Made by a program: the position numbers and the translations under genes. This document shows positions 1 through 64,000 of a stretch of 64,000 nucleotides of DNA, piece by piece. Under the pieces are notes generated by a model. The model made no database searches and was not told the DNA's origin. It worked only from the letters and a program-made list of their open reading frames with translations. Location of the stretch: the sequence record NC_023568.1; one strand, given 5' to 3'. Numbering within the stretch: position 1 is the stretch's first letter; each line of letters opens with the position of its first letter.

Positions 1-120
1 GATACAGGTCGTATTGGTATTGTTCGCTTTAAACCGATTCATGAAGATCGTAAGCGCGGAAAATACTTCGAATACAAAGGTAATAAAGTTTTCTTGAAAG
101 ATGTCGGGGTTGTTCTATGA
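1..120 (+). CDS. hypothetical protein, 5'-truncated by window edge
   Basis: open frame from base 1 to TGA 118-120, overlapping next ATG (ATGA). Confidence 0.5.
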   Translation, partial: DTGRIGIVRFKPIHEDRKRGKYFEYKGNKVFLKDVGVVL

Positions 121-296
121 AGTGTGAAATCTGCGGACACCCTGACGGGTACAGTGATGGTGTTGGTATGATTCTGTGCAATGACTGCTACAGTTTAGCA
201 CGCAGACCATTTATTGGCTACACTGAAGAAGAAAAGCCAGTTATCGTGCCTCCGTCACTTATAGACAAAATCAAAAAACTTTTCGAAAAGGGTTGA
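117..296 (+). CDS. small zinc-finger-like protein (59 aa)
   Basis: hand translation MKCEICGHP...LCNDC; two CxxC pairs; ATGA coupling to upstream ORF. Confidence 0.6.
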   Translation: MKCEICGHPDGYSDGVGMILCNDCYSLARRPFIGYTEEEKPVIVPPSLIDKIKKLFEKG

Positions 297-345
297 CAGA
301 TGTCAGCCCTTTTTTGTATTATAGCTACATCGAAACGACAACGAC
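287..345 (+). promoter_or_regulatory. early sigma70-type promoter with -35 inside a terminator-like hairpin, plus TACATCGAAACGA leader
   Basis: AAAAGGGTTGACA-GA-TGTCAGCCCTTTT then TATTAT; near-identical copy at about 19727-19765. Confidence 0.75.
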
Positions 346-358
346 TAAAGAGAACATT

Positions 359-667
359 ATGATTACACTATCTACAAACAAAGAACAACTAGCTATCTTC
401 TGCGTACTTGATTCAGCACTAAGTGCTCCAATCATGAACTTTGTTAAAACAAAGACAGTTCTCGACTCTACTGTGTATGAACTTGAGTTGTTGTACCATC
501 TTGAGTTGTCACGCGAAGATGTTCTTGCATTAGCAAAAGCAGTTCAAGCAAGTGACTTCGATCACGTCGATGAAATCGGTCTTATCTTCAACGAATCAAT
601 GTCAGAAATGCTTTTTGAAATCTACGAAGAAAACGACACAGAATCTGTTCACGGTATCGCACTATAA
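359..667 (+). CDS. hypothetical early protein
   Basis: start moved from track TTG 293 to ATG 359 after the recurring GAGAACATT leader. Confidence 0.75.
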   Translation: MITLSTNKEQLAIFCVLDSALSAPIMNFVKTKTVLDSTVYELELLYHLELSREDVLALAKAVQASDFDHVDEIGLIFNESMSEMLFEIYEENDTESVHGIAL

Positions 668-677
668 GGAGCGCATT

Positions 678-1130
678 ATGATTTACTCATTATCACCTGT
701 ACTTTGGTCTTTTCAAGATGTTGAGCGACAAACCGGTCTTCGAATTTGGGAAGAAATGATCTCTAACGTCGAAGGCACTGGCATTCGTTTGTTTGCTGCG
801 AAGTACAATCAATTTGTTTTTGATGCAGTTCACTCTAGCATACCGCTATGTGATCACTTTAATGTACTCGAACCGCTAGATGCGACAATCAACTTTCATA
901 AAAACAGCTACACGATTGTTATCATTACAGAAGATTCATTTGATGTGCTTTTCTCAGAGCGTGCAAGCGAACGTACAATCGCTGACGTTGAAGAACTTAT
1001 CAACAATTGTGCTGAAAGATGGAATGAAGATCGTCTATGCACGCACGAGCAGCGTTACACAATCGAGTGGTGCAGTGCTAGTCAAGACTACATCATCAAC
1101 ACAGTGTCATTTGACCGTAAGTGGGGTTAA
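678..1130 (+). CDS. hypothetical protein
   Basis: AAGGAG RBS before ATG 678; packed in operon. Confidence 0.7.
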   Translation: MIYSLSPVLWSFQDVERQTGLRIWEEMISNVEGTGIRLFAAKYNQFVFDAVHSSIPLCDHFNVLEPLDATINFHKNSYTIVIITEDSFDVLFSERASERTIADVEELINNCAERWNEDRLCTHEQRYTIEWCSASQDYIINTVSFDRKWG

Positions 1131-1132
1131 TC

Positions 1133-1390
1133 ATGGAATGGCTTATTTTCTCGGGAGTATGTGCTTGTATTGCCATATATCTGACTTGCAAAAAAGACTG
1201 CAAGCATGACTGGATGATCGTCAAAGACGAAACAACGAAATCAAGTGGTGAAGTATACGGCGAAATGACAGGCAACGTCCCAACACCTCGTAACTCATAT
1301 CACATGCAAGAACTCACGTCACGCAAGCGTATTATCATTATGACGTGCGTGAAATGTGGTAAGATAGACAAAACAGTGGAGACTATCTAA
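1133..1390 (+). CDS. small membrane-anchored protein with Cys/His motifs
   Basis: N-terminal hydrophobic stretch, CKHDW and CVKC motifs. Confidence 0.65.
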   Translation: MEWLIFSGVCACIAIYLTCKKDCKHDWMIVKDETTKSSGEVYGEMTGNVPTPRNSYHMQELTSRKRIIIMTCVKCGKIDKTVETI

Positions 1391-1677
1391 TGCAGTACAC
1401 GTTAGAATTACTAAATGAAAAGCTCGAATCTCTGAAGAAAAAACAATTTGGGTGGGTTGTAGCATTGCCTCACAAACAAGGTGGTGAAATTGCAGTTGTT
1501 CAGAAAATCATTTCTGACATTGCAGTACAGATTACATCAATCGAGCACGATATTAAACTTATCGAAGCTTCACGCGGGTTAAACGCAACGACTGTTAAGC
1601 AATTAGTTGATGAGCACTACCGTGTACATCACGGACTTGATGAAAACGACAACTTTATTACACGAGCGGCAGACTAA
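1390..1677 (+). CDS. hypothetical protein
   Basis: TAATG coupling at both ends. Confidence 0.7.
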   Translation: MQYTLELLNEKLESLKKKQFGWVVALPHKQGGEIAVVQKIISDIAVQITSIEHDIKLIEASRGLNATTVKQLVDEHYRVHHGLDENDNFITRAAD

Positions 1678-2501
1678 TGGAAATTGAAATCGAACGTAAA
1701 TGGCTAGTTACTGGCGAACAATATCGCGAATTTGTAAACTGGCTGAGCTATCGTGACAGCGACACCACGGGAATGAACATATATCAACGTTATTTCAAGA
1801 AAAATGAAATCGCTTTTATTGATGGTTCGTTTTACATCAACAGTCGAGTGAAAGCACATCGCGGTTATCTAATCAAAGCACCGAAAGATTGCCCTGACTT
1901 AACTGGCGTGAATCTACGTAAGCTCGGTGCTCGTATGCGTCGAACTGTGCATGAAGATTCATCTGAAAGTCTTGAATTCACTATCAAGTTACCTCACGGT
2001 GACGGAATTTCAAAGCGTGAAATCAACATTCCACTAGAGTATGGTTATACAGATTTGATCGTTGATGCGATTGAGAAAGATGACAAGCTCAATCACAATA
2101 CAACTGAAGTGACACCAACTGGTTTGATTAAAAAAGTTCGTTGGTCTGGTGAAGTTGATGACGTGCATTATGACGCTGATCGATTCACCAATCGCCCGTT
2201 TTACATCATCGAAGCTGAATTCAATAACGAAGAAGATGCAGATGCATTCGTCGCTCCGTTCGAGTTCATTCGTGAAGTGACAGAAGATAAGCGATTTAGC
2301 AATAAGCGAATGGCATGGAATCACGATGTTGCAGATGGGTTGGTTAATAACATTCGCATGTACATCGAGCAGCTTGAGAAAGAAGCGAATGCATTGCGAG
2401 GTGACACGCTTGTTTCAATGCGCGAAAGCGTAACGAACGAAATCATGGCAGAACGTTACGAGAAAATTGCTCGTGACTTAAAACACATTGTAGGTGCGTA
2501 A
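1677..2501 (+). CDS. CYTH / triphosphate tunnel metalloenzyme family protein
   Basis: N-terminal EIERKW (ExExK), later KREINI and IIEAEF motifs. Confidence 0.8.
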   Translation: MEIEIERKWLVTGEQYREFVNWLSYRDSDTTGMNIYQRYFKKNEIAFIDGSFYINSRVKAHRGYLIKAPKDCPDLTGVNLRKLGARMRRTVHEDSSESLEFTIKLPHGDGISKREINIPLEYGYTDLIVDAIEKDDKLNHNTTEVTPTGLIKKVRWSGEVDDVHYDADRFTNRPFYIIEAEFNNEEDADAFVAPFEFIREVTEDKRFSNKRMAWNHDVADGLVNNIRMYIEQLEKEANALRGDTLVSMRESVTNEIMAERYEKIARDLKHIVGA

Positions 2502-2983
2502 TGAAAGTATATGCAATTCACATTAACAATTTAACAACTGGTATGATGTGCGGTTCATCAATCGCACAAGGTAGTTTCAATCTAATTGTAGATCGACTTC
2601 CAGCCGAAGCAGTATATGAACGCCACGGTCGTTTTCTGATCAGTAACACAGACGGTGTTTGGCGTCACTTTACAATCGGCGAGCAAGGTGGGTTTGCGGG
2701 GCGCACATTCAAGCTCCGAATGAAAGGTGGTACTGTATTCAAGAACAAAGGTTATCACTATGAAGAATTCAAAGGTAATCTTTGGGATACCGCTGCGGGT
2801 TTACAAAAGTGCATGGAACTTGCAGGTGGGCCGTTGATGAGCGTTTCACTACGACCAGATCATGAAAACGGCTGTTTCATTGGCGGGTATTACTTTAGTC
2901 AAGAGGAAATCTTACTGAAGTTCAGCCACTTGATTCGTTTCGCATCGCCGACACAAAACAAAGCAATTACATTTGGTGAGTAA
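2501..2983 (+). CDS. hypothetical protein
   Basis: translationally coupled ORF, 160 aa. Confidence 0.7.
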   Translation: MKVYAIHINNLTTGMMCGSSIAQGSFNLIVDRLPAEAVYERHGRFLISNTDGVWRHFTIGEQGGFAGRTFKLRMKGGTVFKNKGYHYEEFKGNLWDTAAGLQKCMELAGGPLMSVSLRPDHENGCFIGGYYFSQEEILLKFSHLIRFASPTQNKAITFGE

Positions 2984-3517
2984 ATGAATAGTCATAGAGC
3001 AGAAATCATCGCGTTGAAAAGGCGAGTATCCAAGCTTGAAGATTTGGTGAAAACTCTCATGCAACGTGACGTTACACCCCGTAACGTTTCAGAACTAGAC
3101 GAAGATGAAGAGTTTATTTCTCTTCATCCCGTCGATGACATGTTCGATATGTTCCGAATCAAACGCGAGTTGTTGCAAAAGATGACACAGCCATCAGAGC
3201 GTTATCTAAAAATCACATTTGATAACTACCCTGACGTAGCGAGACACAAAGTGTATCAGAATCATCTAATGGTAGATGTTGGTATGTCATACGCGGAACG
3301 TAAGAAACTTGCAAAGACTCGTTACATGATTGCAGATGAAATGTCAATTGGTGATGAGTTTGAATGCCCTGGGTGTGGTGAGAAAGTTATCAAGAAATCT
3401 TATCAACATCGTTTCTGTGGCGTGAAGAAGCAAGGTCAGAGCAATTGCAAAGACTTTATCAACAATTGGTTTAACCCGAAGCGTTTAGAACGCACGCTAA
3501 AATGGTTGGAGTCATGA
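2984..3517 (+). CDS. hypothetical protein with Zn-ribbon (CPGC...FC...C)
   Basis: ORF track; Cys cluster near C-terminus. Confidence 0.7.
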   Translation: MNSHRAEIIALKRRVSKLEDLVKTLMQRDVTPRNVSELDEDEEFISLHPVDDMFDMFRIKRELLQKMTQPSERYLKITFDNYPDVARHKVYQNHLMVDVGMSYAERKKLAKTRYMIADEMSIGDEFECPGCGEKVIKKSYQHRFCGVKKQGQSNCKDFINNWFNPKRLERTLKWLES

Positions 3518-3753
3518 TGAAAATCAGATTTATTGAACTAGAAAATGGCTACGGTAAAAAAGTATATCAAATTCAAGAAAAGGTTTGGTATTGGCCATTC
3601 TGGACAACCGTAACTAAACCAAATGGTTACGGCGGTAGTTATGTCGTTGAGAGAGATAATGTCGAAGCACTTGTTGAGTTCTTGCAACTAGAAGAGCGAA
3701 AAGAACGCAGAAAAGCGCGAAAGTTTAGAAAGGTAGTAGGGACTTATGATTAA
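3514..3753 (+). CDS. hypothetical protein
   Basis: GGAG RBS, ATGA overlap with upstream stop. Confidence 0.65.
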   Translation: MMKIRFIELENGYGKKVYQIQEKVWYWPFWTTVTKPNGYGGSYVVERDNVEALVEFLQLEERKERRKARKFRKVVGTYD

Positions 3754-4096
3754 TTTGATAACACAATTATTTTCTAAGAAGCACTGGAAAGTCATAGGTC
3801 GTTCTGAAAACATAGATCTGTGGACAGTAACAGATCGCAAACCACAAGTGAAGTGTCGCTTGCTATTAAAAGAAGACCAATTCGGTAATCGAGATTACGA
3901 GCTAGACATGCTCGACGATACAAAATCAAATTACAACTCTCATACTCGATACTTGATGATTGACCAAATCATCCCGCGTGAGTATGTTCAAAAGTTCTTG
4001 AAAGGTTGGTCTGTAGACAAAATCAATCGCATTTACGGTAAAACTGTCTTTACTATAGAGAAAACACCATACGAGTCTTTCAAAGACTGGCGTTAA
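3746..4096 (+). CDS. hypothetical protein, possible paralogue of 6953-7381
   Basis: shared WKV...KCR pattern. Confidence 0.65.
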   Translation: MINLITQLFSKKHWKVIGRSENIDLWTVTDRKPQVKCRLLLKEDQFGNRDYELDMLDDTKSNYNSHTRYLMIDQIIPREYVQKFLKGWSVDKINRIYGKTVFTIEKTPYESFKDWR

Positions 4097-4097
4097 T

Positions 4098-4123
4098 AAA
4101 AGCCCCTTAATCGGGGCTTTTTT
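4098..4123 (+). terminator. rho-independent terminator (GCCCC-TTAAT family)
   Basis: AGCCCC ttaatc GGGGCT + T run; near-identical at 14413, 25486, 45488. Confidence 0.85.
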
Positions 4124-4216
4124 AGGTCTGAAGAAAATATTTGAAAAAGTTCTTGACGAGTGTTTAGAATTTACCTATTATGTGTATATCGAAACGAAAC
4201 ACAGAAAGAGAAAATT

Positions 4217-4546
4217 ATGACAAAAATTACTATGACAAGCGATATTCACTTCGGTCACGCTTCTGTATCATCAAATGATTTAGTGACTAAGCTGTTCAAA
4301 GAAGTACTGCGTAGTAACAACGTTGGTTATGGCAAGCTTTACCGCGAGAAACGCACGTCAACGCATCGTAGCAACATTTCTGGTAAGAGCGTACGATTTG
4401 TCGGGATACGTCTTTCTGTCCCTGAGAAGACGATACAGAAGGTTCTACGCGAGTTTAACGACATGCTTCCAAATGACTATGTTGTCGAGTACAACAAACC
4501 GTGGTGTCGTTATGCACATGCATCATTTCAAATTTTTAAGAAGTAG
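4217..4546 (+). CDS. hypothetical early protein
   Basis: TTGACG promoter, ATCGAAACGA leader and GAGA RBS place the start at 4217. Confidence 0.7.
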   Translation: MTKITMTSDIHFGHASVSSNDLVTKLFKEVLRSNNVGYGKLYREKRTSTHRSNISGKSVRFVGIRLSVPEKTIQKVLREFNDMLPNDYVVEYNKPWCRYAHASFQIFKK

Positions 4547-4549
4547 ATT

Positions 4550-4897
4550 ATGATTAAAAAAGACGTTAGTCGCCTCACTGTAGGCGACATCACAGAAGAT
4601 ACATTCTGGAATAGCACTGAATGTCTTAAAGAAGGCAAGTACTTACTGACTGGCGTTCAGAAAAACGGCGAAAAGCTACCTGAGTACGAGCACGATGAAC
4701 TAGAACACATTGTCGCAGTCGTCGAACAGTCGATTTTAGATCGAAGCAGTGGCTCTTACATGCGACAGTTCAATCGTCACATTGTACTTGAGTCGTCTGA
4801 AAACGTGTTGCACGTTCGTCTTGGTTACGGTTCAAAAGATAATCGTTCACCTGGTAATTATCTTCACGAGATAAAAATAGAGGTTAAAAATGACTAA
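4550..4897 (+). CDS. hypothetical protein
   Basis: ORF track, operon packing. Confidence 0.7.
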   Translation: MIKKDVSRLTVGDITEDTFWNSTECLKEGKYLLTGVQKNGEKLPEYEHDELEHIVAVVEQSILDRSSGSYMRQFNRHIVLESSENVLHVRLGYGSKDNRSPGNYLHEIKIEVKND

Positions 4898-5357
4898 AGG
4901 TTGGTCTGATTACGAGCTTGAAGGTCGCTCAAAACAAGAACCTAAACGACACAAAATGCAAGACACCGTTGATGAAATGTGTCGTGTTATGCGAGAGACA
5001 CCTGATAAATTCGAAACAACCACATATCGAGTTGATTTTGACAATGGTGTTTGCTTATGGCGCAGTGACTTTCGTGATATTTGGAACGGGAACACAACAG
5101 AGCGCGTATTCACAACTGAGCAATCTCGTCAATTACGTGCTGCATATACAGAAGCAATGGAATTCAAGAAGTCTCGAACGCAAGAAACTATTGCTAAAAA
5201 GTTCAAGCCGAAAAAGAAAGCGACGAAAATTCAACATGTCGAGCAATCTAAAACAGATTCACTTCGTTCTCAAACAGAGCGTGATCGCGGTATTGGTGTA
5301 GTAGTCCTAGGTGAGACTCAGAAAAAAGAAAAGAAATGGTGGGAGTTTTGGAAATGA
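4890..5357 (+). CDS. hypothetical protein
   Basis: GAGG RBS; ends KKWWEFWK. Confidence 0.7.
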   Translation: MTKGWSDYELEGRSKQEPKRHKMQDTVDEMCRVMRETPDKFETTTYRVDFDNGVCLWRSDFRDIWNGNTTERVFTTEQSRQLRAAYTEAMEFKKSRTQETIAKKFKPKKKATKIQHVEQSKTDSLRSQTERDRGIGVVVLGETQKKEKKWWEFWK

Positions 5358-5818
5358 AATCACAAGAAGAATTTGCACGTCAAGCAATGCGCGTAAGAGC
5401 AGCAGTTAGATTGTTTGATCCAGTCATTAGCTTCCAAGAAGCATTAAACGATGATTTGTCTCATCGTGGTCAGCGTGTCATGTCTGCTTTACCAGACAAC
5501 ATTCAGTACATGTGGCAGAAACGCGACGAAATGAACGAAAAGATTTTAGCTGAAATTAGTTGTATCGAAAAGCGCATTGACAAAACTCTATGCGAAATCA
5601 ACGACCCGTTACATGCAATCGGCAAAGACGTAGTGAAGAAATCAGGCAAACCGTTTAAAGGCGGTCAAGATATTGTTCGCGTGACTGGTATTACAAAGCA
5701 CCCGTATACTGAAGGTTATGCGTTCACGTACAATTACTCAGAAGACAACGGTCAGCTTGCACAGTCGTACATTCACACATCGATGGTAATTATCAACTAT
5801 TCTAGCTTGAAATTATGA
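5354..5818 (+). CDS. hypothetical protein
   Basis: ATGA coupling; KKSGKPFK motif. Confidence 0.7.
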   Translation: MKSQEEFARQAMRVRAAVRLFDPVISFQEALNDDLSHRGQRVMSALPDNIQYMWQKRDEMNEKILAEISCIEKRIDKTLCEINDPLHAIGKDVVKKSGKPFKGGQDIVRVTGITKHPYTEGYAFTYNYSEDNGQLAQSYIHTSMVIINYSSLKL

Positions 5819-6285
5819 TCATTTATGAAAACGGGATGCCAGTCAACACCCATGAACCACAACAAGAGAGTAAAACAATGTTAGAAAAAGTAAACGAATT
5901 TGTAAAAGCAAAGCCACTTGTATCAATTTTAATCGCAGTTGCACTAGGTGTAGTCGGTACTAAAGTGATTCAATCAGACCCTTTAGCTGAAAAACCGCTA
6001 CTGAAATATCGTGTTGTGTATGAATACAACAAAGATTACGGTCGCGATTGTGGTGAATTAGGTAACGGCTACTACTGGTACACTCAAGAACTCAACGAAG
6101 GTATTATCTTCGATCATTGGGAGCCGAGTGGTTGGTGTGATGAAACCGAATCTGGTGCACGCGCTTTAGCTGAATCAGCCATCAAAAATCGCATCGAAAC
6201 AGAGAACTCAAAGAAACGAGTTTACCAAGCATGGGCAACTAAGGAAGACTCGGTACGATTCGAGCCTCTAAAGGTGATTGAATGA
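5815..6285 (+). CDS. hypothetical single-TM protein
   Basis: hydrophobic LVSILIAVALGVVG segment. Confidence 0.7.
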   Translation: MIIYENGMPVNTHEPQQESKTMLEKVNEFVKAKPLVSILIAVALGVVGTKVIQSDPLAEKPLLKYRVVYEYNKDYGRDCGELGNGYYWYTQELNEGIIFDHWEPSGWCDETESGARALAESAIKNRIETENSKKRVYQAWATKEDSVRFEPLKVIE

Positions 6286-6611
6286 TCTCATTAACAACTT
6301 TACTTGCACTGTTCGCAGTGCATTTCATTGCTGATTTCTTCGTACAGACAGAACATCAAGCGTTAAACAAAAGCAAAAACATGTGGCCATTAGCAAGACA
6401 CTGTATCACGTATGCAATCTGCTTCTTGCCATTCGGTATCGTGTTTGCAATATTAACTGGTATGTTGCACATGGTCGTTGACTATGCGACTTCGAGAATG
6501 ACAAGCTCACTTTGGGCGAAAGGTGAAACTCGTAAGTTCTTCCAAGTCATTGGCTTTGACCAGTTCTTACATGCAGCTAGTTTGGTAACGATGTACGTTA
6601 TTTTAAATTAA
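6282..6611 (+). CDS. DUF3307-like membrane protein
   Basis: HFIADFFVQ, HMVVD and DQFLH motifs in hydrophobic helices. Confidence 0.7.
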   Translation: MISLTTLLALFAVHFIADFFVQTEHQALNKSKNMWPLARHCITYAICFLPFGIVFAILTGMLHMVVDYATSRMTSSLWAKGETRKFFQVIGFDQFLHAASLVTMYVILN

Positions 6612-6694
6612 TTGAAAAAAGTGGTTGCGCTATGCAGCCACTTTTATTATTATAGTCACAACAGCTAACGAGTTAAACAAAAAGAGAGAACATT

Positions 6695-6943
6695 ATGAAA
6701 ATCAATCTTCGCAAACTTCTAATGTGGTGGGACGAGAACGAGAAAGCAGCAGACGAGTTCACAAACTTCGTTCTTGAGTATGCAATGAAAGCAGGTAGCG
6801 ATAACTTCATTTCAGATTACGCAACATACTTACGTGATTCTGGCAAGTACACTGTCCCAAATCTAGCAGACTTAGAATCTCTTCTTCGCCATGCAGGTTT
6901 GCAAGCTGAATTCGACGGTCGTCACACTCGCATCGTTCTATAA
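6695..6943 (+). CDS. hypothetical early protein
   Basis: promoter hairpin near 6616-6650 and GAGAGAACATT leader. Confidence 0.75.
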   Translation: MKINLRKLLMWWDENEKAADEFTNFVLEYAMKAGSDNFISDYATYLRDSGKYTVPNLADLESLLRHAGLQAEFDGRHTRIVL

Positions 6944-6952
6944 GAGGTCAAC

Positions 6953-7381
6953 ATGTTAAAGAAACTTTTCAAAAAAATATTCCCAGACCGTGAATGGAAA
7001 GTAGCAGCTTACACAGAACAGAAATCATTCGATGTGTCTAGTTCATTTACATTTAAAGGAACGATCAAGTGTCGTGCAGTTATTCTAGTAGACAAGCATG
7101 ATCGCCGACAAGTTAGAGTCGTATTCGATGAGTACGATTATGGTCGAGATATCTCAGAGTACAACGAGAATTTGATTAGCAAGATTTTAAAGAACAGCAG
7201 CCTTGAATTGATTCGAAGCTCTATTAGTACTCGCAAGCTGAATAGCTATGAAGGGTTTGATTTGTGCGAACATCACGAAGCATTCTATGATTGGGAAACA
7301 TTCAAAAACGACTTTATCTATGGTGAAGTTGACTTAGAAGGCAATCTAATCGAGAAGAGCGAAGCGACAGAAACCGATTAG
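6953..7381 (+). CDS. hypothetical protein
   Basis: GAGG RBS; ORF track. Confidence 0.7.
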   Translation: MLKKLFKKIFPDREWKVAAYTEQKSFDVSSSFTFKGTIKCRAVILVDKHDRRQVRVVFDEYDYGRDISEYNENLISKILKNSSLELIRSSISTRKLNSYEGFDLCEHHEAFYDWETFKNDFIYGEVDLEGNLIEKSEATETD

Positions 7382-7456
7382 GCGGAAAAATTCCGTCTCA
7401 TCTTAGTAGTATTAGTGGTTTTAGTGAAGTTAGAGATATTAGGAGTATTAGAGTGA
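7356..7456 (+). repeat. origin-like element copy 1: AGAGCGAAGCG, hairpin with AAAAATT loop, six 9-bp TTAG-N5 iterons
   Basis: TTAG at 7403, 7412, 7421, 7430, 7439, 7448; second copy at 58712-58814 on - strand. Confidence 0.85.
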
Positions 7457-8154
7457 AGAAATCAATTCTCGTGGCAGTTACAGTCGCAGTACTGGCAGGT
7501 TGTGGTGAAAGACCACAACTTGAAACCAAGACTGGTAAAAAATTCACAACTGTAAATGCAGTTGTGAATAAAAAAGAGCGTGAAATGATCAACTACTGGC
7601 TGGCAGATGCTGACGCTAGTAACTATTTGTATAACCCATTGTGGACTGCTCTTGCCACTCGTAACAAATACGGTTCTAATGCAGTGCGACGTTCAGACGA
7701 TGAAATCCCTTTCTGTGATGTGATTGCATCACTTGTCGAAGCCGAAGACGACATTCGCAGTACATACGAACGCACGATGAGTAACCAGTGGCGAACGCAG
7801 TATGGTATTAGTTTGAGTGAGCAATGTAATTACGATGCTCCTGAATCTCTAGAAGAGAAAGCACAGCGCGTTGAAAAACTTGAAATGCAAGCTGAGTTAA
7901 ATCAGCGTGAACAAAACGCATTGTCTGGTAATATCAACAATATGGATGATGTTCAAGACGCGACAATCGAGCTGTTAGACCCGCATGAGTATGACTATCT
8001 CATTGAATCTGCACGCGACTGCAATCGAGCTAAAACAAAGTTACTTGAGCTAACGCAAGCAGGTAAACCATTAACACAAGCTGACGGGTCTGAAGCGCGT
8101 AAGTTGATAATCGAATGCAAAATGCATAAACTTGAAGTTGAATTGAATAAGTGA
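7453..8154 (+). CDS. predicted lipoprotein, paralogue of 13678-14397
   Basis: AGGAG RBS + GTG; lipobox LAGC; shared motifs with paralogue. Confidence 0.8.
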   Translation: MKKSILVAVTVAVLAGCGERPQLETKTGKKFTTVNAVVNKKEREMINYWLADADASNYLYNPLWTALATRNKYGSNAVRRSDDEIPFCDVIASLVEAEDDIRSTYERTMSNQWRTQYGISLSEQCNYDAPESLEEKAQRVEKLEMQAELNQREQNALSGNINNMDDVQDATIELLDPHEYDYLIESARDCNRAKTKLLELTQAGKPLTQADGSEARKLIIECKMHKLEVELNK

Positions 8155-8161
8155 GAAAAAC

Positions 8162-8932
8162 ATGTTAAGAACGAATATCGCAATTGAAGATCTAAAGATC
8201 AAAATGCACCCATTCGACCGAGTGGCAAATTCAGCGAATGATGAAAGTTCAGTTCGTGAATGGCGTCAATGTCCTGAAGTTATGAACGAAAATATCTTGA
8301 AGAACTCAGTACTACCGTCATGGGTTATTCGTGAATTTCACTGGCGTGATTATGCATTCAATCAACCGTCAATTAGCAATCTACCAGTCGAATATAAAAC
8401 TGAAAGTGGTGAAGTTGGTCGATGTCAATCACACTATCTCGGCGAGCTTGATTCGTGTAAGTCATGGCGCCCTGATCTATCTTCGTTAAACGCTCAGTAC
8501 ATTGACGCAACAGACGTAGATAAAGCATTGTGCGAGTTACAAGCCATTGATGTATTTTCACCGTCTGAGGGGTTTGAAGAAGGTCGAACTGAACCTATTA
8601 ACAACACTCATCATGGCATTACCGATCTTGAGCTTGAAGAAGCACTTGTCGAAGCTGAACTAGAATCAGCCATTGAAACAAGTCAGCAAATTTCTGACGT
8701 AGAACATGTTTATTACATGGACGAAAAGTATTATATTATAGGTGATGATCCGTTCGATGATGATTACTGTTATGCATTGTCTAATAGTAAGCATCCGCAG
8801 AGAATTGCAAAATCACAGATTGTAACAGCAGAACAGTACAAAGAAGCTGAAGTGTTGTCACATCAATTCCCTAGAATGTTTAAACCACAAGACTACGCCA
8901 AGCTTGTAAAATACATTCGTGAAAACGGTTAA
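8162..8932 (+). CDS. hypothetical acidic protein
   Basis: ORF track, 256 aa. Confidence 0.7.
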   Translation: MLRTNIAIEDLKIKMHPFDRVANSANDESSVREWRQCPEVMNENILKNSVLPSWVIREFHWRDYAFNQPSISNLPVEYKTESGEVGRCQSHYLGELDSCKSWRPDLSSLNAQYIDATDVDKALCELQAIDVFSPSEGFEEGRTEPINNTHHGITDLELEEALVEAELESAIETSQQISDVEHVYYMDEKYYIIGDDPFDDDYCYALSNSKHPQRIAKSQIVTAEQYKEAEVLSHQFPRMFKPQDYAKLVKYIRENG

Positions 8933-8937
8933 TCATG

Positions 8938-8945
8938 TATAAATA
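8938..8945 (+). promoter_or_regulatory. T4-type late promoter
   Basis: exact TATAAATA 28 nt upstream of ATG 8973. Confidence 0.8.
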
Positions 8946-8972
8946 CGATTTTAACATGAAAGGAATAACATA

Positions 8973-9506
8973 ATGGGATTACCATCAACTGGTCCAATAT
9001 CACTTAATGATGTTCGAATCGAGTTGGACAGACCTAGCGGGGCTATCTCGCTAGGTGATGCAGATGTGCGCGACCTAGCAGAGAGACCTAGCGGGTCGAT
9101 ATCAATGGGAGATCTTAGAGGTAAATCTGCATTCTCGCATACTATAGTTCGAGGGTTGTTATATCGTTTTGGTGAACCTCGTTCTTCTGGTTGGGGTTAT
9201 GCGAAAAATAGTCCGAACTTCGAAAACGCAGGTTCGTTGACTCCTACTACTATTGGTGGTAGAAGTGTAACTGACATAGCATATAGCGAAGACCAAATAT
9301 CGACTGAATCGTTCATTGCATTGTCTTCTGATCTAACACAATCAACACTACGAGTTACAACTGAAAGTGGTACTGTGTTTATATTCAGTCATCGCTCGCC
9401 GTCAAAGCGTTTTTACGAGTTGACATCTAACAATGAATCACAATGGAAGAGTTTCTTATCGACTGCGGTAGGGTCTTCGGCTAAAATTAACATCGAATAT
9501 TATTAA
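8973..9506 (+). CDS. late, probably virion/fibre-tip-associated protein
   Basis: N-terminal LPSTGPISL...ISMGDLRGKS motif typical of fibre-binding adhesin-like proteins; late promoter. Confidence 0.55.
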   Translation: MGLPSTGPISLNDVRIELDRPSGAISLGDADVRDLAERPSGSISMGDLRGKSAFSHTIVRGLLYRFGEPRSSGWGYAKNSPNFENAGSLTPTTIGGRSVTDIAYSEDQISTESFIALSSDLTQSTLRVTTESGTVFIFSHRSPSKRFYELTSNNESQWKSFLSTAVGSSAKINIEYY

Positions 9507-9570
9507 AAAAAAGCTTGCAATGTGAGAAAAAGAATAATATAATGTATTCATTCAATAAGAGGAAGACATT

Positions 9571-10074
9571 ATGAAAAAACTTACTGCACTATCACTATTG
9601 CTTTTATCTAGCGTTGCAAGCGCAAATGCATCTACTAACGAACAGACTACGTTCATTGACGATGTTCAGGTTCGATTAGGTGGATGGTCTTATCACCTTT
9701 CAGGTGACGGATATTGTCCTGATTTAGCAGATAAATGTAAAACGTCTGTTTTTAAAGAGTACAATGAAACAAACAATGCAATTGGTGTTAGATATAAAAA
9801 TTGGGAAGTTATGACTTTAGAAAACAGCTTCTATGAGCGTAGTTTTGTTGCAGGTTATCACTTCACATACACACCAAGTAAAGAAATTGACTATGATTTA
9901 TTTCTTGGTCTAGCGACTGGTTATACTGAAGTTTATGATCTCGGTATTCTACCTGCGATTCAGCCATCAGTTACTTATTGGGCTACTGATAACTTAGGTG
10001 CAGAGCTTGGGTTGTTGATGGGTTCTGATATCTGGGTGCCAGTCGTAACTATGTCATTTAAAGCTCGTTTTTAA
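9571..10074 (+). CDS. outer-membrane beta-barrel protein (PagP-like fold)
   Basis: signal peptide, amphipathic strands, YNETNNAIG and ENSFYERS motifs, C-terminal Phe; TTGCAA-17-TATAAT promoter. Confidence 0.6.
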   Translation: MKKLTALSLLLLSSVASANASTNEQTTFIDDVQVRLGGWSYHLSGDGYCPDLADKCKTSVFKEYNETNNAIGVRYKNWEVMTLENSFYERSFVAGYHFTYTPSKEIDYDLFLGLATGYTEVYDLGILPAIQPSVTYWATDNLGAELGLLMGSDIWVPVVTMSFKARF

Positions 10075-10131
10075 TGGCACTTACACTCGAACATTCGAGA
10101 AACTTTAACAGCATAAAATGGGAGCCATACA

Positions 10132-11625
10132 ATGCTTAATCTTAATCAAAATATCGCAATCGCAACAGACAGCTACAAAGTTTCACACTGGTCTCAATTC
10201 CCTCGTGGTTTAGAGTACAGTCAATATTACGTTGAAAGCCGGGGCGGCAAGTTCGACAAAATTATGATCGATGGTATGGCATACATGTGTCGTATTCTCG
10301 AAAAAGGTGTTGCAATGAACGATGTCAAGCGTGCGAAACGTCTGTTCAAAAAGCACTTCGGTTCTGAAGTCTTCAATGACAAGGGTTGGGAAATCATCGT
10401 TAACGAACTGAACGGCAAACTGCCTATTAAGATTCGTGCGGTAAAAGAAGGTACTGTAGTACCAGTTAAGCACCCTATCTTGACGATTGAGAACACAGAT
10501 CCACGTTTCGGTTGGCTACCTGGTTATCTTGAAACGTTTATCTTACGTGCGATTTGGTACCCGACAACTGTAGCAACGATCTCGTTCGAAGTGAAGAAAA
10601 TCATTCGTGAATTCATGAAGAAAACGGTTGATGATGAACGCATTGCAGAACAAGAGCCGTTTAAACTTCACGACTTCGGTTCTCGTGGTGTGTCAAGTGG
10701 CGAATCAGCAGCTATTGGCGGCGCAGCTCACTTGAAAAACTTCTTGGGAACTGACAATGTAGAAGCACTTGTTGCAGTTGAAGAGCTTTACGCTGAAGAT
10801 GTTGAAGACTTCATTGCGGGATTCTCTATCCCTGCACGTGAACATTCAACAACTACAATCTACAAAGAATTTGGCGAAGATCAAGCATTCTTGAACTCTA
10901 TCGAGCAATGGGGCGCAGCTCTATACGCTTGTGTAATGGACAGCTACGACTACGAAGCAGCAATGAATCGTGTCTCAACTGGTCGTTTCAAAGAGCTAAT
11001 CATCAGTAAAGGCGGTACGTTTGTTGCTCGTCCTGACTCTGGTGTACCAGTAGATGTAGTAATGAAAGGTCTTGAGATTCTTGGTAAGAACGTTGGTTAC
11101 ACAATCAACAGCAAGGGTTACAAAGTTCTACACCCTAGTTACCGTATCATTCAAGGCGACGGCGTGAACATCGAAGAAATTCGTCGAATTCTATCTTACA
11201 TGGAAAGTAAAGGTTGGTCGGCAGAAAACATTGCATTCGGTATGGGTGGTGGTTTGCTTCAGCAACTTGACCGTGATACTCAACGTTTTGCAATGAAAAT
11301 GTCAGCGGCGATCATCAACGGCGAATACGTTAGTGTGTTCAAAATGCCGAAGACTGACCCAACAAAAGCATCAAAAGCAGGTTTCTTAGATTTGATTGCA
11401 GTCGATGCAGAAAATCCGAACCCAGCAGCTCGTGGTTACGTGACGTTCTCTACTGAAGATTACGACAATCGCGTACACCCTCAGAGCGTGATGCAGACAA
11501 TCTTCGAAAACGGTGTAACAGTTGCTGACTTCTCACTTGAAGAAGCTCGTAAACTGTCTGACGTGCAAGCTGATTTTATCAACGAAGGTGAATGGAAAAT
11601 CGCCAAGAAGATTCGAACAGCGTAA
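10132..11625 (+). CDS. nadV: nicotinamide phosphoribosyltransferase (NAD salvage)
   Basis: TDSYKVSH, LHDFGSRG, RPDSG, IIQGDG, FGMGGGLLQ motifs. Confidence 0.95.
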   Translation: MLNLNQNIAIATDSYKVSHWSQFPRGLEYSQYYVESRGGKFDKIMIDGMAYMCRILEKGVAMNDVKRAKRLFKKHFGSEVFNDKGWEIIVNELNGKLPIKIRAVKEGTVVPVKHPILTIENTDPRFGWLPGYLETFILRAIWYPTTVATISFEVKKIIREFMKKTVDDERIAEQEPFKLHDFGSRGVSSGESAAIGGAAHLKNFLGTDNVEALVAVEELYAEDVEDFIAGFSIPAREHSTTTIYKEFGEDQAFLNSIEQWGAALYACVMDSYDYEAAMNRVSTGRFKELIISKGGTFVARPDSGVPVDVVMKGLEILGKNVGYTINSKGYKVLHPSYRIIQGDGVNIEEIRRILSYMESKGWSAENIAFGMGGGLLQQLDRDTQRFAMKMSAAIINGEYVSVFKMPKTDPTKASKAGFLDLIAVDAENPNPAARGYVTFSTEDYDNRVHPQSVMQTIFENGVTVADFSLEEARKLSDVQADFINEGEWKIAKKIRTA

Positions 11626-11732
11626 AACGTGACATTGATCACTAAAAATCGTAAATTTAGGGTTGCTTCGGCAACCCTTTTTTTGTATTATATCTACATC
11701 GAAACGAGATACGAAAACAAAGAGAGAACATT

Positions 11733-12059
11733 ATGCAACTAACTACTAACATGACTAAAGCTCAAAAAACTAAAGTTGTTGAAGGTTTCAACTTCGAGCG
11801 CGAAACAAATCAAGGTCAATATAAGTTTCGTAACGGTTCTTATGCTATGGAAGGTTCAGATGTCGCTCGTCGATTCAATCTAATTTCAACTATCGTGACT
11901 GGTAAGCCAGCTATTATCGCTGAAGCGACAGTTGCTGATTTCGACCGCATTATTCTTATGCAAACAATGACAGATCAATTCTTAACAATGAGTGCAGGTG
12001 CTGCTTCTCTTGAAGAATCTAACGAATTTGGTAAAAAGGTGCTTGCACACTTCGCTTAA
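11733..12059 (+). CDS. hypothetical early protein
   Basis: promoter hairpin 11659-11690, TACATCGAAACGA leader, GAGAGAACATT. Confidence 0.75.
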   Translation: MQLTTNMTKAQKTKVVEGFNFERETNQGQYKFRNGSYAMEGSDVARRFNLISTIVTGKPAIIAEATVADFDRIILMQTMTDQFLTMSAGAASLEESNEFGKKVLAHFA

Positions 12060-12111
12060 TTCAATTAGAATACTTACATCAACTTAAAATCGCTCAAATG
12101 GAGACAAAATA

Positions 12112-13341
12112 ATGGGTTCATTCAACACAACTTGCGCAATCTCACGTACACCTATTCTAGAAGGTCAGAAAGCGCGTGTGTTCTTCTTAGTCATGGACAC
12201 GTTTGATCAACATTACAACTTGCGCTCGAAATCGCTCTACAGCAATGTTCTAATGGGAAGTAAGTGTTACCCGTGGGATACGTTTAAAGTCATTGGTTAC
12301 CCGCTTCTAGCTAAGTATGCTGATTACAACAATTACGAATTCGAAGACGCTGATATGGAATCGTTGACGCTCAAGGCGATTAACAACATTTATATGCCGA
12401 ATCGTGTTCCAGAAGGGAAGTCGCTTGACGACTACAACGAATATCACGATTACATGGAAATTGATGAAATCGAAGATATGAATCAACTTCAAGACATGGA
12501 ACATAGCGGTGCGTTGCGTGTGAAAACGTGTCACGGCGTTAGTCTGATTGCGAAAATGGCAATTCACGAAGAGATTTATCAGCAAATGATTCTCGATGGT
12601 ACGTATACTACGGGTTGGGGTGAAGACGCGAAGACATACACGTTTACAGAAGAAGTTGACGAATTTGTAGCGAAATATTCAAAATCTACATCTAATCTTG
12701 AAATGATTTCAGCTCGTGGTAGACTTCAAATCGAACGTGCGCGTATTGAACTTGAAAAAGACGATACGAAAACAGAAGAAGAGAAGAAAGAAATCATTGA
12801 TAGTTTAATCGAACTGCAAGTTGACATGGTTAAATTTGATACGCAGTTCGAACGCTCGGAATGGTTGACTGAAACTCACCCGATTGTTGACATGAAAGAA
12901 AACGATTTCGGTCAAAAGATTGCTGAAGCATATATCGGTGGTAAATGGACGTCTCGCTTCTTCTTGGCGAATAACCTTGAATTTATGCCTGCTATGACTT
13001 CTGGTCAATGTCACGACATGTGTGCAGACGCTGAACGTCTTCGTAAAATGGCAGACATCATCGAAGATCTACAACCAGATTGGTATTTTGAAGAATCAGT
13101 TCAACTCAAAGTCGAGCGTACAACTCGCCTGACTCTACGCCGCGAAGATCTGCACGAGAAGTTCAGCGATTGGTATGACGAAGATGACCAAGAATATCAA
13201 GATTATCTTGCTGCCGTTGAATATATGAATGAACAAAGCAGTTTCACAGTCGGTGATAAGAACTGTAAAATGGCTCAATTCATCGAAGAATACGATGTGC
13301 TACGTGATGTAGACGACGGTCAAGTAATTAATTTCAACTAA
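12112..13341 (+). CDS. hypothetical acidic protein (409 aa)
   Basis: GGAG RBS; long ORF beginning MGSFNTTC. Confidence 0.8.
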   Translation: MGSFNTTCAISRTPILEGQKARVFFLVMDTFDQHYNLRSKSLYSNVLMGSKCYPWDTFKVIGYPLLAKYADYNNYEFEDADMESLTLKAINNIYMPNRVPEGKSLDDYNEYHDYMEIDEIEDMNQLQDMEHSGALRVKTCHGVSLIAKMAIHEEIYQQMILDGTYTTGWGEDAKTYTFTEEVDEFVAKYSKSTSNLEMISARGRLQIERARIELEKDDTKTEEEKKEIIDSLIELQVDMVKFDTQFERSEWLTETHPIVDMKENDFGQKIAEAYIGGKWTSRFFLANNLEFMPAMTSGQCHDMCADAERLRKMADIIEDLQPDWYFEESVQLKVERTTRLTLRREDLHEKFSDWYDEDDQEYQDYLAAVEYMNEQSSFTVGDKNCKMAQFIEEYDVLRDVDDGQVINFN

Positions 13342-13405
13342 ATAGTTGACAACAACGTTGAGTGGCTGTAATATGTCACTCAACAACTAACGAGAGAACA
13401 ATATC

Positions 13406-13666
13406 ATGAAAGATGAAGTAACTCTTCACATTAAAAATCATTGGCTACATCGCCGCGCATATGTAGTGCTTCACCAAAAGCCAATGAAATTCAGAAAGAA
13501 AGCATTAGCAGAGTGGGAAGAAAAACGCAGTGAATTCTGGTACGTTATTCAACGTCTTAACCCTGAATTTTTTGCTCAGTGCCCCGAAGGCATGCAACCG
13601 TACTTGACTTGCGTACCAACAGGGAACAATAACACACAATACTTCTACATCAAATTTGACAAATAA
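13406..13666 (+). CDS. hypothetical early protein
   Basis: TTGACA promoter and GAGAGAAC leader. Confidence 0.7.
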   Translation: MKDEVTLHIKNHWLHRRAYVVLHQKPMKFRKKALAEWEEKRSEFWYVIQRLNPEFFAQCPEGMQPYLTCVPTGNNNTQYFYIKFDK

Positions 13667-13677
13667 GAGAGAACATC

Positions 13678-14397
13678 ATGAAAAAACTAATCGCAATCGC
13701 AGCACTAGCAGCATCAGTGGTAATGACTGGTTGTACTGACACTATTGACACTGCATCAACAGATCGTTTAGACGCGGCAAAACCCGTGCTATCTCAAACT
13801 GAAAAAGACATGCTGAACGTGTTTGCTGCGCCGAGTTTTCTAAGTCGTTATGATAACGTGTACGTTGAAATCGTTAAGAATCGAGTACATTTCGGTCAAG
13901 ATCCAACGCCTCGTTCAGATGCTGAAGTACCGTTCTGTGATGTCATTGACTCTGTAATTGCAGCAGAGCGTGAGCATGGTATGCTCGAACGAGACTACAC
14001 GTTGAGCAATCAATGGAAACTGAAGTACGGCATCCCGTTGGTTGAGCAATGTAATAAATCTGACCGCGCTCGAATTGCAATGCAAATCAAACTTGCGAAA
14101 GAAGAAGCCGAAGAAATCAAAGATCGCGTCGTAATCGAAGAACAAGAATTCAGCAAGAAAGAAATCAAAGCTGAAAAAGTAATTGAAGAGTCTGTAGTGA
14201 TTAATGACGATGTGCTTCTATCACCTGAGCTTGTTCGTGACCTACGTGGTTCAGTTAAAGACTGTAATCGAGCTAAGGTGAAACTAATGAGCGTAGTCGA
14301 TGCTGGTGAACCACTAACAACCAAGCATTATGATGAAGTCAAAGGTCTAGTTCTACAGTGTGAAATGCTCAAGTTAGAAGTTGAAATCAACAAATAA
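13678..14397 (+). CDS. predicted lipoprotein, paralogue of 7453-8154
   Basis: lipobox MTGC; PFCDVI, SNQW, EQCN, DCNRAK motifs shared. Confidence 0.8.
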   Translation: MKKLIAIAALAASVVMTGCTDTIDTASTDRLDAAKPVLSQTEKDMLNVFAAPSFLSRYDNVYVEIVKNRVHFGQDPTPRSDAEVPFCDVIDSVIAAEREHGMLERDYTLSNQWKLKYGIPLVEQCNKSDRARIAMQIKLAKEEAEEIKDRVVIEEQEFSKKEIKAEKVIEESVVINDDVLLSPELVRDLRGSVKDCNRAKVKLMSVVDAGEPLTTKHYDEVKGLVLQCEMLKLEVEINK

Positions 14398-14412
14398 TGT
14401 GACTTGAATCAC

Positions 14413-14439
14413 AAAAAGCCCCTTAATTGGGGCTTTTTT
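14413..14439 (+). terminator. rho-independent terminator
   Basis: AGCCCC ttaatt GGGGCT + T run. Confidence 0.85.
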
Positions 14440-14525
14440 CGTTTTAGTGGTTGCATGATAATCAATAAAACCCTATTATTACTACATCGAAACGAGATTA
14501 CATTTTAATAATTGGAGATTATATT

Positions 14526-15032
14526 ATGTTTTACAAATTTACTAACGAAAAGAAAGTAGTCACTAAAACTCGCCCACTACGTGTAAATGATAAAGTTTCA
14601 ATCGTTTTTGAATCAGGTCGTGTAGACGAAAATATGATTAAAGTTCATAGTGACTCAACTTTAAATTCAGCCACGTTTGTCTCGACAGATACAGGTCATG
14701 CATTGTCTGTAGTTGACGGTCTTACTACTACAGGAGCAGAAGTCTCACATTATCTAACTGAGTGGGGTGGTCGTGAGTGCATTGTTGATAAAAACACGCT
14801 TACGTTCGAATACGAAACTACTAAAAACACGCGAGTTAAAGTTCCCTTTCAATCAGGTGAATTTATCAAAGCATGGGTTAATGATGAATACGTTGATGTG
14901 CAAGTTCTGTATGCGTCAGATCGAAAGCTGGTAATCATTGATTTTGAATCTGAAGATGAAGATGTATATGAAATCGAACCAGATCATATGCCAAGCGGTT
15001 TTGAATTTGAATTTGAAGTAACGTATGAATAA
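14526..15032 (+). CDS. hypothetical early protein
   Basis: leader TACATCGAAACGA at 14483; GGAG RBS. Confidence 0.75.
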   Translation: MFYKFTNEKKVVTKTRPLRVNDKVSIVFESGRVDENMIKVHSDSTLNSATFVSTDTGHALSVVDGLTTTGAEVSHYLTEWGGRECIVDKNTLTFEYETTKNTRVKVPFQSGEFIKAWVNDEYVDVQVLYASDRKLVIIDFESEDEDVYEIEPDHMPSGFEFEFEVTYE

Positions 15033-15060
15033 AAAAAGGGAGCGATTAGCTCCCCTTTTC
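15031..15060. terminator. bidirectional terminator between convergent genes
   Basis: A run, GGGAGC/GCTCCC stem, T run. Confidence 0.75.
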
Positions 15061-15276
15061 GTTCTTTTGCATTAAAGCATTCAGTGATTTTAATGATTTG
15101 ATTTCAGGTGCTTGAGGTCGTAAGTCTTCAAGAATATGAATAACTGACTCAAGTGGTAATTCGTGTTCGACTATTTCACGCGGTAATACGTGCTTATACA
15201 CGCAATCATCACCCCAATCAATGACAACAACCTGTTCCCATTTATCAATTGCGAGAATATTGAAATTTGCTTTCAT
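15046..15276 (-). CDS. hypothetical protein (lone - strand gene)
   Basis: GAGAG RBS; late-promoter-like GATAAAATA upstream. Confidence 0.55.
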   Translation of the reverse strand: MKANFNILAIDKWEQVVVIDWGDDCVYKHVLPREIVEHELPLESVIHILEDLRPQAPEIKSLKSLNALMQKNEKGS

Positions 15277-15344
15277 AAAATGTTGACTCTCATTGTGTTA
15301 TTGTGTAAAATGTATTTTATCGCAAGTAAGAAAGGTATTAAACA

Positions 15345-15548
15345 ATGCGTCTACTTTCACAAGACTTAGTGCGCTTGCGTGTTGAAGAACTTCCCTTTGT
15401 TAAATTAAGTGTTGAACAGCAGATTAAAATATGCGATTATCTCAACACGCTCGATGACGAGACTATCTATACTTTAGAGAAGCACACTGAAACATCAGCA
15501 GGTGCTCGTAAACTATTAAAATTTCTTTTAAAGAAAATTGGAGATTAA
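15345..15548 (+). CDS. hypothetical protein
   Basis: AAGG RBS; ORF track. Confidence 0.65.
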   Translation: MRLLSQDLVRLRVEELPFVKLSVEQQIKICDYLNTLDDETIYTLEKHTETSAGARKLLKFLLKKIGD

Positions 15549-15551
15549 ATT

Positions 15552-16028
15552 ATGCCATATGAATCAGTTTTTAACGGTACGAATCGTTACAAAGTTCTAC
15601 GTGAAGGTCGTGAATACATCAACAAAGTTGCTCATCGACATGGTGCAGTAGACAAAGGTATTTACGTCACGATGGACTATCATGTGATTGATCGAATCAT
15701 GGATCACTCTTTCCCTGCACGTGTGTTTGAAATTATCGTAGGTCGATTGATTAAAAATCACCAAGATGAAATCTTAAAAATTGCTAACATGCCTGCAAGC
15801 GAAAGACCGAAGCATATCAACGTATACGGTAATAAGCCTGATTCACCGTACATGATTGGCATTACAATCAATAAAGCTCAGACAGGTAAAGTTTATGTAA
15901 ACTTGAGAACGTGTTATAAAGAACGTAACAGCAAATACCGTCAACGAATCATCGAAGCATACAAGATTCGAGTGAAATCATCTGAAGATCTTGAACAAGC
16001 TGAAAGTGAGGTTGATTCAGATCAATAA
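15552..16028 (+). CDS. hypothetical protein
   Basis: GGAG RBS; ORF track. Confidence 0.7.
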   Translation: MPYESVFNGTNRYKVLREGREYINKVAHRHGAVDKGIYVTMDYHVIDRIMDHSFPARVFEIIVGRLIKNHQDEILKIANMPASERPKHINVYGNKPDSPYMIGITINKAQTGKVYVNLRTCYKERNSKYRQRIIEAYKIRVKSSEDLEQAESEVDSDQ

Positions 16029-16060
16029 ATAGAAAACAATTAACAAACGAGGGAATTTTG

Positions 16061-18286
16061 ATGCTTGTAGTGAAGTCTTCTGGCATTACAGAAGAATTTG
16101 AAGAAAGTAAATTGATGCGTGTTTTATCAGATGCATGTGAAAACACCAAAATAAATCCACATCAATTACTTGACCGCGTTATAGCTCAACTTAGCGACGG
16201 TATGACGAGCAAAGACATTCAAAAGGCAGCGATTAAGATCGCTGCCGATAGCATTTCAGTAGACGAGCCAGACTATCAATATGTCGCGGCTCGTCTTGCT
16301 ATGTATGGTCTTCGCAAAGATGTATATGGTCAGTTCGACCCTATCCCATTCAAACAATTAATCGAACGAAACACTGCGATTGAAGTTTACGACTCTGAGA
16401 TTCTTCAGAAATGGTCAGATGATGAACTTGAATATCTAGAATCGCAAGTGAAACACGAGCGCGACTTTGAATTTGCATACGCTGGCGTAATGCAGTTGAA
16501 AGAAAAGTACCTATGTAAAAACCGCGGTACTGGCGCAATCTATGAAACACCTCAGTATGCTTACATGCTCATTGCAATGTGTCTTCATCAAGAAGAGAAA
16601 TATGACCGCATTAAGCACGTCGTTGACTTCTACAATGCAGTTTCGACTCACAAACTTTCATTACCGACACCGATTATGGCAGGCGTTCGTACCCCGACAC
16701 GCCAGTTTAGTTCGTGTGTTAAGATTGAATCAGGCGACTCTTTGCATTCAATCAATGAAGTGGCTAAATCAATTGTAAGTTACATTAGTAAGCGTGCAGG
16801 TATCGGTGTTAACGGCGGTGCGATTCGTGCTGAAGGGGCAGTCGTTCGTTCAGGTGAGATTCGTCACACTGGTGTAATTCCATTCTGGAAACACTTTCAA
16901 ACTGCGGTTAAATCGTGTTCTCAAGGTGGTGTACGTGGGGGTGCTGCGACTCTAACTTACCCGATTTGGCACTTAGAAGTTGAAAAACTGTTAGTTCTGA
17001 AGAACAACAAAGGTGTTGAAGAAAACCGTATTCGTCATCTTGACTACAGTGTATCAATCAGTCGATTGATGCTTGAGCGTCTTGTGAATAACGATTACAT
17101 CACGCTATTCAGTCCTGACGAACGTCATGGTGCTCTATATGGTGAATATCACACAAACCCAGAGCAATTCGAAAAACTTTACCTAGAACTTGAAGCTGAC
17201 CCGAATGTGCGTAAAAAGCGCATCAAAGCAACTGAGCTATTCAGTATGTTTGGTCAAGAGCGTAACGGCACTGGTCGTATCTACCCGATCTTTGTTGATA
17301 ACTTGAATGCTCAATCACCGTACATCGAAGCAATCAAGCAATCAAACTTGTGTATGGAAATCGCTCTTCCTACGTACCCGTTAGGTTCAGCAGATGAAGA
17401 GATTGCACTGTGTACGCTTGCTGCATACAACTTAGGTGCTATCGAATCGCCTAGTGAGTTTGCTCATCTTGCACCGATCATCATTCGTGCGCTTGATAAT
17501 CTACTAGATTACCAAGATTACCCTGTGAAAGCAGCGGAAAAGGCGAAATATCGTCGTGCTCTAGGTGTTGGTATAACTAACTTTGCTTATTTCTTAGCGA
17601 AGAACTTTGTTGGTTACGATGATTCAGCTAAGTATCTCGTGCATGAGTGGATGGAAGCAATGTCTTACTACAACATTCAAGCATCGATGATGTTAGCGAA
17701 AGAACGAGGGCCGAACAAGTGGCATCGTAAGACTCGATGGGCTCAAGGTAAATTACCGATTGACTGGTACAATAAAAATGTTGATAAGCTTGTCAAGCCG
17801 AATTATAATTTAGATTGGGAAGCACTTCGCGCTGACGTAATTCGTTACGGTATGCGAAATGACACCACTTCAGCTTTCATGCCTTGTGAAAGTAGCTCTC
17901 AGATTAGCAACAGCACAAACGGCATTGAACCGCCGCGTGCTCTAGTCTCGACTAAGCAATCAAAAGACGGTGTATTCAACCAAGTTGTACCTGAAGTTGA
18001 TTTACTGAAAGATGAATACGGTCTAGCATGGAAAGCATGTGGTAAAGACAACTTCGGTTATTTGACTCTTGTAGCAATCATGCAGAAGTTTGTAGACCAG
18101 AGTATTTCAGCGAATGAATACTACGACCCGTCCCAAGTTGCTAACGGTAAGATCGCAATGGAACGAATCTTCGAAGAGCTTGCGTTCTGTAGTCACTACG
18201 GTATCAAAACGCTTTATTATTCTAACACTCGCGACGGTGCTGACGGCAACGAAGGCGATGAAGACTGTGATGGTTGTAAAGTTTAA
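16061..18286 (+). CDS. nrdA: ribonucleotide reductase class Ia alpha subunit
   Basis: ATP cone, TPIMAG, QFSSC, SNLCME, C-terminal CDGC redox pair; uninterrupted. Confidence 0.97.
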   Translation: MLVVKSSGITEEFEESKLMRVLSDACENTKINPHQLLDRVIAQLSDGMTSKDIQKAAIKIAADSISVDEPDYQYVAARLAMYGLRKDVYGQFDPIPFKQLIERNTAIEVYDSEILQKWSDDELEYLESQVKHERDFEFAYAGVMQLKEKYLCKNRGTGAIYETPQYAYMLIAMCLHQEEKYDRIKHVVDFYNAVSTHKLSLPTPIMAGVRTPTRQFSSCVKIESGDSLHSINEVAKSIVSYISKRAGIGVNGGAIRAEGAVVRSGEIRHTGVIPFWKHFQTAVKSCSQGGVRGGAATLTYPIWHLEVEKLLVLKNNKGVEENRIRHLDYSVSISRLMLERLVNNDYITLFSPDERHGALYGEYHTNPEQFEKLYLELEADPNVRKKRIKATELFSMFGQERNGTGRIYPIFVDNLNAQSPYIEAIKQSNLCMEIALPTYPLGSADEEIALCTLAAYNLGAIESPSEFAHLAPIIIRALDNLLDYQDYPVKAAEKAKYRRALGVGITNFAYFLAKNFVGYDDSAKYLVHEWMEAMSYYNIQASMMLAKERGPNKWHRKTRWAQGKLPIDWYNKNVDKLVKPNYNLDWEALRADVIRYGMRNDTTSAFMPCESSSQISNSTNGIEPPRALVSTKQSKDGVFNQVVPEVDLLKDEYGLAWKACGKDNFGYLTLVAIMQKFVDQSISANEYYDPSQVANGKIAMERIFEELAFCSHYGIKTLYYSNTRDGADGNEGDEDCDGCKV

Positions 18287-18295
18287 AGGTAGATA

Positions 18296-19420
18296 ATGTC
18301 TAAAACGATTTTTAATAAAAACCAGGTTGCTCATCTTGAGCAACCTCTTTTCTTGGGCGATGACCCGAATATTTCTCGTTTCGAAACTGTAAAACATGCA
18401 GTATTCGATCAACTCACTGAAAAACAACTTAGTTTCTTTTGGCGACCAGAAGAAGTTGACTTGACTCGTGACTCACAAGATTTTGACCGTATGCCCGAGC
18501 ATTGGAAGTTTGTCTTCACTCAAAATCTAAAATATCAATCTCTGCTTGACTCAGTTCAAGGTCGCGCACCTAATATCGCATTCTTGCCTATCTGTAGCGA
18601 CAATGCTTTTGAAAACTGGGTAACGACATGGGATTTCAGTGAAACGATTCATAGTCGCTCTTACACGCATATTATGCGTAACTTGTATGCAAACCCAAGC
18701 GCGGTGTTTGACGAGATTGTTCTCGACGAATCTATCATGGCTCGTGCTAGTGCAGTTACAGAGCATTATGATAAACTCATCGCTGAAACGCAGAAATTGC
18801 AACAGCTCAAAGCAATGAATTGTACTTCGTACATCTTGAGTATTCAAGAAACCGCAGTAAAAGAAGCACTATATCTGTGTATGCACGCAGTAAACGCACT
18901 TGAAGCAATTCGTTTCTATGTATCATTCGCATGTACTTTCAACTTTGCAGAGCAAGGTATCATGGAAGGCAACGCGAAAGTGATGAAACTCATTGCTCGT
19001 GATGAACAACTTCACTTGAAAGGTACACAAGCATTACTCAACATCTGGCATGCAGGTAAAGATGACCCTGAAATGCTTGAGATTGCTCGTCGTCTTCAAC
19101 CTGAAGCTGAAAAAATCTTCATGCAAGTTGTTGAGCAAGAGAAAGAATGGGCACATTCTTTGTTCTCTAAAGGCACAGTTCCTGGTCTAAATGCTCAGAT
19201 TCTATGTGAATACGTTGAATATCTTGCTGACAGTCGTATGCGTTCAGTTGGTTTAAACAGCCCATACCCTCGCCGTAAGCACCCATTACCGTGGATTCGC
19301 AAATGGCTAAATAGTGATTCAGTACAAGTAGCAGCACAAGAAGCTGAACTGAGTTCGTATCTTGTTGGTCAGATTGATTCAACTGTACGCGCTGAATTCC
19401 TGAAAACGTTAGAGGTGTAA
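18296..19420 (+). CDS. nrdB: ribonucleotide reductase class Ia beta subunit
   Basis: FFWRPEE, ETIHSRSY, EAIRFYVSF, IARDEQLH iron ligands. Confidence 0.97.
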   Translation: MSKTIFNKNQVAHLEQPLFLGDDPNISRFETVKHAVFDQLTEKQLSFFWRPEEVDLTRDSQDFDRMPEHWKFVFTQNLKYQSLLDSVQGRAPNIAFLPICSDNAFENWVTTWDFSETIHSRSYTHIMRNLYANPSAVFDEIVLDESIMARASAVTEHYDKLIAETQKLQQLKAMNCTSYILSIQETAVKEALYLCMHAVNALEAIRFYVSFACTFNFAEQGIMEGNAKVMKLIARDEQLHLKGTQALLNIWHAGKDDPEMLEIARRLQPEAEKIFMQVVEQEKEWAHSLFSKGTVPGLNAQILCEYVEYLADSRMRSVGLNSPYPRRKHPLPWIRKWLNSDSVQVAAQEAELSSYLVGQIDSTVRAEFLKTLEV

Positions 19421-19421
19421 A

Positions 19422-19721
19422 TTGTTAGAAATATTTGGTTGGGACGAAAGCGATTTTCGCTGCGTTCCTTGCTTGAAAGCAAAACGACTAGCTGAAACAC
19501 GTGGTTTGATTTTCGATTTCATTCCGCTTGCAAAAGAAAAGGTTACAGACGCACATAAACATAACCGTGAAGAACTTGAAAGACGAATGCACGAACTTGG
19601 TCAAGAGTTAAAGACTCTACCTCAAGTGTTCTTTGATGGTGTTCATGTTGGTGGGTTTGATGACTTCAAGGCAAAAATTCATGCACTTGAAGAAGCGCGA
19701 TGGGAAGCGCGTGCAAAATAA
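19422..19721 (+). CDS. nrdC: glutaredoxin/thioredoxin (T4 NrdC-like)
   Basis: CVPC active site, TLPQVFFDG..VGGF. Confidence 0.85.
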   Translation: MLEIFGWDESDFRCVPCLKAKRLAETRGLIFDFIPLAKEKVTDAHKHNREELERRMHELGQELKTLPQVFFDGVHVGGFDDFKAKIHALEEARWEARAK

Positions 19722-19794
19722 TTAAAAAAAAGGGTTGACAGATGTCAGCCCTTTTTTGTATCATTCGTGTGCTAAATCGACAAAGAGATCAAAT

Positions 19795-20367
19795 ATGAAG
19801 AAGTTATTTACGCTGCTTTTAGCAGTGTGTGCATTTAATGCAACTGCAAGCAATCAGTGTCACGTGAAATTTAAAGGTCAAGAACTGTCTGAAAAGCAAT
19901 GGCATAATGTACGTGCAGTGTTTGTGAACGGTTGGTTTAATGATTTGAGCTGGTCTCTAGCAGCAATCGCAATTGTCGAATCAAGTGCGGGTGAGCAGAT
20001 GATAAACCATAGAACGAAAGACTATGGTTTGATGCAAAACAACATCAAAACCGCAACAACGCGCTTGAAGCGATGGGAGAAAGCAGGTCGAGATTTCGGT
20101 CCGTATGACCTCAATAACCCTGAAGACGTGAAAACGATATTGCTTACTGATCGTACTGTATCAGTGCAGCTTGCAATAGAAGAGCTTGAATATTGGAAAA
20201 AGATTCGAGGTCATCACAATTGGCGTGAAGTGTATGCAAGCTACAACGGTGGTTTCTACAAAGGTAAACGTTGGGAACCTCGTGCTGAGAAGTATGCAAG
20301 TAAGATAATCAACACAATGCGCAAGTTAAAAGCTTGCAAACCACAATTAATGAGAGGTCTATACTAA
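19795..20367 (+). CDS. lysozyme-like transglycosylase (SLT fold) with signal peptide
   Basis: AIAIVESS catalytic Glu, YGLMQ, YNGG motifs. Confidence 0.8.
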   Translation: MKKLFTLLLAVCAFNATASNQCHVKFKGQELSEKQWHNVRAVFVNGWFNDLSWSLAAIAIVESSAGEQMINHRTKDYGLMQNNIKTATTRLKRWEKAGRDFGPYDLNNPEDVKTILLTDRTVSVQLAIEELEYWKKIRGHHNWREVYASYNGGFYKGKRWEPRAEKYASKIINTMRKLKACKPQLMRGLY

Positions 20368-20552
20368 TGAACATGATTATATTTCTGGCAGCAGTTCTAT
20401 TTTTTGTACTGCAAAACCCATGGCTGAAGAAAATCTTTTGTATGTTTGGTTGGCATACGTGGGAATACAAGAAAGGTAGCAAGCGAGCGTGTACACATTG
20501 CAACAAGCGCCAAAGTTTAATTCGCGTCGGTAATGACACTGATTGGAAATAA
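20367..20552 (+). CDS. small membrane protein with His/Cys motif
   Basis: hydrophobic N-terminus; CMFGWH...CTHC. Confidence 0.6.
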   Translation: MNMIIFLAAVLFFVLQNPWLKKIFCMFGWHTWEYKKGSKRACTHCNKRQSLIRVGNDTDWK

Positions 20553-20654
20553 ATTTAAAAAAAAATGCAAAAAGTGGTTGCGTTGGTCTCAAAAATCATT
20601 AATATAGACGGTGTTGAAGAGAACAACGCAACTAACTAAAAGAGAGAACATTAT

Positions 20655-21659
20655 ATGCAAGCTATCATCACAAACGGTCTTTTTCGTAAAACTGAAATCA
20701 ACGGCACTTACACTCTTATCGAACGAGTTTGGAATAGTTCAGATGCCGGTGAGAAAAACGGTCGTATGAAGATTATGCTTGATGGTGCAGTACGTACTAT
20801 TCGCGTAAACAAAGAAGACGTACAGTACGTAGACGAAGCTGACGCATCACAAACAGCAGTACCTGCACTTGCACCAGTCGTTGAAGCTGAAACTGAAGAA
20901 CAAATTGCAGAGCGTATCACTGAAGCGTTCGAAGCGATGGACATCTTTACTGTCGGTGCAATCGCTGGTCACGTTAAATCGCTACTTATCTCAGGTGCAG
21001 CGGGTGTTGGTAAGACGTTCACACTTGAACGCGAGTTAAATCAAGCTCAAGAACGCGGTGATATCACATTCAAGAAAGTTGCAGGTACATGTTCTGGTAT
21101 CGGTCTGTTCACAAAACTATGGGAATGCCGTCACCCTGATTCAGTTCTTCTTCTAGATGACGTAGACGTTTTCAAAGATGAAGATCAAATGAACGTTCTA
21201 AAAGCAGCACTAGACACTGGTGAAGAGCGTTGGGTTTCATGGGCGAAAGCAAGTTCTTACTTAGAAGAGCAAGGCATCGAACAAGAATTCTTGTTTGAAG
21301 GTACAGTAATCTTTATCTCAAACAAAGACTTTGACCGTGAACTTGAAGCGAATACTAAACTTTCACCGCACTTCAGCGCACTGATTTCACGTAGCATCTA
21401 CCTTGACTTAGGTGTACATACAAAAGAAGAAATCATGGTTCGCATCAAGCAAGTTGTAGCAGCAACTACAATGCTAGAAGATCTAGGTCTAAACGCAGCA
21501 CAAATCGCTGACATGATAGCTTGGATTGAGAAACACATGCTTGAACTACGTGCTCTATCGCTTCGTACATGTTTACACATTGCTGATATGATGCTAACAT
21601 CACCGACTAAATGGGAAATGCTTGCTAAGATGACTATGCTATCTAAGAAGCGTAAATAA
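20655..21659 (+). CDS. AAA+ ATPase
   Basis: Walker A GAAGVGKT, Walker B LLLDDVD, sensor FISN. Confidence 0.85.
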   Translation: MQAIITNGLFRKTEINGTYTLIERVWNSSDAGEKNGRMKIMLDGAVRTIRVNKEDVQYVDEADASQTAVPALAPVVEAETEEQIAERITEAFEAMDIFTVGAIAGHVKSLLISGAAGVGKTFTLERELNQAQERGDITFKKVAGTCSGIGLFTKLWECRHPDSVLLLDDVDVFKDEDQMNVLKAALDTGEERWVSWAKASSYLEEQGIEQEFLFEGTVIFISNKDFDRELEANTKLSPHFSALISRSIYLDLGVHTKEEIMVRIKQVVAATTMLEDLGLNAAQIADMIAWIEKHMLELRALSLRTCLHIADMMLTSPTKWEMLAKMTMLSKKRK

Positions 21660-21667
21660 ACTCTTTG

Positions 21668-21690
21668 AGGGGCTGTAAAGCCCCGTTTTT
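21668..21690 (+). terminator. rho-independent terminator
   Basis: GGGGC tgtaaa GCCCC + T run. Confidence 0.75.
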
Positions 21691-21704
21691 CATACGAGGG
21701 AAAA

Positions 21705-22991
21705 ATGCAACGTACATTATCAAGTATTACAAATGATGAAGCGTTAGAATACGCAATGTATACAATCGAGAATCGAGCACTGGCTAATGGGATTGATGGT
21801 CTCAAGCCAGTGCATCGTTTTGTATTGTATAACGTCATCAAAGACGCTAGTACGTCTTTTGACAAGGTCGCAGCGTTGGGAAGCTCAGTATCAAAGATTG
21901 GTTACAATCACGGCGAGACAGCAGCACAAGACGCTCTAGCGCGTATGGCAGCAGAGTGGACAAACAACGTACCGATTGTACAAGGGCGCGGTAACTTTGG
22001 TTCTCGCATGGTTAAAGTGTCTGCGTCTGCTCGTTACGTTTATGCAAAGCTACATGAAAACTTTGACAAATATTTCAAAGATATTCATCTATCACCTGAA
22101 CATAAAGACGTTGAGCATGTACCACCTCAGTTCTATGTGCCTGTTGTCCCGATGGTTCTACTGAATGGTATTGAGGGTATTGCAACTGGTTTTGCGTGTA
22201 ACATTCTACCGCATGACCCAGAATGGGTTAAGAAAGCAGTTGTTGAATATCTTTCGGGTAAAGAGATTAGCGAACCCGTTCTGAAGTTCCCTGAATTTCA
22301 CGGCAAGATCGTTAAACTCGAACACAACAAATACGCTCAGATCGGCAACTTTGAAGTTAGCGGTTTGACGGTAGTTGTTACTGAAATCCCGACTGGTTTC
22401 GACCACACGAAATATATCAAAGAACTTGACAAGCTCGTAGAACAAGGTAAAATCAGTAGCTACGTTGATGAAACAGGTGAAACATTTCAGTTTCGTGTTC
22501 GATTCAAGCGCGGTGCAAAAATGACCGAAGACTTCGTAATCAAAACTCTGAAACTGCAAAGTACATTTACACAGAACATCAACGTCATCGACGAGAATTA
22601 TCAGATTCGTCATTTTGACGACGCACGAGAACTTGTGAAGTGGTTCGTTGACTTTCGTCTATCATTCTTACCTAAACGAATTAAAGACTCTTCAGAGCGC
22701 ACAGAGAAGCGTTCATCACTAGCGATTGCTAAAGTTGAGTTCATCAAGCGTGTTGTGTCTGGTAAAATTGTTCTATTCGGTAAGAAGCGTGCTGAAGTAG
22801 CAGCAGAGCTTAAAGCAGAAGACGCATTTAAAGATCATGTCAACGATCTTCTAAATATGTCGGTTGATAAAATGACCGACGACGAGATTGCACGTCTTGA
22901 AAAAGATGCAGCAGCAGCACAAAAAGAACTCTTATATTGGAAGAAAACAACTCCACATAAAGAGTTTATCAAAGACTTAAAGGCAATATAA
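21705..22991 (+). CDS. gp52: DNA topoisomerase II medium subunit (GyrA/ParC-like)
   Basis: NRALANGIDGLKPVHR, YNHGE, GNFGSR, SARY catalytic Tyr. Confidence 0.95.
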   Translation: MQRTLSSITNDEALEYAMYTIENRALANGIDGLKPVHRFVLYNVIKDASTSFDKVAALGSSVSKIGYNHGETAAQDALARMAAEWTNNVPIVQGRGNFGSRMVKVSASARYVYAKLHENFDKYFKDIHLSPEHKDVEHVPPQFYVPVVPMVLLNGIEGIATGFACNILPHDPEWVKKAVVEYLSGKEISEPVLKFPEFHGKIVKLEHNKYAQIGNFEVSGLTVVVTEIPTGFDHTKYIKELDKLVEQGKISSYVDETGETFQFRVRFKRGAKMTEDFVIKTLKLQSTFTQNINVIDENYQIRHFDDARELVKWFVDFRLSFLPKRIKDSSERTEKRSSLAIAKVEFIKRVVSGKIVLFGKKRAEVAAELKAEDAFKDHVNDLLNMSVDKMTDDEIARLEKDAAAAQKELLYWKKTTPHKEFIKDLKAI

Positions 22992-23233
22992 TGAACATTA
23001 TAGTCGAAAACGGCAACATTCAGCCGAACGACCAAGCGACATTATTTGCGGACGAAGAAGTTGTGAGAGTGCCTAGCACTTTCACACTTACTGACTTAGT
23101 TTGTCATCTTGGTCTATACAAATCAAAATCACAAGCCAGACAAGCGAAACGTGTTGGTGAAATCCCTCACGGTTACAATGAATTCAAAGGCAATAAGAAA
23201 ACGCCTTTGTACGTCTGGAACCCAACAGAGTAA
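22991..23233 (+). CDS. S4-like RNA-binding domain protein
   Basis: LTDLVCHLGLYKSKSQARQ resembles the S4 / TyrRS C-terminal motif. Confidence 0.55.
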   Translation: MNIIVENGNIQPNDQATLFADEEVVRVPSTFTLTDLVCHLGLYKSKSQARQAKRVGEIPHGYNEFKGNKKTPLYVWNPTE

Positions 23234-23241
23234 GGTAATAT

Positions 23242-24126
23242 ATGCAGGTACGATGGACAGAAATGTTTTACAGCGTTCAAGGTGAAGGCAAATACACTGG
23301 TCAAGCTAGTTTATTCTTTCGCTTCTGGGGTTGTAATTTAGAATGTCACGGCTTCGGTCAAGAAGACCCGACGAACAAAGACACATGGGTTTTAGATTTC
23401 AAAGATTACGACCCGAAAGCAAACAACGTGACTTCAGTTGAAGATCTACCTGTATGGACTCGTGGTTGTGACTCTTCATACACGTGGGCTAAAAAGTATG
23501 CTCATCTTGCTTCTAAGTCTGAAGTACCAGACGTTTGCGAAGCAATGCTTGACAAACTGCCTAATCGAGAATGGGGAGAAATTCATTGGGTAATTACGGG
23601 CGGTGAGCCTATGATGAACCAATCACAGATCATCGAAATGATGAATTACTTCATCGAAATCGACAATTACCCAAAACATATCACGATTGAAACAAACGGT
23701 ACGCGAGATCTCAAGCCCGAATTTTCAGAACGTTGGGCATTGATTCAATGGAAAGCTCGTTCTGAGAAACCACAGTTGAGCTTCAGTGTATCGTTTAAGT
23801 TATTCAACGTAACAGGTGAAGTTGCAGAAAAAGCAATTAAGCCTAAAGTTGTTAACAAATATGCACGCATCGCAGACGTTTGGTTGAAACCAGTTGTCGT
23901 AGACAAGGAAGCGTGTTGGGACGAGCTTGATACAACAATTGCGTTGTATAAAGTAGAAAACAACTTACACAATGTTCCAGTGTATATCATGCCATGTGGT
24001 GCTACTCAAGAAGAGCAAGAGCAAGATGGTTATATGGCTTCAATTGCAGGGAAAGCATTGGAGCGTGGTTACAACGTTTCTGTTCGTGTACACGTATGGA
24101 TTTGGGGTAACGCGGTGGGCACATAA
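23242..24126 (+). CDS. queE: 7-carboxy-7-deazaguanine synthase (radical SAM)
   Basis: EMFYSVQGEG, CNLEC...CDS, ITGGEP, IETNGT, VRVHVWIWG. Confidence 0.9.
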   Translation: MQVRWTEMFYSVQGEGKYTGQASLFFRFWGCNLECHGFGQEDPTNKDTWVLDFKDYDPKANNVTSVEDLPVWTRGCDSSYTWAKKYAHLASKSEVPDVCEAMLDKLPNREWGEIHWVITGGEPMMNQSQIIEMMNYFIEIDNYPKHITIETNGTRDLKPEFSERWALIQWKARSEKPQLSFSVSFKLFNVTGEVAEKAIKPKVVNKYARIADVWLKPVVVDKEACWDELDTTIALYKVENNLHNVPVYIMPCGATQEEQEQDGYMASIAGKALERGYNVSVRVHVWIWGNAVGT

Positions 24127-24163
24127 GTGCCCTTTTTATTCCCCTTTAAAGTGAGAAATTAAT

Positions 24164-24418
24164 ATGATTCTTTTTGGTCACGTAGTTGGTACTATCGGTA
24201 TGATTCTAATCTGTCTGGCATTCTGGATGGTGACGAGTGAGAAATATAAGCCTACTGATAATAAGTACTTGTGGACTAATATGTCGGGTGCTATACTACT
24301 TACGATTAGTTTACTAATCAACTTCAACCTAGGTAGCTTCATGATTGAGCTATTCTGGATTTACATCAGTGGTACCGCACTGTATAAGAACTACAAAAAG
24401 ACGAAAACAGCTAAATAG
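24164..24418 (+). CDS. small 3-TM membrane protein (CBU_0592-like)
   Basis: G.IG..LI, YLWTN..GA.LL.ISL...FN....IE.FW pattern. Confidence 0.65.
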   Translation: MILFGHVVGTIGMILICLAFWMVTSEKYKPTDNKYLWTNMSGAILLTISLLINFNLGSFMIELFWIYISGTALYKNYKKTKTAK

Positions 24419-24483
24419 TAGTTGATAAAAATGTCGATTCGTGTATAATTAATTGCGAATCGACATATAAAATGGAGAATCTA

Positions 24484-24639
24484 ATGTCTAAAAATAAAGA
24501 GAACAACAAACCTCAAAACTTTGTTGCGAAGCACATGAACACTTTCAATCACGCTTCTGTTGAAGAAGATCGAAAGAAAAAATCGAAACGTTTGACTAAG
24601 CGCAAGATGAAACATAAAGGGAAAGCCTATGATGAATAA
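24484..24639 (+). CDS. small basic protein (51 aa), absent from the ORF track
   Basis: GGAG RBS; MSKNKENNKPQNFVAKH...DRKK...KHK. Confidence 0.65.
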   Translation: MSKNKENNKPQNFVAKHMNTFNHASVEEDRKKKSKRLTKRKMKHKGKAYDE

Positions 24640-24928
24640 TGTTTTAGCTGGTATACCCATGCCACCCCAAAAGCCCAAGTTCATACCCGAGTCCGACGAT
24701 CATCAATTCTTTCATGATTGTGAAGGGTTCGATTGGTATCATGAATTCAGTGATTCTCACTCGAAGTGGGAACAGGGACGAAAGAATTTGCGAATATTGA
24801 AATCTAGAATTTGCAATGAACGTCGTAATGAAATCTTTGATGCGTGGTGTAAGTACATGTTCAGTGGACCGAATTTCGGTACTGAGCAACTACCTCGACC
24901 AACTTGGGATGACTTTAAAGATGCATAA
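24629..24928 (+). CDS. hypothetical protein
   Basis: FDWY.E.SD motif; ORF track. Confidence 0.7.
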   Translation: MMNNVLAGIPMPPQKPKFIPESDDHQFFHDCEGFDWYHEFSDSHSKWEQGRKNLRILKSRICNERRNEIFDAWCKYMFSGPNFGTEQLPRPTWDDFKDA

Positions 24929-25190
24929 AGATGTGCTCGGCAACGTTATTGAAATGAAAGATATTGTGTTTCGTCTTTCAAAAGAACGATTGTGCGTCGA
25001 GCCATGCATAGTCACGGGTTTTACGCAGTACAAAGTGCTGTTAAATGATGGTCTACAATGCGACCCAAATCGCGTCGTTGTTGTGACTGAACAGATTCAA
25101 AATAACGGTATCGACTTGTGGTCAAACACGCTCGAATACAAATATCGTGAATACATTATCAAAGGCTATAAACGCCTACAACAGAAGTGA
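24921..25190 (+). CDS. hypothetical protein
   Basis: start moved to ATG 24921 (KDVLGNVIE). Confidence 0.6.
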   Translation: MHKDVLGNVIEMKDIVFRLSKERLCVEPCIVTGFTQYKVLLNDGLQCDPNRVVVVTEQIQNNGIDLWSNTLEYKYREYIIKGYKRLQQK

Positions 25191-25196
25191 GAAAAC

Positions 25197-25469
25197 ATGA
25201 CATTCTTTCAAAAACTAGTAGCAATCTTTACAAATACTCCACGTCCAACTGAAGACATTCTTGACGACATGAATCAAAAAGCAAATGAGCTTCGCGCACG
25301 TGCTCAGTTCGATCAAGAACAGATTGAAGCAAACGAAGCGGAAGAGCGTCGTGCCCGTGAAGAAGTTGAGCGCCGCGCACAAGAGCTTGCAGCACAGAAC
25401 AACGTACATGCACAGTCTAAAGAACGCGCCGAACGAGTTGCGAAGCGAGTTGAAGAATTCACCTCGTAA
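25197..25469 (+). CDS. coiled-coil hypothetical protein
   Basis: GAG RBS; followed by terminator 25486-25510. Confidence 0.7.
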   Translation: MTFFQKLVAIFTNTPRPTEDILDDMNQKANELRARAQFDQEQIEANEAEERRAREEVERRAQELAAQNNVHAQSKERAERVAKRVEEFTS

Positions 25470-25485
25470 ACGATGACAGTTTCAT

Positions 25486-25510
25486 AAAGCCCCTTAATTG
25501 GGGCTTTTTT
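25486..25510 (+). terminator. rho-independent terminator
   Basis: AGCCCC ttaatt GGGGCT + T run. Confidence 0.85.
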
Positions 25511-25546
25511 GTGTCTGACATAAATACAAGTAAAATGAGGTATTGT

Positions 25547-26656
25547 ATGAAAAATCTAAAATCTTTTATGGAAGAACTTCAGTTAGTCACTGAGGTTTTT
25601 ATTCGCGGCGGGCGACCACGAAACGGCTCAAAAGTACTTGCTAACGGTAAGAATATTTGGGTATGGAATAACGATAGAGAGTTTGAACGTCTAGTGCCAT
25701 TCATCAATCGCGAGTTGGGAACTGACTTCGAGGAAGAATACGATCTAGACGATTGGTATAGAGAAGGCGCACAAGCGGTATACGCGACGATTGAGAACGG
25801 CAGACTAGATATGTTCGGGGATTCTGCTTACCGACCGTCTGTAACGTCTGACACGCTTCGTAAGACGATCAAAGCACTTAATCTAAACGGTGTAACTCGT
25901 CGCACGCAATCATTTAACCCTGATTACGATGAAGTTGAGCACGATTTCGAAACAGATCGATATGAATTCAACAAGAAACTGTCACAAAAGACGTTTTATC
26001 ATGGCACATCGACAGCATACATCGAATCAATGTTGAAGTTTGGTCTGAAGCCGAACCCAGGCGAAACTCAATTTGATAATATTGAACATGCTGATAAAGT
26101 ATTCATTACGACTGAACTTGATAAAGCAATGTTTCATGCGACACACTCAGCGAACCGAAACAACTCGTTCCCTGTGATAATCGAGATTCGTATACCAGAC
26201 GAAAGCAAGCTTGTGTCTGATTATGACGTTGTAATTGATGTACTAGGTGCAAATTCAGAAGAAGCAAGCGAACTCGGTTATGCTGACATATTCTATCAAT
26301 TACCACATCAACGCGGAGACGGGACGAAGTATCACAAAGATGATATTGAAAGTCGATTCGGCAAACGTCTGGGTGGGTTGAGTACTCGCATAGGTGTATT
26401 CGGGTACAAAGGTCGAATTCCTGCAAGTCATTTCAATTTCATCTACGCTGACGGTGACGTAATTGAAGAATCAATGCCAGAAATGTATTGGGAAATGGAC
26501 GGCGAATTTGATATGGCAGAAATGCGCACTGAAACGGTAAACCATCGTTCGTTCGATTACTGGGACCAGTACAAGCCAGAGAAATTCATTGCTCACTTTG
26601 AAGAACTGTGGGATGACCTCGCAGATGAATTCGAAGACGAAGATGACGACTACTAA
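25547..26656 (+). CDS. late protein with ADP-ribosyltransferase-like (H-Y-E / Tpt1-like) domain
   Basis: FYHGTS...GLKP, VFITT, PVIIEI motifs; CATAAATA at 25519; GAGG RBS. Confidence 0.6.
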   Translation: MKNLKSFMEELQLVTEVFIRGGRPRNGSKVLANGKNIWVWNNDREFERLVPFINRELGTDFEEEYDLDDWYREGAQAVYATIENGRLDMFGDSAYRPSVTSDTLRKTIKALNLNGVTRRTQSFNPDYDEVEHDFETDRYEFNKKLSQKTFYHGTSTAYIESMLKFGLKPNPGETQFDNIEHADKVFITTELDKAMFHATHSANRNNSFPVIIEIRIPDESKLVSDYDVVIDVLGANSEEASELGYADIFYQLPHQRGDGTKYHKDDIESRFGKRLGGLSTRIGVFGYKGRIPASHFNFIYADGDVIEESMPEMYWEMDGEFDMAEMRTETVNHRSFDYWDQYKPEKFIAHFEELWDDLADEFEDEDDDY

Positions 26657-26697
26657 ATACTAGGGAGCAATAACGCTCCCTTTTTTAGGACTGAATC

Positions 26698-27183
26698 ATG
26701 TATAAATGTAAACACTTTAAAATTCAAGAACTCGTGACACCTCAAATGTATAGAAATTGGGGTGAAAAATGTTGGACACTTTTTGATGACCGTCTATTAC
26801 GCACGCTAGACGCTCTCAGAGAACGATTCGGTCCCTGCACCATAAACGATTGGAGTTGGGGCGGTTCGTTTGATGACAGCGGTATGAGAGACGAGAACTT
26901 CTATGGTTCTGCTCAAAAATATCTTGCTAGTCGTTCTCAGCACAAATACGGTCGTGCGGCTGATTGTAAATTCAGAGATATTGCTGCTCATGAAGTGCGT
27001 AAATACATCTTAGAGAACCCAGATGAATTCCCATACGTGAAATTCATTGAATGTGGGCCGTTGAAGAGTGGTAATGCGATGACGTGGGTTCACATCGACG
27101 TTCGAAACGGCACAGATGTATATTGTTGGTCACCGAAAGAAGGTGTGATTAGTCACAGCGAAGTCATTCGCCGTCAACTTTAG
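26698..27183 (+). CDS. peptidase M15 family endolysin
   Basis: SGMR, SQHKYGRAAD, WVHID zinc ligands; ACTAAATA late-like promoter at 26652. Confidence 0.85.
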   Translation: MYKCKHFKIQELVTPQMYRNWGEKCWTLFDDRLLRTLDALRERFGPCTINDWSWGGSFDDSGMRDENFYGSAQKYLASRSQHKYGRAADCKFRDIAAHEVRKYILENPDEFPYVKFIECGPLKSGNAMTWVHIDVRNGTDVYCWSPKEGVISHSEVIRRQL

Positions 27184-27245
27184 TTTAACATCTAGGTTAT
27201 TGAAGTTACTATAAAATTGTCAACACACAACAAAAGGTCTACTAC

Positions 27246-27950
27246 ATGGGCAAAAAGAAAAAAGAAGAGCGCATTCAAGAACGTGTTACACTGAAATCTT
27301 TCAATCAAGAGCAATATGCAGATGCGATTTGGGAAGAAGTCGGTGAAGACGGTTCGGGTGCGTTTGTATTTGCGATTGGGTCTGCGGGTACCGGTAAGAC
27401 ATGGCTTGCTACTACATTAGGCGCAGACATGTATTCAGCATTCGAATACGCTCAATTCGTTATCTTGAAACCGACACTCTCATGCGGTGAAGAACTTGGT
27501 TACCTCCCGGGTACGCTCGAAGAGAAAATGGAACCATGGATTCAAACAGTAACACAGCCTTTGAAAGACCGCCTAGGTGATGATAAGTTCAAGTGTGATT
27601 GGGGTAAACGCATTCACGCAGAGCCGATTCAATTCGTGCGCGGTAAGACATTTGACAATTGTTTTATCATCGTTGATGAAGCTCAGAACTTAACAAAGAC
27701 TGAAATTCAGACTATTATGACTCGTATCGGTGAGAATACGAAAATGATTTTCTGTGGCGACTTGAAACAAGACGATCACAAGATGATTTATCGCACCGGT
27801 CAGAAAGAACTCAGTGGTCTAGCGTGGATGGTTAATGAAATTCGTAACCAACAACGTTCAGGCATTGAAATCATCGAATTTACTAATAAAGACGTAGTAC
27901 GTTCTGGCGCTTGTAAAATGGCACTAGATATTATCGACAAGGCTCAGTAA
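27246..27950 (+). CDS. phoH: PhoH-like ATPase
   Basis: GSAGTGKT, LGYLPGTLEEK, RGKTF, IIVDEAQN, GDLKQ. Confidence 0.93.
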   Translation: MGKKKKEERIQERVTLKSFNQEQYADAIWEEVGEDGSGAFVFAIGSAGTGKTWLATTLGADMYSAFEYAQFVILKPTLSCGEELGYLPGTLEEKMEPWIQTVTQPLKDRLGDDKFKCDWGKRIHAEPIQFVRGKTFDNCFIIVDEAQNLTKTEIQTIMTRIGENTKMIFCGDLKQDDHKMIYRTGQKELSGLAWMVNEIRNQQRSGIEIIEFTNKDVVRSGACKMALDIIDKAQ

Positions 27951-28258
27951 TGGCAAAACTTATCGACAACCAAACGGTTAAAATAATCGATGTCGGTAAC
28001 TTCAACATTCTAGTCAAGCAATGGTATGAACTTGAGACTAAAGAAATAACCGAAAGTCTTCAGCTCGAAGAAGGTGAGATTGTGAACATCAAGATCTATG
28101 ATGACGCAACAGTACCTGGTGGCGTGTATTCATTAGTCACTAAGACCTCAAAGCATTACACAACTGCTTTGGGTTCTATCATTCATGACCGCAACTCGCC
28201 TGACTATGATATGAAGAAAGACCGACATAGAGTTCAGATTACATCGAAACTCAATTAA
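27950..28258 (+). CDS. hypothetical protein
   Basis: TAATG coupling; terminator 28261-28283. Confidence 0.7.
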   Translation: MAKLIDNQTVKIIDVGNFNILVKQWYELETKEITESLQLEEGEIVNIKIYDDATVPGGVYSLVTKTSKHYTTALGSIIHDRNSPDYDMKKDRHRVQITSKLN

Positions 28259-28331
28259 CAAAGCGCCTTCGGGCGCTTTTTTTGTTTAGAACTCAGAGGT
28301 TTTGACATAAAATAGTTAGACGGAGGTGACG

Positions 28332-28532
28332 ATGAAAGAAAATCAACAATTGAAAGTTCGATGTTCAATTCAAATCGCAGAGCAGTTACAACAGTTGCCC
28401 GAATTTCGTGACATGTCAGTTACGAAAATTTTCCACACACTATCTACAAATTATCTCAACAAGAGTGCGTTTCAGCACATCGGGGCGATTAATGGAAAGA
28501 ACAGAAATCATCATTCCTACGAAGAACGTTAG
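28332..28532 (+). CDS. ribbon-helix-helix-like small protein
   Basis: GGAGG RBS; QLKVR strand, helix, MSVTKI second helix. Confidence 0.5.
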   Translation: MKENQQLKVRCSIQIAEQLQQLPEFRDMSVTKIFHTLSTNYLNKSAFQHIGAINGKNRNHHSYEER

Positions 28533-29223
28533 GAATGCGGGGTATGAGTTCGAAGTGATCGACACTAGCAAACTTGATCACTATCACGTACGCTGTGTAA
28601 CAAACACATTGTACGACAATAGAATCAAAGGGTCGAAATTAGACGGGTTTCGCGCAGAGATAACATTAATGGACGCTGAATCACTCATCTTTTTAAACTC
28701 GATGAATCTATATGCTAATTTCACTGAATCAAACAGAGCCAATAACGGCATGAAACGTATCAAATCAGCAAGATACGAGCATCATCATTATTATCAACAG
28801 CAAGAAGATTGGTTTAAATCAATATTGCGACAGAACAAAATCAAAGTAAAGTACCCGAACGGAGATACACGTGATAAATTACCGACGTTTTACACGTGCG
28901 GTTTGCGTCTTTCTAATGTTCGACGTTCAGCCGATAGAGCATGTGCAATGCTAGTTCTCGACGAGAATCAAAAACCCAAGCTGTACGCATTTGCAATCGG
29001 TAAGTTACGGTATGTAGTAGATGCCTATGACAAAACTCAAAACATCAACTGTCCTGCTCAGATCGGGAAGAAAACGGTTGACGTTATTGAGTGTTTAGAC
29101 TATAATGATGAAGACGATTGGAATGACGAGAATGAACTCGAAGAAGTTCATAAAAAATGTGTTATTCCAGATGTATCTGATTTAGATAAAGTATTAATGT
29201 CGCTAGACGAAGAAGAGTTTTAA
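28492..29223 (+). CDS. hypothetical protein
   Basis: start moved to ATG 28492; ORF track. Confidence 0.7.
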   Translation: MERTEIIIPTKNVRNAGYEFEVIDTSKLDHYHVRCVTNTLYDNRIKGSKLDGFRAEITLMDAESLIFLNSMNLYANFTESNRANNGMKRIKSARYEHHHYYQQQEDWFKSILRQNKIKVKYPNGDTRDKLPTFYTCGLRLSNVRRSADRACAMLVLDENQKPKLYAFAIGKLRYVVDAYDKTQNINCPAQIGKKTVDVIECLDYNDEDDWNDENELEEVHKKCVIPDVSDLDKVLMSLDEEEF

Positions 29224-29228
29224 TTATT

Positions 29229-29528
29229 ATGAATGAAGTATCAACAACAACTTACAAAAGCACAACACAACTAGCTCTTGACATTGCAGCATATGCATCA
29301 CTGTTAGTCAAGATGGGATTTGATGAGTGCGTCACAAATCAAAAACTCTTTGTAGAAATGTGTAACGAAGCTGGGTTTAGAACTACAACTGGTAAAGAAT
29401 TCACACAGATGTCATTCAGACAGATGTTTGCTCGATTACCGCACGGTACTAAACGCGAAGTTCGCGAAACATTTTCATGGGGGAATATCCCTCAAGGTGA
29501 ATCAATTTTAGAAAGTATCTACGTATAA
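29229..29528 (+). CDS. asiA: anti-sigma70 factor AsiA
   Basis: ASLLVKM...V.N...F....NE.G.......Q.SFR aligns by eye with T4 AsiA. Confidence 0.8.
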   Translation: MNEVSTTTYKSTTQLALDIAAYASLLVKMGFDECVTNQKLFVEMCNEAGFRTTTGKEFTQMSFRQMFARLPHGTKREVRETFSWGNIPQGESILESIYV

Positions 29529-29537
29529 GGTAAAAAT

Positions 29538-29834
29538 ATGGATTTCGGAAATGCACTAATTTCTTTAAAAGCAGGTCGCAAGATTTCTCGCGAAGGTTGG
29601 AATGGTCAAGGTATGTTTATTGTGTTAATGCCAGCACTTTACTTACCGCCGTTTAACACTCAAGATACAATGCGAAAAGTCAATGATCGCACTGCGAAAC
29701 ATATCGGTGAAGATACACCGCTAGATAGTCAACCATATATCGCAATGTTTACGGCTGAACAGAAATGGCAACCAGGGTGGGTAGCATCTCAAGCAGACAT
29801 TTTAGCTGAAGATTGGGTCGTCCACGACGAATAA
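29538..29834 (+). CDS. tad2: DUF2829 / Tad2-like anti-Thoeris sponge
   Basis: FG.AL..LK.G.K..R.GWNG.GMF and W..SQ.D.LAEDW. Confidence 0.8.
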   Translation: MDFGNALISLKAGRKISREGWNGQGMFIVLMPALYLPPFNTQDTMRKVNDRTAKHIGEDTPLDSQPYIAMFTAEQKWQPGWVASQADILAEDWVVHDE

Positions 29835-29836
29835 AC

Positions 29837-29866
29837 GAAAGGAGAGCAAATGCTCTCCTTTTTTTT
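29837..29866. terminator. terminator at the convergence of + and - transcription blocks
   Basis: AAAGGAGAGC aaat GCTCTCCTTT + T run. Confidence 0.85.
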
Positions 29867-29868
29867 GG

Positions 29869-30444
29869 TCACTGTACTTTCTTAGTTCGTTTGTCAATCT
29901 CGTCAACTTTAGTTTCAAGATTATCAATACGAGTGTTAAGCATATCACCGTCTTTACCAGTAAAGCGGTCAGACGAATCAATGTTTATTAATGTCTCGAC
30001 TCTGGCTAAATCAGTCTCAATCTTGGAATAACGTGAATGGGTACCTTCTATCTTAGATAAAATATCAGTTTGTGAGTTTTTTAAACTGTTAACTGAATTC
30101 ACTAGATTTTTGTCGCCCAATTCAGACGTATTCCTCAATGCTCTTACTTCGCTCTCAAGCCTACCATAGTTCACAAGCACTTCATCTTGTTTCTTAACCA
30201 AAAGAGCTTGTGACCCTTCTAAGCTAATCAACTGTTGCGCTTGTGTCGCGTTTGTTAGTTTGATGTCAGTTATTTCTTGCATGATCATCGCGTTTTGAGC
30301 TACAGCGGTTTTTCCTTGCTCTTGTACAACTTGTAATGCTTCCTGCATTCCGCCGTAGTTTGTCGCCACGCTCATTGAGGTGATAGCCAGAGGGATAAGA
30401 ATAGTACCGATAATAGCCAATAAAACTTGTGCTATCTTGCTCAT
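29869..30444 (-). CDS. single-TM coiled-coil late protein; holin/spanin candidate
   Basis: N-terminal TM, heptad repeats, TATAAATA at 30491-30498, position of T4 gene t. Confidence 0.5.
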   Translation of the reverse strand: MSKIAQVLLAIIGTILIPLAITSMSVATNYGGMQEALQVVQEQGKTAVAQNAMIMQEITDIKLTNATQAQQLISLEGSQALLVKKQDEVLVNYGRLESEVRALRNTSELGDKNLVNSVNSLKNSQTDILSKIEGTHSRYSKIETDLARVETLINIDSSDRFTGKDGDMLNTRIDNLETKVDEIDKRTKKVQ

Positions 30445-30490
30445 AGTATTGGTTCCTATGTTGGTTGTCTTATTCTCTGACTGTCAGGTG

Positions 30491-30498
30491 TATTTATA
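30491..30498 (-). promoter_or_regulatory. T4-type late promoter
   Basis: exact TATAAATA on - strand. Confidence 0.8.
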
Positions 30499-33400
30499 AA
30501 CGAAGCAACTTCTTCCACCACGGGCGTTTAAGTTCTTGTACTTCGTTCTGAAGTGAATCGACTTTCTCATTAAGCTCTTTAATAGCTTCAATCAAAAGAC
30601 CGTTCATGTTACCATACGCTACTGATAGAATATGATCTTCGTCACTTTCCATCACAGCTTCTGGCAGCACTTTTTGCACTTCTTGCGCGATTACACCAGT
30701 TTCACGAGTAAACTCATCTGAGTCTAATGATTTGCGCTTATCATATGTATACCCGCTTAATTCACCTACTTTATTGAGTGCATTGTCAATAACCTTGACA
30801 TTCTCTTTCAAACGTGCATCTGAGTAAGCTGTAACGTTACCCTGAGCAGTCAAGCTACCACTACTCACTTCAACGTAATTCGCACGACGGTTAGTATAGA
30901 ATCGCATACGACCATCAGAGTTCGATAGAATCTGAATACCCGAACGAATGTTACTACCGTTGTAGAAAGAAGCAAATGCCCAGTGAGCACCAGCCGTATC
31001 TGGGTTGTTTACACTGAATGCAGCAGTACCGTTACCCGCCCACGTAGAGTCGTAAAAGTTACTAGCAACTCTAGCTGATTTATTCGAGCCAGACCACGAA
31101 CCTGAAGTGATTTGACCATCTGTACGTAGCAATGAACTACCACAATAAATACCAGAGCTGAAATCAGCATATGGGTTCAATCTCAACCACGCGCCTTCAT
31201 TGTTCCTGAAAGCCCTCTTTCCACCTAATCGAAGGTCTTTGTTTAATAATACATCAACATCCGAGCCGAAGTTGAATTTACTGTATGAATAGAACCCATT
31301 AGTTGCATTAGTCTCCATGTGAGCATATGACGAATTACGACAACCGAACCATGCAGATTTACTATTATTACCGTTGTAAACAGTTAACACTCTAGTCGAA
31401 TCATAAGTCAAGTTAATCTTCGATGCCAACTGAACTGTACCACCGTTAGCATACAGATTCCCGCCAACGAACACATTAGAAGTACCACGAGGGATTGTCA
31501 GTGCAGTAGTATCTACATCACTCTGACGTGTACCAATTTTAAATTCATTGGTCGTAGCCCCTAGATAGTGAATAAACCCACCATGAGCAGCCCCATCTTC
31601 TGACATTCGAATTATAGAATCGTAGTTCGCATCAGTTTCAATTTTAAACAAACCGTGATTTGAACCAGACGCTAAATTCATCTCCCCTGTATTCAGCTTG
31701 TAACGAGTCGCTGAACTTGATGTATATCTACCAGACTGTGAGAAGTACGCAAACATAGTAGCATTAGTTGCAGCACCCAATGGATTTGAAATCCCCGCAG
31801 GGAAAACCGACCCACCGAATGAGTAGTCTGAAGTATACACTTGAGCGCGAGAGTTACTACGCAGATTTATACTCTGACCACCGCGAACGTAGATAACAAC
31901 ACCCGTGAATCCCTGAGTCCCTTCCCATATTGAATGTATGTTTGTTTCTGAATCAACATACTTCTGCACAATCAAGTCATAATATGCATTGTGATCTGAC
32001 CAACCGCCGCCACGTGCAACACCAGTTATAGTGTTGTTGTTATATGGTGAGCTGCCTTGTCCTGAACCAACAGACAGTGTAAATTCACACGTATAACCAG
32101 CAGTATTGTTTGCATCAAAAACAACTGGATAGAACTTAGTAGCATCTAAACCATCTAGACTGATTACGTTATTGACTACATCATTCGCAGTTGGTTTATT
32201 CGATTCATGGTAAATACTGCGTCTTGTAGAATCGTCCGGGGTACGAACATAAAGCGAATCAGCACCCGAGCCGTCCATCCCAATGTAACCATATTTACCA
32301 ACATCTGTTTGGTCAAACACCAAGAACGGGTCAGTACCTTCAACTGTCAGACTCGTTGCACCAGAACCTTCTCTGCGAACAACTGCTCCCGCGCTACCAA
32401 CTTCGAACAATCGATTCGATGCTGTGGATAAGTCTGCATTTGTACCAATACCAAACCCGGCCCCGTTAGTGAACGAACCTGCATACCACGCCTCACCTAG
32501 TGCATTTCCGTCAGTACTCTTTCCTTGGAATCGAATATTAACGTTCGGGACTGAAGACTCTTCAACTCGATGTACAGAAAGCGGCGTCGATGATGATGCA
32601 TTCAATGACATTACACCAGACGTGTTGAGCGATGCTGCAAAATCACTCGACGCGTTTGAATTAACACCAAGCGGACAGAAATACATAGCACTTGCACCAC
32701 TACCACCCAAGCGAGTAGTACCGCCACTGAACATTAACAATCCTTGTTCAGTGTTTGCATCATTTAACAATGTACTTGTATGAATTTGATCAGTAAACAC
32801 TGTACGATCTGAGTACATTGATATTATGTTTTCAGCCGTAGTTCCATCAGATCCGTTTAGTCTGAATTGTAACGATCCATCAACGCGATTCCAGTAAATG
32901 TTACCACGAGTTTCCCCTGTATCATTGTTCAACAGAATAGACGGGTTAGATTCGCCAACGCGATTGATGTTCAATACGTTGTCGATATGGTCAACCGATG
33001 CGTTTAGAGTAACATTCGAACTACCATCAATAGACACCGAACCGCTCAATTCATTACCAAGAGATAATGAACGTGCAGTTGTCCATTTGTCTGCATATGG
33101 GTGGTAATCTGTATGGTACATGTATACCCAGTCTTCCCATACTTCACTATAACGAGTACGCATCGCCATTGTACCGGTATTTCCAGCTAGACCGTAAGGG
33201 TATGCAACTTGAGTAGTATTCGAAGTTGAACCATATGTCATGTTCTGAACATACCAGTAGCCAGTAAAGCCGCTTGGTCTATTTGTACCTTGTGATAACT
33301 TGTAGTAGAATCCAGCTTGTGTCAACGTATCCCAATCAACTGTAGTGTCAACGCCTGCAACTGTTCGACCAGTTGCTAAGTAATTCGGCTGAGCTACGTG

Positions 33401-34693
33401 TATACCAACTTCAGCAAACGTCGGGTAGTTTGATAGTGACGGAACAGATGCATTCAACGTGACGTTTGAAGTCCCATCAATTGAAACCGAACCTGTTAAA
33501 TCACCGCCTAGTGTGATTGTACGAGCAGTAGTCCACTTATCAGCATTTGGGTGATATGCATCGTGGAACACACGTTGGTTTACTTTGGCGAATATCTCAC
33601 CTTGTACTTCAAGACCTGCAACCGATGCAGTTGAACCATTATCACGAATGATCAACGCTTGACCGTTACCACCATCAGTGTTGATGTCAACATCACTAAT
33701 CTCATGAATTAATTCCAGATTCTGATTCGCACCCGTAATCCAGTTAATACCTGAGTTTTCGGTTGCATATAGAGTCTCGTTGAAGCTTAAACGCGCACCT
33801 GCTTTGCTGATCGCAACGTTTCCCGTAAATGTATCGCCTGTAACATTTGCAAATCGCGCATCAGATTCAGCTTCAGTGTAGTACCTACCGTCATGTGTGT
33901 GTGAATCGTTCGCTACAGTCGCTGTAACAGTCACAGTAGCATTAGCCGAACCATCAATAGTCATAGACGCAGAACCGCTTACATCGCCCGTTAGAGTCGT
34001 TGTAAGAGTGCGTGCAGATGTCCATTTGTCCGCATTTGGGTGATATGCTTCAGTGAAGACGTTATTACCTTCATACGTGAACGCAGAGCCGTTTACACTC
34101 AGAGTTGAACCATTGTTGCCGATTTGCAACGTTCCGTCTGTACGTAATAGAGAGCTTCCGTAATAAACCCCAGACGCAAACTCATTCTGATCATTGATTC
34201 TCAACCAATCATCAAACCCACGCAATGCTGTTTTCATGTTGATATCAATACTATCAACAGAAAAGTCGGCAGCAGTAGCATCAATTCTGAAGCGAGTAGT
34301 GACTACATCATTTTCTCGAATACTGAAACTATCAGTCGAGTTCATAATGTACCAGTTTTTTGAGTTGTCGTTGTCGCGCAACAACAGACGTGGCGACGCT
34401 CCGTTGATCTCAATTTCGTTTGCCGTGTTCGTCAATTTACCTGACATTGTATCGCCAGTTTTCTTCACGTAGCCGCCAGCAGCAATTGGAGCAAAACGAG
34501 CATCAGATTCAGCTTTCGTGAATGCAGAAGTCGTCCCACCGTTACCTAATTCGCCTGGTAGTGGTGTATCATGTTCTGTATAAATTTTGTGGCCTTGGTA
34601 GCGAATTGTCTCGCCTTGCGGGTCAAAGCGAAGATTCCCTCCGTGCCAAACTATGTTACCACCAATTGCGGTAGTTGATCTTAGTTCTGCCAT
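30494..34693 (-). CDS. long distal tail fibre (gp36-like N-terminus, gp37-like body, S74-type chaperone)
   Basis: IVWHGGN...YQGHKIYTE like T4 gp36; GNVTAYSDARLKEN...TGVIAQEV...SVAYGN. Confidence 0.9.
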   Translation of the reverse strand: MAELRSTTAIGGNIVWHGGNLRFDPQGETIRYQGHKIYTEHDTPLPGELGNGGTTSAFTKAESDARFAPIAAGGYVKKTGDTMSGKLTNTANEIEINGASPRLLLRDNDNSKNWYIMNSTDSFSIRENDVVTTRFRIDATAADFSVDSIDINMKTALRGFDDWLRINDQNEFASGVYYGSSLLRTDGTLQIGNNGSTLSVNGSAFTYEGNNVFTEAYHPNADKWTSARTLTTTLTGDVSGSASMTIDGSANATVTVTATVANDSHTHDGRYYTEAESDARFANVTGDTFTGNVAISKAGARLSFNETLYATENSGINWITGANQNLELIHEISDVDINTDGGNGQALIIRDNGSTASVAGLEVQGEIFAKVNQRVFHDAYHPNADKWTTARTITLGGDLTGSVSIDGTSNVTLNASVPSLSNYPTFAEVGIHVAQPNYLATGRTVAGVDTTVDWDTLTQAGFYYKLSQGTNRPSGFTGYWYVQNMTYGSTSNTTQVAYPYGLAGNTGTMAMRTRYSEVWEDWVYMYHTDYHPYADKWTTARSLSLGNELSGSVSIDGSSNVTLNASVDHIDNVLNINRVGESNPSILLNNDTGETRGNIYWNRVDGSLQFRLNGSDGTTAENIISMYSDRTVFTDQIHTSTLLNDANTEQGLLMFSGGTTRLGGSGASAMYFCPLGVNSNASSDFAASLNTSGVMSLNASSSTPLSVHRVEESSVPNVNIRFQGKSTDGNALGEAWYAGSFTNGAGFGIGTNADLSTASNRLFEVGSAGAVVRREGSGATSLTVEGTDPFLVFDQTDVGKYGYIGMDGSGADSLYVRTPDDSTRRSIYHESNKPTANDVVNNVISLDGLDATKFYPVVFDANNTAGYTCEFTLSVGSGQGSSPYNNNTITGVARGGGWSDHNAYYDLIVQKYVDSETNIHSIWEGTQGFTGVVIYVRGGQSINLRSNSRAQVYTSDYSFGGSVFPAGISNPLGAATNATMFAYFSQSGRYTSSSATRYKLNTGEMNLASGSNHGLFKIETDANYDSIIRMSEDGAAHGGFIHYLGATTNEFKIGTRQSDVDTTALTIPRGTSNVFVGGNLYANGGTVQLASKINLTYDSTRVLTVYNGNNSKSAWFGCRNSSYAHMETNATNGFYSYSKFNFGSDVDVLLNKDLRLGGKRAFRNNEGAWLRLNPYADFSSGIYCGSSLLRTDGQITSGSWSGSNKSARVASNFYDSTWAGNGTAAFSVNNPDTAGAHWAFASFYNGSNIRSGIQILSNSDGRMRFYTNRRANYVEVSSGSLTAQGNVTAYSDARLKENVKVIDNALNKVGELSGYTYDKRKSLDSDEFTRETGVIAQEVQKVLPEAVMESDEDHILSVAYGNMNGLLIEAIKELNEKVDSLQNEVQELKRPWWKKLLRL

Positions 34694-34763
34694 GTTATTC
34701 TCTCATTGAGTACGTTTTATCATTTATTTATCATGTATAAAAAAAGCTCCCGTAGGAGCCCTT

Positions 34764-36494
34764 TTAATTAAGTAGTTTTTCTAGTTTTTCAAGTCGTTTT
34801 TCAAGAGCTTCGCGTTTTCTTTTCTCTTCTTTAATACCTTCAATCAACAACCCAACCATGTTTCCGTATGAAACAGAATACATGTTGTTTTGCTCAACAA
34901 CTGCTTCTGGTAGAACTTCAATAACTTCTTGAGCAATTACCCCAGTTTGACGAGGGCCGTCAATATCAGTACGCTCATACGTATAACCATTCAGACTGTC
35001 AATTTTTTCAAGAGGATTTAGAATGCGCTTGATATCAGTTTTTATTCTTATATCAGAATACGCAGTGATATTACCCGGCGCGGTAAAATTACCGCCCGTA
35101 GATAATGTAAACGTCTTCCGACTGCCCCACGACTGAGCATTAGTGTACATGAATATTGTACCATCAGACCCCGCGTGCAAATCTTCCCCTGTATTTCCTG
35201 ACAATACTGCATTAGCGCCAGTTGACTCACCAGAACCGATTACTAGATTACCACCGGGTGATAAAATCAAGTTCGTGCCATTCACGCCACCATCTAATGC
35301 TTTAATCGACGCTCCAGCGTGTGAACCTGCTTTTAGTTTCAATTCACCGGTCATCGTATCGCCAGACTTATACACATATCTTGAATTCGATTCTGATTCT
35401 GTGTAATAACGACCGTCGTGAGTATGAGAATCGTTAGCAACAGTAACGGTTAAAGTCACGTTCGAACTACCGTTAATTGAAACTGAGCCGCTTGCATCGC
35501 CATTCAACGACAGCGTACGAGATGTAGTCCAACGGTCTGCATTTGGGTGATAGTTATCTGCAAATACGCGATTCCCTTGCAGACGCATGATCGCAGTTCC
35601 GCTAACTCTGTCAAAGTTCACGCTACTAGACGATGCACTGACATTAATGTAATCAGACCCATCATACCAAGCATGTCGAAAGTTACTAGTCGCCCCCGTG
35701 TCTGAACGACCATACCAATGCAATCTAGAGTAATTGGTGTCATCGCTTCTAGCATCAGCCCGCTGTATAGCAGGAGTTGTACCTACCCTCATCATCAATG
35801 CAGAGTTTATATAAACGTCGCCAGTGAACGTATCGCCTGATACATTTGCAAATCTAGAGTCTGCTTCAGATTCGGTGTAATATCTACCGTCATGCGTGTG
35901 TGAATCGTTGGCAACTGAAGCTGATAGCGTGACGTTAGAACTACCATCAATAGATACTGTTCCACTTAAATCACCACTCAATGTCAATGTTCGTGCATTA
36001 GTCCATTTATCAGCATTTGGGTGATAAGCGTCATTGAATAGCTTATATGTACCAGCACTGCTAATCCACTCAGGATTGACGCTTGACGCGAGTTGCAATC
36101 CCGCTCGCCCAGTCGATCCTAAATACGCATCATTTCCGATAACTTGTAGTAAAGGTTTTCCGTCTTGACCACCAATTGCTCCGGCTAGAATATTATTATT
36201 GTATGATTGAGTTTTACTAATGTATTGCGTTTCGTGTGTATGTGAGTCGTCTGCCACTGTGACATTCAATGTAACATCTGAACTACCATCCCAAGAGACG
36301 CTACCACTCGCGTCGCCGCTTAAATTCAACGTACGAGCGGTAGTCCATTTATCTGCATTTGGGTGATAGGCATCATGAAACACCTTTTGCGTGTTTTGTG
36401 CAAAAAGCTCAGTATCAACAACTAGACTCCCAACCTTAGCTGTTGACGATACATTCAATGTACCGAAAACGTTAGTAGGACCTAATTTTGCCAT
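34764..36494 (-). CDS. tail fibre with C-terminal intramolecular chaperone
   Basis: HPNADKWT repeats; GNITAYSDIRIKT...TGVIAQEV. Confidence 0.88.
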   Translation of the reverse strand: MAKLGPTNVFGTLNVSSTAKVGSLVVDTELFAQNTQKVFHDAYHPNADKWTTARTLNLSGDASGSVSWDGSSDVTLNVTVADDSHTHETQYISKTQSYNNNILAGAIGGQDGKPLLQVIGNDAYLGSTGRAGLQLASSVNPEWISSAGTYKLFNDAYHPNADKWTNARTLTLSGDLSGTVSIDGSSNVTLSASVANDSHTHDGRYYTESEADSRFANVSGDTFTGDVYINSALMMRVGTTPAIQRADARSDDTNYSRLHWYGRSDTGATSNFRHAWYDGSDYINVSASSSSVNFDRVSGTAIMRLQGNRVFADNYHPNADRWTTSRTLSLNGDASGSVSINGSSNVTLTVTVANDSHTHDGRYYTESESNSRYVYKSGDTMTGELKLKAGSHAGASIKALDGGVNGTNLILSPGGNLVIGSGESTGANAVLSGNTGEDLHAGSDGTIFMYTNAQSWGSRKTFTLSTGGNFTAPGNITAYSDIRIKTDIKRILNPLEKIDSLNGYTYERTDIDGPRQTGVIAQEVIEVLPEAVVEQNNMYSVSYGNMVGLLIEGIKEEKRKREALEKRLEKLEKLLN

Positions 36495-36524
36495 TTCATA
36501 TTCCTATTAGTTGTTTTGTAATAT

Positions 36525-39500
36525 TTATGATTCACTCAGTTCTATCACAGACACTGCACCATTTTTATTGAAACTCGCAGACTCAAGAAACAGCTTGTGT
36601 TCGCGCTCAATTTCAATATTACTTAATGCCTTTGTATGCAATTTACCTTTATGAGTCACGCCATTAAATCGAAAATCTTCGCTCGTTGATGAACTATACC
36701 CGAATGAAATATCATGATCAGATTTAAATTCTATGAAATCATCATCTAGTGTCGCAATATCTAGTAATGAACCATTCACATACAATCTAAACTCTTTAGC
36801 CTTTTTAACTAGAGATATGACAGTCATTTCGTTCATTGTATGAGGAGAACCTGCAAGCGTATACCATCGATCACCCGATGTTTCTGATACTGAAATGCGA
36901 GCGTCATAGCGACCATTGTTTGCAACGATACCCGTATGAAACCCACGGCTCGCCATAATCAATGCTTCAGCGTCTTGCGTATCCGATAACGATGTACACA
37001 AAACAGTCATAGTGAACTCACTCGTATCCCAATTAACATCACTGAATGTTACATCTAATGAGTTGTCGATGAATACACCACCATTCGCAGCTAACGTACC
37101 GTCAGTATACAATCCGCCTTTATCAATCAATGGATTGTTGAACTGTGTTATCGAAGTTCGCGACAAGGATTTGTCTTCAAATGGTTCGACATCAGTAAAA
37201 TCAAGATATGCATAAAGCGAATCTGTATTACCTACTTCATCAAATACACCTGCATACGTTGTACCATCCTTGTTGACATTTGGAGTATTGAAGCTACCAC
37301 GCAAAAACGACGTGCGAGTATAATTAATACGTTCACCTTGTTCGTTATATCGACGACCTTCCTTTTCTTCGAGTAGTTTCTGACCATTCTTGAAAGCAAT
37401 CAATGACCATGTACCACGTGTAATGATTTCACTTGGTGCATAATCTGCACTGAAGTACGTTTTGAAGTACTCATCTAGCGTACCGTCTTGCGCCGTCGAA
37501 GCATCACATCGTGCAATACTCAATAACCACCCATCTTCCATTTTATCAATGGCGTGTTTGACCCAATTATGCGCGTCCTGTGCGTCTGTTACATCATCAC
37601 CGTTTGATACATAAACCTCACTGTCAAATTCATAATACTGAGATACAACAGTACCAGCATAAGTGTCGAGGTTACCAAACCCACGCAGATTCATACCATG
37701 ATCAAAGATACAGAAATTTAACCCGCGTCTTGATAACATGGATCCTTGTTTAACACCATCAATGAACGTGGCTGTACCGTCATCAAATGCTTCAGAACTC
37801 GAACGAATTTGAATCTCAGTTTCAGCAGAATCATCCCAACCCTCGACTAAACGCGAACTATTAAGCTGACCTTTATTGTCGATGCTTGTTTTGATGTTCA
37901 TTAACTCTTGAATCTCAGATTGTTCAAGTGCTTTCGCATAAATCTTATAATCAGCAACGCCACCGTAGAACCCATCACTAATAGAATTTCTAAACGCACC
38001 GGTATTGAGAACTTTAAGATACCCAACACCCAAACCAATGTCACGAGGCGACCCACTATGAGTTTTAGTCACAACGCCATTTACGTACCATTTAGTGATA
38101 CCAGTTTTACCATCGAACACTAGAGCACAATGGCTCCATTCATTAACAGACCCCGGGAATCCAGCAGCGCCCCCGGATGAAACAACCTCACCCGCAACCC
38201 CTGCATAGTTTGAATCACGCCACCCATAGCCGATTTCGAAACCACTAGCAGTATTCCACCCATCGCCACATGACACTAGAACTGAATCCCGCGCTCGTTG
38301 ATTTCGTTTATTGATCCATGCCATCCACGTGAAGCTATCTTCTGGCGGAACGTACCCGTCAACAACCCACGCTCCCGGTTCGCCTTGAGTCATATCGTAA
38401 CCATTAGAACTATACCATATTGCGTCACTACCGGGAGACCAGTATACGGTGTGACCTACGGGAGATGGTTTTATATCTCGTTCGCTGAAAAGATAATATA
38501 CAGATGGCTGCTTCGTGTTATTAATCGACATATGAGAATAAGAAACTGAAGTGTAATCCCTAGCCTCAACATCGGGGTGAATGATATACTCAGCGTCGTG
38601 ATTCAACCCAGATGCATCGTGTAGGTCATACTGAGCAGGATTGATGAAACGACCCGTAGTATTTGATACCTTATAATCATTTGCACGATCTGTCATCAAT
38701 TCAAGCTGAACATTCTTGAAGTATTTCGGTCCCGTTGGTCCATAATGCCCGTAAAAGTAAATCGTCGCACTTGAAGATGAATCCCAATCCCACTGAGCGT
38801 CAATCTCAAATTCAACTTGAATTCGTTCCCATGCCTTAGAGCGAGTTGGTCTTACGTACATACGCTTCGCAAACGAACGATTGCCGCCGATCACTGGTCT
38901 ATATAACCCGATATCCCAATACGGAATACCACTCCCAACATCTTCGGTGTAAACGTCAAGAGATAAAATCATCTTACGTCCAATACGACGATCATTAGGC
39001 GAACCATTAGGGTCAGTCTCTAATCCTGGGTCTAGTAATTCATTATTGAGCGTTGTATGTGTTATACCAAGCCATCCACCATCAATGTTATTCGCATATC
39101 CGACAGTTTCACCTTGAAACTCTTTAAAGTGTGCATGAATTCGATCATTATCAGGGTCTGAGCCACCGTTCCATCCACTAGACCAACCCGGTACGATTAG
39201 AGCGTCTTCGTGCAAATCGGGATTCCAACCAATATTCGTATGAACTTGTGGATCGAACGGAACTGCACCTAGTAATGAACTATTTACAATACGGTTTTCA
39301 AATCCCGATTCAATGTCGTCAAATGTATAATGCACCTGAAGACCGCGAGCAAGTTCTTTGATTTCGGCAGTTGAAAGCGCATGATCATACACGCGCACAT
39401 CATTCAATTTACACGTTGGGCGATAGTTGGATGCACCAAGATACGTAGTAGACCATGCAAACAGTGCGATATAGTCTTCTTGATATGCCATGTCATACGA

Positions 39501-39983
39501 GAAAGTTCTCTCTATTACACCGTCAACCCATAGAGTCACGACGCCATCAGCATATCTCATAACACAGTGATGCCATTTCAAGTGCATATTGGTTGTGCCG
39601 TAGTACGTGTGATATGTTCGTGACGTACCATTACCTGTATTACAACTCAACAAAGCAGAAGTGACACTATCACATTTAAGCGTCAACCCCGGTCCTGTAT
39701 CATCTGAGTGACTATGCAGAGTAACTATACCATTCGCAGTTGAAAGATGATAATTCCCCATTGGTCTGATCCACGCTGCCAACGTGAAATCTTTGTTTAG
39801 ATTAACTTTGCGCTCACTTCGTAAATGGTCAGTAGTATTGTAAACTGTGCGCTCTTGACACATACCCAATTTACCTTGACTATCTACGATTGCACCGCTA
39901 TCGTTATAAACACTCAAGTGGTTTTCATTGCCACTCCAGTCTTTAAGATCTTTATGTAAAGGGTACCATGCAATTAATGACAT
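36525..39983 (-). CDS. LamG / lectin multi-domain receptor-binding protein
   Basis: three LamG-like blocks (FTLAAWI, WHHCV..Y, LWVDG) and an ILEI/GG-lectin-like segment (RRGLNF). Confidence 0.75.
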   Translation of the reverse strand: MSLIAWYPLHKDLKDWSGNENHLSVYNDSGAIVDSQGKLGMCQERTVYNTTDHLRSERKVNLNKDFTLAAWIRPMGNYHLSTANGIVTLHSHSDDTGPGLTLKCDSVTSALLSCNTGNGTSRTYHTYYGTTNMHLKWHHCVMRYADGVVTLWVDGVIERTFSYDMAYQEDYIALFAWSTTYLGASNYRPTCKLNDVRVYDHALSTAEIKELARGLQVHYTFDDIESGFENRIVNSSLLGAVPFDPQVHTNIGWNPDLHEDALIVPGWSSGWNGGSDPDNDRIHAHFKEFQGETVGYANNIDGGWLGITHTTLNNELLDPGLETDPNGSPNDRRIGRKMILSLDVYTEDVGSGIPYWDIGLYRPVIGGNRSFAKRMYVRPTRSKAWERIQVEFEIDAQWDWDSSSSATIYFYGHYGPTGPKYFKNVQLELMTDRANDYKVSNTTGRFINPAQYDLHDASGLNHDAEYIIHPDVEARDYTSVSYSHMSINNTKQPSVYYLFSERDIKPSPVGHTVYWSPGSDAIWYSSNGYDMTQGEPGAWVVDGYVPPEDSFTWMAWINKRNQRARDSVLVSCGDGWNTASGFEIGYGWRDSNYAGVAGEVVSSGGAAGFPGSVNEWSHCALVFDGKTGITKWYVNGVVTKTHSGSPRDIGLGVGYLKVLNTGAFRNSISDGFYGGVADYKIYAKALEQSEIQELMNIKTSIDNKGQLNSSRLVEGWDDSAETEIQIRSSSEAFDDGTATFIDGVKQGSMLSRRGLNFCIFDHGMNLRGFGNLDTYAGTVVSQYYEFDSEVYVSNGDDVTDAQDAHNWVKHAIDKMEDGWLLSIARCDASTAQDGTLDEYFKTYFSADYAPSEIITRGTWSLIAFKNGQKLLEEKEGRRYNEQGERINYTRTSFLRGSFNTPNVNKDGTTYAGVFDEVGNTDSLYAYLDFTDVEPFEDKSLSRTSITQFNNPLIDKGGLYTDGTLAANGGVFIDNSLDVTFSDVNWDTSEFTMTVLCTSLSDTQDAEALIMASRGFHTGIVANNGRYDARISVSETSGDRWYTLAGSPHTMNEMTVISLVKKAKEFRLYVNGSLLDIATLDDDFIEFKSDHDISFGYSSSTSEDFRFNGVTHKGKLHTKALSNIEIEREHKLFLESASFNKNGAVSVIELSES

Positions 39984-39994
39984 ATAAATTCACC

Positions 39995-41533
39995 TTATGA
40001 GAAAATAAAGTCGATTGATTCACTCGTTGAGTTATACACAATCGACGCTGCACCGTCGTCGAATTTCATTTCACTTCGACCATCGTGCTGAACTACGCTA
40101 CCGTTATACGTTATATTGTCTGTATGCGTCGCAGCAGCGTTTGACTTGATTTTTAATATGTTAACACCCGCTTCTAAATTAACCGCTTCTACAGTGCTAC
40201 TAGAGTCGGTATCCGCTGAAATAAACACGCTTGCAGGAGTAACAAGTTCAGTGTCACTACTTAACTTCAGATAGCGACTTGTAGATGAACCGTAGATGAG
40301 ATTTTCATTCATCGTCAGGTTACCAGTCATCGAGTCGCCAGCGGCGTTTACGTACCGACCGTCTAGATTTGTCGTGTAGTTTCCAGTGTGTAGTACAGTA
40401 TTAGAATTGAACTTTAATGCACTTGCACTGTTCTGAGCACCACCATCAATAGTCAACGAGTTTAACCCAGCAATCAAGTTCAAATGACGAGTCGTTTCAT
40501 TGTCGTTTGAGTCAGCTTCAATTGTAATGTCACCAATAGATGACATGTGAATATCAGTACTATTGAAATCTAAGAAGTACTCGCTTGTTCGACGAATACC
40601 AAATCCCACATCAAACAATAAATGCCCAGACATCGTATCACCTGATTTAAGAACACGAGTATTCGCGTTATCATTTGCTGTCTTAGCGGCAGTCGCAGAT
40701 GCATATACAGTCGAGCTTGTTGTGCTAACCGAGTCAGTGATGTTTCTGTTATTTGGGCTGAATACTCGATTACCTCGTTCCCTCAATTCACGTTCAGCGT
40801 CCACATATGAATTTGCACCAACACCAACTGTCAATGCAGTTATCTGACTACTATCTTCGATTTTGAATGCTTTGTCGGTACTTTCACTTGAAAGATATAA
40901 CACCGCCCCAGCACCGATACCGCGAGTCTGAAAGTTCCACGGTCTAGATGAAGGGAAACGAAGTTGTCTAGACCCTTCGTTAGTCTCTGGCGCAGTCAAC
41001 GTATTGAAAACACCCGTCATTGAATCACCAGACGCATTTATAAATCGACCGTCAAGTAAAGACTGATTCCCGGTATGCAGCATAGTTCGATGAGTTGAAC
41101 CATCGTAATATTCCATATTACCGAGATGATCAAACGACCAGTATCTACCTGATTGATCAGATTCAATCATGAATTCGTTGCCATCATTGCCAGATGAAGT
41201 ACCACGATATTTCAAATTCCACGCATATGCATTATTACCTATATAAATCCATGCGTCAGCGCCCCCAAGATTGTCACCTTGACCATCCGAGTAACCACCA
41301 TCAAATCTCATTACTTCGCCGAGTGCATTAACTTTCAATTCACCCGACATTGAATCACCAGCACGCTTAACAACAGATTCGGTTAAATCGGTATGCGGGT
41401 CTGGCTTGTCATGTTCTGTATAAATTTTGTAGCCGTTGTAAAGAACAGTTTCACCTTGTGGGTCAAATCGTAAATTACCTCCGTGCCAAACTAGTTTACC
41501 GCCGATTGCGGTAGTTGATCTTAATTCTGCCAT
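39995..41533 (-). CDS. gp36-like hinge-proximal tail fibre protein
   Basis: N-terminus near-identical to 30494-34693; repeated VxxxGDSM motifs; no chaperone domain. Confidence 0.8.
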   Translation of the reverse strand: MAELRSTTAIGGKLVWHGGNLRFDPQGETVLYNGYKIYTEHDKPDPHTDLTESVVKRAGDSMSGELKVNALGEVMRFDGGYSDGQGDNLGGADAWIYIGNNAYAWNLKYRGTSSGNDGNEFMIESDQSGRYWSFDHLGNMEYYDGSTHRTMLHTGNQSLLDGRFINASGDSMTGVFNTLTAPETNEGSRQLRFPSSRPWNFQTRGIGAGAVLYLSSESTDKAFKIEDSSQITALTVGVGANSYVDAERELRERGNRVFSPNNRNITDSVSTTSSTVYASATAAKTANDNANTRVLKSGDTMSGHLLFDVGFGIRRTSEYFLDFNSTDIHMSSIGDITIEADSNDNETTRHLNLIAGLNSLTIDGGAQNSASALKFNSNTVLHTGNYTTNLDGRYVNAAGDSMTGNLTMNENLIYGSSTSRYLKLSSDTELVTPASVFISADTDSSSTVEAVNLEAGVNILKIKSNAAATHTDNITYNGSVVQHDGRSEMKFDDGAASIVYNSTSESIDFIFS

Positions 41534-41600
41534 TAGCGTTATTCCATGTATGTGAAATTAGAATATATGACAGTATTTAGTATAGCCGTAAAAAAGGGCG

Positions 41601-42125
41601 CTATTTGCGCCCTTTTGTTTTTTGTTTCTTTGCTTTTCGTTTAGCCCGTCTAAGTTCTTTTCGTTTAGCGATTTTATCTGCTCTTCGAACTGCGTCATAA
41701 TCAGCAGCACAAGACGCAGCAAACGCATCAGGTTTGAACACGGGCTCTTGACCAACATATCCCATGATCGTGCCTTTAGCTTCGTTATAGGCAACGTGAG
41801 ATTTGTGTGTAGGGTCAGGGTTGATGTCAACGTGAACTTCAAAGCCTCTAGTACCGCACATTGGCTTAACCATTAGTGCAGTTTCACCCGCTTTGTATAC
41901 TTCATTCATCAATCGACTTCTGATACCATCTTTACATGATAAGTATGCAGGTTCAGTCTCAACTGCTTTAAACACTTGAGCACCTTTACTACCTTCAAGA
42001 TGAATTATGATCACAGTCGCGTAACTAATCATGTCACTTTTACGCTTACTATCACACCCAACGTATATTGTGCTATTTGGATGACTGTTATTGATAGCTG
42101 TTTCTATCGCTTCCCAATCGAACAT
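41601..42125 (-). CDS. RNase H-like YkuK-family protein
   Basis: IYVGCDS, RLMNEV, EVHVDIN, ASCAAD motifs. Confidence 0.75.
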   Translation of the reverse strand: MFDWEAIETAINNSHPNSTIYVGCDSKRKSDMISYATVIIIHLEGSKGAQVFKAVETEPAYLSCKDGIRSRLMNEVYKAGETALMVKPMCGTRGFEVHVDINPDPTHKSHVAYNEAKGTIMGYVGQEPVFKPDAFAASCAADYDAVRRADKIAKRKELRRAKRKAKKQKTKGRK

Positions 42126-42138
42126 TTTCACCTCTTAC

Positions 42139-42164
42139 AAAAAAGGGCAGCACAATGCCGCCCT
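42139..42164 (-). terminator. terminator after the TROVE/vWA gene
   Basis: GGGCGGCA ttg TGCTGCCC + T run on - strand. Confidence 0.8.
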
Positions 42165-42174
42165 TATCACTTAT

Positions 42175-43611
42175 TTAAAAGCTGTAGCGTTCGACGCCTA
42201 CAGTTTTCATCATGATCTTGATTGGCTCAAGCTCACCACCCAACAGTGAAGTCAAGATAGATGGGCTACAACCAGATACCAGTGCAGTACCCGCTTCACC
42301 AGCTTTAACCGGAACGTTGCCAAGACGACCACGAATGTTCCAGAAGACCAGTTGTGGCATTTCATAACCAGCACGTGCGTACATGGCTTTGATTGCATCG
42401 AAGTTCGCAGGTTCACCGCGACCGTACCAGCCACCGCCAGTGTTTGCTTGATCGAATTCCATGTCACTCATGATAAGCAACTTGGTTGGCATATCTTCTT
42501 GTGAAAGATTTGCACGCTTCGCACGCTCTAGCAGAACATCAAAGCACTTACCGATGTTCGTACTCATGTCTTCGCCTGAACGATTCATGTTATCAAGACG
42601 CTCTTTCAATGAGCTACCGCGCAACTGGTGGAAGTGCGGGTCGCTTGAGAACGAAATGAATTGATCTTTGAAGATGCCTTCATTGCGTTCAGCAACATAA
42701 ATCCCAAGAGACATTGCAACTTGCTTACAAGTCACACCTGAATGGTCTGTACCTGCGTTGATTGGCGTGCTCATAGAGCCAGACACGTCAACAACAGGGA
42801 TGATGCGCTCATCAGAACCTTCCATGTAGTTTGGCAGAGCTTTCCATTGCTCGTTCGCTACAGACGCATTACCGTGACTAACGCTCTTAACGACATCGTA
42901 TGGGAACAATGCGCCAGCGTTGATCTTCGCTTCACCTTTTTGAAGTGACTCGATGTAGCTTGTGTAACGAGCTGAAGCGTTACGACCGAATGCTTGTTGA
43001 TAACGAGCAGACGCTACAGAAGGCAATTTACCGAAGTCGATTGCATCCCATTCCTGAGCACACATTTTCTGTTCAACAGTGTCAGACAGAAGAGAAAGAA
43101 TCTTACGCCACTGCTTCGCAGTTACACCAAGAGACTTGATTGTGCGCTTGAATACGTGACCGTTTTTGCTGTTCTCGCGTGGGAACCACTTCGCAGCAAG
43201 ACCGTTCTTGTCGTTTACAATCGCGTTTGACCACATAGTGATCGCGTCTTTTTCTAGACTTGTGCCGAAAGCAGAAATCAAGTCATCGAAACGACCTAGT
43301 TCTGGAATTTTCGACATTACAGCACGAGCTACGTCAGGCTGCTCATTACAAAGTTTAGCGAAAATAGTACGGAAAGTACCACGTTCACCCGCACCACCGC
43401 GAACGTCACGAGACCATAGCAAGATGCGTGTCGCAAGTTCTGGGTTTTCTGCAAACGCACGACCGAACAGTGTTTTAGACTGATCGTTGCCACGCATAGC
43501 AGCAATACCGAAGAACAAGTTTAGACACTCGTTACCTGAAGTGCTGTGAGTAACTGCACCGTTTACTGTGCGTGAATCGTTTGTTTGCATTGCGTTCATA
43601 AATACTGACAT
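42175..43611 (-). CDS. Ro60-like TROVE/vWA protein (DUF2828 type)
   Basis: RDVRGGAGER, AAKWFPRE helical region; MIDAS VVDVSGSM, MSDMEFD, LVFWN. Confidence 0.8.
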   Translation of the reverse strand: MSVFMNAMQTNDSRTVNGAVTHSTSGNECLNLFFGIAAMRGNDQSKTLFGRAFAENPELATRILLWSRDVRGGAGERGTFRTIFAKLCNEQPDVARAVMSKIPELGRFDDLISAFGTSLEKDAITMWSNAIVNDKNGLAAKWFPRENSKNGHVFKRTIKSLGVTAKQWRKILSLLSDTVEQKMCAQEWDAIDFGKLPSVASARYQQAFGRNASARYTSYIESLQKGEAKINAGALFPYDVVKSVSHGNASVANEQWKALPNYMEGSDERIIPVVDVSGSMSTPINAGTDHSGVTCKQVAMSLGIYVAERNEGIFKDQFISFSSDPHFHQLRGSSLKERLDNMNRSGEDMSTNIGKCFDVLLERAKRANLSQEDMPTKLLIMSDMEFDQANTGGGWYGRGEPANFDAIKAMYARAGYEMPQLVFWNIRGRLGNVPVKAGEAGTALVSGCSPSILTSLLGGELEPIKIMMKTVGVERYSF

Positions 43612-43690
43612 TGTTCATTTCCTCATAATTAATTGCTGTAAAATGTCTTTGATGAAGTGATTATACGCGAATTTTAATGCGTGTAAACAC
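43607..43690 (-). promoter_or_regulatory. early promoter plus leader carrying the AG-N8-CAGCA module that pairs with the start codon
   Basis: GTTTAC-17-TATAAT; GACATT (43642-43647) complementary to AATGTC (43607-43612). Confidence 0.75.
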
Positions 43691-43699
43691 TTTTTTCAA

Positions 43700-44011
43700 T
43701 TATCGATAATTACGACTGATATTCGTACCATTTTTGTATATCTCAACAGATACATAACCACCAGATTCATAGCAAGTGCGTAAATTTCGGTAGCCGTACT
43801 GTTCAAAGAATGCACGAATGAAACCAGAACCTTTCTTATCACAATCACTAATGTGAATTGGTACTTTGATTTTAATCGGGAAAAAAGCCCCGTTTTCAAC
43901 TGCATGTGTGAATTCTTTTTCACACTCGCCATTATAATGTTCGCTAAGAACTTTACGAGCTATTTGCTCTCGTTGATTAATTTGTTTTGAAAGTTCGTCA
44001 TGACTAAGCAT
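43700..44011 (-). CDS. hypothetical protein
   Basis: ORF track; FPI.I.V similarity to the neighbouring gene. Confidence 0.65.
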   Translation of the reverse strand: MLSHDELSKQINQREQIARKVLSEHYNGECEKEFTHAVENGAFFPIKIKVPIHISDCDKKGSGFIRAFFEQYGYRNLRTCYESGGYVSVEIYKNGTNISRNYR

Positions 44012-44346
44012 CATTGAAACCCCGCTTGTTTATTTTCTCGAATTGTCAATTTCACAAAAGAATATGAATAGTCTCTCACATCACGAGGGTCGCCAGAATA
44101 ATGACCGAACTGTGCATCGAAATTGTGAAATCCCTCACGTCGCATGACACTCTTGATGAGAGTCATCATTTCATCACAACATTCATTTCGTTCAAGATTA
44201 ACTTGAATCGTAATCGGGAACTGAAATCCCGAAACACCACCGATCTTACGCTCAATTGATTTACGCATTTCAACGACGAACAATTCTTCGCGTTTTGAAC
44301 GATTCTGCTTGACTCGTTGAGTTAAAATATCATATAGATTGCTCAT
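44011..44346 (-). CDS. hypothetical protein
   Basis: AAGGA RBS; ORF track. Confidence 0.7.
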   Translation of the reverse strand: MSNLYDILTQRVKQNRSKREELFVVEMRKSIERKIGGVSGFQFPITIQVNLERNECCDEMMTLIKSVMRREGFHNFDAQFGHYSGDPRDVRDYSYSFVKLTIRENKQAGFQ

Positions 44347-44708
44347 AGATATTCCTTAATTGGTTTTGAAAAATGTCGAATGCATGAACTATCGAGACGC
44401 AGACGACCATCACCGTCAATATCTGGTAGCGTGTACCCATCATTGAATGGTTGACCGCTTTCTTTCGCGAGTTCATAAGCATCAGCGCGATTGAAGTATT
44501 CACCACAATAATTGATGAATCCCTGCCCACGATCACCAAGTTCGCTTCGATGTTCATATGTACAGCCAAGTTCTTTCAATAGCTTAAACACGCCTTGCAT
44601 GTTTCGACCAAAATGGCAGCTATCTGCAACAACAATATCCCTCTCTTCGCCATTTGGTAAAGTGACTCTAATTGCATTTGCAGCAGCAGAAATTACGTTT
44701 AAGTGCAT
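44343..44708 (-). CDS. conserved phage hypothetical protein
   Basis: QGFI...G.YF.R..AY.LA..SGQ motif. Confidence 0.7.
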   Translation of the reverse strand: MHLNVISAAANAIRVTLPNGEERDIVVADSCHFGRNMQGVFKLLKELGCTYEHRSELGDRGQGFINYCGEYFNRADAYELAKESGQPFNDGYTLPDIDGDGRLRLDSSCIRHFSKPIKEYL

Positions 44709-45046
44709 GTATCTTGCCTCATAAAGATAGAACCCACACGTTTATATTGAAGTGTGTTCATCAACATCATAGTCATCTTAGAGTGAGCAACAGGGTTACT
44801 CGTTACTAGAACAACTGTGCGTGGGAAGTTACGATGATCAATTGCATGAGAGAGAATATCATATCCCTCATGACCAAGAGCACCGCCTAGATCATTGTCC
44901 ATGAATAAAGTAATATCTGTAAGATTCGTATGTTTGACGAATTTCATACCGTCTTCATACGTACGCAAAACAAGCTTCTGATCTGCGGAAATTTCAGGCG
45001 CAGTGAACTTATCGATATCACGCATATCATCAATCATTACAAACAT
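44699..45046 (-). CDS. cyclic-phosphate-processing receiver domain protein
   Basis: IDDMR, FMDNDLG, GYDIL, TSNP motifs. Confidence 0.6.
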   Translation of the reverse strand: MFVMIDDMRDIDKFTAPEISADQKLVLRTYEDGMKFVKHTNLTDITLFMDNDLGGALGHEGYDILSHAIDHRNFPRTVVLVTSNPVAHSKMTMMLMNTLQYKRVGSIFMRQDTCT

Positions 45047-45111
45047 AGTAAATTCTCGTTAGTTATTTCCGATAAATACATGATACAGGTTTAACAACAG
45101 GAAGTCAACAC

Positions 45112-45483
45112 ATGAATGACGAAAAAATAAAATCTTTTGAAGAGTACCTAAACGAAGGTTGGTTTGAAAGACAATGGTCTAGATACAAAGCAGGGGCTGA
45201 CTCGCGCAGCATTAAGAAACTAGCCAAGATGCACACTAAATTGTTGCATATCGAACAGAAAGCCAAGCAAAACAAATATCGATATGAAGCAGTGCGATAT
45301 AATTACGAACACATCAAGATGAACGTGTTAGACGCGAAGAGGCTGATCAATAAGCTACGCTATAAGAAAGGTATTAGTGATGAACTAAGAATGGCAATGG
45401 ACAAGTTAGATGTCGAGCTAGATAGGCTGAATGATTTTGCAGTTGAAGGTTTACATGAGCTAATGATTCAACATAAGCTATAA
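45112..45483 (+). CDS. late protein with capsid-targeting-like N-terminus (internal-protein-like)
   Basis: GATAAATA at 45071; KSFEEYLNE. Confidence 0.6.
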   Translation: MNDEKIKSFEEYLNEGWFERQWSRYKAGADSRSIKKLAKMHTKLLHIEQKAKQNKYRYEAVRYNYEHIKMNVLDAKRLINKLRYKKGISDELRMAMDKLDVELDRLNDFAVEGLHELMIQHKL

Positions 45484-45487
45484 AAAT

Positions 45488-45513
45488 AAAAGCCCCAATT
45501 AAGGGGCTTTTTT
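45488..45513. terminator. terminator between convergent genes
   Basis: AGCCCC aattaa GGGGCT + T run. Confidence 0.85.
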
Positions 45514-45514
45514 G

Positions 45515-45727
45515 TTAGTGTGAATGGCGTAACTTTTTTTCGATCATTCGATCTACAATCGTGGAGTACATAAGATGTTCTTTATAATATTTCTCATCAA
45601 CTCGGTTACATTGAAAGTCTCGAAAATCTTTGCGCAGACGTGCAATAAATTTATTAAGCGTTTTGCGTACTTTGCAAACTTCAGACAATTCCATGCTTTT
45701 TAGTGTTTCTTCAGAAAGTATTTCCAT
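45515..45727 (-). CDS. hypothetical protein
   Basis: GAGGTG RBS. Confidence 0.7.
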   Translation of the reverse strand: MEILSEETLKSMELSEVCKVRKTLNKFIARLRKDFRDFQCNRVDEKYYKEHLMYSTIVDRMIEKKLRHSH

Positions 45728-45755
45728 GATTGCTCACCTCTTAGTTAATAGAATA

Positions 45756-45801
45756 CGGGAGACACAGGAATCGAACCTATTGCCTTGACCACATATCTCC
45801 C
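45756..45801 (-). ncRNA. anticodon-less mini-tRNA
   Basis: GGGAGAT/GTCTCCC acceptor, TGT-GGTCAAG-GCA D-like arm, ATAGG-TTCGATT-CCTGT T arm; no encoded CCA. Confidence 0.7.
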
Positions 45802-45825
45802 ACTGAGAAGTTACGCCAATTCAGA

Positions 45826-46053
45826 TTAATGCGCTATGCTTTGTAAACGGCGCATACGCTCACGCTGCGATAACTCATCGAGATTGGGTTTATCAATCTC
45901 TTCGTCTTTCTCTGCGGCTTCTGCTTCCTTTTTAATCTTTTCAGCATTGGGACCAATGTTCTTCCAAAGAGGTGCGTTGCGCCAATTTTCATTATGCCCG
46001 TTACCCGAACCACGCCCTTCACGAGCATGAGACTTTTGGTGAATGTTCTTCAT
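45826..46053 (-). CDS. hypothetical charged protein
   Basis: TAATG coupling to upstream gene. Confidence 0.65.
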   Translation of the reverse strand: MKNIHQKSHAREGRGSGNGHNENWRNAPLWKNIGPNAEKIKKEAEAAEKDEEIDKPNLDELSQRERMRRLQSIAH

Positions 46054-46259
46054 TATTCGTTAGATTTCTTTGTTACTTGAGTTGCAAGACCTACCGCAGC
46101 AGCACCAGCGGCTACTTTAGCGCCTGTTTTCGCAGCTTTACCCGCTTTCTTTGCACCAGACTTGACACGATCTTTTACTGAACGTTTCTTTTTCTTTTTA
46201 TCTTCTGGCTGTTGTTCTTGTAGTTCAGACATGAACTTATCGAATGTTTTATCACTCAT
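46053..46259 (-). CDS. basic Lys/Ala-rich internal-protein-like peptide
   Basis: KTFDKFMSE N-terminus; CTAAATA upstream; GGAG RBS. Confidence 0.6.
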   Translation of the reverse strand: MSDKTFDKFMSELQEQQPEDKKKKKRSVKDRVKSGAKKAGKAAKTGAKVAAGAAAVGLATQVTKKSNE

Positions 46260-46364
46260 GACATTTCTCCAATTGATTTGAGTTCATCTGTATTTAGAAG
46301 ATATTTCACATCATTCACTCTATGATGATAAATACGTAAAGTAAACAATAAAAGAGAATCGACA

Positions 46365-46703
46365 ATGGCATTCACTAAGATCGAACTCCCTGCAAAGAGA
46401 AGCAGAAGAAGCATTTATATACCTGCGGGTCAGTACTATGCAGATCTAGACATGACACATCCACAGCAGCGTGATGGGAATTATTTTTCAGTTCTTGCAA
46501 CGTTTGGGGATGTGCAGATTGCATTCGGCGGGAGGTGGTATGACAAGAAAAACCCACAAGACCCCGATGACCCATTGCCTTTATTCCCAGAAGATTTCAT
46601 TTTAGTTTCGTATAATGGACATTATGAAGCACAAGGCAATTTATTCAACACGAGCACTAGAATTTGGTTTAGTTCGATTTCTGGTTGCACACTACTATAT
46701 TAA
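46365..46703 (+). CDS. late hypothetical protein
   Basis: GATAAATA at 46327; GAG RBS. Confidence 0.7.
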   Translation: MAFTKIELPAKRSRRSIYIPAGQYYADLDMTHPQQRDGNYFSVLATFGDVQIAFGGRWYDKKNPQDPDDPLPLFPEDFILVSYNGHYEAQGNLFNTSTRIWFSSISGCTLLY

Positions 46704-46712
46704 GGACACAAA

Positions 46713-48428
46713 ATGAGTTCTATTAATTTACCTGGCGGAGGACAACCTCTACCAAAATACGTCGAAGAAGCGCCTGTAAATGGGTTACTATACGGTCGTA
46801 AAGATGAAGCATGGGAGCCAATCCCTGAAGATTCACTAACACCGTTTCCATTAGGAACGACACCTAATTCATTCGATGCAGAGACTGGCGACAGAGCCGC
46901 AGCAATCGCTCTAAGAGACGCTTATGCATCAGCAAACCCGTCATGGGTTGCGTTTTATGTAAACAACCCGACATCTGCGATTGACCTTGTATATGAAGAC
47001 ATTTCTGTTGGCGGGACAGTTGCTGAAAGACAAACGTATACAGGAACACAATGGATTTCACAGCGTATTGTTGAAGGGATACCCGGGCCAATCGGGCCAT
47101 CAGGTGAAGGGTCAATCCCTCCATTCGCGTCGATTGCTGAACGCGATTCTTTCTTCGCGTCATCAGGGAATAAATCACTATTGAAAAAAGGATTACCTGT
47201 ATTCGTTCAGGAATTTGAAGGTCGAGCAAGCTCATATTATTGGAGAGGCGAGACAAACCCAAATACGTACGATGCTTCTAAGTTCTCACTAGCCGCAGTT
47301 CAATCAGGGAACGGTGATTTATACTTAGCAAATGCGCATAAGATATCTTCGTCAGGTCAGAATATAGCAATAACCAATATTATCGACAACGTGAGCTTTC
47401 ACCCCGTATGGCAGACATACGAAGAAGGGAATACTGCAACGGTACGTGTGCGTTCCATCGAGTCTGTTACTGAATATTCTGACAAATCAGGGCAACTAAC
47501 CAACCCACGATGGGAACTCGCGCAGATGGCAAACAATCGCACGCTATACTCAGTCATGGTTGATTTTGTCAATGCATACGATGAAATTGATGTTGTCGTT
47601 TATAAAAACACAGATGAATATTACCAAACTAAAATATTCGATATTACACCGGGCGAAGTTGATGTATTAATCGAACCACCGTTTGACATTCGTTCAATGG
47701 ACGTGCTTGAGCTTGAGTTGCGCAACCCGAACTTAGATGTTGTAGTATGGGGTAACTTATCAACAGGAATCCCATGGAATAAACCAACAACACGTGATTT
47801 TACCGATGAGACTGTTGTGATTCAACCTGATTTATATGCAGTCGAAACAAGAGTAAGTGACATCGAAGCAAACGCGATTGTCACTGGGGATAATGTTTCT
47901 GAACTGACAAATGACGCGGGATATATTAGCGACAAAGACATCATTTTCCAGAAGAGCAATAATACTGGAACTAACGTGTTAACGCTAAACGGGACAGGTG
48001 AGGAGGGTACTATCCCACTATCGCAAACCGATGAAAATGGTGTGTTATTCGAATACTCGTCAACTACTGATAATTTCAGACCACTTGAAGATAAACCAAT
48101 GCACATTAAACTTAGAATAAGTATTGATCGTTCTGGCGGAGGGTCAAACCCCGAGATCATAACGTGGGTTGAATCAGCAGCGACGGACACAACAGTTCCT
48201 AATGCATTTACACAAGAAACATCAGCATTTCGAATGGTTGATCTGCAAACAGACCGTACATTATTTTTAATCGATACGATTTTAAATATGGACTCAAGTC
48301 GTTATTATCGCATAAGACTTCGTAATTTAAACGGCGACGATTTTGATGTTGATACATTCGGTCCGTTTACAACAAGTTCGGGTAATGATATTTTTGCACC
48401 CGCAGTTGAGTTTATGCTTAGTCGATAA
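46713..48428 (+). CDS. probable trimeric virion appendage protein with N-terminal foldon-like motif
   Basis: KYVEEAPVNGLLYGRKDEAW; GIPGPIGPSG triplets; VSELTNDAGY motif. Confidence 0.6.
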   Translation: MSSINLPGGGQPLPKYVEEAPVNGLLYGRKDEAWEPIPEDSLTPFPLGTTPNSFDAETGDRAAAIALRDAYASANPSWVAFYVNNPTSAIDLVYEDISVGGTVAERQTYTGTQWISQRIVEGIPGPIGPSGEGSIPPFASIAERDSFFASSGNKSLLKKGLPVFVQEFEGRASSYYWRGETNPNTYDASKFSLAAVQSGNGDLYLANAHKISSSGQNIAITNIIDNVSFHPVWQTYEEGNTATVRVRSIESVTEYSDKSGQLTNPRWELAQMANNRTLYSVMVDFVNAYDEIDVVVYKNTDEYYQTKIFDITPGEVDVLIEPPFDIRSMDVLELELRNPNLDVVVWGNLSTGIPWNKPTTRDFTDETVVIQPDLYAVETRVSDIEANAIVTGDNVSELTNDAGYISDKDIIFQKSNNTGTNVLTLNGTGEEGTIPLSQTDENGVLFEYSSTTDNFRPLEDKPMHIKLRISIDRSGGGSNPEIITWVESAATDTTVPNAFTQETSAFRMVDLQTDRTLFLIDTILNMDSSRYYRIRLRNLNGDDFDVDTFGPFTTSSGNDIFAPAVEFMLSR

Positions 48429-48463
48429 AAGAGCCGAAAGGCTCTTTTTTATTTTGAAGAAAC

Positions 48464-48488
48464 AAAAAAACCTGCTCAAGGCAGGTTT
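48464..48488 (-). terminator. terminator ending the tRNA/ncRNA operon
   Basis: AAACCTGC cttga GCAGGTTT + T run on - strand; convergent + strand terminator 48427-48451. Confidence 0.8.
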
Positions 48489-48503
48489 AGATGTGCAATA
48501 CAC

Positions 48504-48748
48504 AGACATTCGAGAAGTGTTTTATCGTCTTTCCTTAAATCTCATTTGACTATAACGATGTTTCTCATCGGAAAAATACTCATGATTCGGCATGAGTCCT
48601 ATTTCGTTTGACAGTACGAACACCGTCTTAATGGTCATTTCCTACCACGAGAATGCGACAGGCTCACGTCATCACTGAGAAAGCAGCTAGTGCGCCTCAT
48701 TACTATTAAAGTTTGCTTTGATTTTGTAATGATTGCTGTACAATGTCT
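48504..48748 (-). ncRNA. 245-nt structured RNA closed by the AG-N8-CAGCA module (Y-RNA-like, long type)
   Basis: AGACATT/AATGTCT terminal helix, about six internal hairpins, 3' motif shared with 50505-50733. Confidence 0.75.
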
Positions 48749-48759
48749 TATTGCGAATT

Positions 48760-48848
48760 TGGCGGAAGCACTGGGAATCGAACCCAGAGAACGCTATTAA
48801 CGTCCGACACCTTAGCAGGGTGCTGTCATACCTTTAGACCATGCTTCC
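48760..48848 (-). tRNA. tRNA-Ser(GCT)
   Basis: cloverleaf, loop CTGCTAA, long variable arm, CCA. Confidence 0.93.
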
Positions 48849-48887
48849 AACGTCTCATCAATTAATGGCATGCTGCTCTCATGCTCA

Positions 48888-48921
48888 GACACATATTTGC
48901 TCTTATTGCTGACGTGTGCCA
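48888..48921 (-). ncRNA. minimal copy of the helix-CAGCA module
   Basis: TGGCACA-CGT-CAGCAAT...TGTGTC. Confidence 0.5.
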
Positions 48922-49016
48922 CGCGCTTCGCAGATCCACTTTAGATAATTTAAAGACCTAGCGGGACTCTTAGCAGGTCTATCCACTCTCTTTCGATTCG
49001 CGTTGCTAAGTGAATT

Positions 49017-49093
49017 TGGTGCCCAACCCGAGATTCGAACTCGGAACTCCTAGTGTTTGAAACTAGTGCCTCTGCCAATTGGACTAGTTGGGC
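49017..49093 (-). tRNA. tRNA-Leu(CAA)
   Basis: loop TTCAAAC, short variable region, CCA. Confidence 0.9.
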
Positions 49094-49104
49094 TTGAATA
49101 AACT

Positions 49105-49196
49105 GCCGCGACTCTTTAATCCCTAACACCTGTCAGCTTTCGCTCGGCTGAGACCGTTTTTCAACGGCGGTAGTCTAGCTTCGTATAGAACGCGGC
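49105..49196 (-). ncRNA. structured RNA with GAAA tetraloops
   Basis: GCCGCG/CGCGGC closing stem; CCGTT-GAAA-AACGG; TCAGC/GCTGA. Confidence 0.55.
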
Positions 49197-49209
49197 TTAT
49201 GCTAGAATT

Positions 49210-49286
49210 TGGTACGCACGGGCGGATTCGAACCGCCATCCCTGAGATTTTAAGCCTCATGCCTCTGCCAATTGGACCACGTGCGC
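49210..49286 (-). tRNA. tRNA-Leu(TAA)
   Basis: loop CTTAAAA, CCA. Confidence 0.92.
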
Positions 49287-49288
49287 AT

Positions 49289-49362
49289 TGGAGCTCGAAC
49301 AGGGAATCGAACCCTGACCTGCGGATTTGCAATCCGTCATACTTCCATTATACGATTCGAGC
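49289..49362 (-). tRNA. tRNA-Cys(GCA)
   Basis: loop TTGCAAA, U73, CCA. Confidence 0.92.
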
Positions 49363-49374
49363 ATAAATGTACTT

Positions 49375-49451
49375 TGGGGTGACAGACGGGGATCGAACCC
49401 GCATCTTCCGGAATCACAACCCGGGGGTATTTCCACTTCACCCACTGCCAC
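49375..49451 (-). tRNA. tRNA-His(GTG)
   Basis: loop TTGTGAT, C73, CCA; -1 base is T. Confidence 0.9.
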
Positions 49452-49577
49452 ACCAAAGTACACTTAAAAGTTTGCATTATGTCTTGGAGAAATAGATAAA
49501 TCTACTAGCAACACCGCCGTCGCTACCTGCAATACTTTGGGATGTTTACGACATCAAACGAATGCACTTCCTGTGCA

Positions 49578-49829
49578 TTAATCAGATTTATTTAAGTAGA
49601 TTCTATCAGGCGATAGTTCTCTTGTAAACATATTTCTGAAATAAATTTCGATATCTGCTTCAGTTGTTGAAGACTCAATTTCAAGAGCACGCTCAAGAAC
49701 ACGCTCAAGAATCTTGTTACGCTTAAACCCAGCGCGCCAACAGTCAAACATAAGTCTGTCCATTTGATTTAGCTTTTCGATTTGATTCGGGTTTACGTAT
49801 TCATGAGTTTCAAGTAATACAGGCGTCAT
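49578..49829 (-). CDS. hypothetical protein within tRNA cluster
   Basis: GAG RBS; ORF track. Confidence 0.7.
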   Translation of the reverse strand: MTPVLLETHEYVNPNQIEKLNQMDRLMFDCWRAGFKRNKILERVLERALEIESSTTEADIEIYFRNMFTRELSPDRIYLNKSD

Positions 49830-49852
49830 AATTTATTTCTCATCATAAAGAA

Positions 49853-49926
49853 TGGTAGTCCCTAGTGGAATCGAGCCACTTCTTTCTCTGTGTAAAAGAG
49901 ACGTACTTCCATTATACTAAGGGACC
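49853..49926 (-). tRNA. tRNA-Val(TAC)
   Basis: loop TTTACAC, T-loop CTCGATT, CCA. Confidence 0.9.
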
Positions 49927-49932
49927 AAAATT

Positions 49933-50006
49933 TGGAGCGGGTACACGGACTCGAACCGAGACGAACGACTTGGAAGGACGTCATGCTACCATTACATCAT
50001 ACCCGC
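49933..50006 (-). tRNA. tRNA-Gly(TCC)
   Basis: loop CTTCCAA, U73, CCA. Confidence 0.92.
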
Positions 50007-50195
50007 ATTGTTAATCTGAAGCGTCGAACAAATCACGTATTGCACGTAGATTCGTAAGCTCTACAGTAAGTGTTCTTATAAAGAACGGGTTGGTCTCATT
50101 CGCGAGACATTTTTCAACATATCGAATTTTATCGCGTATGTTGCCCTTGCTTAGTGTAAAGTAGTCATGCTTCGTAACCTCTTTGTTTTTGAATT

Positions 50196-50271
50196 TGGAG
50201 GTGACACCGATACTCGAAATCGGATCTTACGCCGTATGAAAGCGTTGCTCTGCCACTTGAGCTACATCACC
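50196..50271 (-). tRNA. tRNA with CAT anticodon (Met or Ile2)
   Basis: loop TTCATAC, CCA; identity ambiguous. Confidence 0.8.
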
Positions 50272-50273
50272 AA

Positions 50274-50500
50274 TTGCAGTAATTAACTCATTTAATCGCA
50301 CACTGGCTGACACCATATATTCATGGTCTGAGTGAGGAACCACATAGTGGGTACTGTTACCTCTGCTTAGTTTTGATTGTTTTACATGACGATGACTAGA
50401 AACGTTCATAATAATGCCACGCGATACATCCTATATCGCTGCTAACATCTAAGTTAGCGTATCTTGCCTTTCGGCTACAGTGTCGTTTCCGACGAATTAA
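50274..50500 (-). ncRNA. about 225-nt multi-hairpin RNA
   Basis: GTCG-GAAA-CGAC, GCC-GAAA-GGC, GCTAAC/GTTAGC, ACACTG/CAGTGT helices; ends TTACTGCAA. Confidence 0.55.
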
Positions 50501-50504
50501 GTAC

Positions 50505-50733
50505 AGACAATACCGAAGTGTTTTTTTCGTCTTTTGCATAAATCGGAGTTGACTAGCTTATTGATTCTCAACAAGCAAATATCGTCTGTTTCAGCGACGC
50601 GCCTATCTGACTATTTCTAGACAGAGAGAATCTTTCCTTTCAAGCTGCGCCTAAGCAAGCTCAGGTTAAAATCAGCCCAGGTTAAGATCATCACTTCTTT
50701 TAAGTAATTTCAATTGTTTGCTGTATATTGTCT
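50505..50733 (-). ncRNA. 229-nt structured RNA closed by the AG-N8-CAGCA module (Y-RNA-like, long type)
   Basis: AGACAATA/TATTGTCT terminal helix; AAAGACGA...AAAACACTTC 3' motif. Confidence 0.75.
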
Positions 50734-50796
50734 CTCTCACCATGCTCGTGATATGCCGAAGCAAAGTATCATTCGTCGCATGATAAGAGCTTAATA

Positions 50797-50872
50797 TGGC
50801 ACGCCGTATGAGATTCGAACTCATAACCCCATCCTTAGAAGGGACGTGCTCTTCCAATTGAGCTAACAGCGC
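50797..50872 (-). tRNA. tRNA-Arg(TCT)
   Basis: loop CTTCTAA, CCA. Confidence 0.92.
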
Positions 50873-50946
50873 ATTGAAAAGATTCGAACCATGAACTAGT
50901 GTAGACGATGGTAGTAAAGAGAGTCTACGCTCATGTGTTCGAAATT

Positions 50947-51021
50947 TGGTGGACACGCAGGGAGTCGAACCCTATCTTCCTCATTGCAAGTGAGGCGCTT
51001 TCCCAATTAAGCTAACGGCCC
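50947..51021 (-). tRNA. tRNA-Ala(TGC), irregular acceptor stem
   Basis: loop CTTGCAA, G3.U70 present, lower acceptor mispaired or bulged. Confidence 0.8.
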
Positions 51022-51028
51022 ATATTTT

Positions 51029-51238
51029 TTACAACTGTGTGATTGAAATATATTCCCAACCGTATAAACCTTCAAGTTCTTCAATCGGCTCACTAACAAT
51101 GTCAGAAATATATTCAGCAACTTTTGCTTCAACTTCTTCATTAGATAATTCTTCACTAACGGAAAAAACATCTTCGTTATTGTTGCCACCGAAATCCCCA
51201 CCAATGTCATATTCACACCATACAGAAATATAGTTCAT
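51029..51238 (-). CDS. small acidic hypothetical protein
   Basis: GAG RBS before ATG 51238. Confidence 0.65.
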   Translation of the reverse strand: MNYISVWCEYDIGGDFGGNNNEDVFSVSEELSNEEVEAKVAEYISDIVSEPIEELEGLYGWEYISITQL

Positions 51239-51262
51239 GTTATTCTCGCAGTTGTTTGAAAA

Positions 51263-51338
51263 TGGTGCCCTGACACGGATTCGAACCGCGAACCTGCTCA
51301 TTACAAGTGAGCTGCACTGCCAGTTGTGCTATCAGGGC
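51263..51338 (-). tRNA. tRNA-Thr(TGT)
   Basis: loop CTTGTAA, CCA. Confidence 0.93.
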
Positions 51339-51344
51339 GTTACT

Positions 51345-51457
51345 GAGTGTTATTACTAGCGTCGTCCAGACCAGTGATACCAACACTGAAAGGGAATCGA
51401 ACCCTAAACATTTCTTTCCGATAAGAATATTAGTAAATTGTTTGCTGAAAACACTCT
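51345..51457 (-). ncRNA. YrlA-like circularly permuted tRNA mimic with the module
   Basis: GAGTGTT/AACACTC end helix; order T arm (TTCGATT), capped acceptor-like stem, GG-containing D-like loop. Confidence 0.75.
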
Positions 51458-51465
51458 TCGGTATT

Positions 51466-51539
51466 TGGCTGGGGATAACAGATTCGAACTGATACCAACG
51501 CATTCAAAGTACGTTATGCTGCCTTTACACCAATCCCCA
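51466..51539 (-). tRNA. tRNA-Gln(TTG)
   Basis: U1-A72, loop CTTTGAA, CCA. Confidence 0.93.
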
Positions 51540-51558
51540 ATTGTTCTTAAATTATCTT

Positions 51559-51634
51559 TGGCGGAACCGACGGGTTTCGAACCCGCTACCTTCTCCGTGA
51601 CAGGGAGACATGCAACCACTTACACCTCGGCTCC
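51559..51634 (-). tRNA. tRNA-Asp(GTC)
   Basis: loop CTGTCAC, G73, CCA. Confidence 0.93.
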
Positions 51635-51704
51635 CCAAAGACAACTTAAAGTAGTTGCTTTGTTTTTTTCAAGTTCACACTTAACGGTAGTGACTCTCCG
51701 AATT

Positions 51705-51780
51705 TGGCGGACCGCCCGAGACTCGAACTCGGAACTCCTCGCTTAACAGGCGAGCACTCTAACCATTGAGTTAGCGATCC
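51705..51780 (-). tRNA. tRNA-Asn(GTT)
   Basis: loop CTGTTAA, G73, CCA. Confidence 0.93.
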
Positions 51781-51792
51781 TAAAATTTAAAC

Positions 51793-51850
51793 AGTAATCC
51801 TTTTTGCTTTTTCCAAATAAAAGTTTTGTATTGTTTGCTGTAAGATTACT
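51793..51850 (-). ncRNA. 58-nt end-closed RNA with the module
   Basis: AGTAATC/GATTACT helix then TTA-CAGCAAA. Confidence 0.7.
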
Positions 51851-51855
51851 TAAAC

Positions 51856-51929
51856 TGGCAGGGGCATAGAGATTCGAACTCTAACGAACGGGTTTGGAAT
51901 CCGTCATGCTGCCTTTACATCATGCCCCT
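51856..51929 (-). tRNA. tRNA-Trp(CCA)
   Basis: loop TTCCAAA, CCA. Confidence 0.92.
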
Positions 51930-51935
51930 AAAATT

Positions 51936-52009
51936 TGGTAGTCCCTAAGAGAATCGAACTCTTACCAAGCGATTATCGGTCGCACGCTCTACCGTTGAGC
52001 TAAGGGACT
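51936..52009 (-). tRNA. tRNA-Ile(GAT)
   Basis: loop CCGATAA (C33), CCA. Confidence 0.88.
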
Positions 52010-52072
52010 AAAGTGTGCGCATTTCAGCGCACTGTTAATCGGTTAAGTGACTAAACTTCCCGGTTAACTAAT

Positions 52073-52171
52073 TGGCGGAAGACTAGGGATTCGAACCCTA
52101 ACATCACCTCCCGGTGACCGACGGTTTTCAAGACCGTTGCCGCTACCCAGAATCTTTCGGCTAAGCCTTCC
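52073..52171 (-). tRNA. tRNA-Ser(TGA), enlarged D-loop
   Basis: loop CTTGAAA, long variable arm, 15-nt D-loop, CCA. Confidence 0.85.
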
Positions 52172-52178
52172 ATTAATT

Positions 52179-52255
52179 TGGTTGCGTGGGGCTGGATTCG
52201 AACCAGCGTTCTCCGGCTTATGAGACCGACGAGATGACCACTTCTCTACCCCGCA
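52179..52255 (-). tRNA. initiator-like tRNA-Met(CAT) with bulged acceptor stem
   Basis: resembles fMet tRNA (GCGGGG...CTCATAA...GCAACCA); one extra A in 3' strand. Confidence 0.8.
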
Positions 52256-52265
52256 ATTATTCAAC

Positions 52266-52352
52266 AGCTTGCGTTCTTTGGTCTGTTTATCGCTGTCTGA
52301 ACTGAGTTCGTCGAGCGATCAATAGAGTAAGTTAAATTGCAGTATGCAAGCT
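52266..52352 (-). ncRNA. 87-nt end-closed RNA with the module
   Basis: AGCTTGC/GCAAGCT helix then ATA-CTGCAAT; internal ATCGCT/AGCGAT stem. Confidence 0.72.
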
Positions 52353-52357
52353 AAAAC

Positions 52358-52443
52358 TGGTGGAGCGTAGAGGAATCGAACCTCTCTACCCGTTAAGGGT
52401 CAGGGATTTACAGTCCCCTGTCTCACCTTGAGACGTACGCTCC
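52358..52443 (-). tRNA. tRNA-Tyr(GTA)
   Basis: loop CTGTAAA, long variable arm, CCA. Confidence 0.93.
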
Positions 52444-52449
52444 AGAATA

Positions 52450-52524
52450 TGGTTCTCCCGACGAGATTCGAACTCGCGCACTTCACCTTGAAAGGGTGAT
52501 GACCTACCGTTAGTCCACGGGAGA
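52450..52524 (-). tRNA. tRNA-Glu(TTC)
   Basis: loop CTTTCAA, CCA. Confidence 0.92.
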
Positions 52525-52587
52525 ATTAAATTGTATATTGATTTGCAAGCTATCTAACTTGCAAAGCGATACACAATGTATCTAATT

Positions 52588-52664
52588 TGGTACGCCGCTC
52601 TGGACTCGAACCAGACACCTGAGAGTTAAAAGCTCCCTGCTCTTCCATGATGAGCTACCGACGC
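52588..52664 (-). tRNA. tRNA-Lys(TTT) copy 1
   Basis: loop CTTTTAA, CCA. Confidence 0.88.
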
Positions 52665-52675
52665 ATTATAAAATC

Positions 52676-52749
52676 TGGTGGGTCCACAGAGATTCGAACT
52701 CTGACTGAAGGATTAAAAGTCCCATATGCTACCATTACATCATAGACCC
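52676..52749 (-). tRNA. tRNA-Lys(TTT) copy 2 (different body)
   Basis: loop CTTTTAA, CCA. Confidence 0.88.
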
Positions 52750-52837
52750 AATTTGATTTTCACGTTAAGAGCGTTTGCTAAATAACTCAAAACTAAAACC
52801 CCTTGCTTGATTTAACTCTTACAAACAAGCTATAATA

Positions 52838-52912
52838 TGGTGCACCCCCTCGGAATCGAACCGAGCACTGCGGGACTTCAATCCGCCGCTTTTCCTGATA
52901 AGCTAAGGGTGC
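52838..52912 (-). tRNA. tRNA-Phe(GAA)
   Basis: loop TTGAAGT, CCA. Confidence 0.88.
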
Positions 52913-52913
52913 T

Positions 52914-52990
52914 TGGTACGCAAGAAGAGATTCGAACTCTTAACTTCTGGTTTCTAAGACCAGTGCCTCTGCCAATTGGGCTACTTGCGC
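52914..52990 (-). tRNA. tRNA-Leu(TAG)
   Basis: loop CTTAGAA, CCA. Confidence 0.92.
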
Positions 52991-53009
52991 ATTAAATTTT
53001 GTAAACTTC

Positions 53010-53138
53010 TTTTCTTCATTGTACATGATGTTTATATCGTTGTAAACATCTTTTTTGAAAAACTTTTCATTCGATTTTGAATGATAATTCGCTTTTCTTC
53101 ATTGTACATGATGTTTATATCGTTGTAAACATCTTTTT
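53010..53138 (-). promoter_or_regulatory. tandem identical 46-bp promoters for tRNA genes
   Basis: 53010-53055 = 53093-53138; TTTACA-17-TACAAT with internal GATGTTTA/TAAACATC inverted repeat. Confidence 0.8.
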
Positions 53139-53344
53139 GATTTTTTTTTTGAAGAACTTAACGTTTTCATTTTCTATGTGTTAATATTAACACTCGCTCA
53201 AGACATCATAAACACTAATTCATGAAAAGTTCGTTAAATTCTATCATCTCGACAGTACTTAACGAGATACGGTCCTAAGCGTATCAATTCGTAGAAGCAG
53301 TTTCGGGAATGTGCGAAAGCGAGCTTCAATCAAACAACACTAAC

Positions 53345-53420
53345 TGGCACCCAATACAAGATTCGAACTTGTAACCTTCGCCTTCGTAGGGCGCTGCTCT
53401 TCCAATTGAGCTAATCGGGC
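53345..53420 (-). tRNA. tRNA-Arg(ACG)
   Basis: loop CTACGAA, CCA. Confidence 0.92.
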
Positions 53421-53427
53421 ATTAAAC

Positions 53428-53504
53428 TGGTCCGTGACAAGCGATTCGAACGCTTAACTTCTCCGCCCCAAACGGAGTACTCTACCAGATTGAGCTAGTC
53501 ACGG
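53428..53504 (-). tRNA. tRNA-Pro(TGG) copy 1
   Basis: C1-G72, loop TTTGGGG, CCA. Confidence 0.92.
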
Positions 53505-53513
53505 ATTTTAAAT

Positions 53514-53587
53514 TGGTCGGGACGAAGAGACTCGAACTCTTACCACATGCTCCCAAAGCATGAACGCTACCTTTACGCCACGTCCCG
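53514..53587 (-). tRNA. tRNA-Pro(TGG) copy 2
   Basis: C1-G72, loop TTTGGGA, CCA. Confidence 0.92.
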
Positions 53588-53664
53588 TTTGTTCTTTAAC
53601 TTTGTTTATCATACTCTGTAATCAAAGTACGTTAAACAAAATTTCTTAACTTTCTTACGCCCAT

Positions 53665-53688
53665 AAAAAAGGACGCTATTTGCGTCCT
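53665..53688 (-). terminator. rho-independent terminator
   Basis: GGACGC aaata GCGTCC + T6 on - strand. Confidence 0.8.
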
Positions 53689-53717
53689 CAAGTATACTTC
53701 TATGTTATACTATCGGA

Positions 53718-53831
53718 CTACAAGAGGGTATCCCACTTCTGGTTCGCAATCGGATTCGCTAGATACACGAATTCTGAGCGCAGAAAATCGCTGCGTAATG
53801 TCTCAGATGAATGTGTAAACGAATGCGTCAT
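53718..53831 (-). CDS. 37-aa small ORF, absent from the ORF track
   Basis: AAGAGAG RBS; MTHSFTHSSETLRSDF...WDTLL; own terminator downstream. Confidence 0.45.
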   Translation of the reverse strand: MTHSFTHSSETLRSDFLRSEFVYLANPIANQKWDTLL

Positions 53832-53958
53832 TGAATGCTCTCTTGAAATAAAAATTAAAATTTGTTTTGTTTCTTTATAGTACTTATAACACTAAATCTG
53901 ACGATTTGCGGTATTTTCGCAGAAAATTGAAAAAAATTATCAATTTTCTGCGATTTTA

Positions 53959-54195
53959 TTAACCTAAGTGTTTTCGCTTGTTCATTTCAGCAAGAATTTC
54001 GTCGTTGTAGTGCTTATTAAGCTCAACGAATTTCTTGTGCTGATCTGAAGTCAATTCGTTTGTATCGTTCAGATGCTTCAAAAACCCAAGAGGCTTACGA
54101 AACGACTTGCGATATTCATTCAGACGCTCATCTGTTAGATTGCGCAATTGTTTCGGAGTCAGTAACGTTTTGTTGATATTAAATGTTCCGCTCAT
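53959..54195 (-). CDS. hypothetical protein
   Basis: GAGGT RBS before ATG 54195. Confidence 0.7.
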   Translation of the reverse strand: MSGTFNINKTLLTPKQLRNLTDERLNEYRKSFRKPLGFLKHLNDTNELTSDQHKKFVELNKHYNDEILAEMNKRKHLG

Positions 54196-54221
54196 GTTAT
54201 ACCTCACTAGTTTATCAAAAA

Positions 54222-54337
54222 TGGTAGTCGGGGCTGGATTCGAACCAGCGACCACGTGCTTAACAGGCAATTGAAGGAGTGCTGGAGCGATACTTGTCAG
54301 TATCATTCTTCGTGCTCTACCACTGAGCTACCCGACT
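54222..54337 (-). ncRNA. tRNA body (Asn-like loop retained) with the module inserted in the anticodon arm
   Basis: AGTCGGG/CCCGACT, D and T arms, ACCA; insert GATACT-GACA-AGTATC-GCTC-CAGCA. Confidence 0.8.
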
Positions 54338-54342
54338 ATGAA

Positions 54343-54864
54343 TTATTTAACTTTGAATTTCAAATTTCGATATTCAAAGTTTCGTTTGTCTTTTTTACTG
54401 TAATACGTATCCCAATCAATAGAAACAGGACAGTTCTTACTACCCACACGAGATAAGAAAACGTCGTGAGTGTCTTTGTAAGCTTCTCTGAGAGACTTTA
54501 CTTGTTTCTCATGATGAGTTATGTACTCAGCACACGCTTTGTTGTACTCAGCTTTAGAGAAGCGGTCATCGCCCGTGAAATTACCGTTTAGATACGGTCG
54601 AATAACACGAACACGCTCTTTAGACCATCCCATACTAAAACTATTTTCAATTCGACCGATGATTTCACCAGTCTTTTTACATCGTGCAAGAATAACCCAG
54701 CAACGCTCTCTTCGAAAGTCTTTTCGAGTGAATACATTGATGTACTTATCAACATACTCTTGATAGCGTTCGTTATATATTTTACGAAGTCTGCTACGTT
54801 CTTCAATCGTCATAGCAGCACGTTCTTCTTTAGAGAACGCCTCAACGAACTTCAATGGTTTCAT
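54343..54864 (-). CDS. hypothetical protein
   Basis: GAGG RBS before ATG 54864. Confidence 0.7.
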   Translation of the reverse strand: MKPLKFVEAFSKEERAAMTIEERSRLRKIYNERYQEYVDKYINVFTRKDFRRERCWVILARCKKTGEIIGRIENSFSMGWSKERVRVIRPYLNGNFTGDDRFSKAEYNKACAEYITHHEKQVKSLREAYKDTHDVFLSRVGSKNCPVSIDWDTYYSKKDKRNFEYRNLKFKVK

Positions 54865-54877
54865 TATAATTTCCTCT

Positions 54878-54974
54878 TGGCGCCGCTCGTGTGAATCGAA
54901 CACACGTCAAACACAACACCTCTTCAACCCAATTAGAGTTTCGAAGTAAGAGCTAATCAGCATTTCAGAGCAGC
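54878..54974 (-). ncRNA. tRNA-like RNA with CCA and non-canonical D/anticodon region
   Basis: GCTGCTC/GAGCGGC acceptor, GTGTG-TTCGATT-CACAC T arm, GCCA end. Confidence 0.65.
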
Positions 54975-55121
54975 CGAGCGTTATTTCTACATACAAGACT
55001 TCGACATCTCACATGCACTTTCTACTCGGTCCCAGTGATTCGGTACCAACGTAGGTTGCGAACCTACGTCTGCACTAATGTTGGGAATACACTGTGTATT
55101 GTACGCCAGTTAGCGGCATTT

Positions 55122-55352
55122 TTAAAGATAGCTGTCAAAAACATCATCACTGACTTCTTCAATCTTGATGTCAGCGTAACATTCGTTCGCAACTGCTCGA
55201 ATTTCATCTATTGAAACTGTACCCGAGTACAAAACAACAGAGTCGTTCGGAATCACAACATCACACATGTATCTGTCAAACATTTCAGTTCTGAAATCGT
55301 AATCGACGTAGCAAGCGTGCATTGATGTGATAACTAGCAATTTATGTGACAT
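55122..55352 (-). CDS. hypothetical early protein
   Basis: TTGACA-17-TAGTAT promoter at about 55383-55411; GAGG RBS. Confidence 0.7.
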   Translation of the reverse strand: MSHKLLVITSMHACYVDYDFRTEMFDRYMCDVVIPNDSVVLYSGTVSIDEIRAVANECYADIKIEEVSDDVFDSYL

Positions 55353-55431
55353 AATGTTTTCCTCGTGTAGTTGATAATGTGTATACTACACGTTGATGAA
55401 ACGTCTGTCAACAACTTTTTTCAATTTATTT

Positions 55432-55509
55432 TGGTGACCCCAACAGGACTCGAACCTGTAACCTACCGATTATGAGTCGGTTGCTCTAACCGTGTTGAGC
55501 TATAGGGCC
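55432..55509 (-). tRNA. tRNA with CAT anticodon (Ile2- or Met-like)
   Basis: GGCCCTA acceptor, loop CTCATAA, CCA. Confidence 0.88.
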
Positions 55510-55510
55510 A

Positions 55511-55879
55511 TCATTTCTCTAGAAATCGACCAACTTTCGCAGCGAAGATGTTTGCTTCTTCTGTAATACGAGCAGTCGATTTAATTTGATGAAATGCGTC
55601 TTGTTGATGCAGCAAATCGAGCTTATCTGCACATTTCATCAATTCTTTTATAGTTTGCATAATCTCAATATTATCAATCTGACTTGTATCAGGGTGATAA
55701 TTTAGATTGTCTAATATCGGCAGAACTTGTTGATAGCAACCCATGCCAATGAAGTTTATCATAAGTCTATACTGCATTTCAACAGCAAATGTACAATATT
55801 TTCGAAGATTGCGCTTTACAATCTCACAACGATGCAATATACAATCAAGTTCGTCATTTATGTCATTAAACTTATTCAT
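55511..55879 (-). CDS. hypothetical protein
   Basis: GAGGG RBS before ATG 55879. Confidence 0.7.
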   Translation of the reverse strand: MNKFNDINDELDCILHRCEIVKRNLRKYCTFAVEMQYRLMINFIGMGCYQQVLPILDNLNYHPDTSQIDNIEIMQTIKELMKCADKLDLLHQQDAFHQIKSTARITEEANIFAAKVGRFLEK

Positions 55880-55893
55880 AAACCCTCGAAAAT

Positions 55894-56017
55894 TGGTGGA
55901 GAGTACGGGATTTGAACCACGTGACAAAAAGATTTACCTAGTTATTAAGGTTGCAGCATGAATGCTTGTCAGTATTCTTTAACATTCTTTTGCTCTACCA
56001 GACTGAGCTAACTCTCC
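55894..56017 (-). ncRNA. tRNA body with the module replacing the anticodon loop
   Basis: GGAGAGT/ACTCTCC, ACCA; GAATACT-GACA-AGCATTC-ATG-CTGCAA. Confidence 0.8.
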
Positions 56018-56024
56018 AGAATTT

Positions 56025-56140
56025 GAAGGTGAAGTGCAGGACTCGAACCTGCGACCTCCGGCGTGCATGTGAATGCAGAATGAAATCTTATCAGACTTCG
56101 TTTTTTGGCCGGCGTTCTAACCTACTGAACTAACTTCACC
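56025..56140 (-). ncRNA. Asp-like tRNA body with the module replacing the anticodon loop
   Basis: GGTGAAGT/ACTTCACC, CCGGC/GCCGG stem; GAAGTCT-GATA-AGATTTC-ATT-CTGCA; no CCA. Confidence 0.78.
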
Positions 56141-56150
56141 AATGTAAAAA

Positions 56151-56287
56151 CATATTGAGCAGGGTGCAGGATTCGAACCTGCGTCACGATCTTGGAAATG
56201 ATATGCTAAATTGATTGCAGAATACAAACTTAACAGCTTGCGTTTATGCTACGTGTGCTAGCCACTACACCAACCCTGCTCAATATG
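56151..56287 (-). ncRNA. Gly-like tRNA body with the module, inside a 15-bp terminal stem
   Basis: GCAAGCT-GTTA-AGTTTGT-ATT-CTGCAA; residual TTTCCAA; T arm GCAGG-TTCGAAT-CCTGC. Confidence 0.78.
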
Positions 56288-56330
56288 TTCTTGAGAGTGC
56301 TTGTGATTAACCACAAGCACCAAAAATCCT

Positions 56331-56519
56331 CTAGTTATATTTGCCTTAGCTAATCAAAACACAATCTGGAATCGTGCGCTTTAATTACGGGATGAATGAC
56401 CCGTTCGCATGTGATTAGCGCAAAAGTATGAATGCGCACCTTTTCTTCTTCAATGTCCAAGGCAAAAAGGACGATGAATACTAGTGCGAGAAGATATACA
56501 ATCAAATTGTCCACCTCGC
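56331..56519 (-). ncRNA. multi-helix structured RNA
   Basis: TTTGCCTT/AAGGCAAA, CTAATCA/TGATTAG, ACGGG/CCCGT, GCGAG/CTCGC pairings. Confidence 0.5.
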
Positions 56520-56528
56520 TTTGTTAGT

Positions 56529-56675
56529 GAGAGTACATTGGTCGAGTGTAACGGAATCGAACCGTTCCCACGATCTCCCTATGATATGCGTAAATTGGTT
56601 GCTGAATATAATCATGTCTGATTACAGTATGCTACGTGTGCTGCCACTACACCAACACTCGACCAATGTACTCTC
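56529..56675 (-). ncRNA. tRNA body with the module, inside a 21-bp terminal stem
   Basis: CGAGTGT/ACACTCG + ACCA; TGTAATCA-GACA-TGATTAT-ATT-CAGCAA; paralogue of 56151-56287. Confidence 0.8.
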
Positions 56676-56676
56676 G

Positions 56677-56758
56677 ATATTTTAAATGTGCGCTACTTGC
56701 ACGCCAGAACGTATACTGGCTCCATGTATTCATTGCGGCTAACGCACATTTAAAATAT
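56677..56758 (-). ncRNA. long-stem RNA
   Basis: 16-bp ATATTTTAAATGTGCG inverted repeat enclosing a GCCAG/CTGGC hairpin. Confidence 0.5.
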
Positions 56759-56760
56759 TA

Positions 56761-56864
56761 CTCATCTTCAGAGAAGAGGCAGAAACGATGAGTTTAGTCT
56801 GCTTAATCAATATTGTTCATCTTCAATAAGAGGCGAGAACGATGAACTTAGCTCGCTTAATCAA
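56761..56864 (-). repeat. two tandem H-type pseudoknot units (55-nt period)
   Basis: five compensatory base-pair changes between copies. Confidence 0.8.
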
Positions 56865-56872
56865 CTGTGTTA

Positions 56873-56993
56873 ATCTTAACATCATTTCAGTGTAAGTCAA
56901 CAACTTTTTTCAAATATTTCATCGAGTTGAAAGTTTGTGTTCTGTCTCTCGACTCGATGAAATACATTCTACATGCTTTTCAGAATAAGTCAA
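56873..56993 (-). promoter_or_regulatory. two early-type promoters heading the tRNA/ncRNA operon
   Basis: AAAGTTGTTGACT...TG.TAAGAT and AAAGTTGTTGACT...TG.TAGAAT; 13-bp leader hairpin between them. Confidence 0.75.
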
Positions 56994-57010
56994 CAACTTT
57001 TTGAAAGTTT

Positions 57011-57265
57011 TTATACTGAAAGAATGATACCGCTTTCTGTCTCACCTCGTTCAAGCGCAGCGTGCTTGATTTGAAGCTGAGATACAGCTTGTTGAAGCTC
57101 AGTGATAGCTTTATCGTAAAGTTTGTTGTTCTCTTTAAGTAAAGCAATCTGATCGGTCTGCATACCGATGATATACGTCAATAATACAACGTTCTCTTCA
57201 GTAGTTAGAGTTTCGGGAGCTTCATTGTACTTCTTTAATACTGCTTCAGTAGATAAATCAGTCAT
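57011..57265 (-). CDS. coiled-coil hypothetical protein
   Basis: ORF track; start probably MTDLS. Confidence 0.65.
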   Translation of the reverse strand: MTDLSTEAVLKKYNEAPETLTTEENVVLLTYIIGMQTDQIALLKENNKLYDKAITELQQAVSQLQIKHAALERGETESGIILSV

Positions 57266-57713
57266 TACTATCAACCCAATTTAAATCAAGTGGTTCAAGA
57301 TATTCATCAACAAGCCGAACTTCAGCGTTGACGGGCATAGGTGTGATCGCGTCGTCATAAGACAACGTAACGTGAGGGGTATAGTCAGGGTAGTCGTGAG
57401 TACCACCGATAGAGATAAGATCATCGTGACGTTCTACAAGTTCTGGACATACCATCTTAGCAACAACTGCATATTTGCCGTCTTGCGTTTTCCAACAGTC
57501 GATATGTTCAACAGTAGCAACGAAAGTGGTATCGACAACAGGTACATCAATTTGCTTACGACTATAAAGCACAGTCACGTGAAATTTATCTGGTTCTAAC
57601 GGATTTTTTAGACGAAGCGTTTTCTGCAATCGAACTAACTCTTGCTTACTCGCCTCGTCTAATCTGATACCAACGTAAGTTCCCTGACTTTCAAGGAACT
57701 TAGATAGTTTCAT
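57258..57713 (-). CDS. acb1: anti-CBASS 2H phosphodiesterase (T4 gp57B)
   Basis: two HxT motifs (FHVTVLYSR, THDYPDYTPHVTLSY), EYLEPLDLNW; synteny 57B-57A-1-3. Confidence 0.9.
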   Translation of the reverse strand: MKLSKFLESQGTYVGIRLDEASKQELVRLQKTLRLKNPLEPDKFHVTVLYSRKQIDVPVVDTTFVATVEHIDCWKTQDGKYAVVAKMVCPELVERHDDLISIGGTHDYPDYTPHVTLSYDDAITPMPVNAEVRLVDEYLEPLDLNWVDSND

Positions 57714-57979
57714 TATTCAGCGTCTTTTTCTTGTTCGCCGTCGCCTTCAGCAGGACGTTCAGCTTTACCGGTTAGAATTGCGATTTCGTCAACGTAGTTC
57801 TGTAGAGAACTTGCTTGCGTCTGATCGAAATCGAGTAGTTGAGCTAGTACACCCACGAACTGACCAAAAGAATTGCGCTCTTCTTGAAGAGTCTCTTGTA
57901 GGTCAAAGGTACGCACTTTAAGATCTTTGATTTGTGCGTCTTTCTGTTCGATTACTTGTTCAGCAGTTTGTTGTGACAT
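57713..57979 (-). CDS. gp57A: tail fibre assembly chaperone
   Basis: LKVRTFD coiled-coil motif; synteny. Confidence 0.75.
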   Translation of the reverse strand: MSQQTAEQVIEQKDAQIKDLKVRTFDLQETLQEERNSFGQFVGVLAQLLDFDQTQASSLQNYVDEIAILTGKAERPAEGDGEQEKDAE

Positions 57980-57983
57980 GTTT

Positions 57984-58628
57984 TCACCTTAAATTTAAAT
58001 TATCAATTTGTTCATACAGTTCTTCAAGAGAACCGTTATTGTCTATTTGAATAGCGTCTTCAATAAAACCCAATTCGGTATCGCTAATGTGATTAGATGC
58101 CAGAGAACCTTCTCGGTTAACTTGTAACATCGTGCCACCAAGCTCATATACTAAATTCATTTCGTTTTCAAAACGAACATCAGTAATTATAAAGAGCAAG
58201 TCGGGGTTGTTAAACACTAACTGATTGTATTTATCACGTGCATAATTGATCCAATGCTGATCGTTAAGAGAACGTGCAACATCAGTACCTGTCATTTGTA
58301 AGAGATCTCGAATACTAAAAAGACCAGTGTGTGGAAGTAGAGTAAAGTATACGTAATCATAATCAGCATCTACGTTTGCGTAGTCACAGCACTTCAATAC
58401 AAGTTCAATTGCTTCGTCTAACGTAAATACTGGAACTTCGCGGTCACAATCTGTTTGACCGTCTATGTCTGCATAATCATAGCCATATTCTTTTAACCCA
58501 ATGAACAACCCTTCTTTAATCGGGTCGGCAAATTTGTAAATGTAAGTGCTATCACTATGAGATTTTTTAATGGCAGCAGCAAGGGTATCTTTCCCTGAAC
58601 GCTTTTGTCCATTGATTCCTATAATCAT
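57984..58628 (-). CDS. gp1: deoxynucleoside monophosphate kinase
   Basis: GQKRSGKDT P-loop, QMTGTD, ITDVRFENE. Confidence 0.9.
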   Translation of the reverse strand: MIIGINGQKRSGKDTLAAAIKKSHSDSTYIYKFADPIKEGLFIGLKEYGYDYADIDGQTDCDREVPVFTLDEAIELVLKCCDYANVDADYDYVYFTLLPHTGLFSIRDLLQMTGTDVARSLNDQHWINYARDKYNQLVFNNPDLLFIITDVRFENEMNLVYELGGTMLQVNREGSLASNHISDTELGFIEDAIQIDNNGSLEELYEQIDNLNLR

Positions 58629-58711
58629 AATGAGTTACCTATTAATAGTGTGTTTCGTCTCACGATTATACGACAGATCTGGTGATTTCTAAACAATGCG
58701 ACAAGGTGCCT

Positions 58712-58814
58712 ATTCTCTAATATTACTAATACCTCTAACTTCACTAAAACTACTAATACTACTAAGATGATGCCCAATTTTTGGGCCTCACACCAAATTC
58801 TGCCGCTTCGCTCT
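58712..58814 (-). repeat. origin-like element copy 2
   Basis: CTAA at 58717, 58726, 58735, 58744, 58753, 58762; hairpin 58771-58787; AGAGCGAAGCG. Confidence 0.85.
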
Positions 58815-58826
58815 AGATTCAGATAC

Positions 58827-58849
58827 AAAAAAAGCCCCGTAAGGGGCTT
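58827..58849 (-). terminator. terminator after gp3
   Basis: AGCCCC ttac GGGGCT + T run on - strand. Confidence 0.8.
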
Positions 58850-58858
58850 AATTGCTTT

Positions 58859-59395
58859 CTATGAACCCATATAGGGTGTTATTACTTCTTCTTTGCCATC
58901 GACTTTATGAATCATTTCAAAATATGAATATTCAAACTCGACATCACAAGTTACGACTTCAACATCACCAGATTCAGTATAGTTCCATTCTACAGCACTG
59001 AGTGACTTTGGAAATGCATTGACAAAACGATATGTTGCTACAATTTTATCTTTGTTGTTGTCTAGAACATGTAGAAGCATAGTAACTGGAACAATCCCGT
59101 CACTTGTACTAGCACCTGTTGGGTTATTCATTGTGATCAACCATCTATACAGCTCGGCATACGTCCGCATTTCTTCATCGACTAGAAATTGAATCGAAAG
59201 ATCGTCATATGATGTACCAGAACCTGCAACATGGTTATTTGCTAGTTTGGCATACTTCGGACCACGAGTAATGCTTGCAATTTCCATCGTAACACCCGGG
59301 ATAGTGGCAGTTTGTATCTGCCACTGGAACGTTTGAGTTGCGTTATTATCAGGGATGTCGATTCGGAAATTATTCTTCATCGTTAAGTTTTTCAT
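58859..59395 (-). CDS. gp3: tail tube terminator / sheath stabiliser
   Basis: NF.I.IP, IPG, F.VDEE, LDN.K motifs as in T4 gp3. Confidence 0.88.
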   Translation of the reverse strand: MKNLTMKNNFRIDIPDNNATQTFQWQIQTATIPGVTMEIASITRGPKYAKLANNHVAGSGTSYDDLSIQFLVDEEMRTYAELYRWLITMNNPTGASTSDGIVPVTMLLHVLDNNKDKIVATYRFVNAFPKSLSAVEWNYTESGDVEVVTCDVEFEYSYFEMIHKVDGKEEVITPYMGS

Positions 59396-61368
59396 TAATT
59401 CACCGTTCTTCTATTTGGTGAAGGCACTTTCGCTTCACTGTTTACGCTTAACGGTCTATTGAAGTTCGTTGTATTCTGAACTGAATTGACCGCATTGTTC
59501 ACGAAGTTAGTTCCAACCTCTTTCGTTTGCTGTGCTGCTCGAAATGCTGCTTCTCGCGCTGCGACAGCTTCTAAGATGATTGAACGCTTAACTTCTTGCA
59601 TTGGCTTAATGATCCCCTCATTGATCATACGTTGACGTTCAGCCGCTACAATTGCGTCTTCTGCTATTTGCTTCTTCTCGACTTCAGCTTGCAAGAACTT
59701 GTCAAGAGATTCGGCAGACGTTGCTAAATTCTTAGCAGGGTCTTTGATAGCATCAGCAGCGTTCTTAGCACCGTCTATAACCGCTTGTGCTGTATTCTTA
59801 GCCCCATCAACGATCATATCCCCAGCTTTGCCTAGATAGTCTGTTTGATAACGCGCATTGAGTCTTTCACGAACTTCAGCTTTGTCAGCATCTAGTTTCG
59901 CTCTTTTACCTTCAATGTCAGCATCTGCTATGAACTTGTCCATGCCTTCTGAACGCATCCAGTCTGGTAATGCATTTAATGCATCAACTACAAATGATTT
60001 AACGTTTAACATCAAGTCATCTATTGCTAACATAAGCAATCTAAACGAATCAGGAATTGATAACCAACCAGCTATGATTTTGTTAATTGCATTAACGTAC
60101 ATTCGGAAAGCTTTCTTAACGAAAGATGTCACTGCATTGAAGCCAGATACAATTCCATCAACTGCACCTTCGGGTACTGCTTCTTGAATATTGTCACTGA
60201 CAATACCGAACCATTCTCCGATACCTCGAACCATATCGCTAAACCAGTTCGACACTATATTAAACAACATTTCCCGTTTTTCGGGGTCGCTGAAAATACT
60301 CTTCAATGCAACGAAGATTCGGTCGATTTCTTCTTCAAATAACTTGTAAATGCCATAACCCGCAAGCATACCAGCTAATGCGATTGGGTTTAACATGATT
60401 GAAATCATACGACCTAGTCCTAAGAATGTTTGACGAACAACTGCCCACATCCATTTTTTGACCGTGCCTCTCATGTCAGTTGCAAGTTCTTGAACGATTT
60501 TACCCGTCCCTTGGCTAAACTTACCAAACCCTAAGAGAATGCTTGAAGCGATTCGACCTAGTTTACCAAATTTACTAGCCGTTGATGCAGCCGCTGCCAT
60601 AGATGTTGAAAACGTTACTAATTGACCGCCTAGCATTACTAGACCTACACCAACTAGTCTAAACAACTTGGCAATCCATCCTAGCTTTTCGCCTGTTAGG
60701 TGATTCGCGATTCGACGTAGATCACTCGCTTGATTGCGTTGCACTTTCATGTTTTCTTTGTAACGAAATTGCTCAGTTTTACGAGCACGGGTATCAGTAA
60801 CGACTTGATATGCAAATATCTTCTTGTATAACGCGCTTATAAAGCCCACAGTAAGCGGAGAGTTGTTACCCGCACCGTTCGTCAAGAAACTATTTAAATC
60901 GTCGGCAGTCGTCTTCTGAAGCCCGATTATTCGCTTCATGTCATTGACTCTGAAGATCAGTCGTTCAAACCATCGAGTAAACCCCTCCTGCATACGAGCA
61001 AACTGCATTTTTGCAGTCAATCGCATCTCTTGAATACCGCGATCAATTCTAGACAAGTGACCTTTGAAATCTAAAGTAGTTTTGATGATATCAGTTAGTG
61101 ATATAATCGAAGCGCGGACTCTGTTTGATGTCTGTTCGAAGTTTTCAATGACGCGCTGAAATAGATTTTTCTGTTGTGCAACTGCCTTTTCGTTAGTTTT
61201 GAAGACCGATTGCATTGTTTCGAGCATCGTTGACGTTGTTATATCAATGTTGTTGATATGACGAGCCACACGCTGCATCGTGTAAACTTCAGGTCGGTCT
61301 TCTTGTTGGAGAATCAAATGATCTAATCTTCCGATTATCTCATTCATCTTTTTTTCATCAGCCGCCAT
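59395..61368 (-). CDS. probable tape-measure / baseplate hub protein (gp29-like)
   Basis: 657 aa, helical, hydrophobic Gly/Ala-rich middle; follows gp26 and gp51. Confidence 0.6.
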   Translation of the reverse strand: MAADEKKMNEIIGRLDHLILQQEDRPEVYTMQRVARHINNIDITTSTMLETMQSVFKTNEKAVAQQKNLFQRVIENFEQTSNRVRASIISLTDIIKTTLDFKGHLSRIDRGIQEMRLTAKMQFARMQEGFTRWFERLIFRVNDMKRIIGLQKTTADDLNSFLTNGAGNNSPLTVGFISALYKKIFAYQVVTDTRARKTEQFRYKENMKVQRNQASDLRRIANHLTGEKLGWIAKLFRLVGVGLVMLGGQLVTFSTSMAAAASTASKFGKLGRIASSILLGFGKFSQGTGKIVQELATDMRGTVKKWMWAVVRQTFLGLGRMISIMLNPIALAGMLAGYGIYKLFEEEIDRIFVALKSIFSDPEKREMLFNIVSNWFSDMVRGIGEWFGIVSDNIQEAVPEGAVDGIVSGFNAVTSFVKKAFRMYVNAINKIIAGWLSIPDSFRLLMLAIDDLMLNVKSFVVDALNALPDWMRSEGMDKFIADADIEGKRAKLDADKAEVRERLNARYQTDYLGKAGDMIVDGAKNTAQAVIDGAKNAADAIKDPAKNLATSAESLDKFLQAEVEKKQIAEDAIVAAERQRMINEGIIKPMQEVKRSIILEAVAAREAAFRAAQQTKEVGTNFVNNAVNSVQNTTNFNRPLSVNSEAKVPSPNRRTVN

Positions 61369-61535
61369 TATTGTTGTTCCTTATTCTTTTCTTTGATGTG
61401 ATGTATAAGCTGTGCGGCATAGATTTCGCGCTCGAATAGAACCATTGTCTCTAAATCGTATAGCGAAAAATTGCCATGAGTGATCATGGCAAAGTTTTCT
61501 TTGTAATACTCTTCGAGTGAGTATCTACCGAGCAT
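61368..61535 (-). CDS. gp51: baseplate hub assembly catalyst (55 aa), absent from the ORF track
   Basis: SLEEYYKENFAM...FSL.DLE.M...EREIY; TAATG coupling at both ends. Confidence 0.75.
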   Translation of the reverse strand: MLGRYSLEEYYKENFAMITHGNFSLYDLETMVLFEREIYAAQLIHHIKEKNKEQQ

Positions 61536-62383
61536 TATACGAAAAAATCTTCGATGCCTCGTAGAGTTACTTTCTCTGCGTTACCACACTTAGGACATTT
61601 AACGTCAACATAAGTGGTGATTCGCGGCACTGCATCGACGAAAGTTTGAACTTTCTTGAATGCAGCAGTGTCTAGTTCACCCATGATATTGATCAACTGA
61701 CCTTGTGCGGCAAGCTCTTCTTTGCTGTACACAGTATCACCAACGTGAACTTCTTTGATCGATTCAACAGCAATATTGAACAGACCTTCAGGAGTGTTAG
61801 GGTCGTTGTTCTCATACACGCGAATATTCGGGTGTTGGAGTTTGATTAATACTTGTTTGTTAACACGAACTGTATCTTCACCAGTGAATGCAGGCACAAA
61901 CGCAGCGTTTAGGTCTATATTTGCCGTGATTCGTTCACCGCATAGACGCTTGTCAGGTGCGAATACTGCTTCGATTGCCTCTTCGTTTGATTGATTAACA
62001 ATCTCTGCGAACAAGTCATCGGCAGATTTCTCAAGTTCAGCTTCTTCTTGTGCGTCTAGCTGCTTGAGTTCTTCTTCTGGCTTATCTGCACAGCAGTTGT
62101 ATTCCGCTTGAATTTCAGTTACGCCATTGCTGTTCATATACATGTGCATGAACAAGTATTCAGCATCACCAACCGTTAGGTCTTCCATCTTGATGTCTGA
62201 AACAATACAGTTTTCAAGACATTGCTCGATTGCATCAACCTTTTCATCTGATTCGTTAGCGATCAACAGTGTTTTATGCTCTTTTGCAAGCATGGCACGT
62301 AACTTGATCTCTTCGCCAGTAGATGGTAGTTTTACAGTATATTGAGGCGCAGCAAGTACGCTCAAATCAAATGGTTTTGTCAT
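61535..62383 (-). CDS. gp26: baseplate hub subunit
   Basis: P.Y.VKLPS.G..I..R....KE.K.LL, CPKCG. Confidence 0.85.
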   Translation of the reverse strand: MTKPFDLSVLAAPQYTVKLPSTGEEIKLRAMLAKEHKTLLIANESDEKVDAIEQCLENCIVSDIKMEDLTVGDAEYLFMHMYMNSNGVTEIQAEYNCCADKPEEELKQLDAQEEAELEKSADDLFAEIVNQSNEEAIEAVFAPDKRLCGERITANIDLNAAFVPAFTGEDTVRVNKQVLIKLQHPNIRVYENNDPNTPEGLFNIAVESIKEVHVGDTVYSKEELAAQGQLINIMGELDTAAFKKVQTFVDAVPRITTYVDVKCPKCGNAEKVTLRGIEDFFV

Positions 62384-62395
62384 GATATTTTTGCC

Positions 62396-63142
62396 TTAAA
62401 ATAAGTTTGGAAATGTTTCTGCCGCAGTATTGTAAATGCTGTTATATGTTTTTTCGAAATTCTGTGTTATATCTAACGTGTCTGCGATTGTGCTAGATAA
62501 ATCTTCAGTCATGTACGTTGCACTTTCGTAAACAAATTCAACCTCGAATTCGGCAACTGCATTGCTATTTTCATAGCCCAACTGAACTCCACCGACTCGA
62601 ATAGGAAACGCATTTTTTAAACTGGTCATAGTAACCATGTTCGCGTTGCGGTCGTACGTGTAAATCTCGATAGTGCGTGCGTAATTCGAGAAGAACCCGA
62701 CTTGCGCAGAATCGTTTGAATAAATCTGTTTGAACCAACCTAATAGCATTTTACGCTCAGGGTGTGAGGGTGAAAGATACAGCGACATCGTTACCGTTTC
62801 ATCAGTTTTCGTTTTGATTACATGATGCGGACGTCTTCTCGATCTATCAATATCTGTTTCGTATGATGACCCAGGTATATTTACTGATTTAACCATCATC
62901 CCGATGTTTCGCTCGAATTCAAACCCACTACCGAATAACGCAGCAGTCGAGGCTAATGCATCTTTAACCCCGATACCGTTTACTCTAGTCGATGCAGCAT
63001 TCGAGAACGTTTCACCAGTGTTCATTAACTGCTTTGCTGTATCTTGCAGCGATGCAAAACGCACCGCATACAAGTTTTGTCTTGCTAAATCGTTCTTATT
63101 GATCTGAGATAAGAACTTTTTAACGTCAATACCGATTGCCAT
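62396..63142 (-). CDS. gp54: baseplate-tail tube initiator
   Basis: DLARQNLY.V.F, SVNIP...YETD, FPI.V...LGY...N....F.V.F.Y as in T4 gp54. Confidence 0.8.
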   Translation of the reverse strand: MAIGIDVKKFLSQINKNDLARQNLYAVRFASLQDTAKQLMNTGETFSNAASTRVNGIGVKDALASTAALFGSGFEFERNIGMMVKSVNIPGSSYETDIDRSRRRPHHVIKTKTDETVTMSLYLSPSHPERKMLLGWFKQIYSNDSAQVGFFSNYARTIEIYTYDRNANMVTMTSLKNAFPIRVGGVQLGYENSNAVAEFEVEFVYESATYMTEDLSSTIADTLDITQNFEKTYNSIYNTAAETFPNLF

Positions 63143-63145
63143 TCG

Positions 63146-63742
63146 TTATCTCCTTCTATAACGATCATCGTACGCACGAACAGCAGAAATGTTACGACCA
63201 TTTTTAGCAACGAATTGCTGTAGTGGCATGTGAATAACATTGTACCAATCATGTGGTTTGACTTCTTCAAGTGAACCTTTAATTCGCTTTAGAATGTACA
63301 ATTTAACCATATGTTTACTGAACTTGATGTTTTTCACTCGACCCCAATCAACCGATAGTCGAGTTGTGTTACTTACTGTTTTTGTAGTTGCGTATCGTAG
63401 TAAAATTGTTAAAAACTTCTCGCGATCTTTCGGTGGGATGTAGTGCAAGTTCAAGCCTAACATATATCCCTTTTCGACCCCGAGACAGATAATACACGGG
63501 AATTTATCCCAATACGGAAGTTTGTCTTTGTGTTTAGCATCATATGCGAATACATACATGTTGCCTTTGTGTGGTCGCTGTACTTTTCGACTACGTATTG
63601 CATCATGAACACGCTTTTTGAACCATGCTAATGATTTGCGTTGATTCTTCGCGATTGGTTGACGACCAAGCTCGTGCGTTTGAGCTTTGAAGCTATCAAG
63701 CAAACTTTCCTTTTTCTTCTTTGCTCGTTCTGGTCTAGCCAT
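63146..63742 (-). CDS. gp2: DNA end protector protein
   Basis: YDAKHKDKLPYWDKFP, LGLNLHYIPP. Confidence 0.92.
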   Translation of the reverse strand: MARPERAKKKKESLLDSFKAQTHELGRQPIAKNQRKSLAWFKKRVHDAIRSRKVQRPHKGNMYVFAYDAKHKDKLPYWDKFPCIICLGVEKGYMLGLNLHYIPPKDREKFLTILLRYATTKTVSNTTRLSVDWGRVKNIKFSKHMVKLYILKRIKGSLEEVKPHDWYNVIHMPLQQFVAKNGRNISAVRAYDDRYRRR

Positions 63743-63743
63743 A

Positions 63744-64000
63744 TTACACTCTCAGTCCTATCAATTTTCTCAGTCCGTGTTCAGTCAAGACTTTGAATTG
63801 CCAACCTTTCTGCTTTGCGAATTTAATCGCAGCAGCCCATTTATCTTGATTCACTTGAAACGTATATACTTCTTTTAAAAGACGTTTCTTAGCCTTTTCA
63901 GTAAGCCTCTGTGGCTTCTCAGGCGGCATCGTTTCTTTGTGCGGTTTAATTTCAAATATGAATTCGCGCCCATCACTGAACTTCACGTAAAAGTCCATAA
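63744..64000 (-). CDS. gp4: head completion nuclease, 5'-truncated by window edge
   Basis: DFYVKF...EIKP, NQDKW.AA. Confidence 0.85.
   Translation of the reverse strand, partial: MDFYVKFSDGREFIFEIKPHKETMPPEKPQRLTEKAKKRLLKEVYTFQVNQDKWAAAIKFAKQKGWQFKVLTEHGLRKLIGLRV

Follow-up and report, generated by a model that had tools for sequence, protein, structure and literature searches.

The 64,000-nt stretch of DNA analysed here (the window, record NC_023568.1) comes from Vibrio phage VH7D, a KVP40-like phage. An earlier note, made from the letters of this DNA, had proposed a pair of long structured RNAs, and both are present, on the minus strand and in the same sense as the 27-tRNA array (Table 1). 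Element 1 is matched by model R2 at 48499-48752 (E 9.6e-18) and element 2 is matched by the same model with an E value of 4.5e-59. Both lie upstream of a gene for a Ro60-like protein on the same strand, element 1 by 4.9 kb and element 2 by 6.9 kb, and their syntenic positions are fixed across all KVP40-like phages. The two elements are real, conserved, structured noncoding RNAs in a Vibrio phage tRNA operon.

Table 1. Positions of the RNA elements, their parts and associated features in the window.
Feature	Coordinates	Strand	Remarks
Gene for 478-aa Ro60-like protein	42175..43611	-	Pfam DUF2828 and DUF7788, PHROG 850
Module copy in 5' leader of the Ro-like gene	43606..43648	-	R1 match, E 3.6e-4
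Early-promoter-like GTTTACA, 17-nt spacer, TATAAT, ahead of the leader	43660..43688	-	Read from the sequence
Intrinsic-terminator-like hairpin and T run	48468..48488	-	About 16 nt after element 1
Element 1, 245-nt module RNA, last gene of the tRNA operon	48504..48748	-	11 nt after tRNA-Ser (48760-48848)
Element 1, P1 3' strand AAUGUCU, then GU	48504..48510	-	
Element 1, P2 hairpin	48512..48543	-	GAGA (48540-48543) with UCUC (48512-48515)
Element 1, conserved UAGUCAA, directly ahead of P2	48546..48552	-	
Element 1, 5' motif GUACAGCAA, unpaired, conserved	48733..48741	-	
Element 1, P1 5' strand AGACAUU	48742..48748	-	Covariation alignment, helix 1
Element 2, 229-nt module RNA	50505..50733	-	Starts 63 nt after tRNA-Arg (50797-50872)
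Element 2, P1 3' strand AUUGUCU, then GU	50505..50511	-	
Element 2, P2 hairpin	50513..50546	-	CCGA (50543-50546) with UCGG (50513-50516)
Element 2, conserved UAGUCAA	50549..50555	-	
Element 2, 5' motif AUACAGCAA	50718..50726	-	
Element 2, P1 5' strand AGACAAU	50727..50733	-	
Sibling module RNA, 114 nt	51344..51457	-	Between tRNA-Gln and tRNA-Thr
Sibling short module hairpin, 58 nt	51793..51850	-	Between tRNA-Trp and tRNA-Asn; R1 match, E 3.7e-11
Sibling module RNA, 87 nt	52266..52352	-	Between tRNA-Tyr and tRNA-Met; R1 match, E 0.011

Both RNAs are closed by a helix of the AGACA type, P1, as had been proposed. AGACAUU pairs with AAUGUCU in element 1 and AGACAAU(A) with (U)AUUGUCU in element 2, a difference that is in itself a compensatory change, and orthologues carry further compensated variants (AGGCAAU/AUUGCCU in phage F86 and AGAUAAU/AUUAUCU in phage 1.081.O). 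Each RNA holds five or six hairpins, including both of those quoted in the earlier note. These hairpins had been described as unrelated in sequence and they are indeed variable, but at least the two ahead of UAGUCAA covary and have homologous places in the two RNAs. The 3' motif, AAAGACGA(U/AA)AAAACACUUC, is also found in both elements; it had been taken for a single strand, but it is contained in the loop (24 nt in element 1, 26 nt in element 2) of a covarying 4-bp helix, P2. This helix reads GAGA/UCUC in element 1, CCGA/UCGG in element 2 and GUGA/UCAC or GCGA/UCGC in relatives and, as helix 9 of the covariation alignment, is 100% paired with covariation in two of its four pairs. Within the window, the exact 10-mer AAAACACTTC occurs only at sites in the two elements. 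The overall build is the long scaffold that had been suggested, in which variable hairpins are framed by a conserved terminal module and a second motif, also conserved, on the 3' side.

Structural conservation in relatives, whose absence the earlier note had named as grounds for rejection, extends to about 50 related phages that keep P1, the 5' motif and the 3' motif with compensatory changes. Phages nt-1, VH1_2019 and QD01 also have these RNAs. The consensus folding energy has a z score of -4.7 for element 2, which 0 of 200 column shuffles attain, and of -3.0 for element 1, which 2 of 200 attain. Across 28 sequences aligned by fitting to the model, 95.7% of the cells are paired, double changes are seen in 33 of 45 pairs and the internal helices covary as well as P1; the covariation score is 0.296, compared with 0.105 when shuffled (0 of 500) and no more than 0.046 with the partners slid, the covariation counts having been made on two alignments (A6 and A7) that were both fitted to the models. 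Moreover, element 1 is recovered at E ~1e-17 by a model made from element 2, and this model matches every element-1 orthologue over its full length (E 1e-15 to 1e-20); the two elements are therefore paralogues, as had been claimed.

The terminal module consists of the 7-bp P1 helix between the RNA ends followed directly by an unpaired N-U-N-C-A-GCAA. The window contains six copies, one of them in the leader of the 478-aa gene, and the sibling RNAs are packed 5-12 nt from the adjoining tRNAs. A scan for the module by pattern plus pairing in 1.43 Mb returned 207 sense, 11 antisense and 7 shuffled matches. With covariance model R1 we found 87 matches at E <= 0.01 in 100 loci encoding Ro-like relatives, all 87 on the strand of the gene, and none in 526 kb of unrelated viral contigs, a negative control made up of loci from an IMG/VR scan for the 3' motif that proved to be chance matches (58 loci were returned, of which only VH7D and KVP40 were real). 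Among 72 distinct sequences P1 is 99.2% paired and covaries at all seven pairs, with a score of 0.867 versus 0.193 for shuffled sequences, and its pairing is kept through 56 distinct helices.

Among the 79 viral loci, a module shares the strand of the gene in 70 and lies within 1 kb (-600 to +900 nt) in 60, and an adjacent module is found in 11 of 21 more distant genome loci. At the majority of related loci, the Ro-like gene is directly followed by the module RNAs, with no tRNA nearby. Comparison across loci gave no conserved protein neighbour of the Ro-like gene, and the module RNA is thus its sole constant neighbour. It is this module that marks out a widespread family of phage RNAs, whose members lie beside, or a few kb from, DUF2828 Ro60-like genes and fall into three size classes: hairpins of ~57 nt, tRNA-like RNAs of ~110 nt and scaffolds of ~230-260 nt such as elements 1 and 2. 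Some members enclose T and D arms, among them three at related loci (L052, L075 and L083) and, in the window, the sibling at 51344-51457, which holds a canonical T-arm and a D-arm-like hairpin. We found no paper that describes the family, and Rfam 15 does not contain it. Rfam searches of the window and 13 related loci, at gathering and at permissive thresholds, returned only tRNA, tmRNA and weak YrlA matches; one weak YrlA match is a known false positive that spans two adjacent tRNAs.

The 478-aa protein has a HEAT-repeat ring and a vWA domain with the MIDAS motif DVSGS, which is invariant in the alignment. Pfam assigns it only DUF2828 and DUF7788, with no TROVE match, and a profile search against PDB sequences reached TROVE chains only at E = 2. 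Since the sequence-only search of the PDB was uninformative, a fold search was needed to place the protein. Its predicted structure (pLDDT 77) matches the Ro60 fold, TROVE plus vWA, and the top Foldseek matches are Ro60 (1yvr, 2i91 and 1yvp) and the Ro60 of Thermus phage phiLo (9kop and 9l5y), the Ro60 matches being full length with an E value of 7e-8 and TM scores of 0.54-0.58. The structural model thus points to a divergent Ro60-like ring protein (DUF2828), and over 7,000 relatives are on record in the database.

The module copy in the leader of this gene holds the ribosome-binding site, GAGGA, in its loop, and the 3' strand of its P1 (AAUGUCA) includes the start codon. The copy is kept in KVP40, nt-1, F86 and 1.081.O, and at five distant loci (L046, L056, L062, L067 and L083) a copy with compensatory changes in P1 lies just before the ribosome-binding site. 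In repeating the module of a free RNA over the ribosome-binding site and start codon, the leader resembles the autoregulatory leaders of ribosomal protein operons, T4 RegA and gp32, although, unlike those, its regulation is deduced from the nucleotide sequence. The arrangement suggests that the Ro-like protein may exert feedback on its own translation. We know of no description of a module copy in the protein's own leader, or of such a feedback loop, for Ro60.

The resemblance to Y RNAs, to YrlA (RF02553) and to Yrl1 and Yrl2 of phiLo is one of setting as well as of build. All are noncoding RNAs near a gene for a Ro60-type ring protein, often at least two per genome, and the elements, like Y RNAs and YrlA, lie amid tRNA and RNA-repair genes. 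Bacterial Y RNAs adjoin Ro60 genes (PMC4201824), and the Ro60 protein of phiLo has two Y-like RNAs as ligands, both encoded by the phage, and also associates with host PNPase in complexes (PMC12135203). Proximity to a Ro60-type gene holds for the module RNA family, though elements 1 and 2 themselves lie farther upstream. As in Y RNAs, the two ends of the RNA pair into a stem on which the protein site is presumed to lie, and the interior is variable; in the elements this stem is P1, supported by covariation though only 7-8 bp long. The conserved part, however, is a 7-bp helix with UNCAGCAA instead of a bulged helix with GNCGAAN0-1G, and the conserved Ro-binding sequence of Y RNAs (GNCGAAN0-1G, CGAA, bulged helix) was not found in the KVP40-like long RNAs. 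At 229-245 nt the elements are about twice the length of Y RNAs (80-130 nt), and unlike YrlA they have no recognisable tRNA-like domain (T arm, acceptor-like stem and D arm). The Rfam YrlA and Y_RNA models gave no match to either element even at E <= 10, and the T-arm-bearing module RNA of locus L052 gave a weak full-length YrlA match (20 bits, E 0.12; gathering score 69). The protein also differs from known Ro60 systems in belonging to a divergent DUF2828 family and not to Pfam TROVE.

T4 species 1 and 2 (rnaC and rnaD) are small stable RNAs of 119-139 nt, and they suggest another origin for the elements, as stable, structured by-products or spacers of tRNA-operon processing. An RNase or chaperone, from host or phage, would then read the module as a signal for processing or stability, and there would be no functional connection with the Ro-like protein. 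Like element 1, the T4 RNAs occupy the distal end of a T4-type tRNA cluster, from which they are released by tRNA processing. All five non-leader modules in the window lie between tRNAs, 5-12 nt from their ends (elements 1 and 2 begin 11 and 63 nt after a tRNA), and the gene after the Ro-like gene is RNase H-like (PF04308). However, that neighbour is not conserved across loci, a tRNA context is missing from most related loci, and one copy of the module stands in the Ro-like gene's own leader. Moreover, a scan of the T4 tRNA region with R1 found no module in rnaC or rnaD (best E 0.68), and there is no sequence similarity. We hold an origin as processing by-products to be unlikely. That the elements are small mobile DNAs with terminal inverted repeats, or remnants of homing endonucleases, is far less probable still, even with inverted repeats of 7-8 bp at their ends and homing endonucleases in the tRNA regions of relatives: it is rejected on the extreme strand bias (87 versus 0) and on the pairing preserved through sequence change, internal helices included, and the fixed syntenic positions also speak against it. 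Least credible is a coding function. The elements are overlapped by ORFs of 38-68 aa and a few records annotate hypothetical proteins there, but these ORFs are unconserved and suffer 1-nt indels among close relatives, and conservation tracks base pairing, not codons; on these grounds coding is rejected, in agreement with the earlier statement that no ORF explains the elements.

The second motif raises a further alternative. Of 57 other long module RNAs, from outside the KVP40 group, 20 contain AAGAY-K-N1-2-AAA, versus a background of 1.6%; the short and mid-size module RNAs all lack it, so that it is confined to the long class. The canonical GNCGAAN0-1G fits the second motif in 26 of the 57, versus 7% background, and the motif reads GCCGAAGAC in 20-26 of the 57, overlapping the canonical motif in the 3' region. 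The Ro-like protein could, on these sequence matches, contact the second motif, a degenerate relative of GNCGAA(N)G, instead of the module, with P1 and GCAA being read by another factor or only holding and protecting the ends. However, 0 of 25 KVP40-like long RNAs fit the canonical motif, which is absent from elements 1 and 2, and the gene-adjacent short hairpins and the leader copy carry the module alone, which is hard to explain unless the module is the site of the protein. This alternative seems to us rather improbable. A D-stem-like GUC:GAC pairing around the 3' motif was considered and dropped, as variants at loci L032 and L043 break it. The earlier suggestion that the motif pairs with a target found no support in a complementarity search of the window, which gave no antisense target beyond chance; its other suggestion, that the motif recruits a further partner, may still describe its role.

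The tie between the module and the Ro-like protein is one of guilt by association. Because elements 1 and 2 carry a module that adjoins a Ro60-like gene in many phages, they are most likely the Y-RNA-like partners of that protein, and we consider it probable that they serve a divergent phage Ro protein as Y-RNA-like scaffolds, leader-copy feedback included. The elements would be co-transcribed with the phage tRNA array and then excised by tRNA end-processing. The phage Ro-like protein would bind the module, making the two long RNAs Y-RNA-like scaffolds, and the variable hairpins together with the conserved A-rich P2 loop, which holds the second motif, would offer an additional binding surface. 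This surface might serve to hold an effector, for instance a host exoribonuclease or a factor that repairs RNA or handles tRNAs, or it might gate the ring. The leader copy, with its ribosome-binding site and start codon, would mimic the RNA partner and so give translational feedback.

A broader reading, which we offer more tentatively as a possibility, is that these components form an undescribed and widespread phage RNP system, in which a Ro60-like ring protein of the DUF2828 family is served by dedicated GCAA-module RNAs of three size classes. Through the mimicry of the leader the protein would control its own translation, and the second motif of the long scaffolds would tether a host exoribonuclease or RNA-repair factor. 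The large tRNA pool of the phage might thereby be policed, repaired or shielded during infection, for example against host anticodon nucleases.

Ro60 and its Y RNAs are known from animals to bacteria, and their role in phages has barely been explored. The module, a simple signature of both sequence and structure, makes it possible to pick out candidate RNA partners for Ro-like proteins of a large and so far uncharacterised branch, and its link to the Ro60-like gene names a concrete first candidate partner for the long RNAs. One phage holds six copies of the signature, and the copy in the protein's own leader constitutes a testable feedback loop. The module RNAs also explain conserved, unannotated gaps in KVP40-type tRNA arrays, and tying these gaps to RNA quality control or repair would bear on how large phages defend their translation apparatus.

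Elements 1 and 2, the 245- and 229-nt RNAs of the KVP40-like, T4-type Vibrio phage VH7D, are structured paralogous RNAs, and the family to which they belong is new, widespread and tied to a Ro60-like protein; the observation made on them in the earlier note is confirmed. Both lie on the same strand as an array of 27 tRNA genes (ARAGORN) at 48.7-56.1 kb, every one on the minus strand, and because element 1 is followed by a terminator-like hairpin and a T run, it is the final gene of the operon. Repeated early-promoter-like sites (AAAAAGTTGTTGAC, 17-nt spacer, TAnnAT) feed the array. The 571-aa ORF that separates element 1 from the minus-strand genes downstream of it falls in PHROG 20050 with no Pfam match, and is found in VH7D, ValKK3 and VH1_2019; KVP40 lacks this ORF at that place.

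The common 5' end, AGACA-N-U-N-UACAGCAA, is exact in both elements, the 3' 10-mer AAAACACUUC is present in both and is found only at those two sites, and the hairpins quoted earlier appear in the computed folds. Approximately 50 Vibrio phage records conserve the two elements, with no gene annotation over either in the best-matching of these records. Orthologues were gathered from 12 phages, among them nt-1 and CZ01, which are distant (their element 1 is 70% identical), and, farther still, D482, F86 and 1.081.O. Structural conservation in relatives is borne out, as the pairing of two helices is kept through sequence change: P1, the covarying 7-bp helix closing the RNA ends (AGACAAU/AUUGUCU, AGGCAAU/AUUGCCU, AGAUAAU/AUUAUCU, AGACAUU/AAUGUCU), and P2, a 4-bp helix located 1 nt from the P1 3' strand (GAGA/UCUC, CCGA/UCGG, GUGA/UCAC, GCGA/UCGC among copies). 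The 3' motif, described earlier as single-stranded, does lie within a conserved A-rich loop of 24-26 nt, but that loop is closed by P2.

Consensus folding of element 2 outperformed column shuffles at z = -4.7, and that of element 1 at z = -3.0. When element 2 only was used to build a covariance model, every element-1 orthologue was recovered at full length (E 1e-15 to 1e-20), which establishes the proposed paralogy. In the model alignment of both elements, which was fitted to the model and is thereby biased towards structure, 95.7% of cells are paired, double changes occur in 33 of 45 pairs, and the covariation score is 0.296, versus 0.105 for shuffled alignments and ≤0.046 with slid partners. 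The description of the hairpins as unrelated in sequence needs amending for the two that precede a conserved UAGUCAA, which covary between the paralogues.

Features in and around the tRNA array and the Ro-like gene of VH7D
Feature	Position	Strand	Setting
Element 1	48748-48504	minus	starts 11 nt past tRNA-Ser
Element 2	50733-50505	minus	63 nt past tRNA-Arg
Terminator-like hairpin and T run	48488-48468		after element 1
Module RNA, 114 nt	51457-51344	minus	between tRNAs; encloses canonical T arm and D-arm-like hairpin
Module RNA, 58 nt	51850-51793	minus	between tRNAs
Module RNA, 87 nt	52352-52266	minus	between tRNAs
Third exact 5' motif copy	43648-43633	minus	outside tRNA array; leader of 478-aa gene
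Ro-like gene, 478 aa	42175-43611	minus
RNase H-like gene (PF04308)	41601-42131	minus	directly after Ro-like gene
cREC gene	44699-45046	minus	upstream of Ro-like gene
ORF, 571 aa	46713-48428	plus
Insert-bearing tRNA genes	56028-56139, 55897-56017, 54225-54337	minus	tRNA array
126-nt tRNA-like paralogues	56156-56281, 56539-56664	minus
247-nt RNA	54876-55122	minus
Early-promoter-like sites	~57000, 56905, 55410	minus
Two similar 50-nt repeats	56774-56877
47-nt exact direct repeat	53009-53055, 53092-53138		tRNA region; copies 83 nt apart

P1 and the adjoining 5' motif, N-U-N-C-A-GCAA, form a module that occurs six times in the window, always on the minus strand, the leader copy and elements 1 and 2 included; the other three module RNAs are separated from adjacent tRNAs by 5-12 nt. 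We fetched 79 additional IMG/VR loci encoding homologues of the Ro-like protein at 46-55% identity and scanned 1.43 Mb for the pattern N1-G2-N3..7, N-U-N-C-A-G-C-A-A, downstream complement of positions 2-7, N-G, obtaining 207 matches on the gene strand; the antisense strand gave 11 and shuffled sequence 7. The 180 unique instances have 56 distinct P1 helices and form three groups by length: 42-70, 71-160 and >160 nt. The module is present at 70 of the 79 loci, in 60 of them at -600 to +900 nt from the gene, and the most frequent layout is the gene, a ~57-nt hairpin, a ~235-260-nt RNA and a terminator. R1, the covariance model made from the short class, gave 87 matches (E ≤ 0.01) in 100 loci, all co-stranded with the gene, and none in unrelated viral contigs totalling 526 kb; across 72 distinct R1 matches P1 is 99.2% paired and 7/7 pairs covary. 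An adjacent module was also found at 11 of 21 more distant genome-assembly loci. The proteins flanking the Ro-like gene vary between loci.

Pfam finds only DUF2828 and DUF7788 in the 478-aa protein, and PHROGs labels it an RNA-binding protein. Its AlphaFold model, obtained from 24 homologues (pLDDT 77), matches Ro60 structures over its own full length (E 7e-8, TM 0.54-0.58), including Xenopus Ro (1yvr, 1yvp, 2i91) and the Ro60 of Thermus phage phiLo (9kop, 9l5y), with isolated vWA domains ranking far below. The MIDAS motif DVSGS is invariant in the homologue alignment, and the family is large (7,383 members at E ≤ 1e-5 among 8,000 candidates scored). cREC is a cyclic-phosphate-processing receiver, and the RNase H-like and cREC neighbours suggest an RNA-repair setting; they are not conserved at distant loci.

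In the leader of the Ro-like gene, the module has the start codon inside the 3' partner AAUGUCA and the ribosome-binding site in the loop, and a promoter-like GTTTACA-17-TATAAT lies upstream. This arrangement is kept in KVP40, nt-1, F86 and 1.081.O; in D482 and CZ01 the module-bearing leader is replaced by a homing endonuclease inserted upstream. The endonuclease gene, of the GIY-YIG type, directly precedes the Ro-like gene there (loci L003 15685-16275 and L004 9425-10018). Several distant leaders place the same hairpin immediately ahead of the ribosome-binding site, and their P1 strands have changed in compensatory fashion (e.g., AGAAUUA/UAAUUCU, AGAUUUA/UAAAUCU). At three distant loci (L052 3133-3380, L075 1410-1634, L083 9675-9940), 2-3 tandem module RNAs lie directly upstream of the gene, the last overlapping the ribosome-binding site and one showing the YrlA order of T arm, acceptor-like hairpin and D arm.

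No Rfam family reached threshold on the module RNAs, and the T-arm-bearing RNA of L052 matched YrlA at full length but weakly (20 bits). T4 rnaC and rnaD occupy the same genomic position but lack the module. We found no paper on RNAs linked to DUF2828. Bacteria and some phages carry YrlA, with its motif GNCGAAN0-1G, next to their Ro60 genes (Chen et al. 2014, PMC4201824), phiLo Ro60 binds host PNPase as well as two Y-like RNAs of the phage (PMC12135203), and in a subset of jumbo phages a tRNA-like partner accompanies a ROT/TROVE protein (Iyer et al. 2021, PMC7824862).

Three tRNA genes have a 44-54 nt insert in place of the anticodon loop and intact acceptor, D and T arms; ARAGORN calls none of them, and the KVP40 record names their orthologues tRNA-Pseudo-3, -4 and -5. 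The 126-nt paralogues, recognized by eye, have acceptor, D and T arms and a large insert that contains UUC(A/U)GCAA-N-CAAUUUA, reminiscent of the module 5' motif; neither matches Rfam tRNA (E ≤ 0.01) or R1. The 247-nt RNA pairs 5' GCCGCU with 3' AGCGGC, followed by GCCA and adjoining a T arm; it resembles the tRNA-like domain of a tmRNA (fold z = -2.7), with no ARAGORN or Rfam call. True tmRNAs lie near modules at the related loci L060 and L090.

The second motif, which elements 1 and 2 carry inside the P2 loop, takes the form AAGAY-K-N1-2-AAA near the 3' end of 23/25 KVP40-like and 20/57 other long RNAs (background 1.6%) and of none of the mid-size and short module RNAs. In the non-KVP40 long RNAs it is GCCGAAGAC, which GNCGAAN0-1G fits in 26/57 (background 7%); the YrlA motif fits none of the KVP40-like copies. 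The Ro-like protein may therefore contact either the module or the second motif.

Genomic association and fold similarity make a Y-RNA-like scaffold model with leader feedback the best-supported reading: elements 1 and 2 would serve as Y-RNA-like scaffolds of the Ro60-like protein, and the module copy in the leader of its gene would provide feedback.

What the first reader, a model, noticed from the sequence alone, without database searches (positions are those of the whole stretch)
51345..51457. YrlA-like circularly permuted tRNA mimic
Seen: after the module comes a canonical T arm (AGGG-TTCGATT-CCCT), then a loop-capped acceptor-like stem (CAGTG-TTGGTAT-CACTG), then a GG-containing D-like hairpin (GTC-TGGAC-GAC), then the closing strand. 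Established: this T-acceptor-D order is the architecture of bacterial YrlA Y RNAs. It independently supports the Ro/Y interpretation.
Basis: partly seen in the sequence, partly recalled or inferred. Interest (0 to 1): 0.8.

Follow-up and report, generated by a model that had tools for sequence, protein, structure and literature searches.

The report
Phage tRNA-like RNA partnered with Ro-like protein
A small RNA hidden between two tRNA genes of a KVP40-type Vibrio phage folds like a rearranged tRNA and carries a short signature found beside a Ro60-like phage gene in very different phages, so it is most likely that protein's RNA partner.

Summary
In the spacer between tRNA-Gln and tRNA-Thr of a KVP40-like Vibrio phage (VH7D/Va3), a 7-bp closing helix (51450-51456 with 51345-51351) encloses a single-stranded UUUUCAGCAAAC block, a small hairpin, a canonical T arm, a closed 5-bp hairpin and a 3-bp GG-loop hairpin.

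Folding energy alone does not set it apart (z about -1), but comparison does. The structure is kept with compensatory changes in 17 of 26 pairs. A covariance model built only from KVP40-like copies finds the same architecture in Ralstonia phage RSP15 and Felix O1-like phages.

The window has no Pfam-TROVE Ro60. It does have a DUF2828+DUF7788 protein (42175-43611, same strand) whose predicted fold matches full-length Ro60/Rsr. In 78 of 80 metagenomic phage loci, the motif U[A/U]C[A/C/U]GCAA lies next to that gene on its strand, usually straight after a short stem.

Mycobacteriophage Rose5 pairs such a protein with a neighbouring RNA that has this layout and gives a weak full-length match to Rfam YrlA (36 bits, below threshold). 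The window element does not match Rfam YrlA.

Verdict: it works like a YrlA-type Y RNA but is a distinct, unannotated family. Protein binding and function are inferred.

The parts
51345..51456 (-). Whole element: 112-nt permuted tRNA-like noncoding RNA bounded by a 7-bp closing helix. The full inter-tRNA spacer is 51339-51465.
   Evidence: CM R1 scores it 150.7 bits and R2 138.4 bits. No annotation in any of about 30 phage records that hold it.
51450..51456 (-). 5' strand of the closing helix (GAGUGUU).
   Evidence: Pairs with 51345-51351. It is 6-7 bp in every lineage, with double changes in 5 of 7 pairs across lineages: GACCGUU/AACGGUC in Felix O1, AGGAUAG/CUAUCCU in RSP15, AGAAUCA/UGAUUCU in L092.
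51345..51351 (-). 3' strand of the closing helix (AACACUC).
51440..51451 (-). Single-stranded signature UUUUCAGCAAAC immediately after the closing helix. Proposed binding module for the Ro60-like protein.
   Evidence: The motif T[AT]C[ACT]GCAA occurs 140 times in the first 500 nt downstream of DUF2828 genes in 80 loci, against about 5 per bin elsewhere and 9 on the other strand. 78 of 80 loci have it within -400..+600 nt of the gene. The same stem-plus-motif design occurs in Rose5, Listeria LP-125 and Campylobacter CP81.
51412..51427 (-). V-type hairpin (UUCUU-AUCGGA-AAGAA) upstream of the T arm.
   Evidence: The stem is invariant within KVP40-likes, while the loop varies in length (6-8 nt) and sequence. 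Stem pairs covary across lineages (helix 3).
51390..51406 (-). T arm with canonical T loop UUCGAUU and a G-C closing pair.
   Evidence: The fourth stem pair covaries: A-U, G-U, C-G, U-A, G-C.
51372..51388 (-). Closed 'acceptor-like' hairpin CAGUG-UUGGUAU-CACUG.
   Evidence: All 5 pairs show double changes across the family (helix 5). Three of them covary within KVP40-likes alone.
51361..51371 (-). Miniature D-like hairpin GUC-UGGAC-GAC with an invariant loop GG.
   Evidence: GG is invariant while the loop varies: UGGAC, UCGGAU, CGGAC, UUGGA, GUGGC. It is replaced by a canonical D arm in Felix O1, L095 and L102. On its own it is thermodynamically negligible.
51466..51539 (-). tRNA-Gln(UUG), immediately 5' of the element on the transcript.
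   Evidence: Its 3' processing would define the element's 5' end (inference).
51263..51338 (-). tRNA-Thr(UGU), immediately 3' of the element.
   Evidence: RNase P cleavage at its 5' end would define the element's 3' end (inference).
42175..43611 (-). Ro60-like protein gene (478 aa; Pfam DUF2828 + DUF7788), the proposed protein partner. It lies 7.7 kb downstream on the same strand.
   Evidence: Pfam. The AF2 model has pLDDT 74 and pTM 0.69. The Foldseek top 5 are all full-length Ro60/Rsr/TROVE (2nvo, 9kop, 9l5y, 1yvr) at E about 1e-6 and TM 0.5-0.59; the next hits are vWA domains only.
43625..43648 (-). The same signature (UUUUACAGCAAUU) in the leader of the Ro60-like gene, 29 nt before its ATG and downstream of a TTTACA-N17-TATAAT promoter-like site.
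   Evidence: (L023 rel -29; KVP40 rel -28). A role in autoregulation is inference only.
51793..51850 (-). Second, minimal unit of the family: a 9-bp stem enclosing UUACAGCAAACAAUAC, with no tRNA-like domain. It lies between tRNA-Trp and tRNA-Asn.
   Evidence: (23.6 bits). It aligns with the units just downstream of DUF2828 genes in marine contigs, with a covarying stem.
52265..52353 (-). Candidate third unit: an 8-bp stem UAGCUUGC/GCAAGCUG followed by AUACUGCAAUUU. It lies between tRNA-Tyr and tRNA-Met.
   Evidence: only. A stem of at least 7 bp is found at 16% of random positions by the same search, so this is tentative.

Best explanation
The element is a real, conserved noncoding RNA of about 112-127 nt. 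It is transcribed with the phage tRNA cluster and released by the enzymes that process the flanking tRNA-Gln and tRNA-Thr.

It has two modules. Module 1 is a 7-bp closing helix followed by the single-stranded signature UU(U/A)C(A/C/U)GCAA. This is the hallmark of RNAs encoded next to DUF2828/DUF7788 proteins, a divergent Ro60-like family with a HEAT-repeat ring and a vWA domain. It is most likely the site where the phage's own Ro60-like protein (42175-43611) binds. Module 2 is a circularly permuted tRNA-like domain: V hairpin, T arm, closed acceptor-like hairpin and a GG-loop D-like hairpin. Its T loop and GG loop can form a tRNA-type elbow.

By analogy with Ro60-Y RNA particles, the RNA would gate or target the ring protein, and the tRNA-like domain would present a tRNA-shaped surface to a tRNA-recognising factor.

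What is shown: the structure, its conservation and covariation, its recurrence in unrelated phages, the Ro60-like fold of the protein, and the tight genomic linkage of motif and gene.

What is inferred: transcription and processing, physical binding, elbow formation, and the downstream function. That function may be RNA surveillance or anti-defence, since the Ro60-like gp130 of the Felixounavirus Bas63 is reported to counter the Ppl defence system. Bas63 itself was not examined here; placing gp130 in the DUF2828 family rests on its Felix O1-like relatives.
For: Structure and conservation: (97.4% paired; 17 of 26 pairs with double changes; 0 of 500 shuffles reach this).

Cross-lineage recognition:
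- R1, built from KVP40-likes only, scores RSP15 at 52.6 bits (E 1.5e-8) and Felix O1 at 37.7 bits (E 1.8e-5).
- R2 finds non-seed members: Moogle 47.3 bits, L083 40.4, L102 40.0, L095 38.6, and a second RSP15 copy at 34.6 bits.

Protein: (full-length Ro60/Rsr hits). There are 711 phage records with homologues, some annotated 'Ro-like RNA binding protein'.

Linkage, always on the same strand:
- Felix O1-like L022: the gene at 4001-5416, then the tRNA cluster, with the RNA at 6456-6593.
- RSP15: the gene sits inside the tRNA cluster with RNAs 4.5 kb upstream and 0.9 kb downstream.
- L092/L093: the RNA ends 12 nt before the ATG.
- L081-type: 100 nt downstream.
- Motif enrichment of 140 against about 5 per bin, in 78 of 80 loci.
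- The stem-plus-motif unit covaries.
- Rose5, LP-125 and CP81 show the same units beside DUF2828 genes. The Rose5 RNA also gives a weak full-length match to Rfam YrlA (36.4 bits, E 1e-4).

Literature: the YrlA architecture. For Bas63, gp130 is Ro60-like, lies directly upstream of the tRNAs, counters Ppl, and its authors suggest that Y RNAs hide among the tRNA genes.
Against: - No expression, processing or binding data exist for this RNA.
- In the window the gene and the RNA are 7.7 kb apart.
- The element's MFE is not better than shuffled sequence (z -0.72 and -0.99). The plus strand folds better (z -3.27).
- The D-like hairpin is only 3 bp, with no 8-9 linker and no Levitt-pair position, so tRNA-like tertiary folding of this particular copy is uncertain.
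- There is no Rfam YrlA hit, and R2 does not detect the Bxz1 YrlA.
- The protein-Ro60 link rests on a medium-confidence model. Profile comparison with a true TROVE protein aligns only the vWA MIDAS region.
- CM E-values are roughly calibrated, and alignment A4 was fitted to the model.
- Most marine DUF2828 loci carry the motif without any tRNA-like domain, and L082/L084 have lost the T arm. The tRNA-like part is therefore not essential to the protein-RNA pairing.
Confidence: 0.65

Rival explanations
1. It is a decaying tRNA or tRNA-dimer remnant: the T arm of one dead tRNA followed by the 5' part of the next, with no function of its own.
For: It lies in a cluster of 27-29 tRNAs that also holds annotated pseudo-tRNAs in KVP40. 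Its 5' half is spaced like a tRNA: a 7-nt strand, UU, a degenerate D region, a 5-bp stem, a 5-nt variable region and a T arm. Chen 2014 warn that tRNA dimers mimic YrlA. The V-loop length drifts between 6 and 8 nt.
Against: The non-tRNA parts are the best conserved ones. All helices, including the closed hairpin and the closing helix, keep pairing through double changes. The same layout recurs in three unrelated phage groups and beside DUF2828 genes in contigs. A tRNA origin is likely, but that concerns ancestry, not present function.
Confidence: 0.08
2. It is a bona fide YrlA (Rfam RF02553) that binds a canonical TROVE Ro60, for instance the host's Rsr, through a GNCGAA(N)G site.
For: It has the T-acceptor-D order. 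ACCGAAG sits just 5' of the closing helix in 7 of the 10 aligned KVP40-like sequences. The YUAY-like UUAC/UUUC starts the V region, as described for YrlA.
Against: There is no RF02553 hit at E<=10 in a 401-nt search, nor for Felix O1 or RSP15, whereas the phage control scores 32.5 bits. ACCGAAG is replaced by ACCAUUG, ACCAUAG or ACUAAG in close relatives and is absent in the other lineages. The YrlA-conserved D and T stem sequences (GCUC/GAGC, GCGGG/CCCGC) are absent. No Pfam TROVE domain was found in the 18 large ORFs scanned.
Confidence: 0.07
3. It is a structured spacer that serves tRNA maturation in cis, for example as a docking or timing element for RNase P, RNase E or modification enzymes, with no protein partner of its own.
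For: Its position is fixed between tRNA-Gln and tRNA-Thr in all relatives. tRNA-like members occur in phages with tRNA arrays. T4 also keeps small stable RNAs (rnaC, rnaD) of unknown function in its tRNA cluster.
Against: The shared 5' module occurs beside DUF2828 genes in loci with no tRNA at all within 10 kb. In L092/L093 the full tRNA-like RNA lies directly in front of the DUF2828 ORF. T4's rnaC and rnaD have a different layout and are not hit by R2.
Confidence: 0.12
4. The CAGCAA block is a DNA-level signal (promoter, terminator or other protein site), and the hairpins are incidental.
For: The motif also lies in the leader of the DUF2828 gene next to a sigma-70-like promoter. It recurs several times in the tRNA cluster.
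Against: The motif is strongly strand-specific (140 against 9). It is nearly always preceded by a helix whose two strands covary. No promoter or terminator consensus is enriched around the element (4 promoter-like sites against 2.5 expected; 0 terminators).
Confidence: 0.05

Closest known systems
YrlA (Y RNA-like A; Rfam RF02553), the tRNA-mimicking Y RNA of bacterial and mycobacteriophage Ro60/Rsr
   Same: Both are modular: terminal helix, V region, T arm, closed acceptor-like hairpin, D-type hairpin, and back to the helix. Both have a canonical T loop and a GG loop. Both are encoded on the same strand as a ring-plus-vWA Ro60-type protein. The V region starts with Y-U-(A/U)-C, compare YrlA's YUAY. 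In Rose5 an RNA with this element's 5' module gives a weak, sub-threshold match to the whole RF02553 model.
   Different: There is no RF02553 hit for the window, Felix O1 or RSP15 copies. The protein-side signature is UYCNGCAA rather than GNCGAA(N)G. The terminal helix is only 7 bp. The YrlA-conserved D and T stem sequences are absent. In the window the D arm is reduced to 3 bp plus 5 nt, with no UA linker or Levitt position. The partner is DUF2828-type, not Pfam TROVE. The RNA is embedded in a tRNA cluster 7.7 kb from the gene.
Deinococcus Yrn1 and metazoan Y RNAs with Ro60
   Same: The concept is the same: a small RNA whose stem module binds the Ro60 ring, with a second module that recruits or mimics something else. 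Yrn1 also has a T-arm-like loop.
   Different: There is no sequence or CM similarity. Those RNAs have a different binding helix (a bulged GGUCCGA-type helix) and a different order of tRNA-like parts.
Phage T4 rnaC and rnaD (species 1 and 2 RNAs)
   Same: They are small stable RNAs of unknown function encoded inside the tRNA cluster of a T4-type phage and released by tRNA-processing enzymes. rnaC has a T arm.
   Different: In rnaC the T arm is at the 3' end, next to an acceptor-like strand. There is no closed acceptor hairpin, no CAGCAA module and no R2 hit.
Ro60-like gp130 of the Felixounavirus Bas63 (PhageMaP preprint, 10.1101/2024.10.10.617714)
   Same: gp130 is described as a Ro60-like protein sitting directly upstream of the tRNA genes, the arrangement seen here for the DUF2828 protein of the Felix O1-like phage L022. 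Its authors guessed that some 'tRNA genes' there are Y RNAs. The Felix O1-type RNA found here (L020 399-536; L022 6456-6593) is a concrete candidate.
   Different: That work identified no RNA. Bas63 itself was not examined here, and placing gp130 in the DUF2828 family is an inference from its Felix O1-like relatives. The reported function (counter of the Ppl defence) has not been tested for KVP40-like phages.

Membership tests
YrlA (Rfam RF02553) | Scores against the family covariance model. | tested here: not met
   No RF02553 hit at E<=10 in window 51200-51600, nor in the Felix O1 and RSP15 loci. Controls with the same tool: the Bxz1 RNA scores 32.5 bits, E 1.9e-4; Rose5 scores 36.4 bits, E 1e-4. 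Both controls are themselves below the gathering score of 69 bits.
YrlA (Rfam RF02553) | T stem-loop, closed acceptor-like stem-loop and D stem-loop in that order, inside a helix formed by the two ends, with an optional V hairpin before T. | tested here: met
   compared with the descriptions.
YrlA (Rfam RF02553) | tRNA-type core: UA (positions 8-9) linker, a 4-bp D stem with an A..GG..A loop, and a Levitt pair. | tested here: not met
   In the window the AS hairpin abuts a 3-bp stem with a 5-nt loop (UGGAC); only the GG is kept. The relatives Felix O1, L095 and L102 do have UG/UA plus a 3-4-bp D stem and a GG loop.
YrlA (Rfam RF02553) | Conserved GNCGAA(N0-1)G near the 5' end. | tested here: not met
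   The window has ACCGAAG, one mismatch. It is not conserved in nt-1, XZ1, D491s, Felix O1, RSP15 or L092.
YrlA (Rfam RF02553) | Encoded within 4 kb of, and on the same strand as, a TROVE-domain Ro60 gene. | tested here: not met
   It is on the same strand, but 7.7 kb away from a protein that Pfam calls DUF2828+DUF7788, not TROVE. The fold is Ro60-like. In related phages the distance ranges from 12 nt (L092/L093) and 1-1.4 kb to 4.5 kb in RSP15.
YrlA (Rfam RF02553) | Binds Ro60/Rsr; carries pseudouridine 55 and dihydrouridine. | not testable with these tools
   This needs immunoprecipitation or EMSA, and CMC or alkali primer extension.
   GAGUGUU then UUCAGCAAAC.
   The gene is at 42175-43611 on the minus strand. 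The motif is also present in its own leader.
   R1 and R2 contain KVP40-like seeds, so the window's own score is circular. The reverse direction works: R1, built from KVP40-likes only, finds RSP15 and Felix O1.
tRNA (Rfam RF00005) | Cloverleaf with an open 7-bp acceptor stem, an anticodon arm with a 7-nt loop, and a score at or above 29 bits. | tested here: not met
   There is no tRNA call in 51339-51465 by ARAGORN or by Rfam, even at E<=10.
T4 rnaC / rnaD small stable RNAs | Sequence or structure similarity to the T4 species 1 and 2 RNAs. | tested here: not met
   The layout differs on inspection. R1 and R2 give no hit in the T4 locus.

The most novel reading that the evidence does not exclude
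RNAs with a stem plus UYCNGCAA are a large, so far undescribed class of Y-RNA-like partners for the DUF2828 branch of Ro60-like proteins. This class would be present in hundreds of phages of Proteobacteria, Firmicutes, Actinobacteria and Campylobacter. The conserved single-stranded CAGCAA block would be the ring protein's recognition code, replacing GNCGAA, while interchangeable effector modules programme the particle. In KVP40-like, Felix O1-like and RSP15 phages that module is a permuted tRNA mimic. The particle would act on tRNA-recognising host factors, for example in tRNA surveillance or repair during infection, or in neutralising a defence system such as Ppl.
Probability: 0.3. Interest if true: 0.85.

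Novelty: new variant of a known kind. Interest (0 to 1): 0.72.

Why it matters
Ro60-Y RNA particles are well studied in animals and in a few bacteria. What they do in phages is open. The DUF2828 branch, with at least 711 phage records and over 7000 metagenomic proteins, has no known RNA partner.

This element and its relatives give three concrete things: a candidate partner RNA, a candidate recognition motif that can be mutated, and a laboratory model. That model is Felix O1-like phages such as Bas63 on E. coli K-12, where the Ro60-like protein already has a phenotype.

It also shows that phage 'tRNA clusters' hide non-tRNA structured RNAs that annotation pipelines skip or mislabel as hypothetical proteins or pseudo-tRNAs.

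Tried and rejected
- A pattern scan of IMG/VR for T arm plus the GTNGGTATC hairpin loop returned only VH7D, KVP40 and chance tRNA contexts. The hairpin loop is lineage-specific.
- The S. Typhimurium YrlA domain, taken from the Wang 2018 methods, found nothing in E. coli genomes.
- A T-arm...D-arm pattern derived from that YrlA domain found nothing in genome contigs. This was unexpected and is unexplained. Bxz1 and Rose5 were used as positive controls instead.
- A sequence search of the DUF2828 protein against PDB chains gave only designed armadillo-repeat proteins.
- hhalign against the Bxz1 TROVE protein aligned only the vWA MIDAS motif. The Ro60 link therefore rests on fold comparison.
- A literature search for 'DUF2828' gave only plant papers.
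- Reading the closed hairpin as an anticodon arm (5 bp, 7-nt loop UUGGUAU, 'anticodon' GGU) was considered and dropped. XZ1 has C at the U33 position, and other lineages have 6-9-nt loops.
- Coding potential of the overlapping ORFs (51240-51503 on the minus strand, 51307-51492 on the plus strand) was rejected. They run through two tRNA genes, and close relatives differ by 1- and 2-nt indels.
- The CAGCAAACAAT repeat as a promoter was rejected.
Full report
**What the window is.** The region is 100% identical to Vibrio phages VH7D and Va3, which are KVP40-like T4-type jumbo phages. The finding lies on the minus strand inside a large tRNA cluster: 27 genes by ARAGORN and 29 Rfam tRNA hits. It sits in the 127-nt spacer between tRNA-Gln (51466-51539) and tRNA-Thr (51263-51338).

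**The observation.** Read 5' to 3' on the minus strand, the spacer contains:
- GAGUGUU (51450-51456);
- UUUUCAGCAAAC... (single-stranded);
- UUCUU-AUCGGA-AAGAA (51412-51427);
- UAGGG-UUCGAUU-CCCUU (51390-51406);
- CAGUG-UUGGUAU-CACUG (51372-51388);
- GUC-UGGAC-GAC (51361-51371);
- AACACUC (51345-51351), which pairs with the first block.

Taken alone this is not impressive. The MFE z-scores are -0.72 and -0.99, the GG hairpin is worth -0.3 kcal/mol, and the plus strand folds better. No terminator or enriched promoter signal is present. The ORFs that overlap the element run through tRNA genes and are broken by 1-2-nt indels in relatives.

**Comparative evidence in close relatives.** The spacer keeps its length (125-129 nt) and position in KVP40, V09, PVA8, QD01, nt-1, VS1, XZ1, D491s and D484.
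- RNAalifold returns exactly the six helices above.
- In the T stem one pair runs through A-U, G-U, C-G and U-A.
- Three pairs of the closed hairpin switch by double changes.
- The loop of the upstream hairpin drifts in length and sequence while its stem stays.
- The GG of the last hairpin is invariant while its neighbours change.
- G-U pairs in several relatives would be A-C mismatches on the plus strand. Together with the T-loop sequence and the orientation of all the tRNAs, this fixes the minus strand as the RNA strand.

**The same RNA in unrelated phages.** Weak blastn hits of the spacer led to Felix O1-like phages and to Ralstonia phage RSP15. Both show the same layout inside their tRNA clusters.
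- Felix O1: GACCGUU-UACAGCAAAAC...-UUUCU CGGUA AGAAA-...-GAGGG UUCGAUU CCUUC-ACUCG GCAGGUGU CGAGU-UG-GUGU AAUGGUA GCAC-...-AACGGUC.
- RSP15: AGGAUAG-UUUCAGCAAAC...-T arm-hairpin-GG hairpin-...-CUAUCCU.

A covariance model built only from the KVP40-like alignment (R1) scores RSP15 at 52.6 bits (E 1.5e-8) and Felix O1 at 37.7 bits (E 1.8e-5), both over its full length. On the resulting 14-sequence alignment, 97.4% of cells pair and 17 of 26 pairs carry double changes. No shuffle of 500 reaches this, and shifted registers fall to about 50%. The caveat is that this alignment was fitted to the model.

The Felix O1 version is conserved in about 250 Ounavirinae records. There it is unannotated or mislabelled as a hypothetical protein or an odd tRNA.

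**Is it YrlA?** The literature confirms that the order V, T, closed acceptor stem, UA, D inside a terminal helix is the YrlA design. It also gives the defining details: a GNCGAA(N)G motif, YUAY at the start of the V region, conserved D and T stems, a Levitt pair, and a location within 4 kb of a TROVE gene.

Rfam 15 does contain YrlA (RF02553). It picks up an RNA upstream of the TROVE+vWA_Ro60 protein gp220 of mycobacteriophage Bxz1 at 32.5 bits. It gives nothing at E<=10 for the window element, Felix O1 or RSP15. My broader model R2 does not detect the Bxz1 RNA either.

The ACCGAAG just 5' of the closing helix resembles GNCGAA(N)G but is not conserved even in nt-1, XZ1 or D491s. So the element has the YrlA architecture but is not a member of RF02553.

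**The protein side.** None of the 18 large ORFs scanned has a Pfam TROVE domain. ORF 42175-43611, on the same strand, is DUF2828+DUF7788.
- Its AlphaFold model (pLDDT 74, pTM 0.69) finds as its five best PDB matches, over the full length, D. radiodurans Rsr, the Thermus phage phiLo Ro60 (two entries) and Xenopus Ro60. These have E about 1e-6 and TM 0.5-0.59. Everything after them is a vWA domain alone.
- Sequence-only comparisons see just the MIDAS motif.
- Homologues occur in 711 phage records, including Felix O1-like phages, RSP15, Aeromonas, Campylobacter, Listeria and Staphylococcus phages, and mycobacteriophages. Some are annotated 'Ro-like RNA binding protein'.

**Linkage of RNA and gene.**
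- In the Felix O1-like phage GEC_vB_B1 the DUF2828 gene is followed directly by the tRNA cluster, and the RNA lies 1 kb downstream on the same strand.
- In RSP15 the gene sits inside the tRNA cluster, with one RNA 4.5 kb upstream and a second, not in the seed, 0.9 kb downstream.
- I fetched 80 IMG/VR loci around DUF2828 homologues. In L092/L093 the full tRNA-like RNA ends 12 nt before the start codon. In L083, L095 and L102 it lies 1.2-1.4 kb upstream (R2 38-40 bits, non-seed). In seven L081-type loci a variant with a long terminal stem lies 100 nt downstream.
- The motif T[AT]C[ACT]GCAA occurs 140 times in the first 500 nt downstream of the gene on the gene strand. The background is about 5 per bin, and the opposite strand has 9. 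78 of 80 loci have it within -400..+600 nt.
- In most marine loci the motif follows a 6-7-bp covarying stem with no tRNA-like domain. A second hairpin displays the motif again.
- The window's own minimal unit at 51793-51850 aligns with these, down to UUACAGCAAACAAUAC.
- The motif also sits 29 nt before the ATG of the window's DUF2828 gene.
- The same stem-plus-ACAGCAA units flank DUF2828 genes in Listeria phage LP-125, Campylobacter phage CP81 and mycobacteriophage Rose5.
- In Rose5 the middle unit is GGACUC-UAGCAGCAAUUAAC-...-GCGGG UUCGAUU CCCGU-GCCACC CUA GGUGGU-GUA-GUUC AAUGGCA GAAC-...-GAGUCC. It matches the whole Rfam YrlA model at 36.4 bits, E 1e-4, below the 69-bit threshold. It is a bridge between classical YrlA and the window element.

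**Interpretation.** The element is best read as a two-module RNA. A helix plus the UYCNGCAA block goes with the DUF2828 Ro60-like protein. A permuted tRNA-like domain is an optional effector module: it is absent in most marine loci and lost in L082/L084.

The structure, conservation, recurrence, protein fold and genomic linkage are shown. Transcription, processing by tRNA enzymes, physical binding, elbow formation and biological role are inferred.

A 2024 preprint reports that the Ro60-like gp130 of the Felixounavirus Bas63 lies directly upstream of the tRNA genes and counters the Ppl defence system. Its authors speculate that some 'tRNAs' there are Y RNAs, but identify none. The Felix O1-type RNA found here is a concrete candidate. 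Another survey notes ROT/TROVE proteins in some jumbo phages. I found no description of this RNA family or of the CAGCAA signature, and it is absent from Rfam.

**Rivals.**
- *tRNA or tRNA-dimer relic.* This probably describes the origin but does not explain the covariation and recurrence.
- *Canonical YrlA for a TROVE Ro60.* This fails the model and motif tests.
- *Cis-acting processing spacer.* This is not excluded for the tRNA-like part, but it cannot explain the motif beside DUF2828 genes in loci without tRNAs.
- *DNA-level signal.* This is contradicted by the strand bias and the covarying helices.

**Limits.**
- CM E-values are roughly calibrated.
- A4 is model-fitted.
- The AF2 model is of medium confidence.
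- The 80 loci are biased towards 48-55%-identity marine relatives and include near-duplicates.
- The window's D-like hairpin is minimal.
- There is no experimental evidence on this RNA.

Noticed in passing
window 54225-54337, 55897-56017, 56028-56139 (minus strand): Three Rfam tRNA hits of 112-121 nt (50-56 bits) that ARAGORN does not call. They appear to correspond to KVP40's annotated 'tRNA-Pseudo-3/4/5', judging by their order and lengths. They look like tRNAs with a large insertion.
   Followed up: no
window 56523-56622 and 56150-56238 (minus strand): Two paralogous elements with a UUC(A/U)GCAA motif, AAUUUA(C/G)GCAUAUCAU, and then a T arm followed by an acceptor-like 3' strand. The first ends ...ACACUCG-ACCA. 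This is a different layout from the finding, closer to T4 rnaC. R2 hits are weak (28.6 and 15.8 bits).
   Followed up: partly
window 50625-50741 (minus strand): Another UACAGCAAACAAU motif, 5 nt after AGAGAGA, with a possible partner UCUCUCU about 100 nt downstream. It may be a further unit of the family.
   Followed up: no
window 46713-48428 (plus strand): A 571-aa ORF with no Pfam hit, on the opposite strand at the edge of the tRNA cluster. KVP40 has only about 320 nt at the corresponding place, so it looks like an insertion in VH7D-type phages.
   Followed up: no
window 57258-57713 (minus strand): A clear homologue of the anti-CBASS phosphodiesterase Acb1 (Pfam PF23474, E 8e-46), next to dNMP kinase and gp19-like tail tube genes.
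   Followed up: no
L110 971-1522 (Listeria phage LP-125): A ROOL RNA match (87.4 bits, just under the 99.1-bit threshold) lies between tRNAs about 1 kb upstream of the DUF2828 gene. An RtcB-like RNA ligase lies 1.3 kb downstream. Together these form an RNA-repair-flavoured neighbourhood.
   Followed up: no
L082 11418-11556 and L084 11411-11549, compared with L081, L086, L087: Closely related contigs differ by clean loss of the T arm and closed hairpin, while the long terminal stem, the motif and the last hairpin are kept. These are natural deletion variants of the tRNA-like module.
   Followed up: partly
window 51376-51382 and homologous hairpin loops in relatives: The loop of the closed 'acceptor' hairpin keeps a GGU(A/G) core across lineages: UUGGUAU, GUGGUAAG, AUAGGUAGU, GGUAAC, GCAGGUGU. 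The RNA therefore has two GG-bearing loops, and it is unclear which one contacts the T loop.
   Followed up: no
window 51345-51456 (plus strand): The antisense strand folds better than shuffled sequence (z -3.27), while the sense strand does not (z -0.99). This is partly because the CAGCAAAC region can pair on the antisense strand. Wobble pairs argue for the minus strand.
   Followed up: partly
Genome-contig collection (no window coordinates): A pattern taken from the published S. Typhimurium YrlA core (T loop ... UAGCUCAAUGGUAGAGC) found no match in 185,579 species genomes. This is unexpected if a Salmonella enterica genome with rsr-yrlA is included.
   Followed up: no

What the first reader, a model, noticed from the sequence alone, without database searches (positions are those of the whole stretch)
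51793..52352. Two short end-closed module RNAs, one sharing its helix with a tRNA-embedded copy
Seen: 52266-52352 has AGCTTGC-ATACTGCAAT...GCAAGCT-GTT, while 56151-56287 has GCAAGCT-GTTA-AGTTTGT-ATTCTGCAAT. These are the same strands in permuted order, direct evidence of circular permutation. 51793-51850 carries a small hairpin (CTTTT-ATTTGGA-AAAAG) like that of 51345-51457 (TTCTT-ATCGGA-AAGAA); its 7-nt loop resembles an anticodon loop but the stem is weak.
Basis: partly seen in the sequence, partly recalled or inferred. Interest (0 to 1): 0.65.

Follow-up and report, generated by a model that had tools for sequence, protein, structure and literature searches.

The report
Small partner RNAs of phage Ro60-like protein
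Two short stretches between tRNA genes of a KVP40-type Vibrio phage are real, conserved small RNAs carrying the docking signature that many phages encode right next to a Ro60-shaped protein gene, a signature that also defines the unexplained Class I RNAs of Dictyostelium.

Summary
The window is Vibrio phage VH7D (KVP40-like). Its tRNA array lies on the minus strand.

**What was confirmed**
- Both elements exist as described: A (52266-52352) between tRNA-Tyr and tRNA-Met, and B (51793-51850) between tRNA-Trp and tRNA-Asn.
- Each is closed by a 7-bp end helix followed by 3 nt and CWGCAA.
- B is a sequence homologue of a ~60-nt RNA lying just downstream of a DUF2828/DUF7788 gene in many uncultured phages. 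All 7 helix pairs covary.
- VH7D's own copy of that protein (42175-43611) models as Ro60.
- A is conserved in 30 KVP40-like records. Its helix never varies, its apical stem covaries, and its inner hairpin is swapped in two phages.
- The permuted identity is real. A's 3' end joined to its 5' end aligns contiguously (27/31) with the module inside the tRNA-like gene at 56151-56287. No shuffle out of 5000 reached that score.
- The joined termini (CUGUU+AAG) equal the capped loop of the embedded copies.

**What was not supported**
- This is a permutation of module topology. It is not evidence of circular RNA.
- The anticodon-like hairpin has no support.

**Reading and caveats**
- B meets the published sequence and structure hallmarks of Dictyostelium Class I RNAs but scores below Rfam's threshold.
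- Most likely A and B are Y-RNA-like partners of the Ro60-like protein. Binding is untested.
- This scan had already reported the same system on this genome.

The parts
52263..52354 (-). Element A, an ~87-92 nt small RNA. It starts 5 nt after the CCA of tRNA-Tyr and ends 9-11 nt before tRNA-Met.
   Evidence: Present in 30 KVP40-like phage records and never annotated as RNA. 10 distinct variants were aligned.
52346..52352 (-). A, 5' strand of the closing helix (AGCUUGC).
   Evidence: Pairs with 52266-52272. Invariant in all variants.
52336..52345 (-). A, 3-nt spacer AUA plus the CUGCAAU motif.
   Evidence: Invariant in the genus. It has the same layout (helix, 3 nt, CWGCAA) as RNAs next to DUF2828 genes.
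52289..52319 (-). A, inner hairpin: 6-bp stem, conserved internal loop and a 4-bp apical stem.
   Evidence: The apical stem covaries in 3 of 4 pairs. The whole hairpin is replaced by an unrelated 10-bp hairpin in TCU-VP03 and QD01, while the flanks stay identical.
52263..52272 (-). A, 3' strand of the closing helix (GCAAGCU) plus the GUU tail, so the RNA ends ...CUGUU.
   Evidence: The G after the helix is invariant in the B-type family.
51791..51852 (-). Element B, a ~58-62 nt small RNA: UAAG-UAAUC-UUA-CAGCAAACAAU...GAUUACUGU.
   Evidence: Model R1 scores it 73 bits, E 1.9e-17. About 41 homologues lie in phage contigs, all on the strand of the DUF2828 gene. Helix covariation is shown. It gives a full-length match to Rfam RF01414 at 31.8 bits, below the cut-off of 41.5.
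51835..51843 (-). B, UUA spacer plus CAGCAA.
   Evidence: CAGCAA is present in 45-46 of 46 distinct family members.
51807..51823 (-).
   Evidence: It is in the sequence but has no covariation. It is absent from distant homologues and from the minimum-energy fold.
56214..56244 (-). Capped copy of A's helix and motif inside the tRNA-like gene at 56151-56287: AAC-GCAAGCU-GUUA-AGUUUGU-AUU-CUGCAAU.
   Evidence: Permuted alignment to A has 27/31 identities, and 0 of 5000 shuffles reach the score. V09 has GCAAACU, which turns a G-U pair into A-U.
51345..51457 (-). Sister free-standing RNA carrying the same module (GAGUGUU-UU-CAGCAAACAAU...AACACUC) and a T-arm-like cargo.
42175..43611 (-). Gene for the proposed protein partner, a 478-aa DUF2828 + DUF7788 protein with a Ro60-like fold.
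   Evidence: Pfam E-values are 1.5e-28 and 6.7e-46. The AlphaFold model has pLDDT 77. The 11 listed Foldseek PDB matches with E below 0.001 are all Ro60/TROVE chains aligned along the full length. An invariant D275-x-S277-x-S279 matches the metal-site motif of vWA domains.
53018..53129 (-). Two promoter-like sites (TTTACA-17-TACAAT) upstream of the tRNA-Leu to tRNA-Thr sub-cluster that contains A and B.
   Evidence: No terminator-like site lies on the minus strand between 52990 and 51263.

Best explanation
A and B are two small non-coding RNAs transcribed within the phage's tRNA operon and released when the flanking tRNAs are processed.

Each carries one docking module. It consists of a 6-7 bp helix formed by the RNA's own 5' and 3' ends, conserved flanking bases ((A)AG at the start, CUG(U) at the end), a 3-nt spacer and single-stranded CWGCAA.

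The phage's Ro60-like protein (DUF2828/DUF7788, 42175-43611) most likely binds this module. That would make A and B Y-RNA-like partners.
- B is the bare module plus an A-rich loop. It is the counterpart of the small RNA that directly follows the gene in many other phages.
- A is the module plus an exchangeable hairpin cargo.
- The tRNA-like genes at 54225-56670 carry the same module with the helix capped by a loop. The module therefore exists in two permuted topologies.

Shown here: conservation, structure, the gene-RNA linkage across phages, the Ro60-like fold of the model, and the permuted identity.

Inferred, not shown: that the RNAs accumulate with these ends, that the protein binds them, and what the particle does. 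By analogy with Ro60/Y RNA it would gate or tether an RNA surveillance or repair activity during infection.
For: **Conservation**
- A and B keep their sequence in 10-13 related phages even when their neighbours change. Those changes include an ORF or an HNH endonuclease inserted before B and 200-465 nt inserted after A.

**Linkage to the gene**
- In 80 phage contigs fetched with the protein alone, 44 of 67 non-redundant loci have CWGCAA within 150 nt downstream of the gene on its strand. Only 7.4% of control windows do.
- A covariance model of B finds 41 hits with E below 0.01. All lie on the gene's strand and downstream of it, 32 of them within 500 nt.

**Structure**
- B's helix has 7 of 7 pairs covarying and 98% of cells paired.
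- CAGCAA, the first G-C pair and the G after the helix are nearly invariant.

**Protein**
- The protein model's best PDB matches are all Ro60/TROVE chains (E 1.9e-8 to 1.3e-5). They include a Thermus phage Ro60 that binds phage-encoded Y-like RNAs (PMC12135203).

**Module topology**
- Permuted identity of A with the embedded module.

**Operon context**
- No terminator lies inside the sub-cluster.

**Weak support**
- Contigs from seawater RNA libraries of a ValKK3-like relative cover both elements.
Against: - No binding data and no mapped RNA ends exist. The RNA-library evidence is contigs only and could be DNA carry-over.
- In VH7D, A and B lie 8-9 kb from the protein gene, not beside it.
- A's closing helix never varies, so pairing there rests on sequence alone. 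A has no homologue outside the genus: the one collection scan for it, an exact 16-mer in IMG/VR, found only KVP40.
- One variant, CZ01, has an A-A mismatch in A's inner stem.
- The motif differs from the bulged-helix and CGAA features of canonical Y RNAs.
- In Dictyostelium the only protein shown to bind a Class I RNA directly is an RRM protein, not a Ro60-like one (PMC7919456).
Confidence: 0.65

Rival explanations
1. A and B are only processing punctuation. Their hairpins would help host RNases separate neighbouring tRNAs, and no stable RNA with a function of its own would result.
For: They sit inside a tRNA operon, a few nucleotides from tRNA ends. Other spacers of the array hold strong hairpins without the motif (52010-52072 and 52525-52587, z about -4.6 and -4.7). 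Folding energies of A and B are not unusual.
Against: The unpaired motif is more conserved than the helices. The same RNA follows a protein gene in phage contigs with no tRNA beside it. The RNAs persist when a flanking tRNA is replaced by an ORF.
Confidence: 0.12
2. A and B are real small RNAs of this family, but they work with a different partner. That partner could be a host or phage RRM-type or other RNA-binding protein, or an RNA target reached by base pairing. The Ro60-like gene would be only a frequent neighbour.
For: [quoted passage not shown] Gene neighbourhood does not prove binding.
Against: The linkage to the DUF2828 gene is tight and strand-specific across proteins only 47-55% identical. 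Ro60 proteins are known to partner with small RNAs encoded beside them (PMC12135203).
Confidence: 0.15
3. A and B are, at least in part, covalently closed. A phage RNA ligase would seal the juxtaposed ends, and the embedded copies would descend from such circles.
For: The ends meet at a helix. Joined termini CUGUU+AAG reproduce the capped loop CUGUUAAG of the embedded copies. From the literature, not tested here: KVP40-type phages encode RNA ligases (recalled, no paper checked), and one relative's record annotates an RNA ligase just beyond the array.
Against: No read crosses such a junction, and only contigs were available. The permuted arrangement needs only DNA-level rearrangement or gene conversion. 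The homologous Dictyostelium RNAs are linear with defined ends (PMC7919456).
Confidence: 0.05
4. A and B are anticodon-loop decoys or decayed tRNA remnants that distract anticodon nucleases.
For: B has a 7-nt loop on a 5-bp A/U stem, and 51345-51457 has a similar hairpin. The setting is a tRNA array in a phage that must face tRNA-cutting defences.
Against: ARAGORN and Rfam find no tRNA features in A or B. The loop sequence drifts freely, the stem does not covary, and distant homologues lack the hairpin.
Confidence: 0.03

Closest known systems
Dictyostelium Class I RNAs (Rfam RF01414; Kjellin et al. 2021, PMC7919456)
   Same: - A short covarying stem joins the 5' and 3' ends.
- A conserved motif lies directly after the 5' strand. 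The Rfam consensus is CUUACAGCAAU; B has (C)UUACAGCAAA.
- The start is AAG and the end is CUGU, with the G pairing to the C.
- Length is about 60 nt, the loop is variable and A/U-rich, and GC content is low.
- B aligns to the Rfam model over its full length.
   Different: - The host is a phage, not an amoeba.
- The RNAs are made inside a tRNA operon, not from their own DUSE promoter.
- The score is 31.8 bits, below the gathering score of 41.5.
- A is longer (about 90 nt), has CUGCAA rather than CAGCAA, and gives no Rfam hit.
- The paper reports the class as absent outside Dictyostelia.
- The known direct binder there is an RRM protein.
Y RNAs and bacterial or phage Y-RNA-like RNAs (YrlA/YrlB; Yrl1/Yrl2 of Thermus phage phiLo, PMC12135203)
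   Same: - They are small RNAs whose paired ends form the protein handle.
- They are encoded beside a Ro60-type ring protein and often occur in several copies, with and without a tRNA-like domain.
- B resembles the short, cargo-less type.
   Different: - The protein belongs to the DUF2828/DUF7788 families, not Pfam TROVE.
- The RNA signature is helix plus CWGCAA, not a bulged helix or a CGAA motif.
- Rfam YrlA does not match A or B.
- In VH7D the RNAs lie in the tRNA array, 8-9 kb from the gene.
Stable RNAs C and D (species 1 and 2) of phage T4
   Same: They are small stable RNAs of unknown function encoded within a T4-type phage's tRNA cluster and released with the tRNAs. This comparison is from my own knowledge and was not tested here.
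   Different: No sequence comparison was made. T4 is not known to carry a DUF2828 gene or this motif, and that was not tested either.

Membership tests
Dictyostelium Class I RNA (RF01414) | [quoted passage not shown] | tested here: met
   B-type family: 7 of 7 pairs covary and 98% of cells are paired. A: a 7-bp helix is present but invariant.
Dictyostelium Class I RNA (RF01414) | Conserved ~11-nt motif directly after the 5' strand of the stem. | tested here: met
   B matches the Rfam consensus CUUACAGCAA at 10 consecutive positions. CAGCAA is in 45-46 of 46 family members. A has AUACUGCAAU, matching 8 of 10 by my count.
Dictyostelium Class I RNA (RF01414) | Conserved termini: AAG at the start and CUGU at the end, with the G pairing with the C (PMC7919456). 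| tested here: met
   In the genomic sequence B reads AAG...CUGU and A reads UAG...CUGU. Family-wide, G is in 43 of 46, C in 44 of 46, and the following G in 46 of 46. The true RNA ends were not determined.
Dictyostelium Class I RNA (RF01414) | Length 42-65 nt. | tested here: inconclusive
   B is 58-62 nt and fits. A is 87-92 nt and does not.
Dictyostelium Class I RNA (RF01414) | Score at or above Rfam's gathering threshold (41.5 bits). | tested here: not met
   B scores 31.8 bits. A distant homologue scores 28.2 bits. No hit reaches gathering in 10 loci. A gives no hit.
Dictyostelium Class I RNA (RF01414) | Own upstream promoter element (DUSE) and a dictyostelid genome. | tested here: not met
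   The genome is a phage. The RNAs lie inside a tRNA operon with sigma-70-like sites upstream.
Y RNA / Y-RNA-like (Ro60 partner RNAs) | Encoded next to a Ro60-type protein gene. | tested here: met
   For the family, 32 of 41 model hits lie within 500 nt downstream of the gene on the same strand, and 44 of 67 loci carry the motif within 150 nt. In VH7D itself the distance is 8-9 kb.
Y RNA / Y-RNA-like (Ro60 partner RNAs) | The partner protein is Ro60 (HEAT-repeat ring plus vWA domain). | tested here: met
   This holds at fold level only. The 11 listed Foldseek matches with E below 0.001 are all Ro60/TROVE, with TM about 0.5 and 12-16% identity. Pfam assigns DUF2828 + DUF7788, not TROVE.
Y RNA / Y-RNA-like (Ro60 partner RNAs) | Canonical Ro-binding helix (conserved bulged stem, or the CGAA motif in phage Yrl), or a match to Rfam YrlA. 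| tested here: not met
   No YrlA or Y RNA match overlaps A or B. The conserved element here is a different one: helix plus CWGCAA.
Y RNA / Y-RNA-like (Ro60 partner RNAs) | Physical binding to the Ro60-type protein. | not testable with these tools
   The complex predictor takes proteins only. No RIP, CLIP or EMSA data were found.
tRNA or tRNA pseudogene | Cloverleaf with D, anticodon and T arms. | tested here: not met
   ARAGORN, with and without introns, and the Rfam tRNA model find nothing in either spacer.

The most novel reading that the evidence does not exclude
The phage RNAs and the Class I RNAs of Dictyostelium are one RNA family whose ancestral partner is the DUF2828 Ro60-like protein. 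In that case the amoebal RNAs, so far reported as unique to social amoebae and without a mechanism, would be Y-RNA-like components of a Ro-type particle acquired from, or shared with, phages or bacteria.

One concrete hook follows. [quoted passage not shown] I could not check whether it is a DUF2828 protein.
Probability: 0.3. Interest if true: 0.85.

Novelty: new variant of a known kind. Interest (0 to 1): 0.7.

Why it matters
- **Annotation.** Spacers in a well-known phage group (KVP40 and relatives) become genes. None of the 30 records annotates A as an RNA, and one calls a 36-codon ORF across it.
- **A testable RNA-protein pair.** Together with the sister RNAs, A and B define a compact handle (helix, 3 nt, CWGCAA) for a large protein family of unknown function. 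More than 7000 relatives were found.
- **Minimal binding site.** The two topologies of the handle, open in A and B and capped inside tRNA-like genes, show which nucleotides belong to it. That gives a minimal site to test.
- **The Dictyostelium question.** If the resemblance to Class I RNAs reflects common descent, a 20-year-old question about what those RNAs do becomes testable in a simple phage-bacterium system.
- **Prior reports.** This scan had already reported the same system several times on this genome. The points particular to this report are the evidence specific to A and B, the statistics of the permutation, the equivalence of termini and capped loop, and the DDB_G0281243 lead.

Tried and rejected
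- **Exact 16-mer of A in IMG/VR.** 44 loci matched, but only KVP40 is a true copy. The rest belong to an unrelated coding gene or are chance matches.
- **Generic scan for any 7-bp closing helix after CWGCAA.** The background rate was 15-24% for control motifs too, so it was dropped in favour of the position test and the covariance model.
- **Rfam at gathering thresholds.** Nothing was found for A or B.
- **Weak YrlA hits.** They span junctions of neighbouring tRNAs, not A or B, and were rejected.
- **Expression.** The only RNA libraries holding the stretch are assembled contigs. They cannot show ends, strand or level, so they are reported as presence only.
- **Papers and databases.** The KVP40 genome paper is not held. 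The first Atlas look-up failed, and the second only returned the protein's own family.
- **Whether Dictyostelium has a DUF2828 protein, or whether DDB_G0281243 is one.** No tool here holds eukaryotic proteins by name, and neither papers nor supplements gave an answer.
- **Terminator or promoter reading of A and B.** No such sites lie at them.
- **Homology between B's helix and the capped helix at 56540-56670.** The strands are swapped relative to the motif, so the likeness is compositional (score 17).

Full report
**Identity of the window.** Window 50000-57000 is identical to Vibrio phage VH7D and 86-99% identical to other KVP40-like phages. The window is bases 62001-126000 of a 246,964-base virus record. 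ARAGORN and Rfam find about 30 tRNA genes on the minus strand between 48760 and 56139. The two elements of the finding are spacers in this array.
- A lies between tRNA-Tyr and tRNA-Met.
- B lies between tRNA-Trp and tRNA-Asn.

**The observation.** Read on the minus strand, A is AGCUUGC-AUA-CUGCAAU...GCAAGCU-GUU. B is AGUAAUC-UUA-CAGCAAACAAU...GAUUACU-GU. The tRNA-like gene at 56151-56287 contains AAC-GCAAGCU-GUUA-AGUUUGU-AUU-CUGCAAU.
- I joined A's last 28 bases to its first 32 and aligned the product to that gene. The match is contiguous, with 27 of 31 columns identical and one 1-nt gap.
- None of 5000 shuffles reached the score. A in native order matched only one half.
- The three differences in the 5' strand are C-to-U changes that keep pairing.
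- In phage V09 the other strand reads GCAAACU, which turns a G-U pair into A-U.

**Conservation.** I fetched the array from 13 related phage records and mapped their tRNAs in the first ten.
- The Tyr-Met spacer is 98-102 nt in most. Where it is longer (295-565 nt), A is still there, directly after tRNA-Tyr, and the extra DNA follows it.
- The Trp-Asn spacer is 74-76 nt in seven phages. In four others a 62-codon ORF or an HNH endonuclease gene sits between tRNA-Trp and B, and B is retained before tRNA-Asn.
- Those four carry AGCAAUC...GAUUGCU instead of AGUAAUC...GAUUACU, a compensatory change.
- A occurs in 30 records. None annotates it as an RNA.
- In A the closing helix and both junction strands never vary. 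The apical stem of the inner hairpin changes on both sides in 3 of 4 pairs.
- In TCU-VP03 and QD01 the whole inner hairpin is replaced by an unrelated 10-bp hairpin between unchanged flanks.
- One variant, CZ01, has an A-A mismatch in the inner stem.

**The shared module.** CWGCA(A) preceded by 2-4 nt and a helix strand recurs about twelve times on the minus strand of the window.
- It occurs in A, in B and in 51345-51457.
- It occurs in two longer RNAs near 48738 and 50723, and at 50279.
- It occurs in the leader of the gene at 43611.
- It occurs inside five tRNA-like genes at 54225-56670.
- A note from this scan pointed to a Ro60-like protein at 42175-43611. I tested that myself.

**The protein.** The 478-aa product matches Pfam DUF2828 and DUF7788. 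It has more than 7000 relatives, mostly in phage and metagenome contigs.
- An AlphaFold model built on 24 sequences has mean pLDDT 77.
- The 11 listed Foldseek matches in the PDB with E below 0.001 are all Ro60 or TROVE chains aligned over the full length, with E 1.9e-8 to 1.3e-5. They are Thermus phage phiLo Ro60, Deinococcus Rsr, Xenopus Ro and human Ro60.
- The next matches are vWA domains alone.
- An invariant D-x-S-x-S in the C-terminal half fits a vWA metal site.
- The protein is therefore Ro60-like in fold, although Pfam does not place it in TROVE.

**Linkage of RNA and gene.** Using only the protein alignment, I fetched 80 phage contigs encoding relatives that are 47-55% identical.
- CWGCAANCAAT occurs 15 times on the gene's strand against 2.0 expected, and 3 times on the other strand against 1.6 expected.
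- In 44 of 67 non-redundant loci CWGCAA lies within 150 nt after the stop codon. Only 7.4% of control windows have it. Most of the 44 have a 6-8 bp closing helix and a 3-nt spacer.
- Many loci carry, 25-40 nt after the gene, an RNA that aligns with B base for base in the motif (UUA-CAGCAAACAAUAC) but has a different helix: AGGUUCC, AGAUUCC or GGGUUAU.
- RNAalifold finds the closing helix, with 6 of 7 pairs compensated.
- A covariance model built from 14 sequences finds 41 further hits at E below 0.01. All lie on the gene's strand and downstream of it, 32 of them within 500 nt.
- On 46 distinct sequences all 7 pairs covary, and 98% of cells pair against 67% in shuffles.
- In the VH7D genome only B matches this model strongly.

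**Resemblance to Dictyostelium Class I RNAs.** Rfam's only sub-threshold match to either element is RF01414 on B. It is full length, at 31.8 bits against a gathering score of 41.5. A distant homologue scores 28.2 bits, and none reaches the threshold.
- The alignment shows the same plan: stem, CUUACAGCAA, A/U-rich loop, stem, UG.
- The published definition of the class is a short covarying stem joining the ends, an 11-nt motif next to the 5' strand, start AAG, end CUGU with G pairing to C, and a median length of about 60 nt (PMC7919456).
- B meets each of these points. A meets them except for its length and one motif position.
- In the 46 phage RNAs the first G, its partner C and the G after the helix are nearly invariant.
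- The paper reports no Class I RNA outside Dictyostelia.
- Other follow-ups of this scan noted the same resemblance on this genome.
- The preprint names the four proteins pulled down with DdR-21. One of them, DDB_G0281243, has unknown function. I could not find out what it is.

**The permutation.** In free RNAs the helix is open: the RNA starts (A)AG and ends CUGU(U). In the embedded copies the helix is capped.
- In the copy at 56151-56287 and in those at 56028 and 54225 the cap reads C-UGNNAA-G, with UGUUAA, UGAUAA, UGACAA and UGUCAA among the phages. The copy at 55897 reads the same way only if an A-C or U-C mismatch is allowed in its stem; its alternative is a perfect 5-bp stem with an 18-nt loop.
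- This is what joining CUGU(U) to AAG gives.
- The conserved bases flanking the helix are therefore kept whether the helix end is open or closed. That marks them as part of the recognised element.
- The fifth embedded copy, at 56540-56670, has a GACA tetraloop instead.
- The specific A-to-56151 identity goes beyond this shared constraint. Five inner pairs and the AAC before the helix also match.
- The 56151-type gene exists in only 4 of 14 genomes examined, while A was in all 14 and in all 30 records that match it. A copy event from an A-like sequence into a tRNA-like scaffold is the simplest account, but the direction is an inference.
- None of this shows an RNA circle.

**The anticodon-like hairpin.**
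- The stem CUUUU/AAAAG is invariant in the genus.
- The loop reads AUUUGGA, AUUUUGA or AUUUUAA.
- Distant homologues have no hairpin there.
- The minimum-energy fold does not use it.
- The similar hairpin in 51345-51457 keeps its stem but has loops of 6-8 nt with varying sequence.
- I found no support for a tRNA-mimic role.

**Biogenesis (inferred).**
- Promoter-like sites lie at 53129-53018. No terminator-like site lies between tRNA-Leu (52990) and tRNA-Thr (51263).
- RNase P cleavage at the 5' end of the next tRNA would leave 9-12 nt after CUGU for exonucleases to trim.
- Processing of the 3' end of the preceding tRNA would leave about 5 nt before (A)AG.
- Seawater RNA-library contigs of a ValKK3-like phage cover both elements but cannot show ends.

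**Verdict.** A and B are real members of an RNA family tied to a Ro60-like phage protein. The circular-RNA and anticodon-mimic readings are not supported. Binding and function remain to be tested.

Noticed in passing
window 52525-52587 (-): The Glu-Lys spacer folds into a strong hairpin (z -4.7). Its core strands, GCAAG and GCUUGC, are those of A's closing helix in capped order, but no CWGCAA follows. The spacer is 63-64 nt in most of the genomes mapped (8 of 11; 107 or 156 nt in three). It could be a decayed module or a processing site.
   Followed up: partly
window 52010-52072 (-): The Ile-Ser spacer forms two stable hairpins (z -4.6). Its length (62-64 nt) is kept in all related phages mapped. 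Its function is unknown.
   Followed up: no
window 53018-53129 (-): Two copies of an ~83-nt direct repeat each carry a promoter-like TTTACA-17-TACAAT. They lie upstream of the tRNA-Leu sub-cluster.
   Followed up: no
window 52750-52837 (-): An 88-nt Lys-Phe spacer is present in VH7D, Va3 and nt-1. Most other relatives have only 6 nt there. It is a variable insert of unknown nature.
   Followed up: no
L055, L059, L063, L066 and others, 25-200 nt after the DUF2828 gene: In many uncultured phages the gene is followed by two RNAs in tandem. The first is the ~60-nt B-type RNA. Immediately after it comes a longer RNA beginning GGAUCG-GUA-CAGCAAAAAGUAC.
   Followed up: partly
L082, L091, L092, L098 after the DUF2828 gene: The RNA following the gene (GGAAUGAU-UA-CUGCAAAG...) contains a T-arm-like GGUUCAAACC hairpin. 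Cargo that mimics tRNA therefore also occurs outside the Vibrio phages.
   Followed up: no
window 41601-42131 (-): The gene just downstream of the Ro60-like gene encodes a Pfam RNaseH_like (PF04308) protein, E 2.3e-17.
   Followed up: no
L136 4426-4536 (Vibrio phage CZ01): The record annotates a 36-codon hypothetical protein across element A. QD01 and CZ01 annotate many tiny ORFs over the tRNA array. These are probably over-calls.
   Followed up: no
window 56540-56670 and 56151-56287 (-): These two tRNA-like genes share their scaffold (GGUGUAGUGGC..AGCACACGUAGCAUA ... GCAUAUCAU..AGAUCGUG) and differ mainly in the capped helix. Rfam's tRNA model does not call either at its threshold.
   Followed up: partly
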